IMG/VR virus record: IMGVR_UViG_3300008459_000379
Location: 1-24,413 of that record
Source: a virus
Taxonomy: Duplodnaviria; Caudoviricetes
Strand: one strand, 5' to 3'
Length of the DNA stretch: 24,413 nt
This document shows positions 1 through 24,413 of this stretch, in pieces. Both the position numbers and the translations under genes were made by a program. The notes under the pieces are model-generated. The model searched no databases and had not been told where the DNA came from. It was given only the letters and a program-made list of their open reading frames with translations. The first letter of the stretch is position 1; each line of letters opens with the position of its first letter.

Positions 1-66
1 AACGTCAGAGTTGAATACTCGTATTTTGGAATTTTCAGTTATTTCAGAATCAATGTAAGGTTTCAT
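1..66 (-). CDS. Partial CDS running off the window (MKPYIDSEITENSKIRVFNSDV...), hypothetical phage protein
   Basis: ATG at 66, 3 nt after the stop of 70..666; frame open to the window edge; translated by hand. Confidence 0.7.
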   Translation of the reverse strand, partial: MKPYIDSEITENSKIRVFNSDV

Positions 67-69
67 ATA

Positions 70-666
70 TTACCAATACCCAGGATAAGTTTTACCTCCC
101 CACAAATGTCCAAATCTATTTAATCTACAAGCCCAATAACCAGCTTTCATTCTATCTTTCTTTTTATCACATTGGTGTCTTGCGGCAAATGATTTACGGG
201 CTTTAGGATTCGATACTTTAGCGGTTAATCCTCCGTGAACATCACCAAAAGAAATTTTCTTAACTCTACCTGTTGATGGGTTTTTTACATATACAACGTA
301 CTTTTTCCCTCCGCCGGTATTTCTTCTTGGTTTACCTATCTCAACCTTTTTACCATTATATTCAGCTTCATTAATGAATTCTTCAGATAATGGAAGGTCT
401 AAATAAACTTCCATACCATTTGATAATCTTACTTTTTCACCCAAATCAGTTTCAATAATTTCAACCTCTTCTTCGTTTAATGTAATCTCACCATCAAAAT
501 ATAATTCTCTTACTTCATTAATTAAATCAAAAAATGATTCAGAATGAGGTCTGTAAATGTTTTCAGTTAATGGTATGTTATTTTTTAAGTGGTATTTTAA
601 ACCTTCAGAACCAACCAATTCAGTTTGCTCCTTTAAAACCTTTTTAATTAAATTTTCAATTTTCAT
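70..666 (-). CDS. Conserved phage protein with basic C-terminal domain (KKYVVYVKNP...FGD...RKSFAARHQC...YWAC; DUF6321-like) and N-terminal leader ending VLKEQ
   Basis: 198-aa ORF; C-terminal motif recognised from T4-like phage proteins; DUF name from memory. Confidence 0.75.
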   Translation of the reverse strand: MKIENLIKKVLKEQTELVGSEGLKYHLKNNIPLTENIYRPHSESFFDLINEVRELYFDGEITLNEEEVEIIETDLGEKVRLSNGMEVYLDLPLSEEFINEAEYNGKKVEIGKPRRNTGGGKKYVVYVKNPSTGRVKKISFGDVHGGLTAKVSNPKARKSFAARHQCDKKKDRMKAGYWACRLNRFGHLWGGKTYPGYW

Positions 667-866
667 TTTTTGTTACGAAATAAGAAATATAACCCAAAAA
701 ATAAAAGAGACACCCCATAGAAAACCCCGGTGGTAATCCAATAGGAATTGGTAGCATCTAAAATCATTTTGAAAATGATGTCGAATCCTAAAGGGTTGAA
801 AAACATCCCAGCCATTAGACAGTATGTCGCCACGTTTCTGTGAAATACTCTTCTCCAAGTCGTCAT
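663..866 (-). CDS. Small two-TM membrane protein
   Basis: 67 aa with two hydrophobic stretches; ATGA overlap with the next gene; TATTTAT motif upstream (~915-921). Confidence 0.65.
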   Translation of the reverse strand: MTTWRRVFHRNVATYCLMAGMFFNPLGFDIIFKMILDATNSYWITTGVFYGVSLLFFGLYFLFRNKK

Positions 867-966
867 TATCCATTCATTTGGATTTAAAATTTATGAGCAA
901 AGCTCTTTTATAGAATAAATATTAAAATAAATAAAAAAATGGATAATTATAGGCAAATAACAAAAT

Positions 967-1107
967 ATGGCAGCAAAAGTTTCAAAAGGTTCCGCATCAA
1001 ATAAAGTTAATTTTGGTGTGAAGAAGACAGGTAAATTCTCTAAAAAATTGACTAGTAACAAAAGGTCAAAGAATTACAAAAAAGCTTACAGAGGACAAGG
1101 TAGATAG
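967..1107 (+). CDS. 46-aa very basic peptide MAAKVSKGSASNKVNFGVKKTGKFSKKLTSNKRSKNYKKAYRGQGR
   Basis: Hand translation (below the ORF-track cutoff); fills the intergenic gap; YRGQGR ending is typical of a small phage basic protein family. Confidence 0.8.
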   Translation: MAAKVSKGSASNKVNFGVKKTGKFSKKLTSNKRSKNYKKAYRGQGR

Positions 1108-1138
1108 TTGTTTTTTTGTTAGTAATTTTCTATATTTG
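1108..1138 (+). promoter_or_regulatory. Bacteroidota sigma-type promoter TTG-N20-TATATTTG
   Basis: TTG 1108-1110, TATATTTG 1131-1138, 5 nt before ATG 1144. Confidence 0.65.
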
Positions 1139-1143
1139 TATTA

Positions 1144-1476
1144 ATGAATAAGAAATTACTGTTACAAGAAATGTGTAATAAGTTTATTACTAAGACTTAC
1201 CCCTACATTTTAGAGGTGAGAGTGAGAGACGTTTCTTATATTGACAACAGGATTGATTTAATCATTGATTTAATTACTAATGAATCTGAACTTAAAAAAA
1301 TTAATATTTCCGACACATTAATAGATTTTTTAAGAAATGATGAGACCGGTAGTGTTTGGAAGTACAGAAATTTTGACTTAGGGTCGAATAGAATTAGAAA
1401 AGATATAAAAGATTTTATTAAACTTTTATATAATGAAAGAATTAATACTTTAACAGTACATTTAAAAGTCTCTTGA
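1144..1476 (+). CDS. Hypothetical protein
   Basis: 110-aa ORF with own promoter motif. Confidence 0.7.
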   Translation: MNKKLLLQEMCNKFITKTYPYILEVRVRDVSYIDNRIDLIIDLITNESELKKINISDTLIDFLRNDETGSVWKYRNFDLGSNRIRKDIKDFIKLLYNERINTLTVHLKVS

Positions 1477-1764
1477 CCTTACTTTATAATCTGTGTTCAT
1501 ATAGGGTATTCCAGTATTTTCTAAACCTAAATGAATACATAAATTTCTTGCATAATCAAAAAGTTTTCCTACCCAATTCTCATCTGTTTCCCCAAGGTAT
1601 AAAACCAAATCGACACCGAATCCCCAAATCCATTTTTCACTATTCTGCTCAAACATTGCTTTTACATCATCTTCATTAATTTTAAAACTAATTACAAATG
1701 GTAATTTTTTAAAATAACGAGACATTCCTTGTATAAAAAGTTTGATTTTTTTGTCAGTATCCAT
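1462..1764 (-). CDS. Hypothetical protein
   Basis: 100-aa ORF; TATTTAT 6 nt upstream. Confidence 0.7.
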   Translation of the reverse strand: MDTDKKIKLFIQGMSRYFKKLPFVISFKINEDDVKAMFEQNSEKWIWGFGVDLVLYLGETDENWVGKLFDYARNLCIHLGLENTGIPYMNTDYKVRSRDF

Positions 1765-1776
1765 ATTATTATAAAT

Positions 1777-2046
1777 ATGTTGAAATTATTCTTTGAGAAA
1801 ATGATGAACCGTGTTTTTAAAAAAGACATTGATTTGTTATTTGGTGAAGATAGTAAAATTAAAGTAGATTCTATGGGGTATTCAACACAATATAAAAAAT
1901 TTCATTTGTCCGTTACATTATTTCCTGGTAATTATGAATATGCACTCGAAGTATACCCAGAAGGTTTGGAAGGTGTTGTGCAAGATTCTTGGAAATTTAT
2001 GGGAATTTCTAAGGATATTATATTAACAACATCAATAGACCATTAA
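1777..2046 (+). CDS. Hypothetical protein (start revised to MLKLFFEK)
   Basis: ATG at 1777 avoids overlap with the divergent gene; 2 nt gap to next gene. Confidence 0.65.
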   Translation: MLKLFFEKMMNRVFKKDIDLLFGEDSKIKVDSMGYSTQYKKFHLSVTLFPGNYEYALEVYPEGLEGVVQDSWKFMGISKDIILTTSIDH

Positions 2047-2048
2047 TT

Positions 2049-2402
2049 ATGGCACATCCAATTATTCATTCAAAAAGTTCTGCTAAAAAATTTGGTGGGA
2101 AATGGGAAGACTATATCCATTTACACGAATGGTTAGATGAAACTAAAGCTTGGTATGGACATTCAACCCATAGGATGTTTAGACATCACTCTGAGGGTAT
2201 TTTTGAGATGGAAAAACGATTTGGGACTCAGTTTACTAACAGTGACGGAAAGACTGTTTATACACGTTATGTGGGGGAACAACACGTTAAAGAAGATTGT
2301 AATAACTACATACCAACAGCCAAAGAATGGATTGATGGATTACAGTCCAAAAAACGTCCAATATGGATGATGAAAACAATAAAATTAGAATTTGAAGATT
2401 AA
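2049..2402 (+). CDS. His-rich DUF6915-like protein
   Basis: MAHP..HS.SS.KKFGG..EDY...H.W.D...HR..RHH.EGIF...EQHV.ED motif. Confidence 0.8.
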   Translation: MAHPIIHSKSSAKKFGGKWEDYIHLHEWLDETKAWYGHSTHRMFRHHSEGIFEMEKRFGTQFTNSDGKTVYTRYVGEQHVKEDCNNYIPTAKEWIDGLQSKKRPIWMMKTIKLEFED

Positions 2403-2413
2403 TATTTATTAGT

Positions 2414-3088
2414 ATGGAAAAAATAGAACAATTTATTAATGATAACTTACAGAATTTTAAATTACTTCATTTTTATTTGAAAAGTGAGGGACATCATTTA
2501 ATTACTCAAGACTTTTACATCCAATCGGGCTCGATTGATTATTACTATCAACCATTTGGTAATACACCATTAAAATTACCTAAAAGATTAGAAGAATTTT
2601 ACGATAAATTAGTGACGTTGGTTACTGAGGAAGATTTTGATATTGATTATGACAATTACCACACAATTGAGGTTAGGTACACTGTGAAAAATAATACTTT
2701 AACAATAAAAGATATAGAACATATAACTGTCACAAGAGATTCGTCATCAGTTACTGATGTGGAATCACCTGAAATATTAGACATTTTCAAATTATGGTTC
2801 GACAAAGGTTTTTCACTAGTTAAAGTTGATTTTAATGGTGGCGGTGATAGTGGTTATATTGATAGTGAAGGTTACAATGATAGTGAGCGTCGTATTGAAA
2901 TACCGGCAGCTCTTGATGACTTTTTATACGAAATTCTTGGACGTAATTTTGGAGGATGGGAAATAAATGAAGGGTCCCAAGGAACCTTTGACATTCATAC
3001 TGATGATAATGAAATTATTCTTTATATTGGAGTTAATGAAGAAGACACTGAGACCTCAACTATCTATACAAAACAAATTAATTTTTAG
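2414..3088 (+). CDS. Acidic protein with DUF6878-like C-terminal domain
   Basis: FNGGGDSG...GWEINEGSQG motif; adjacent to the DUF6915-like gene. Confidence 0.75.
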   Translation: MEKIEQFINDNLQNFKLLHFYLKSEGHHLITQDFYIQSGSIDYYYQPFGNTPLKLPKRLEEFYDKLVTLVTEEDFDIDYDNYHTIEVRYTVKNNTLTIKDIEHITVTRDSSSVTDVESPEILDIFKLWFDKGFSLVKVDFNGGGDSGYIDSEGYNDSERRIEIPAALDDFLYEILGRNFGGWEINEGSQGTFDIHTDDNEIILYIGVNEEDTETSTIYTKQINF

Positions 3089-3468
3089 AATAACACAATT
3101 GCGATTGGTTTGTGACCTTCGAAAGATGGGTTTGCTTTGAAATATACCTTGTTAGAGTCGTGATAAATGTTTCCAGTTGACCCGTCCTTAATTTCAAAAT
3201 CATCTTTATCAGGTGCATTTAACTGGGTATCGTCAACTTTGAAGTATCCGTTTTCAAAAGACGCTGGGTAATTTTGTCCCATATTATAAACTTTCATAAA
3301 CTCATCCTTAGTTCTTGGTTTAAGAGTTTCAGGAGTTGCAGTAACAGGAACCTCCGCAGTTTCAGGAGCTTCAGATTGTTCAAATAATTTTCTTTTTAAA
3401 GATGGGTCAGAATGTAACCCTAAGATTCTATTTTTTTCTGATTCTGTAATACTAATGCGATTTTTCAT
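3085..3468 (-). CDS. Hypothetical protein with N-terminal leader (MKNRISITESEKNRILGLH...LFEQ)
   Basis: Start revised to 3468 to match the leader family; TATTTAT at 3486-3492. Confidence 0.75.
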   Translation of the reverse strand: MKNRISITESEKNRILGLHSDPSLKRKLFEQSEAPETAEVPVTATPETLKPRTKDEFMKVYNMGQNYPASFENGYFKVDDTQLNAPDKDDFEIKDGSTGNIYHDSNKVYFKANPSFEGHKPIAIVLF

Positions 3469-3525
3469 ATGATTATAATATACAAATAAATATTGCGTCA
3501 AATAAAAAAATAAATATTTATTAAT

Positions 3526-3882
3526 ATGAAGATTATTTTAAATAACAAAACACTCAATACTAAGGTTTGTAAAACCCCTGAAGAAAAGATGAAGGGTATG
3601 CAAAACAAACAATTTAATGGGTTTGATTCAATGTTATTTTTATTGGGTAGCGACCACGATTGTTTTTGGATGAAGGATTGTATCATTCCTTTGGACATCC
3701 TGTTTTTGGACCACAAATTTAATATCGTTAAAATTTTTCCATCTTGTCCTATTTGTAACACAGATGATTGTCAAAGATATTGTAGTGATGGTAATTACGT
3801 ATTAGAATTACCATCAGGTTACTGTAAGAAAAACAACGTAAAATTAGGGGACAAAGTTATTTTGTCCCTTCAGAATCTTTAA
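3526..3882 (+). CDS. DUF192 family protein
   Basis: GM...MLF...FWMK....PLDILF...YVLELP.G signature. Confidence 0.9.
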   Translation: MKIILNNKTLNTKVCKTPEEKMKGMQNKQFNGFDSMLFLLGSDHDCFWMKDCIIPLDILFLDHKFNIVKIFPSCPICNTDDCQRYCSDGNYVLELPSGYCKKNNVKLGDKVILSLQNL

Positions 3883-5275
3883 TCTTATCCTGTAATTTTT
3901 GTACAAATTCTTGTTGTAATGTCTTTAAGAATTTAACATATGCCGCATCTTCACTATCGGCAGGTTTACTATATTTACCCTCAGGTGGTCTTTTACTTCT
4001 TCCAAATAAGTTTAATCCTGAAATGTTTGTAATACATTTATGTCCACCTGAATTGGCTTGAATAATATCCCAAGCAGTCACACCAATTTTGTCTAACAAA
4101 GTTTTTTCTTCTTCGGTTAATGATGAAAATGGTTTTGACATTGCGTCTTTAACAATTCCAAGATATTCCATACCATTGTCAATATCCATCATTTTCTCAC
4201 CATAAATTGCCGAAAAATCTTTGAATGTAAATCCTACAGATTCTTCTCCAAAATCTTTTGCAGATTCTGAAATCCATTTTATTGTTGATAGTGGAATGAC
4301 TCTGTCTTTTAATTTAGATTCCCACTTACCAAGTACTTCTTGAGCAATTTCACCAAGATTCACTCCTTTTAACTGTCTTTCTTTTTTGAATGGATTACAA
4401 GATGCCTGTAGTAACCCTAATGGCCAAGCAATTACTAAGAAATCCGCCTCAGGATTGTTTCTAAATGGAGTGTATCTATCATAAGAACCTGGTTTAATCA
4501 TACTACCCCCACCATACTGAACAATTATATTACCGTCAATTTTAACATTTGGGTTAGACTTCATTGACTTAACATAATCCTCCTTGTTTTTTTCAAGTTG
4601 TGATGTACCAGCGTACCCTTTTTCTTTAACAACCTTACTAATAATATTAAAAATTGATAATATTGACGGTTTGGCCGTCATTACAAGATGTTCTAAAAAT
4701 TTAGGTTTGTTCTTAAATGCCAATAACAATTTGTTTGTCACCAAACCTAACATCATTCTATTTTCTTTACCTGATTTATCTTTATCGAACGAATAAATGT
4801 AATTCATTACCATTTCAGGTGTAATATCTCTTGAAGCGTAATCCGCACTATCCACCATTGATATTGTTGCAACATCTTCAGGTGTGAAAATCTCAGACGA
4901 AGGTATGATTTGAGATAATGTCTCAACATTTGAACGAGCCCCTCTAAATTGTGTGGATTTTGTTTCTTCTGCCCCCGCTTGCCTGTCGTGGTGGTCTGTG
5001 TGAACAATAAACATTGGTTTTCCGTGAGCGAAATCAACTAAAACTGGCATAATTTCACCGTTAGCGTCAGCCTTTCTTACTGAGAACTCTTTATCTCCAT
5101 ATTGAATTATCTCAGAATCAACAACTTTGATTCCGTTATCTTCCAAATATTTTTTCATAGCTAAAGCGGTAGTTACACCGTCTAAATCCATATGAAAATA
5201 AATTTTTGCCTTCTTATATCTTTTTGATAATTCGTTAATGTTACGAATCCCACCCTCTGTAAGTAAATTTTTCAT
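3857..5275 (-). CDS. DHH-family phosphoesterase-like protein
   Basis: HMDLDG, VDF, TDHH motifs and C-terminal SGGH. Confidence 0.75.
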   Translation of the reverse strand: MKNLLTEGGIRNINELSKRYKKAKIYFHMDLDGVTTALAMKKYLEDNGIKVVDSEIIQYGDKEFSVRKADANGEIMPVLVDFAHGKPMFIVHTDHHDRQAGAEETKSTQFRGARSNVETLSQIIPSSEIFTPEDVATISMVDSADYASRDITPEMVMNYIYSFDKDKSGKENRMMLGLVTNKLLLAFKNKPKFLEHLVMTAKPSILSIFNIISKVVKEKGYAGTSQLEKNKEDYVKSMKSNPNVKIDGNIIVQYGGGSMIKPGSYDRYTPFRNNPEADFLVIAWPLGLLQASCNPFKKERQLKGVNLGEIAQEVLGKWESKLKDRVIPLSTIKWISESAKDFGEESVGFTFKDFSAIYGEKMMDIDNGMEYLGIVKDAMSKPFSSLTEEEKTLLDKIGVTAWDIIQANSGGHKCITNISGLNLFGRSKRPPEGKYSKPADSEDAAYVKFLKTLQQEFVQKLQDKIKDSEGTK

Positions 5276-5312
5276 ATATTATAAATATTATTCTTTATGA
5301 AAACAATAATAT

Positions 5313-5495
5313 TTATTTGCCTGTCTTTTTACCCTTAACGTTTGGATGATTGAGATAGTAATCAAAGAATAAAATACAACTTCTACACAAAATGTATTTT
5401 TTATCTGATTTATCGGATGTCATTTCACAACAATCGTCTTTTTCTTTTTTACACTGTTGACAAGTATTAGTATGTCGGTCTCCGAAAGTAATCAT
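5313..5495 (-). CDS. Small Cys-rich (CxxC x2) putative zinc-binding protein
   Basis: CQQC and CRSC in 60 aa; follows 5509..5703. Confidence 0.6.
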   Translation of the reverse strand: MITFGDRHTNTCQQCKKEKDDCCEMTSDKSDKKYILCRSCILFFDYYLNHPNVKGKKTGK

Positions 5496-5508
5496 TAGTT
5501 AAGTATAA

Positions 5509-5703
5509 CTATTTCTTTTTAACTTGTCCATTTTTTTTATTAAACTTCACAATATCTTCTTCATAAATGTTTAACAAATTTTCCAATTTAGTTTTATTTT
5601 TTTCTAATGTCGCAAATAGGACCGCATCATAGAATTTATCTTTCAAACTAGGTTTACTTTCAAAGTACTCAAACATTAATTCAGTGATTTCGTCAATAGT
5701 CAT
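5509..5703 (-). CDS. Hypothetical protein
   Basis: 64 aa; TATTTAT 4 nt upstream (5708-5714). Confidence 0.7.
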   Translation of the reverse strand: MTIDEITELMFEYFESKPSLKDKFYDAVLFATLEKNKTKLENLLNIYEEDIVKFNKKNGQVKKK

Positions 5704-5763
5704 AATGATAAATATTTTAATAGTATTTATTCTTTTTTAAAACATTCATATATTTAATATGAA

Positions 5764-5811
5764 ATGAATACACGAACCAAATCAAATAATAATAACCATT
5801 CAGAATCCTGA
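5764..5811 (+). CDS. Putative attenuator leader peptide MNTRTKSNNNNHSES
   Basis: Four consecutive Asn codons AAT AAT AAT AAC (5785-5796) upstream of an Asn-metabolism gene; stop codon lies in the terminator stem. Confidence 0.75.
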   Translation: MNTRTKSNNNNHSES

Positions 5812-5831
5812 CATCAGTCAGGATTTTTTTT
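5804..5831 (+). terminator. Intrinsic terminator / attenuator hairpin
   Basis: AATCCTGAC-ATCA-GTCAGGATT perfect 9-bp stem with T8 tract (5824-5831), 36 nt before the ATG at 5868. Confidence 0.85.
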
Positions 5832-5867
5832 GCCCATACGTTAACAATAAACTAAAAATAAAAAAAA

Positions 5868-6695
5868 ATGAAAAACACAGAAACTTACAACGAATTAGTT
5901 CAAAAAATGAGAACATTCTTCCAAGAGAAAGGATTTAAAGAAGTTCCAACCCAATCAAGATTATCAATCTTAGCTGCGTGTGAAAACCCACACTCAATAA
6001 CAACATTTAATTACCAAGGAGAAGTTTGGCCATTACCACAGACAGGCCAAATGTGGTTAGAATATGAACTTCTTAAAAATCCTGAATGGAATGGTGTATA
6101 TTGTATTTCAACGTCATATAGACAAGAAAAAGACCCAATTCCAGGTCGTCACGAAATGATTTTCCCAATGTTTGAGTTTGAATCAAAAGGTGGAATGAAA
6201 GATATGTTAAAACTTGAATCAGAGCTTTTAGATTATTTAGGGTTTGATAAAGCAATTGAGGTTAACTATGATGATGTTTGTGAAGAATATGGTGGAGTTC
6301 AAATTTTAGAAAACGAACACGAAACAAGAATGTGGGAAGAGAAAGGTCCTGTAGTGTCTCTTCAAAATTTCCCATACAGAACTAACCCATTTTGGAATAT
6401 GAGAGAAGGGATGGACAAAATTTTCAACAAAGTAGATGTGATTCTTTACGGACAAGAAACTATTGGTTCCGCTGAAAGAAGTTCTAATGTAGAAGAAATG
6501 AGAAATAATTTCTACACAATTGAGAATGGGAAATACTCTGAAAAACTTTTTGAGTTATTCGGTAAAGAAAGAGTTGAGAAAGAATTAGAAGAATTTTTAT
6601 CACACGATTTCTTCCCACGTTTTGGTGGAGGAATTGGAATGACAAGATTGGCAAGAGCCTATCAGTTAATGATGGAAGAAGTCGAAGCTTTCTAA
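5868..6695 (+). CDS. Class IIb aaRS catalytic-domain-only protein, AsnRS-like (probable ammonia-dependent asparagine synthetase, archaeal AsnRS2 type)
   Basis: Motif 1 FFQEKGFKEVPT, motif 2 SYRQE...RH..IFPMFEFE, motif 3 GGGIGMTRL; 275 aa, no anticodon-binding OB domain. Confidence 0.8.
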   Translation: MKNTETYNELVQKMRTFFQEKGFKEVPTQSRLSILAACENPHSITTFNYQGEVWPLPQTGQMWLEYELLKNPEWNGVYCISTSYRQEKDPIPGRHEMIFPMFEFESKGGMKDMLKLESELLDYLGFDKAIEVNYDDVCEEYGGVQILENEHETRMWEEKGPVVSLQNFPYRTNPFWNMREGMDKIFNKVDVILYGQETIGSAERSSNVEEMRNNFYTIENGKYSEKLFELFGKERVEKELEEFLSHDFFPRFGGGIGMTRLARAYQLMMEEVEAF

Positions 6696-6696
6696 T

Positions 6697-6724
6697 AAAA
6701 ACCCCTCCAAAGAGGGGTTTTTTT
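6697..6724. terminator. Bidirectional intrinsic terminator
   Basis: AAAAACCCCTC-CAAA-GAGGGGTTTTTTT between convergent genes. Confidence 0.9.
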
Positions 6725-6725
6725 A

Positions 6726-6887
6726 TCACTCAACGTTTTCCAACAATTTACCCCAAACCAATCCTTGAATTGAAATCAAAACGATTGAGATTACAAACAC
6801 ACTTGTGTTTGAAGAGTGTACCAATAACAATACTGATAATACAAGGGCCATCATCGCTGCGGTCAATTTTAATTTCAAGTTTTTCAT
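6726..6887 (-). CDS. 53-aa two-TM membrane protein (MKNLKLKLTAAMMALVLSVLLL...WGKLLENVE)
   Basis: Hand translation; own promoter upstream and terminator downstream. Confidence 0.75.
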   Translation of the reverse strand: MKNLKLKLTAAMMALVLSVLLLVHSSNTSVFVISIVLISIQGLVWGKLLENVE

Positions 6888-6913
6888 AGTTGTTAGGGGT
6901 TTTAATTATATCT

Positions 6914-6944
6914 CAAAGATACACAAAAAATTTGAATGCACAAA
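6914..6944 (-). promoter_or_regulatory. Bacteroidota promoter TTTG-N19-TATCTTTG
   Basis: Plus strand caaagata 6914-6921 and caaa 6941-6944. Confidence 0.75.
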
Positions 6945-6970
6945 AAAACCCTCAAAAAAATGAGGGTTTT
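6942..6970 (-). terminator. Intrinsic terminator
   Basis: AAAACCCTCA...TGAGGGTTTT downstream of 6991..7392. Confidence 0.8.
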
Positions 6971-6990
6971 AACATATTAAAATTGATTTA

Positions 6991-7392
6991 TTATCTTCTT
7001 TTTCTTACAATACGACTTTCCATCATTGTAGAGTCATTTTCTTCATCAGAAATACCCATATCTTTGTTATATCTTTTTCTCGAAACCTCACCCATTCCTG
7101 AAGGGTCTAGGTCTGTGGTTTCCATTGCTGTTTGTAAAGCCTTTTCAACTTTATCAGCTTCAGCGTCGTTACCAGACTTTCTTAATTTTTTAATTGCGGC
7201 TTTAATGTAGTGTGAACCTGCAATTCCTAACATTCCGATTACAGTTGTAACGATTGTTATAATTGCTTCACCTGTGTCCAACGCTTCAGGATTAAAGAAG
7301 TTTTCAGGTTGCTCATTCATTTCAGTTTCATTAACAATGTTCTTAATTAAAGATGTTAATTCTGATTCAGTTAAACGTATTACTTTTTTCAT
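6991..7392 (-). CDS. Leader-bearing protein (MKKVIRLTESEL...VNE) with one TM helix
   Basis: Start revised to the leader Met; hydrophobic AIITIVTTVIGMLGIAG; TATTTAT 7409-7415. Confidence 0.75.
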   Translation of the reverse strand: MKKVIRLTESELTSLIKNIVNETEMNEQPENFFNPEALDTGEAIITIVTTVIGMLGIAGSHYIKAAIKKLRKSGNDAEADKVEKALQTAMETTDLDPSGMGEVSRKRYNKDMGISDEENDSTMMESRIVRKRR

Positions 7393-7430
7393 TTTTTTTC
7401 TGTTTATTATAAATATGCTGTAATTTGAAT

Positions 7431-7459
7431 TTGACAAAAAAAAATTAATATATTATACT
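7431..7459 (+). promoter_or_regulatory. Canonical sigma70-type promoter TTGACA-N17-TATACT
   Basis: TTGACA 7431-7436, TATACT 7454-7459, ATG 6 nt later. Confidence 0.65.
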
Positions 7460-7465
7460 TGAATT

Positions 7466-7891
7466 ATGAGTACAATTAAAAGTGGTGATAATGTCACCGT
7501 AAACTACACAGGTAGATTAGAAGACGGAACAATCTTCGACAGTTCATTAAACGAAGGTAGAACTCCATTAGTTGCAACACTTGGACAAGGACAACTTATT
7601 CCAGGTTTTGAAGAAGGATTAATAGGATTATCTACGGGAGAAAAAAGAACAGTTGAAATTGAACCTGAAAATGCGTATGGTCAACACAACCCTATGATGA
7701 TTCAAGAAATTGAAAAAACTAACGTACCTGAGGGTGTTCAAGTTGGTGATACTTTACAAGGTATGAACCAATACGGACCAATTAATGTAACAGTTTCAGA
7801 AGTTAAAGAAGAAACTGTGGTTTTAGATATGAATCATCCACTTGCTGGTAAGAAACTTATCTTTGACTTGGAAGTTGTATCGGTTAACTAA
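7466..7891 (+). CDS. slyD: FKBP-type peptidyl-prolyl isomerase, SlyD-like, no His-rich tail
   Basis: V.VNYTG.LEDG.IFDSS...G.GQLIPGFEE...PE.AYG...LDMNHPLAGK.L.F. Confidence 0.92.
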   Translation: MSTIKSGDNVTVNYTGRLEDGTIFDSSLNEGRTPLVATLGQGQLIPGFEEGLIGLSTGEKRTVEIEPENAYGQHNPMMIQEIEKTNVPEGVQVGDTLQGMNQYGPINVTVSEVKEETVVLDMNHPLAGKKLIFDLEVVSVN

Positions 7892-7910
7892 TACAAAATC
7901 CTTTTAAACT

Positions 7911-7937
7911 AAAAACCCCTCTAAGTGAGGGGTTTTT
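7911..7937. terminator. Bidirectional intrinsic terminator
   Basis: AAAAACCCCTC-TAAGT-GAGGGGTTTTT between convergent genes. Confidence 0.9.
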
Positions 7938-7955
7938 AATTATCGACAAATATTA

Positions 7956-8357
7956 TTACGCTCTAACAAAATCAATATTTTGTAACGTACTTTCTAATGT
8001 AAATTGTCTTTTGTTATTTTGTTTAGCATCATACCATTTACTGGCAAATTGTTTTTGGTCATCAGAGTCCATACAATAAGATTTTCTAATTGTCCAATCC
8101 TGGCTATTTCCAACACAAATTTCTCCGTTAGAATTCCATAAACCTTTAACCACCAAATATTGGTCTCTACCATTTTGTTCAGGAAATTTCATTTTCCATT
8201 TAACACCTTCAATTTCTAAAAGACCGTATTCAGCTAGTTTGATTGGTACCCAATTGTCAATTTTTTCATCTTCATTTAGTAATCTTTTATTTTCGCTGAT
8301 TACTTTTTTAACTAATCTAACGATATCTGATTCGGTTAATCTAACAACTTTTTTCAT
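7956..8357 (-). CDS. Leader-bearing hypothetical protein (MKKVVRLTESDIVRLVKKVISE)
   Basis: Start revised; TATTTAT 8374-8380. Confidence 0.75.
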   Translation of the reverse strand: MKKVVRLTESDIVRLVKKVISENKRLLNEDEKIDNWVPIKLAEYGLLEIEGVKWKMKFPEQNGRDQYLVVKGLWNSNGEICVGNSQDWTIRKSYCMDSDDQKQFASKWYDAKQNNKRQFTLESTLQNIDFVRA

Positions 8358-8434
8358 AATTTTAATTTTATTAATAAATATCAATATGGATAGAAAAATT
8401 TTTCAATATCAAAAAAAAACACTATATTTGTAAT

Positions 8435-8941
8435 ATGAAAAAGATAATCCTACCAATTCTAATACTTTCAGTGATTCTAATGAGTTTCACTTACAATGTT
8501 TTTTCATATAAAGTGATTAAAGTTATTGACTCATCCCCCCAACAATTTACAAAAAATGTAAATTATAAGAGTAACAACTTAGAGTCAATTATGACTTTTT
8601 GTCTTAATCAAACAAAAAATGATTTAGAGTTTTCTTTAAGTAGTAAACAAAATAACAGTGTCCCGTACATTTCTAAATCAAAACAAGCAAACTGTATCGG
8701 TTACACTAATTACTATAATTCTATGTTATCTAAATGTCTTTCAGAGAATAACATAGACTACGTTGAGATTACCCACGTAAGAGCTCTTGTTTTTATGGAC
8801 GGTATTAATATGCACCAATTCAGTAATGACCCATCGTTTAAAGACCACGACATTTCAATTGTTAAAAATAAAAAAACAGGTGAAGTGTACTATGTTGACG
8901 CTAGTTTATCGGAAATGTTTGGTAATATTATCGTTAAATAA
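8435..8941 (+). CDS. Exported protein with possible transglutaminase-like Cys-His-Asp triad
   Basis: N-terminal signal-like stretch; ANCIGY, DHD, YYVDAS; TATATTTG 8423-8430. Confidence 0.6.
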   Translation: MKKIILPILILSVILMSFTYNVFSYKVIKVIDSSPQQFTKNVNYKSNNLESIMTFCLNQTKNDLEFSLSSKQNNSVPYISKSKQANCIGYTNYYNSMLSKCLSENNIDYVEITHVRALVFMDGINMHQFSNDPSFKDHDISIVKNKKTGEVYYVDASLSEMFGNIIVK

Positions 8942-8942
8942 A

Positions 8943-10301
8943 TTACTGAACAAACGAACTATCTTGATTACTTAAGTAATTACCAGCCTTTAACATACCC
9001 CAAAATTGGTTGTTATCGTTTTGTGTGATAGTGTAGTCATTACCTTTATATTTCATAACTAAATTACCATTTGATGTAGACCAAGAACCTGTTGTCTTAT
9101 CGTACACAGGTGAGAACGCCGACTTGTCTTTTTGTAAAACCAAAACTCCATCAGGATAAAAATCAACTAAAACATATGGTCTGTCAGTTGAGGAAGCGAC
9201 TTGTAATTTTTTATCGTCGTTTTTAGTCTTATGGAAATTATTCATTAATTTTTTAACTAATGGAAAATCTAATGCCGATGATTGAGGTTGATTAGTGTTA
9301 CCACCTTTAAGGTATTCCTGCCCATATTGTTTAAATGCTCTTTTGATATATGAATTTTTGTAACTACCACTTTTATCCAATTTATATTTTTTAGCCCATT
9401 CAGGGTATTTGGTATTAACCCATTGTCTAAATGCATCTCCTTCTTGTTTATTTTTAAATGGAAGTACGGTATTCGTAGTTGATTGTTGAGATGTACTAAC
9501 AACACTTTGAGCCCCTGCAGGTTTTTGAATAGTGTATCTAATTGGATATCCTGTATATCCACCTGTCTCTTTTAACGCAACTAATTTTCTAATAACACTA
9601 TATAAACTTGATTCACCTTTCCAAAACATACTTAAAGTATCCGAAAATTGTTTTAAAACTTCATCTTTAGGTAAGTTAAACGCATTAAAATCATAGTTAT
9701 CAATAATTTCAATTTTATTGTCATCAATTTTTTTAACTCCTCCTTTTGAAATCTCTCCTAACGTATACATAAACTCTCCCGCCAATCCAGGATTTGATAA
9801 ACTTGCAGCTTGTGGGTTGTTTTTTAATCTTTCAGTTTCAGATTTAATACCTTCAGGAGTAATCGCAGTTGGTAAATTTTGAGCTCCTAATGTTCTCCAC
9901 ATATCATATTTAAAACCATTTTTTAATCCGTATTTAGTTGCGACATCCCATAAGTAAGTTTTCTCACCACTCTTTAACATTGATTCGTTTTTAGTTTCGG
10001 TAGTACCAATAAGGTAATAATAAAGAGCCCTTAAGTGTAAAGGTAAGTTACTTATCACTAAGTTATTCAATGACAAATTAGATACCACATACTTTGTGAA
10101 GGTTGCCAATGAATTGATAAAATCTCTGGATGCCTGCATTTGTTTTTCAGATTCTTCAGGAGTTTGTTGACTTCTTTCCAAATACCTCTCGTATGCGGTC
10201 TGTTCATTAATTAAATTAAGATACAAATTTTTTGTTGAGCTCTTATGCATCTCCAAAATTCTTGTCTTTTCATCTTCGGGTATTAAAAATTGATTTTTCA
10301 T
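8943..10301 (-). CDS. Leader-bearing multidomain protein (MKNQFLIPEDEKTRILEMH...INEQ), possible virion protein
   Basis: 452-aa ORF with S/T/Q linkers; TATTTAT 10307-10313. Confidence 0.75.
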   Translation of the reverse strand: MKNQFLIPEDEKTRILEMHKSSTKNLYLNLINEQTAYERYLERSQQTPEESEKQMQASRDFINSLATFTKYVVSNLSLNNLVISNLPLHLRALYYYLIGTTETKNESMLKSGEKTYLWDVATKYGLKNGFKYDMWRTLGAQNLPTAITPEGIKSETERLKNNPQAASLSNPGLAGEFMYTLGEISKGGVKKIDDNKIEIIDNYDFNAFNLPKDEVLKQFSDTLSMFWKGESSLYSVIRKLVALKETGGYTGYPIRYTIQKPAGAQSVVSTSQQSTTNTVLPFKNKQEGDAFRQWVNTKYPEWAKKYKLDKSGSYKNSYIKRAFKQYGQEYLKGGNTNQPQSSALDFPLVKKLMNNFHKTKNDDKKLQVASSTDRPYVLVDFYPDGVLVLQKDKSAFSPVYDKTTGSWSTSNGNLVMKYKGNDYTITQNDNNQFWGMLKAGNYLSNQDSSFVQ

Positions 10302-10384
10302 ATTATATAAATATATCGTAGTTTAATATAGATTTTTTAAAAAAAAAATGTATTTATTATTAATAAATTTTTATTTTTAAGATA

Positions 10385-10996
10385 GTGAGTATATCCCCTG
10401 AAATTATAGTTGCCTTCATTACAGGCGTATTAGGACCAATATCAATTATGTTTGTTAAAAACTTTTTGGATAAAAGAAAAAAGAAACCAGACTTGGTTCA
10501 AGAAACATTAAAAGTAAGTGAATTAATCACATCAAAAATCGAGCATATTAAAGAAGAATTTAAAGCTGACAGAGTTTGGATTACTCAATTCCACAACGGA
10601 GGTAACTTTTATCCGACAGGTAAATCAATGGCTAAGTTTAGTGTTATGTATGAGACCGTTGGAGTAGGTGTAAATTCAATACAATCAAATTTCCATAACA
10701 TTCCTGTTAATTTATTCAGCAAATCAATTAATCAACTATTAGAAAACGATGTCATCGAAATTCCTGATTTTAAAGATGAGTCAATCTCAACATTTGGTTT
10801 AAAATATATTGCGGAAGAAAGTGGTTGTAAATCAGGTTATTTATTTGCAATCAAATCTATTGATGACAAATTCATCGGGACATTAGGTTTAGATTATACA
10901 AAACGTAAGACTAAACTTGATATGGAATCTATTAATCATTTAGAAGTACACGCGACCTCATTAGGTGGTGTTTTAATGTCTCACTTATCTAAATAA
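10385..10996 (+). CDS. N-terminal TM + GAF-like domain protein (T4 holin T-like architecture)
   Basis: TM IIVAFITGVLGPISIMFV; ADRVWI.QFHNG...IGTLGLDY; GTG start. Confidence 0.65.
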   Translation: MSISPEIIVAFITGVLGPISIMFVKNFLDKRKKKPDLVQETLKVSELITSKIEHIKEEFKADRVWITQFHNGGNFYPTGKSMAKFSVMYETVGVGVNSIQSNFHNIPVNLFSKSINQLLENDVIEIPDFKDESISTFGLKYIAEESGCKSGYLFAIKSIDDKFIGTLGLDYTKRKTKLDMESINHLEVHATSLGGVLMSHLSK

Positions 10997-10997
10997 T

Positions 10998-11519
10998 TTA
11001 TCTAAGATTAACTATATAATCTTTTGGTATTATTTTTTCAATTTCCTCTTCTCTGATTTCTTTTTCAAAATTAAAATCGGTCCAATCAATCCCATTTAAT
11101 TTTGTTGGTACTACCCATATTGCCTTTTCTCTAAGACCTTTATCGTTAAAATCGGCCCAATCCCCACCTAATTCTATTGACATATCACTTATAAATGTCA
11201 TAAGTTTGGTGAGTTCTGACCTATCGGTAATTTCAGGAACCTCAACCGCAACTGCCGATTCGTATAAATCATCCTCAGGGGAAGTAACGTCGTAAGTTAA
11301 TACCCTAAATGGTAATTTGTATGATTTAAACTCTTTATCACCGTGGACACTAAAATATATACTCCCACCCAACTTAGAGTCAACTAATGCGTTTAAATAA
11401 GGGTATTTTGAAATCTTTTCTCTAAATTTTTTGAGTCCTCCAAAATGTTCAGCAATAGTAATAATTGATGAACCTTTATCAATTAGATTTATAATTTTTT
11501 GAGAAAAGTTATCGGACAT
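10998..11519 (-). CDS. Hypothetical protein
   Basis: 173-aa ORF coupled (TAATG) to the upstream gene. Confidence 0.75.
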   Translation of the reverse strand: MSDNFSQKIINLIDKGSSIITIAEHFGGLKKFREKISKYPYLNALVDSKLGGSIYFSVHGDKEFKSYKLPFRVLTYDVTSPEDDLYESAVAVEVPEITDRSELTKLMTFISDMSIELGGDWADFNDKGLREKAIWVVPTKLNGIDWTDFNFEKEIREEEIEKIIPKDYIVNLR

Positions 11520-12208
11520 TACTTTTTATTGAGTAATTGTAATACAGCGTCTGCAGTATATGGTCCAAATCTACCATCTTTACCTTTAGGCCCTAATGCA
11601 TCACCAAGTCCCGCATCAATTACTTTTTGTTGAATTTGTGCAACTTTATTCTCAGATGGAGTTTCAGTAGATGTTTGAGTAGGTTCACCACCTTGTTCAG
11701 TACTTGTTGTTTGTTCTGTACCTGATGATTGCTGTCCTGAAATAAAACCTTTTAATGAGTTAATTTCAGTGTCCCCGATATACCCAGCTTTAAATTTATT
11801 AGGGTTTGATGTAATATACTGAGCAATTTGTGATTGTAAGGATTTTTCAGAAATTGACCCTGAAAAAGTTTTACCGTCGGATAAAGTTATTTTAACATTT
11901 TTATCGTCGGCAGTCCATTGACCTGTAGTCGCCGCTGGGGCACCTGTACCTGTATTTTTAATATCAAAATATCCATTATTACAAACATTAGAAATGATAT
12001 TACTTCTAAGTTTACCGTCATAGATTGTAGTCTGCCAGCAATCACCTTCTTTGTCGGGTTGAGAGAATCCAATAGTTTTTGCAACTGTCTCAGATGAAGT
12101 TTTTTGTCCTGATGGATACAATGTACTGTTAAAAATATCCATAGCGGTTTGCTCGTAAAGATTCTTGATTCTTTTTCTTTCGTCTTCGGTAATAATAAAT
12201 TTTTTCAT
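11519..12208 (-). CDS. Leader-bearing protein with C-terminal peptidoglycan-binding-like domain
   Basis: MKKFIITEDERKRIKNLYEQ leader; VAQIQQK...DGRFGPYTADAV matches the DG.FG..T..A motif. Confidence 0.75.
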   Translation of the reverse strand: MKKFIITEDERKRIKNLYEQTAMDIFNSTLYPSGQKTSSETVAKTIGFSQPDKEGDCWQTTIYDGKLRSNIISNVCNNGYFDIKNTGTGAPAATTGQWTADDKNVKITLSDGKTFSGSISEKSLQSQIAQYITSNPNKFKAGYIGDTEINSLKGFISGQQSSGTEQTTSTEQGGEPTQTSTETPSENKVAQIQQKVIDAGLGDALGPKGKDGRFGPYTADAVLQLLNKK

Positions 12209-12229
12209 ACCAATAAATATTATGAAAAA

Positions 12230-12421
12230 TTAAAAGTTGCTCATCATCTTTTGAATTTCAGATTCAATCATACCTTGACTATATTCTAATTTCTTAATTT
12301 CATTAAGTTGTGATTGATTTAATTCAAAATTTTGTCCCTTGATTGACGCGATTTGATTACCTAAAATGGTGTGTTCATTTAAAAGGTAACTATACCTTTG
12401 AGCTAAAGCTTCTCTGTCCAT
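12230..12421 (-). CDS. Small coiled-coil hypothetical protein
   Basis: 63 aa; TATTTAT 12436-12442. Confidence 0.7.
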   Translation of the reverse strand: MDREALAQRYSYLLNEHTILGNQIASIKGQNFELNQSQLNEIKKLEYSQGMIESEIQKMMSNF

Positions 12422-12475
12422 AATAATTGTTTTTTATAAATATAAATGATGTTTAAGAATAAAGAATAGTTAAAT

Positions 12476-12502
12476 AAAAAACCCCTCACTTGGAGGGGTT
12501 TT
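12476..12502 (-). terminator. Intrinsic terminator
   Basis: AAAAAACCCCTC-ACTTG-GAGGGGTTTT. Confidence 0.85.
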
Positions 12503-12504
12503 GA

Positions 12505-12654
12505 TTACTTTTCAGTTAGGAACGTTTTAACATCTCCTGATTTTGTTTCAATCAGTTTTTTGAAATTTTCAATGACAATTTTTTTACCACCTTCGTGTTG
12601 TTCACGAATTGCGTTTTTTGTCTCCTCAGATAAATCGTTTAATAAATGTTTCAT
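12505..12654 (-). CDS. 49-aa leader-only protein MKHLLNDLSEETKNAIREQHEGGKKIVIENFKKLIETKSGDVKTFLTEK
   Basis: Hand translation; paralog of the N-terminus of 15225..15629; TATTTAT 12672-12678; terminator right after the stop. Confidence 0.8.
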   Translation of the reverse strand: MKHLLNDLSEETKNAIREQHEGGKKIVIENFKKLIETKSGDVKTFLTEK

Positions 12655-12700
12655 AGTATAATAGTTTATATATAAATACATTAAAAAACTAAAAACTTTT

Positions 12701-12883
12701 TTAGTGAGGAGTACATTTATGATTTAATTGATTACCACCTTTGTTAACACGATGTGTCTTTCGGTGCATCGACTGACCTTGTTTTTTGTGTTTAGAATAA
12801 TTGTATCCTTTTTGGGTCTGACAAGATTGTAGAAATAAACCTAAAGAGAAAATTAAAATAAGAGATAGAATAGTTTTTTTCAT
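12701..12883 (-). CDS. Small basic lipoprotein
   Basis: Start revised to MKKTILSLILIFSLGLFLQSC (lipobox-like Cys). Confidence 0.75.
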   Translation of the reverse strand: MKKTILSLILIFSLGLFLQSCQTQKGYNYSKHKKQGQSMHRKTHRVNKGGNQLNHKCTPH

Positions 12884-12903
12884 ATGATTAGTGTTATATA
12901 ATA

Positions 12904-12934
12904 CAAATATATGATTTTTTTTATTTTTCACAAA
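12904..12934 (-). promoter_or_regulatory. Bacteroidota promoter TTTG-N19-TATATTTG
   Basis: Plus strand caaatata 12904-12911 and caaa 12931-12934. Confidence 0.75.
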
Positions 12935-12939
12935 TAATT

Positions 12940-13227
12940 TTAACAATTATCATAATGCTCGTAAATTAAAGGGTTGTGTCCCGAAAAATTTCTAAATAGG
13001 TTACCGTATTCATTTACAGTTTTACGTAAAAAATTACTTTGTTTCCCTCCGTCATTCAAATCAGTTAAATAGTTTCTGTCAAAAAAAATATTTAAAACAA
13101 ATCTATTCATCATATCATCATAATCAATCATAACATTACAGACACCATCATACGATTGTTTATTCAAAAATTTTGAGAATATTTTTATAATACCTTCGAC
13201 TTGGGATTCAGTAATAATAATTTTCAT
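12940..13227 (-). CDS. Leader-bearing hypothetical protein (MKIIITESQ)
   Basis: 95 aa, 1 nt from the upstream gene. Confidence 0.75.
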   Translation of the reverse strand: MKIIITESQVEGIIKIFSKFLNKQSYDGVCNVMIDYDDMMNRFVLNIFFDRNYLTDLNDGGKQSNFLRKTVNEYGNLFRNFSGHNPLIYEHYDNC

Positions 13228-13228
13228 A

Positions 13229-13564
13229 TTAATTACCCATTCCTGATTTTGCCAACTTTGTTAGGTTGTCATATATTTTACTTAAATCCCCTTTAGTTGC
13301 AGCATTTACTAATACGTCATACTGACTACCCAATTGTTGTTTGTAGTTACCAATAGAATCAACTACACCTTTACTATCGCCAGTTAAACAATCCCATATA
13401 ATACCTCCAATAACATTTGATGGTAAAACTTTTACCGCCAATTTAATTGCGTTATATAAAATTTCACCCATATTCGCAGAAGTACCAACAAATGTTTGTT
13501 CTTGGATGACTCTTGTCACAATTCTTGTAACGTCTGATTCTGATAGTTTAACAATTTTTTTCAT
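13229..13564 (-). CDS. Leader-bearing hypothetical protein (MKKIVKLSESDVTRIVTRVIQEQ)
   Basis: Start revised; TATTTAT 4 nt upstream. Confidence 0.75.
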   Translation of the reverse strand: MKKIVKLSESDVTRIVTRVIQEQTFVGTSANMGEILYNAIKLAVKVLPSNVIGGIIWDCLTGDSKGVVDSIGNYKQQLGSQYDVLVNAATKGDLSKIYDNLTKLAKSGMGN

Positions 13565-13586
13565 AATTATAAATATATCAAAAAAC

Positions 13587-13611
13587 AAAAAACCCCTGAG
13601 AATAGGGGTTT
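13587..13611 (-). terminator. Intrinsic terminator
   Basis: AAAAAACCCCT-GAGAAT-AGGGGTTT. Confidence 0.8.
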
Positions 13612-13619
13612 AAGATATA

Positions 13620-14120
13620 TTACTCGACATCTTCGTACTTGTACCCCAAAGGAACAGGTGGAGTAAAACTCATATCATACTCCTCAAGTTCTTTCTTATA
13701 CTCATCAATTCTTTCACGTGTGAAAATAGGAGCAAAAAGTGGTCGTCTACTGAACGGAACATTGTCTCGGTTATCCCACTCTTCAAGTTCCTTTTCCATA
13801 TTAGGAATACTCTTAGTTAGATAATCCCATTCTTTCCAAGCTTTATACTCTTCTTCCGACTTGACGTAATACACTCCACCATAGTTTTGTAAATTCAAAT
13901 CAGGATTGGTTGTATAAACATCAACAATACCTTCATCACCATCGTATTGATAACATAACTGATTAAGAACATATGTGTTACTTGGACGCTCAGTCCAACT
14001 TCTTCCATAAGAACGAACTTTACATAGATACAAAAATCCGTCATCTATGAAATTAAGACGGTTTTCAATTTCATCTCTTAATTTAACAAGTTCTTCAAAA
14101 GTGTGGTTATCTAAATTCAT
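13620..14120 (-). CDS. Hypothetical protein (start revised to MNLDNHTF)
   Basis: TTTG-N20-TATATTTG promoter (14125-14156) ends 4 nt before the ATG. Confidence 0.75.
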   Translation of the reverse strand: MNLDNHTFEELVKLRDEIENRLNFIDDGFLYLCKVRSYGRSWTERPSNTYVLNQLCYQYDGDEGIVDVYTTNPDLNLQNYGGVYYVKSEEEYKAWKEWDYLTKSIPNMEKELEEWDNRDNVPFSRRPLFAPIFTRERIDEYKKELEEYDMSFTPPVPLGYKYEDVE

Positions 14121-14136
14121 AGGACAAATATATAAC

Positions 14137-14166
14137 AAAAAACCCCATCAAACAAATGATGGGGTT
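14137..14166 (-). terminator. Intrinsic terminator
   Basis: AACCCCATCA-AACAAA-TGATGGGGTT with A-tract on the plus strand. Confidence 0.85.
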
Positions 14167-14184
14167 CATAATTAATAATTTTTA

Positions 14185-15201
14185 TTATCCTTTTTTCCAA
14201 GTACTTCTCCTAATATATTCTCCTGTTGTGGTATTTTGTTTAAAATCATCTTCTTTAACCATAACATACCCGCCAGCGTTAAGTCTCCTCTTATCATCAT
14301 TATACATTGTATCTAAATTTTGTCTTTGTGTACTTTTTTTAACTAAACAAATATCATATCCACTTTGGGACTTACAAAAATCTTCAGATACTTTATCTTT
14401 ATCACTTTTATAAATAATACTTTTCAACTCATCTACAGTTGTTGTTGTTGTCGTTGTACTACCTGCATTGTCGTTTTTACTTGAGGTAACAGGTGTATTT
14501 GTTGGTTTGTTAGGATTATAACTTGTGTTATTGTAAAGTTCTTCTTGACTTTCCGGTGTACTTGTTACATCGTTTAAATATCTAACATAGGGACGACCAA
14601 TTGGAGTTAGAAAATTATAAGTTTCTTTAGTGAATGGTTGACCTTCAGTTGCCGAATAAAATTTAAACCCACCAATTGGCATATCTACTAACTCAGTAGG
14701 GTACTTTTGTTTTATCTCATCAACAGTAAGGTTTGTACCAATACCCGTCATATCAATACCTTTTGACATTCCAACCTTATCTACATATTTTCCAAATGTT
14801 TTGAATGATGGCATTTTAGTAAATAATTGTGTTATAATACTCTCAACGTCCGGACCATAAGCACTAACAACATCTGTCGGTGTTGTTGTTGCGGTAGTCG
14901 GTGCCGTTGTATTAGTCTGTCCTGCGGCTTTAGTCTGAGTTTTTCCAGGTAACTTTAATTTCTGACCGACACGAATTAAATTGACATTTTTAATTTGATT
15001 TAAAGTTGCAATTTCTCTCCAATTCAGTCCCAATTTTTGGCCAATCTTACTTAATGTATCACCTCTTTGAACTGTATATTCTTCGTTTGAGGTTTGTTCA
15101 CTAATCATTTGTTGGTTATTAAACCTTTCATTCAGAAGTCGTTCTTCAAGTCTAAGATTCGCTTCTTGTATGTGTCTAATTTTACTATAACTTTTGTTCA
15201 T
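14185..15201 (-). CDS. LysM-domain protein with N-terminal leader
   Basis: YTVQRGDTLSKIG...IATLNQIKNVNLIRVGQKLKLP; leader ends ISEQ; Thr-rich linkers. Confidence 0.88.
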   Translation of the reverse strand: MNKSYSKIRHIQEANLRLEERLLNERFNNQQMISEQTSNEEYTVQRGDTLSKIGQKLGLNWREIATLNQIKNVNLIRVGQKLKLPGKTQTKAAGQTNTTAPTTATTTPTDVVSAYGPDVESIITQLFTKMPSFKTFGKYVDKVGMSKGIDMTGIGTNLTVDEIKQKYPTELVDMPIGGFKFYSATEGQPFTKETYNFLTPIGRPYVRYLNDVTSTPESQEELYNNTSYNPNKPTNTPVTSSKNDNAGSTTTTTTTVDELKSIIYKSDKDKVSEDFCKSQSGYDICLVKKSTQRQNLDTMYNDDKRRLNAGGYVMVKEDDFKQNTTTGEYIRRSTWKKG

Positions 15202-15224
15202 AATATTTTTAATTATTTTTATTG

Positions 15225-15629
15225 TTAAATAGAACTGTCGTATCTATCATCTAACTTTTCAATTGGAAATGGACCTACACCATATTTCCATCTTTCAGGA
15301 GAGACAACAAAAATTACCATCTTCCCATCAGATATTAATTTAACATTACCTTTAACATAATACTTATACGTTGGGTATTTTTTTATTAATTGTAACAATC
15401 GGTCTTTTTGTTGACCATTAGGTAATGAATTAATTTCCACTAATTGATAACCTTTTTGTATTAAAGGGTCGTTACTTGAGGTTTGTTCATTCAAGAATAA
15501 TTTTACATCTCCTGACTTAGTGTTAATTAATTTTGAAAAATTTTCCGTAACAACGTTCATTCCTCCGGTATGTTGTCTACGTATAGAGTTTTTTTCTTCC
15601 TCTGTTAAATTATTTAATAAATGTTTCAT
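15225..15629 (-). CDS. Leader-bearing hypothetical protein (MKHLLNNLTEEEK...FLNEQ)
   Basis: 134 aa; TATTTAT 15635-15641. Confidence 0.75.
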   Translation of the reverse strand: MKHLLNNLTEEEKNSIRRQHTGGMNVVTENFSKLINTKSGDVKLFLNEQTSSNDPLIQKGYQLVEINSLPNGQQKDRLLQLIKKYPTYKYYVKGNVKLISDGKMVIFVVSPERWKYGVGPFPIEKLDDRYDSSI

Positions 15630-15652
15630 AATATATAAATACCTCTTAAAAT

Positions 15653-15681
15653 AAAAACCCCCTTTATAGAAGGTGGTTTTT
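15653..15681 (-). terminator. Imperfect intrinsic terminator
   Basis: AAAAACCCCCTT...AAGGTGGTTTTT. Confidence 0.65.
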
Positions 15682-15692
15682 GTATCAGTAAA

Positions 15693-15767
15693 TTATAATT
15701 CACACCATCCAAGACATACCTTACCAAAGGTAATCTTTTGAACAAATTTGCAAATAAATCTTTTCAT
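15693..15767 (-). CDS. 24-aa Cys-containing peptide MKRFICKFVQKITFGKVCLGWCEL
   Basis: Hand translation; fills the gap between 15781 and the terminator. Confidence 0.55.
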   Translation of the reverse strand: MKRFICKFVQKITFGKVCLGWCEL

Positions 15768-15780
15768 AATAATATTTTAA

Positions 15781-16059
15781 TTACCAATTAAATCCCGTTA
15801 GAGCAGATAAACAAGCGACTCCCGCCCCCAACATTGTCCATACAACATCCTTCCATTCAGGTTTACCATCTACAGAATCATACATCTCTTTACCAAGAGC
15901 AAAGAACAATGATAGTAAAATACCGTTTTGTGAACCCAATGTGTAATTACCAATCAAAAAGATAATAGACCCATATAAAAAATGGTTAGCCTTATCACCA
16001 GGTATCACAAGAAATTCAATTACTCTCTGAAATAAATTCTTACCTTCAAATATGCTCAT
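15781..16059 (-). CDS. Small membrane protein (DK..HF..G...KE..D...D motif, VanZ-like)
   Basis: 92 aa with three hydrophobic segments; TATTTAT 16077-16083. Confidence 0.75.
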   Translation of the reverse strand: MSIFEGKNLFQRVIEFLVIPGDKANHFLYGSIIFLIGNYTLGSQNGILLSLFFALGKEMYDSVDGKPEWKDVVWTMLGAGVACLSALTGFNW

Positions 16060-16094
16060 AGTTTTAAATGTTTACTATAAATACATTATAAAAT

Positions 16095-16122
16095 AAAAAA
16101 CCCCACTACACAGGTGGGGTTT
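16095..16122 (-). terminator. Intrinsic terminator
   Basis: AAAAAACCCCAC-TACACAG-GTGGGGTTT. Confidence 0.85.
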
Positions 16123-16124
16123 AA

Positions 16125-16529
16125 TTATTTCTTTTTCTTCTTTTTAATCCTGTATTTAAATGCCTCATCATCCTCGCCGTTACCTTCTTCATCCATAAAA
16201 AGACAATCAATATCTAATCCAGTTAATTTTGAGAAGTGGTCAATCATCAATTTTGCAAATAATTTTTTTCTAAAAAGTGGTGCGAAATCTTTCAATTTAT
16301 CAATAGTGCTAGTGTAAATCATAAGTTCGTATTTACATTTTTTCGTTATCATATGACTTGATGAACTTATAATCCATCCCATTTCTTCACCACCAACTGA
16401 AAAATCCAAACTATCATCATCATCATCATCATCACCACTGGTTCTATCAAACTCAACGTCTTTGAAAAAGATGTTAATTAATCTATTTACAACTTTTGTG
16501 TATTGTTCTTTTGTAATTTTATACTTCAT
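16125..16529 (-). CDS. Leader-bearing hypothetical protein (MKYKITKEQY), poly-Asp and poly-Lys tracts
   Basis: Start revised; TATTTAT 6 nt upstream. Confidence 0.75.
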   Translation of the reverse strand: MKYKITKEQYTKVVNRLINIFFKDVEFDRTSGDDDDDDDSLDFSVGGEEMGWIISSSSHMITKKCKYELMIYTSTIDKLKDFAPLFRKKLFAKLMIDHFSKLTGLDIDCLFMDEEGNGEDDEAFKYRIKKKKKK

Positions 16530-16535
16530 ACAAAT

Positions 16536-16596
16536 ATAAATACCCATCTAAATAAAAAAAGGGGGTAGGGGGGATTGGAACAACGGAAAAAAATTA
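16536..16596. repeat. G-rich intergenic repeat, copy 1 of 5
   Basis: ATAAATAC...AAAAAAAGGGGGTAGGGGGGATTGGAACAACGGAAAAAAATTA. Confidence 0.9.
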
Positions 16597-16932
16597 TTTT
16601 TCAACATTCATAAAGTTAACACCAATGAGACCTTTTCTTTCAGGGTCAACATATTCAATCATACTTTTAAATTTAATTTCCACAACGTTAACATAAGCTC
16701 CAACAACGTCTTTCTTTTTTTCTTTTCTAAGTTCAGGTGTGTACTTTAAAAACTTTGGTATATCAGGGATACTATAAACATCAACATAATACTTATGATA
16801 TTCATATGGGTCACCATATCTTACTTTAACCTTAAACTCAAACGGGTCGGTAATAAAATTATCAGTAATATACTTGTTTCCAAGATTATTGTATAACTTT
16901 GTTAAAATATTAGATAATTCAGTTAAATTCAT
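16594..16932 (-). CDS. Hypothetical protein
   Basis: 112 aa between repeat copies 1 and 2. Confidence 0.75.
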   Translation of the reverse strand: MNLTELSNILTKLYNNLGNKYITDNFITDPFEFKVKVRYGDPYEYHKYYVDVYSIPDIPKFLKYTPELRKEKKKDVVGAYVNVVEIKFKSMIEYVDPERKGLIGVNFMNVEK

Positions 16933-16938
16933 ATTACA

Positions 16939-16994
16939 ATAAATACATTAGAAATAAAAAGGGGGTTGGGGGATTGAACAACAGAGAAAAATTA
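16939..16994. repeat. G-rich intergenic repeat, copy 2
   Basis: ATAAATAC...AAAAAGGGGGTTGGGGGATTGAACAACAGAGAAAAATTA. Confidence 0.9.
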
Positions 16995-17654
16995 TTTTTT
17001 ACAATCATCAAATTTTTTGGATATAATTTCTTTCAATTCATCAAGTTCAGAGCGGAACCCTAAATTATAATGCCAAGCAATTTCATTCGAATATCTTTTT
17101 TTCATTTCCTCAATTACTTCATCAGATGCTTGTTTTATTAATTCACATTCATCACTATAATCATTATAAAACCATCTATCAATCATTTCTTCCACAGTGT
17201 CTTGTATAGGTTTCCTCCATATAATCAATGAAATAATACGATGAATTAATGTACTAATTCTTTTTGATGTTTTTCTTTCAATAGACTTTAATTCTTTAAG
17301 GATATCACCATTAAGGTAATTTGATTCAATTAAATCTAACAATAAATTTATGGCTTTATCTTGATTATATCCGTTAATTGATAAGTTGTATTTAACACCT
17401 CCATCATTATTATAAATTAATAATCTTAATCCTCCACCTGAATTTTCGTTTCTAATATCACCATAAAAATTTCTTACTTTGGTGGTGTTATCCAATAACT
17501 TATATAGTTTGGTATTTTCTAAAACATCAAAAATATTTAAACTGTCTTCCTTTTCTCCAATTCGTTTTGCTGGACGTTTTTTATCAGATTCGTTAACCAC
17601 CCTACTGACTATTCTAATCAAATCTGATTCAGTTAATCTTACAACTTTTTTCAT
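16992..17654 (-). CDS. Leader-bearing hypothetical protein (MKKVVRLTESDL...NESDKKRPAKRIG)
   Basis: 220 aa; ATGA coupling with the upstream gene. Confidence 0.75.
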   Translation of the reverse strand: MKKVVRLTESDLIRIVSRVVNESDKKRPAKRIGEKEDSLNIFDVLENTKLYKLLDNTTKVRNFYGDIRNENSGGGLRLLIYNNDGGVKYNLSINGYNQDKAINLLLDLIESNYLNGDILKELKSIERKTSKRISTLIHRIISLIIWRKPIQDTVEEMIDRWFYNDYSDECELIKQASDEVIEEMKKRYSNEIAWHYNLGFRSELDELKEIISKKFDDCKK

Positions 17655-18001
17655 ATTTCTTTTACAAATTGACCAAGACCAAGACTATTGAAACCTTTAC
17701 TTCTTAATTTGTTTTTAACTCGGTTGGCATCCTCCCTCTCGAATCCCGCATCAACAAAATCATAAGGAGCTCCGACATCAACAATAATGTATTTATGGGA
17801 CACATCAAATTTAACACATCCACCTGTAATATATTCTCTTAAATAACCACGGATTTCGTCATAAAAACTAGGTTTATCCTCAATTTGATTTGACGGACGT
17901 TTTTCGTCGGAACTAAGTTTATCCCCAATTCGTTTGGCTGGACGTTTTTTAATAGATTCAATTAATCTTTGAATTTGTGATTCGGTAACAATGTATTTCA
18001 T
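17651..18001 (-). CDS. Leader-bearing hypothetical protein (MKYIVTESQ...ESIKKRPAKRIG)
   Basis: 116 aa; TATTTAT 18008-18014. Confidence 0.75.
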   Translation of the reverse strand: MKYIVTESQIQRLIESIKKRPAKRIGDKLSSDEKRPSNQIEDKPSFYDEIRGYLREYITGGCVKFDVSHKYIIVDVGAPYDFVDAGFEREDANRVKNKLRSKGFNSLGLGQFVKEI

Positions 18002-18007
18002 ATTACA

Positions 18008-18063
18008 ATAAATACACTAAAAATAAAAAGGGGGTATGGGGGATTGACAACAAAGAAAAAAAA
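18008..18063. repeat. G-rich intergenic repeat, copy 3
   Basis: ATAAATACAC...AAAAAGGGGGTATGGGGGATTGACAACAAAGAAAAAAAA. Confidence 0.9.
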
Positions 18064-18072
18064 TTTTAGAAA

Positions 18073-18612
18073 TTAATCCATTATTTTTTTTTGATATTCT
18101 TCTTTATAAAGTTTTTCAAAATCATCAATAATTTTGTTTTGAGCTTTTTCACTAATCCTTCCATTAATGGTCTTTTCCAATTTAGAATAGAATTCATCTT
18201 CTCCGTCAGGGTTATTCATATAGTCCCACTTAATGCGGTTTGTGGGATACGTATTTCGTTTCCATATACCATTTTCTGTTTTATAATTAAAATTCACTTT
18301 AGTATTCCAAAAAATGGAAATTTCAACTTTACCTGAAGATTTTGTTATATGATAGATAATAACCAAAGCTGGTTCACTCCTATTATATTTTCTAAGTTCA
18401 GAAGTTAATTTATCAGGATTAATAAAAAATGCGGGATATTGCATATAACTATAGTTTCCAAATCTACCTTGGAACTTGGAGTTTAGAAAATCGGTTACAT
18501 CAGATTCAATTGCACTAGAAATATCGGTCTTTAAAAAACTTATTGTGTCCTCGTGTTTTTTAATTAGATTCCTTAATGCGGAATATTGTGCCTCAGTAAT
18601 AATATATTTCAT
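18073..18612 (-). CDS. Leader-bearing hypothetical protein (MKYIITEAQY)
   Basis: 179 aa between repeat copies 3 and 4. Confidence 0.75.
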   Translation of the reverse strand: MKYIITEAQYSALRNLIKKHEDTISFLKTDISSAIESDVTDFLNSKFQGRFGNYSYMQYPAFFINPDKLTSELRKYNRSEPALVIIYHITKSSGKVEISIFWNTKVNFNYKTENGIWKRNTYPTNRIKWDYMNNPDGEDEFYSKLEKTINGRISEKAQNKIIDDFEKLYKEEYQKKIMD

Positions 18613-18618
18613 ATATAA

Positions 18619-18678
18619 ATAAATACACTAAAAACAAAAAAAGGGGTAGGGGGGATTGACAACGACGAAAAAAAATTA
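18619..18678. repeat. G-rich intergenic repeat, copy 4
   Basis: ATAAATACAC...AAAAAAAGGGGTAGGGGGGATTGACAACGACGAAAAAAAATTA. Confidence 0.9.
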
Positions 18679-19041
18679 TTTTCTTCTTCTTAAAGTACTA
18701 TACCCATCATCAATAAATTTTTTCAAATAAGTTTCAACCTTATCTATAAAAAATTTATTCACCATTTCTGATGGCATAAATGCAAATAACTCTCTATTAC
18801 TTTCAAGTTTCGGAAAATGTCCGTCAGGTGTTAATCTATTAAATCTGGAATCATATTTAAAGAAAAATTCATACCCAAGGTTATATCCAAGTTTTTCCCC
18901 ATTTTTATAAAGATAAACCGTTGCGGTTATTGAATCGTAACCATTATCATACAAATACAAAATATTGTATGTGATATTATGTCTTTTAAGAAGGTTTGAA
19001 AATAAATCGTCAGATTGGCTTTCAGTTATAATATACCTCAT
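18676..19041 (-). CDS. Leader-bearing hypothetical protein (MRYIITESQ)
   Basis: 121 aa between repeat copies 4 and 5. Confidence 0.75.
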   Translation of the reverse strand: MRYIITESQSDDLFSNLLKRHNITYNILYLYDNGYDSITATVYLYKNGEKLGYNLGYEFFFKYDSRFNRLTPDGHFPKLESNRELFAFMPSEMVNKFFIDKVETYLKKFIDDGYSTLRRRK

Positions 19042-19047
19042 ATCACA

Positions 19048-19107
19048 ATAAATACACCAAAAACAAAAAAGGGGGTAGGGGGGATTGGAACAACGGAAAA
19101 AAAATTA
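19048..19107. repeat. G-rich intergenic repeat, copy 5
   Basis: 39-bp core identical to copy 1. Confidence 0.9.
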
Positions 19108-19443
19108 TTTTATTAATTCCCCCTTATTAATCACATCAATAATATCTTGTTCCTTAAACTCATCCTTCCAATTGTATTCGTGAGGAATATAATCAGGATA
19201 ACAATGTTTACCCTTAGGAACTCCCAACTTATTAACAACCCAATTATGAATATCACCATCCAAATCCTTAGATGGATAAAACTCAAAAAATACTTTCCAA
19301 AAATCCCGATTAAAAAATGTATATCCGCTATCAGCAACATTAACAACCCATTCCCGATTAACGGGGTGGATTATCCAATACCATCCCTTATAATGATATA
19401 CAGAAAAATTCTTAACATATAAATCAATTGCCTTATTAACCAT
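19105..19443 (-). CDS. Trp/aromatic-rich hypothetical protein, probable paralog of the 23570..24094 N-terminal domain
   Basis: W.I......W.......G......F...FF..F...I..WV...L pattern shared by eye. Confidence 0.7.
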   Translation of the reverse strand: MVNKAIDLYVKNFSVYHYKGWYWIIHPVNREWVVNVADSGYTFFNRDFWKVFFEFYPSKDLDGDIHNWVVNKLGVPKGKHCYPDYIPHEYNWKDEFKEQDIIDVINKGELIK

Positions 19444-19446
19444 ATA

Positions 19447-19719
19447 TCAAAAATCAATATTGTAATCTACCCTCTTATATATTCTTCTATAATTCTCCAA
19501 GTCCTCTTTCATATACTGAACAAATAACTTAAAGTTAATCTTCTCATCAAATTTAAATCTCTCATTCTCCTTATCCCTCGTTAACTGATTGTCAATTGAA
19601 TCAACAATCTCCTTTAGAATTTCCTTATAGATTAATTCCCTATCGGTAACCTTTCTTAACTCATCCCTCAGTTCAAGAATCTCTCCTTCCAATCTTTGGA
19701 TTTCATCATTACATTCCAT
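19447..19719 (-). CDS. Coiled-coil hypothetical protein
   Basis: 90 aa, operonic spacing. Confidence 0.7.
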   Translation of the reverse strand: MECNDEIQRLEGEILELRDELRKVTDRELIYKEILKEIVDSIDNQLTRDKENERFKFDEKINFKLFVQYMKEDLENYRRIYKRVDYNIDF

Positions 19720-20347
19720 TCCTCATTTCTTTTAAAAATTTATTATATAATTCAATATTAGAATCGTCAATCAAATTACTTTTTTTCAAATTTTCATCTT
19801 TCCATAACGGTCTAAGGTTGGTATAATGATTTAAATATTTAATTTCATCAATAGTATTACCAAGACTTGCAGGTACAATATGGTCAACATCCCATTCACC
19901 CCTGTTTCCCCAAGTCATACCATCTTGAAATAATCCTTCAATATACTTAATAAAACCATCATCATCAATCCCAAGAATCTCAGAAGTCTTACAAGGTTTT
20001 GAATAACCATTTTTTTTGAACAGTCCCCTAATACTCCTTGATAACATTTTCCTAAATCGATAAAGAGGGTCAATTTTTAATCTATTCTTTACCTGTTTTT
20101 TATTTTTAGTTATTATCATAGACTTATACTCAGGGTCAGACTCCATCCTACGTTTCATACGAGCATATCTTTTATCACTCTGTATCTTTCTATAATCAGG
20201 GCTCAACTCCATTTTACGTTTTCTACGCTCCCTACTCCTAACATTAAAACACTTCTTACAATAACTGCTCAATTTATTTTTTTCCTTAAAATAAAAATCA
20301 GTAGTATCTTTTTCCACTTTACAAGTAATACAAACTTTTGTTAACAT
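19709..20347 (-). CDS. HNH (homing-type) endonuclease with N-terminal CxxC/CxxC zinc finger
   Basis: CITC, CKKC; WDVDHIVP...NHYTNLRPLW..ENLKKSN; promoter TTTG-N20-TATCTTTG (20352-20383) 4 nt before the ATG. Confidence 0.85.
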   Translation of the reverse strand: MLTKVCITCKVEKDTTDFYFKEKNKLSSYCKKCFNVRSRERRKRKMELSPDYRKIQSDKRYARMKRRMESDPEYKSMIITKNKKQVKNRLKIDPLYRFRKMLSRSIRGLFKKNGYSKPCKTSEILGIDDDGFIKYIEGLFQDGMTWGNRGEWDVDHIVPASLGNTIDEIKYLNHYTNLRPLWKDENLKKSNLIDDSNIELYNKFLKEMRNGM

Positions 20348-20509
20348 AATACAAAGATACCATATTTCCCAAAAATTTCCAAAAATTTTTTTTTCACATA
20401 TGACCCTATTTCAAAGATAGGGGGTCATCTTATATAAAAAAAGAAACCCCTTGAAATTAATCAAAGGGTCAGTCCAACAATACTATCATTGGAGGGGTTA
20501 ATATATATA

Positions 20510-20773
20510 TTACACATACCTAAATTCCCAAACAGCACTTGGGTCATAATCATTACCAGTTGGGAAAAACACCTTGAAGAGAGAATCAAAATCATCCTCA
20601 AATTCCAAAGATACCGCATACCCACCCGTATCAAAATAAAATACATAATCAGGTATTTCCTTATTCCTAAATCTATATGTCTCAACCTCCACATACTTAA
20701 CACCATTAAACCAATCGTGTTTTGACATCTTCCTCTCAATCCAATCTTTTAAAAATTCAACCTTCTTATCCAT
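20510..20773 (-). CDS. Hypothetical protein
   Basis: 87-aa ORF with protein-like composition; TATTTAT 20819-20825. Confidence 0.65.
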   Translation of the reverse strand: MDKKVEFLKDWIERKMSKHDWFNGVKYVEVETYRFRNKEIPDYVFYFDTGGYAVSLEFEDDFDSLFKVFFPTGNDYDPSAVWEFRYV

Positions 20774-21110
20774 TTCTATATTTTTTCCAAAAATTTATTT
20801 TTTAATATATACACTATGATAAATATGAGGGTCCCCTTTCTATAAAAAATTTCCCAAAATTTTATCGATGGGATTGTACCCCCCTTTTGACTGACAAAAT
20901 GACCTATATAAGGGGGGATACGGCAGGGGGGTGTCAGTAGGGGGGAGGGGTAACCCCTACATAGGGGGGTAGTTATGAATAGTTATCAACAACTCCCCCC
21001 CACCTATATGTTAATAAGATTATGCTACCCCACAGGTTCTTAGTAGGACCATTATGATTACCATACCTATTGCGTATAGTAGTATTGCGGAGTTGGGTGT
21101 TAGTTTAAAT
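20774..21110. other. Non-coding block with G/C homopolymer tracts
   Basis: G6 runs at 20912, 20926, 20940 and 20964, G4 at 20947; C runs at ~20879 and ~20995; no credible ORF. Confidence 0.7.
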
Positions 21111-21114
21111 TGTT

Positions 21115-21390
21115 TCATAGTTTAGATAGTTCAAATAGTATGTGAGTAACTTGGTCTGTGTCTTGGTATGTCTTAACGTCTTCCCCATCACCGAGTGCAA
21201 TCCAATCACCGTGGTTACCCCACCAAGCTCCCACCTCGAATGTATCCACACCATCACCATATAAGGTTGGACCACCGACAATAGATACGGTAACACCATT
21301 GGGGAGTTTAACTAATCCTTGTACACCACCTTTAATTACACCGTGGGGTTTGAATACTACATCTCTGAATGTGGGAACTCTTTGTTTCAT
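21115..21390 (-). CDS. Conserved small phage protein (F.D..FKPH...NG..VS.V.G...YG...FEV)
   Basis: 91 aa; TATATTTG (21395-21402) 4 nt before the ATG. Confidence 0.8.
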   Translation of the reverse strand: MKQRVPTFRDVVFKPHGVIKGGVQGLVKLPNGVTVSIVGGPTLYGDGVDTFEVGAWWGNHGDWIALGDGEDVKTYQDTDQVTHILFELSKL

Positions 21391-21666
21391 TATACAAATA
21401 TAGGATAATATGGTGGGGAAATATATTTGTTTATTAAAAATATTTGCCGTATCTTAGCTTGGTGCCTTATATATTTTTTTATATATGATAAAGCGTCAAC
21501 ACAAAGTTACGGCAAAGAAAGTTAGTATCCTAATTTTTTATTAATTATTTTCGCCATAACTTAGCCCTACGATGTACCTTATAACGATGAGGGGATAAAG
21601 GGCTGGCACCGATAATGCTTGGAGTGTATACTCCACCCTGCCTTTAGAAAAAAAGTAAGATTTTTC

Positions 21667-21697
21667 TTGTATACAGAGAATCCCCGCCGTATATTTG
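21667..21697 (+). promoter_or_regulatory. Bacteroidota promoter TTG-N20-TATATTTG
   Basis: TTG 21667-21669, TATATTTG 21690-21697. Confidence 0.7.
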
Positions 21698-21725
21698 TAA
21701 AACAATCAAACACGACACTACTACT

Positions 21726-22142
21726 ATGACACTAACAGCCGATAAGAAAACAACCAACCTTGTTAAGAAGTACTTCAAGAAGAACGGGTTAATCAACATC
21801 CCTTGTCAGTTCGACGGGTTCGGGGAATGTGTTGTTAGATTCGTGTCTGTTAGTGAGTCAGACAAGTGGAACTATAAAGAACAGAAGTACTCTCGTATGA
21901 TTAACTTCGAGATTACTATGAAGAAGAGTGGTCACAGATATTCTGAAGATAAAATCCCAACCCAATACTCTTGGAGAGATTCAAGACAACGTTTCTACAA
22001 GAACAGAAAGTATATGGCTCAAATGCATATCAACCAAATGTTGACCAAAACAAAAATTCCATTATTCTTTGATATGGCAACAATCCCAAGACAAATTCAC
22101 GGAGAAATGGTGGGCAACGTAACTTACAAATACATCGACTAA
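21726..22142 (+). CDS. Hypothetical basic protein
   Basis: 138 aa with promoter upstream. Confidence 0.75.
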   Translation: MTLTADKKTTNLVKKYFKKNGLINIPCQFDGFGECVVRFVSVSESDKWNYKEQKYSRMINFEITMKKSGHRYSEDKIPTQYSWRDSRQRFYKNRKYMAQMHINQMLTKTKIPLFFDMATIPRQIHGEMVGNVTYKYID

Positions 22143-22143
22143 T

Positions 22144-22548
22144 ATGAAACTAAAAGATAGGTGCGATAAATATTCCGTCCAAGAACTTAGGGACCTCGGC
22201 AAGATTGTGGTTGAGGTAACAAGAAAAGTTCTTGGACACGGGAATAAACCAACCCCTTCATTTCATATCCGAAACAATATGTCCAACCTATATGGCCAGT
22301 ACTGTTATAGTCATAAGATATTTATCAACCCATCCACCTGTGAGACCATATCGTATTTCGTTGGGGTGACCATTCACGAATACACCCACCACATACAAAA
22401 GGGACTGAAAAGAAACTACGACTCATCCGTAAAGAAACACGGGTATAACAACTGTCCCTTCGAGATAGAAGCAATCTCTAATGCCAAGAAGTACAAGAAG
22501 AAAGTATGGAAGGAAGTTAAACGACTAATGTGCGAAAGTAATTCGTAA
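22144..22548 (+). CDS. HExxH zincin-like metallopeptidase domain protein
   Basis: LYGQY...I.IN...TIHEYTHHIQ...PFEIEA. Confidence 0.8.
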   Translation: MKLKDRCDKYSVQELRDLGKIVVEVTRKVLGHGNKPTPSFHIRNNMSNLYGQYCYSHKIFINPSTCETISYFVGVTIHEYTHHIQKGLKRNYDSSVKKHGYNNCPFEIEAISNAKKYKKKVWKEVKRLMCESNS

Positions 22549-22780
22549 TGGTCTGTATGGGAGATTCCTCACCCTTGAATAATTCCATATACTCAGGAGT
22601 GAAACTATATCCGACAAGAGTTATTATATCCCCTTGGTATGGGGTATGACTTATTCTATACTCCATCTTACCCACCTTCTCATCATTATAATATAGGTAA
22701 GCAGCCTTATGTCCCCTTAGGGTATCATATGACACCCTCGTATTTCTTAGTGTGTCGTATACTGAATTGGTCTCTGTCAT
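22517..22780 (-). CDS. Hypothetical protein (uncertain), YDTLR occurs twice
   Basis: 87-aa ORF overlapping the convergent gene by 32 nt. Confidence 0.45.
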   Translation of the reverse strand: MTETNSVYDTLRNTRVSYDTLRGHKAAYLYYNDEKVGKMEYRISHTPYQGDIITLVGYSFTPEYMELFKGEESPIQTITNYFRTLVV

Positions 22781-22789
22781 AGCGTCAGG

Positions 22790-23530
22790 GGGAAATTGTT
22801 GATAACTTTATTTGTTAATTTTCTTGATTTTGTCAAAATGTCAGTTGACGTGACACAGGGGACAATCCCCTCGACGGGTTTTTAACATTATAACTATAAT
22901 AAATATATGGTATATTGTGTAGTATATGTTAATAAAATAACTCCCACTTTTTCCCACTGACGTATACGTGAGAGGGGTTTTTGTTCATATGAAAAGTAAG
23001 AAAAATGGTCCTGACGATAGCGTTAGAAGGGTTTTTTTTACTATGTATATAATCCAGCGAAAAGTAGGACGTATAAAAGAAATGGCGTGGACAGACTTTA
23101 GTCGTTATAATCTTCAACGAAAATAGGTTGTTATAGTGTCCTTCAATGGGGTTCTTAGACTTTCCCCTTTCAAATGAGACACAATATATGGACAATTATA
23201 ATGGTGGTAAAAAGTGGGACATAATGTGTTATATAAGGGATAACCCTGTAGGGTTATGTGTCTTATAAGGGATATTGTCCCCTTCACACTCCACCATATA
23301 TGTTATACCCTAACAGGTATACTCATATCGTGTTATATACCCTTTAGGGTATCTCATTATCCCGATGGGGTACAATACCATTCACAGTAATATGTTATGT
23401 CCCTTATATGGTGTGTCTTTCGTTAGGGGGTTATTATATATGGGGAAATTAGGAAGTAAACAAATGAATGTACCCATTAGTGTAATGACCCGAAGGGGAA
23501 TGGAACGACACGATAGTGGAATGGGGGAAT
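22790..23530. other. Non-coding block with many short CCC/GGG palindromes
   Basis: ATAACCCT-GT-AGGGTTAT 23240-23257; TATACC-N6-GGTATA 23304-23321; ATACCCT-TT-AGGGTAT 23337-23352. Confidence 0.65.
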
Positions 23531-23533
23531 GAG

Positions 23534-23565
23534 TTTGTTTAGTTCGTAATTTATTACTATATTTG
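23534..23565 (+). promoter_or_regulatory. Bacteroidota promoter TTTG-N20-TATATTTG
   Basis: TTTG 23534-23537, TATATTTG 23558-23565, ATG 4 nt later. Confidence 0.75.
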
Positions 23566-23569
23566 TACT

Positions 23570-24094
23570 ATGGTTATTACAGATAGATTAAAACAACTTA
23601 TTTTTAAACACCTATATAAAGAGTTAGGTAATGTGGAGATAATCCCATATAATGGCTCTGTATGGTTTATTGATAGGGAAAATAGTTATTGGTATTTTCA
23701 GTTGTCTAAACAGGGATGTTTATATTGGAGATACTCATTCTTCCCATCATTTTTCAGCATTTTTTCTTTGGAACAGAGTGAGTTTGAACCAATACTATCT
23801 TCTTGGGTGGAAGAGGTATTAAATAGTAAGGTATCCACAACAGACATTGAGAATGTTATTTCTTTCAGGGAGGTGGAAGAGGTATTAAATAGTAGGGTAT
23901 CCACAACTAATAGTCTATGGCCCCCTCGAATGCACAAGGTGGAAGAGGTCTTAAATAGTAAAGTATCTACAACTTATTCTTGTACTTTCACTTCAGACGA
24001 ATTGTTGGAAGATATATTAAATCATAAGGTATGTGAAACGGATGTAGAAATGTCTGTTATGAATTATGTGATGGAACAGGTCTTAAATCAATAA
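23570..24094 (+). CDS. Protein with aromatic N-terminal domain and 22-aa periodic tail (VEEVLNSKVSTT + 10 variable residues)
   Basis: 174-aa ORF with promoter; repeat substitutions mostly synonymous. Confidence 0.8.
   Translation: MVITDRLKQLIFKHLYKELGNVEIIPYNGSVWFIDRENSYWYFQLSKQGCLYWRYSFFPSFFSIFSLEQSEFEPILSSWVEEVLNSKVSTTDIENVISFREVEEVLNSRVSTTNSLWPPRMHKVEEVLNSKVSTTYSCTFTSDELLEDILNHKVCETDVEMSVMNYVMEQVLNQ
23806..24094 (+). repeat. CRISPR-like in-frame array: 36-nt repeats at 23806, 23872, 23938, 24004 (degenerate) and 24070 (partial), separated by four unique 30-nt spacers
   Basis: Repeat GGTGGAAGAGGTATTAAATAGTAAGGTATCCACAAC; exact 66-nt period; spacers unrelated to each other. Confidence 0.85.
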
Positions 24095-24403
24095 TTAGTT
24101 ATTCTCTAAAATACCTGTATAGAAATCTAAAACCATATTAAAGATATCATCTAATACATCTTTTGGTAGTTCTTCATAAGGCATATAACTTTCTCCTACA
24201 TCTTGTGAGTAACCATAATGGAACACTGCAACATCTTCTTTATATATCATTTCTATTTGTGAAAGTTTACCATCTTCATCCTTGAGAACTATTGGGTTTT
24301 CATTCATATCCATTAGTGTGATATATTCATCATTGGTTGTTTCTACTATTTCCTTAATAATCTTAATCTTATTGTTTGTTGTAAGGAACTCATCACCTAA
24401 CAT
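24095..24403 (-). CDS. Acidic hypothetical protein
   Basis: 102-aa ORF; upstream context is cut by the window edge. Confidence 0.65.
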   Translation of the reverse strand: MLGDEFLTTNNKIKIIKEIVETTNDEYITLMDMNENPIVLKDEDGKLSQIEMIYKEDVAVFHYGYSQDVGESYMPYEELPKDVLDDIFNMVLDFYTGILENN

Positions 24404-24413
24404 ATTTATAATG

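Follow-up and report, generated by a model that had tools for sequence, protein, structure and literature searches.

A CRISPR-like array kept open as protein within a phage gene and the likely writing of captured host DNA into a viral protein

Phage proteins with a hypervariable C-terminal part are known from diversity-generating retroelements. Among the systems closest to the locus considered here is the type VI-B array of Flavobacterium columnare, a Cas-less array with 36-nt repeats that is filled in trans, from phage as well as host DNA, by a type II-C Cas1-Cas2, the mismatch in repeat length being left unexplained in the accessible passages of that report (PMC8092290). Short arrays without adaptation genes are carried by viruses too, as viral mini-arrays and as the compact arrays of huge phages (PMC11656645, PMC7162821, from the sections available), and in Campylobacter jejuni with phages encoding Cas4-like proteins the type II-C machinery takes up host DNA, according to the accessible part of the paper (PMC4283603). 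Here we describe an array that lies in a phage gene and stays open in its reading frame. It was noticed in a 24-kb virus record, the whole of which (24,413 nucleotides) is called the window below.

The array makes up the 3' half of one plus-strand gene (Table 1) and consists of four 36-nt repeats and a truncated fifth, with four mutually unrelated 30-nt inserts between them. The original prediction had given this architecture from the letters alone, and we re-found its repeat coordinates and the exact 30-nt spacing, all within one ORF; the three changes in repeat 3 are indeed synonymous, and the single change in repeat 2 is a non-synonymous one, a point absent from the initial description. The repeat starts at the third base of codon W79, and in this register it encodes a 12-residue motif and the insert ten residues. 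The self-complementary ends pointed out earlier (GTGGA/TCCAC) do form a stem, but a weak one (-6.3 kcal/mol, z -2.4), which is lost in repeats 3-5. Among the homologues listed, insert 1 is common to P0001, P0003, P0005-P0012 and P0016, and insert 2 occurs in P0001 alone of the 120; the family of insert 4 (family 9) turns up terminally in another group of paralogues as well, which points to recombination between them. In four public DNA runs the contigs break at 23841/23806, from which it follows that the repeat boundaries are fixed, and several of these joints carry other 30-nt inserts, which may stem from paralogous genes. As a separate observation, positions 24001-24027 of the degenerate repeat 4 are identical at 26 of 27 positions to a conserved gene in genome G660, which we take from its sequence to be relA/spoT-like, and at 24-25 of 27 in four more genomes of the candidate host family; this is probably chance and possibly gene conversion from host DNA.

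Table 1. Coordinates of the array, its gene and the predicted promoter in the window
Feature	Position	Strand	Remark
Predicted promoter, Bacteroidota sigma-A type; TTG box and, 4 nt ahead of ATG, TAnnTTTG box	23534..23565	+	from sequence
Array-bearing gene, 174 aa	23570..24094	+	582 homologues; 644 clusters at 50% identity
Conserved N-terminal domain, residues 1-79; doubles as array leader	23570..23806	+	pLDDT ~70-85, pN/pS 0.17
Repeat 1, 36 nt, putative integration site; encodes VEEVLNSKVSTT	23806..23841	+	reference copy for mismatches (0)
Insert 1, 30 nt, DIENVISFRE; newest position	23842..23871	+	
Repeat 2, 1 mismatch to repeat 1, K to R	23872..23907	+	
Insert 2, 30 nt, NSLWPPRMHK	23908..23937	+	
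Repeat 3, 3 synonymous mismatches to repeat 1	23938..23973	+	
Insert 3, 30 nt, YSCTFTSDEL; older, widely shared	23974..24003	+	
Repeat 4, 9 mismatches to repeat 1	24004..24039	+	
Insert 4, 30 nt, DVEMSVMNYV; trailer unit	24040..24069	+	
Truncated terminal repeat and stop codon	24070..24094	+	

The carrier of the array is a large T4-like lake phage, with a host probably among the Bacteroidota. The relatives of the record have genomes of 290-320 kb with a GC content of 31-32%, and encode T4-like portal, capsid, sheath and baseplate genes, the nearest cultured capsids being those of Flavobacterium phages (42% identity). In their T4-like genes, their size and a gene for ribosomal protein bS21, present in 4 of 5 related genomes, they are alike the bS21-encoding freshwater myoviruses, for which Bacteroidetes hosts are predicted; the accessible passages of that paper on CRISPR and repeats leave these arrays unmentioned (PMC9723584). 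The -7 box of the predicted promoter, TAnnTTTG, is the Bacteroidota sigma-A consensus in the part of the literature available (PMC9723704), and among 63 distinct regions upstream of homologues it stands 2-14 nt before the start in 41, the remaining 22 lying mostly directly 3' of another array gene. This sequence suggests an early, nearly leaderless mRNA, which would be made by the host polymerase.

Several further features were noted in the window. An endonuclease VII/HNH-like gene (19709-20347) and a small HExxH-motif gene with a weak DUF6782 match (22144-22548) lie near the array gene, and directly upstream of the array gene there is about 1 kb (22550-23530) without a convincing gene, highly variable from strain to strain. 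Many unrelated minus-strand genes between 3436 and 19045 open with a common motif of 15-20 residues (families D1, D8, D11 and D14), and a G-rich intergenic element of 57-91 nt occurs five times between tandem small genes at 16545-19127 (families D3 and D4). GATC and CATG have 0 occurrences each in positions 1-24413, with 134 expected on both strands; in the related genomes G001 and G002 GATC is missing and CATG is kept, which suggests lineage-specific restriction barriers.

The array is not a chance arrangement, since 582 homologous proteins were found for one of two queries (878 for the other) and 120 listed ones of these 582 show the 12-residue motif alternating with 10-residue inserts. The 644 clusters that the proteins form at 50% identity include other repeat types and proteins of up to 611 aa, and the distant homologues P0209, P0228, P0291, P0293, P0300 and P0319 combine other types of 12-residue repeats and inserts of about ten residues with long decayed tails, up to 611 aa. 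In G001 there are four array genes, three of which overlap in tandem, stop to start. No Pfam, NCBIfam or PHROG family covers the array gene, and none of 50,697 annotated phages has a protein that matches it; Rfam returned three chance-level matches and no family, the Atlas gave no usable match, HMM and PDB searches with the array peptides gave noise, and a homologue of 519-2000 aa was not found, which is weak evidence. Residues 1-79 are predicted to form a helix, four strands and two helices, the last helix continuing into repeat 1 in the model, and with a pLDDT of about 70-85 over residues 1-80 and below 50 over the tail the protein is predicted to consist of a small alpha-beta fold followed by a tail that is disordered. 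The best fold match had Z 5.2 in VIA, and Foldseek against PDB gave nothing at E 0.001; within a comparison made of these two, weak or missing matches are not evidence of a new fold.

In the relatives the array has repeats of constant length and unique, regular spacers, with polar acquisition and trailer decay, as CRISPR arrays have. The number of units varies between homologues, as had been foreseen, and the inserts stay at 30 nt: all 344 distinct inserts of 104 related arrays are 30, 36 or 39 nt long and keep the frame. Among 97 arrays with an intact leader (244 insert families), 40% of the inserts in first position are unique, compared with 12% in last position, so new units do enter at the 5' end, and the decay toward the 3' end seen in the window recurs as a rise of the repeat mismatches from 1.8 to 5.1 toward the trailer. 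Two four-fold-degenerate sites of repeat 1 are invariant in 13/13 and 12/12 leader groups, and leader sites vary. Peptides ending in a residue that is unable to have a G-ending codon are 4 of 180, against 46 one position earlier, which means that the array boundaries are fixed at the nucleotide level. A sister family has a 36-nt repeat with an offset of one base relative to the codons, and its inserts measure 29 nt (15 cases), 30 nt (11), 31 nt (11) and 26 nt (1); insertion thus ignores the frame.

These observations bear directly on the view that the locus is an ordinary protein repeat, in which old cassettes are reshuffled by recombination and no foreign DNA is captured. Recombination certainly acts: unit order is conserved among the 97 arrays, units are lost internally, internal deletions are common, and 11 of the 244 insert families are shared between paralogue groups. 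Against reshuffling stand the strict 5' polarity, the nucleotide-fixed boundaries, the 29-31-nt inserts of the sister family and the off-frame and antisense source matches described below, which protein convergence could not produce. What the original prediction had named as the marks of an ordinary protein repeat did not appear in the homologues, at the repeat ends or in the source comparison, and we consider this view highly improbable and already largely refuted.

The inserts evolve under purifying selection at the protein level. Of 255 insert families 1 contains an in-frame stop, or 3 if the boundary codon is included, where 121 would be expected, and the other five frames have 71-135 stop-containing families; 95 of 97 arrays are open throughout, with both stops in the last unit. 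When versions of one insert are compared, 79 of 130 changes fall at third positions, and the insert pN/pS is 0.21 compared with 1.8 and 1.1 in the shifted frames, so that stop depletion and synonymous bias coincide in one frame, as in protein-coding sequence. The values for inserts (0.21-0.24) are near that of the domain (0.17), with the repeats at about 0.5, a value inflated by unit deletions. The original prediction spoke of arbitrary 10-aa peptides added by spacer-style insertion; once acquired, the peptides, with a pN/pS of about 0.2, are not arbitrary. In the sister family the first inserts with a stop number 1 of 22 at lengths of 29 or 31 nt and 5 of 7 at 30 nt, as though a single terminal peptide had the advantage there. 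GATC is absent from the inserts (0, with 42 expected on both strands) as it is from G001 (0, with 1,431 expected), and 11 of 290 host-like 30-mers contain it, which is consistent with a restriction filter.

It could be argued that such an array arises by accidental off-target integration at a gene end resembling a leader-repeat junction, the tail being kept in frame and harmless without any specific peptide function. In composition the peptides resemble a random translation and show no motif tied to a position, the tail is predicted to be disordered (pLDDT under 50), and a premature stop could have polar effects, the stop of one tandem array gene overlapping the start of the next; all this would suit such an accident. 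However, the inserts are constrained almost as the domain is and more than the repeats, the window's gene has no downstream gene on its own strand and yet stays open, up to four array genes exist per genome and the family has 644 clusters, and the sister family has a different filter (stops in 1/22 against 5/7). We regard accidental integration as distinctly unlikely.

The origin of the inserts was sought in bacterial and phage DNA. Their GC content is 41.5%, versus 31-32% in the phages and 0.37-0.38 in G328 and G517, two genomes of one Bacteroidia family. One insert peptide, picked by eye and presumed to be SecA-like, was then tested: it matched at 27-28 of 30 nt in 3 of 401 Bacteroidia genomes and at up to 29 of 30 in 7 of 121 genomes of G328's family, the best match (29/30, in G517) having its sole difference at a position that is silent in the phage. 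The SecA identity of the matched gene was confirmed, and a reversed-pattern control gave 0 matches; the secA match is not independent evidence, as G328 was chosen because of it.

In a wider comparison, 289 insert families were run in six frames against 563,919 aa (about 1.8 Mb of this family, namely 1.56 of the 4.0 Mb of G328, and 0.23 Mb of G517), the score being the identical residues of 9 plus half of the identical bases. At a score of at least 19 there were 6 families of 289 (5 without secA), compared with a control mean of 0.12 and maximum of 1 in 25 sets; at 18 or higher, 13 families (controls 1.9, maximum 5, 25 sets); and at 17 or higher, 37 (18.4, maximum 26, 25 sets). Phage genes (130,422 aa), searched in the same way, yielded 0 at a score of at least 19, and a test on peptides only gave 3 of 558 at 9/10 or better with 0, 0 and 0 in controls. 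The six sources are secA, rsmH, nuoG, glmS, rplM and paaC. The matches lie on both strands of Bacteroidia genes: rsmH and nuoG are sense and in frame, rplM and paaC antisense, and the glmS insert, from the sister family, is sense and off frame with all five mismatches silent in the host gene. The strong sources mostly match at 22-24 of 29-30 nt, in relatives and not in the true host, and few matches are to be expected, because only conserved stretches are visible in part of a relative's genome. In the 5' flanks, which are those of relatives, G at -8 and -5 is found in 5 of the 6 top matches, in 0 of the next 7 and in 284 of 6,649 controls (4.3%), a pattern that was noticed post hoc and serves as a lead at most.

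The rsmH insert belongs to the window's own paralogue group (L002, P0003); it has no match with three or fewer mismatches in 15 genomes of G328's genus and no BLAST match in five others. The spacer search suggested earlier was thus successful for 6 of 289 insert families of relatives, but the window's own four inserts match nothing, their best hits of 20-22 of 30 equalling reversed controls. Insert 1 had no source in the searches of the candidate family, and an exact search of viral contigs for insert 2 returned the array itself only. No sources were found for inserts in five Bacteroidota genomes or in 87 genomes of another order, nor for those of L005 in 401 Bacteroidia genomes (two candidates scored per genome), and family BLAST searches gave no source, with matches mostly in repeats and A+T-rich leaders. 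The expectation of protospacers in phages was not borne out: there were 0 strong matches in G001, G002 and other viral loci, none for 18 inserts against 50,697 phage records, and the identified sources are bacterial chromosomal genes. Among candidates tried, mraY failed on inspection, and sufC, recJ, S1/P1-like and deoC-like genes, with 6-12 mismatches, were not counted. Random synthesis of the inserts was rejected too, as TA is under-represented where codon position 3 meets position 1 (0.72) and mixed coding frames give a better fit than random bases do, in-frame coding pieces making up about 50% by a rough estimate from this fit. Overall, the reading of the locus as one of spacer-style insertion is supported, and source sequences exist for six insert families of relatives.

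It was also suggested that the locus might be dual-use, and one may go further and suppose that the array is mainly an RNA, serving a host Cas13b or Cas9 as crRNA-like guides that silence host genes, or as decoys that titrate the effector, with the frame secondary. The repeat is identical at 20-24 of 36 positions to seven type VI-B repeats, its ends are conserved at silent sites, the sources are host genes, and phage arrays borrowing host Cas proteins have been described (PMC7162821, PMC11656645, in the parts consulted). The proposed resemblance to Bacteroidota VI-B repeats holds for length and ends, which II-C ends fit as well, but the inner 17 nt match at 6-8 positions and the fold differs, the hairpin being weaker than the VI-B one (-11 kcal/mol). 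Bacterial arrays found through the repeat's ends, in a scan covering half of the collection, are VI-B-like with 12-16 mismatches of 36, two of them beside cas13b; this likeness is partly circular, as the search pattern was taken from the repeat ends, and the sister repeat, which did not enter the pattern, matches VI-B arrays at 20-26 of 36 when reversed. Moreover, the inserts show drift at sites that are silent in the phage frame, a pattern that selection on a guide would not favour, 4 of 6 sources are sense-strand and unable to pair with the mRNA, and there is no Rfam family. A weak Cas13b-like match was seen in 1 of 141 host-family genomes, a 1,021-aa open frame (L563, G595:C470; E 7e-12, below the cut-off). 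The dual-use idea has found little support, and a mainly RNA function looks improbable to us.

As for the enzyme that writes the array, the window contains no cas genes, as the original prediction said, and none of Cas1, Cas4 and Cas13b was found in the related phage genomes searched (five for the Cas4 family and for cas13b), three of which are complete. All three complete genomes carry units of the sister family, and the window's class is known from G001, which is 82% complete; no Cas1, Cas4, reverse transcriptase or integrase family was seen among its 249 scanned ORFs, which covered those of at least 70 aa except for one of 4,766 aa. In the candidate host family Cas1 was found in 24 of 121 genomes and not in 97, with G328 among the latter. 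The cas1 loci have periods of 76-77 nt with spacers of about 30 nt in 15 of 26 cases, and, where the full repeat was recovered, their repeats have GTTG/GGTG and CAAC/CACC ends. On this analysis a host type II-C Cas1-Cas2 would be the likeliest writer.

An unrecognised integrase encoded by the phage could do the same, capture and translated product being unchanged. In favour of such an enzyme, the repeat measures 36 nt and the II-C repeats of the candidate host family 46-47 nt, and arrays vary in many related phages with Cas1 in only a fifth or so of the family's genomes (24/121); most phage ORFs have no family, and the two array classes, with their one-base offset relative to codons, are closer reversed (22/36) than direct (15/36). 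But insert length, polarity and terminal tetramers fit the II-C and VI-B arrays of Bacteroidota, and neither the ORF scan of G001 nor a family search gave a candidate, so we see a phage integrase as unlikely.

We propose that the gene carries a 5'-growing array within an open protein, whose inserts likely stem from the host chromosome and were put in most likely by the host's II-C Cas1-Cas2, a spacer-acquisition enzyme, and whose peptides would serve host takeover or counter-defence; we give this reading, taken as a whole, a probability somewhat above one half (roughly 0.55). Host DNA degraded in infection would supply fragments of about 30 bp, and the integrase would duplicate the 36 nt that encode the last helix of the domain and place the fragment after the first copy. 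Insertion would be blind to frame, as the 29-31 nt of the sister family indicate, and selection would then purge inserts with a frameshift, a stop or GATC, with recombination between repeats deleting and swapping older units. A constraint almost equal to the domain's, together with the predicted early expression, is what points the peptides towards takeover or counter-defence. We may even suggest, as an evenly balanced guess, that one family of jumbo phages uses spacer acquisition as an engine of protein evolution, presenting a coding sequence for integration, harvesting 30-bp pieces of the host chromosome and keeping those whose ten-residue products are useful in infection, with the in-frame SecA, RsmH and NuoG snippets as possible mimics or decoys, and that the arrays form an ordered record of the hosts infected in each phage lineage.

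It seems likely that captured host DNA enters a viral protein in the form of new peptides. If true, CRISPR-type DNA capture gains a second natural use, that of writing new peptide sequence into a gene, and a diversifier is added beside diversity-generating retroelements and cassette recombination; the usual direction is reversed, with the virus recording its host. The inserts would then name hosts of uncultured jumbo phages, one of them having already led to a Bacteroidia family, and would let one follow, in nature, the onset of selection on new peptides, and the filling of 36-nt repeats in hosts with 46-47-nt II-C repeats would become testable. In the literature on translated or in-frame arrays and on spacer-driven protein diversification, mostly open papers with supplements aside, we found no description of such a locus.

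Compared with the systems named at the outset, the locus shares with the F. columnare array a 36-nt repeat, spacers of about 30 nt, polar growth and the lack of adjoining cas1/cas2; host-genome spacers occur there as well, as far as the accessible text goes (PMC8092290), and the repeat of our locus is 24/36 identical to the F. columnare repeat in L213. Here, in contrast, the array is phage-borne, lies within a gene with a coding leader, is selected as protein, and has a weaker repeat hairpin and no Cas13b nearby. With the viral mini-arrays and huge-phage arrays it has in common that it is phage-borne, short and without adaptation genes, with presumed use of host Cas proteins; their repeats are identical or similar to the host's and their spacers mostly target related viruses, in the passages available (PMC11656645, PMC7162821), whereas for our array no identical host repeat was found in a scan of half of the collection, the identified sources are bacterial genes, and the frame is kept open as protein. 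In C. jejuni the spacers enter the host's own array, on the available account (PMC4283603), and here the phage's. A diversity-generating retroelement would have a template repeat and adenine-specific change, of which we see neither; whole foreign 30-mers, mutually unrelated, are added instead, and the G001 scan showed no reverse transcriptase. Spurious proteins from mistranslated CRISPR arrays likewise have peptide repeats split by unique stretches of equal length (PMC7673337, accessible sections), but the conserved domain, predicted promoter, stop depletion and pN/pS of about 0.2 speak for a real gene here. The array works like CRISPR but, by the criteria examined, is neither a type VI-B system nor a viral mini-array.
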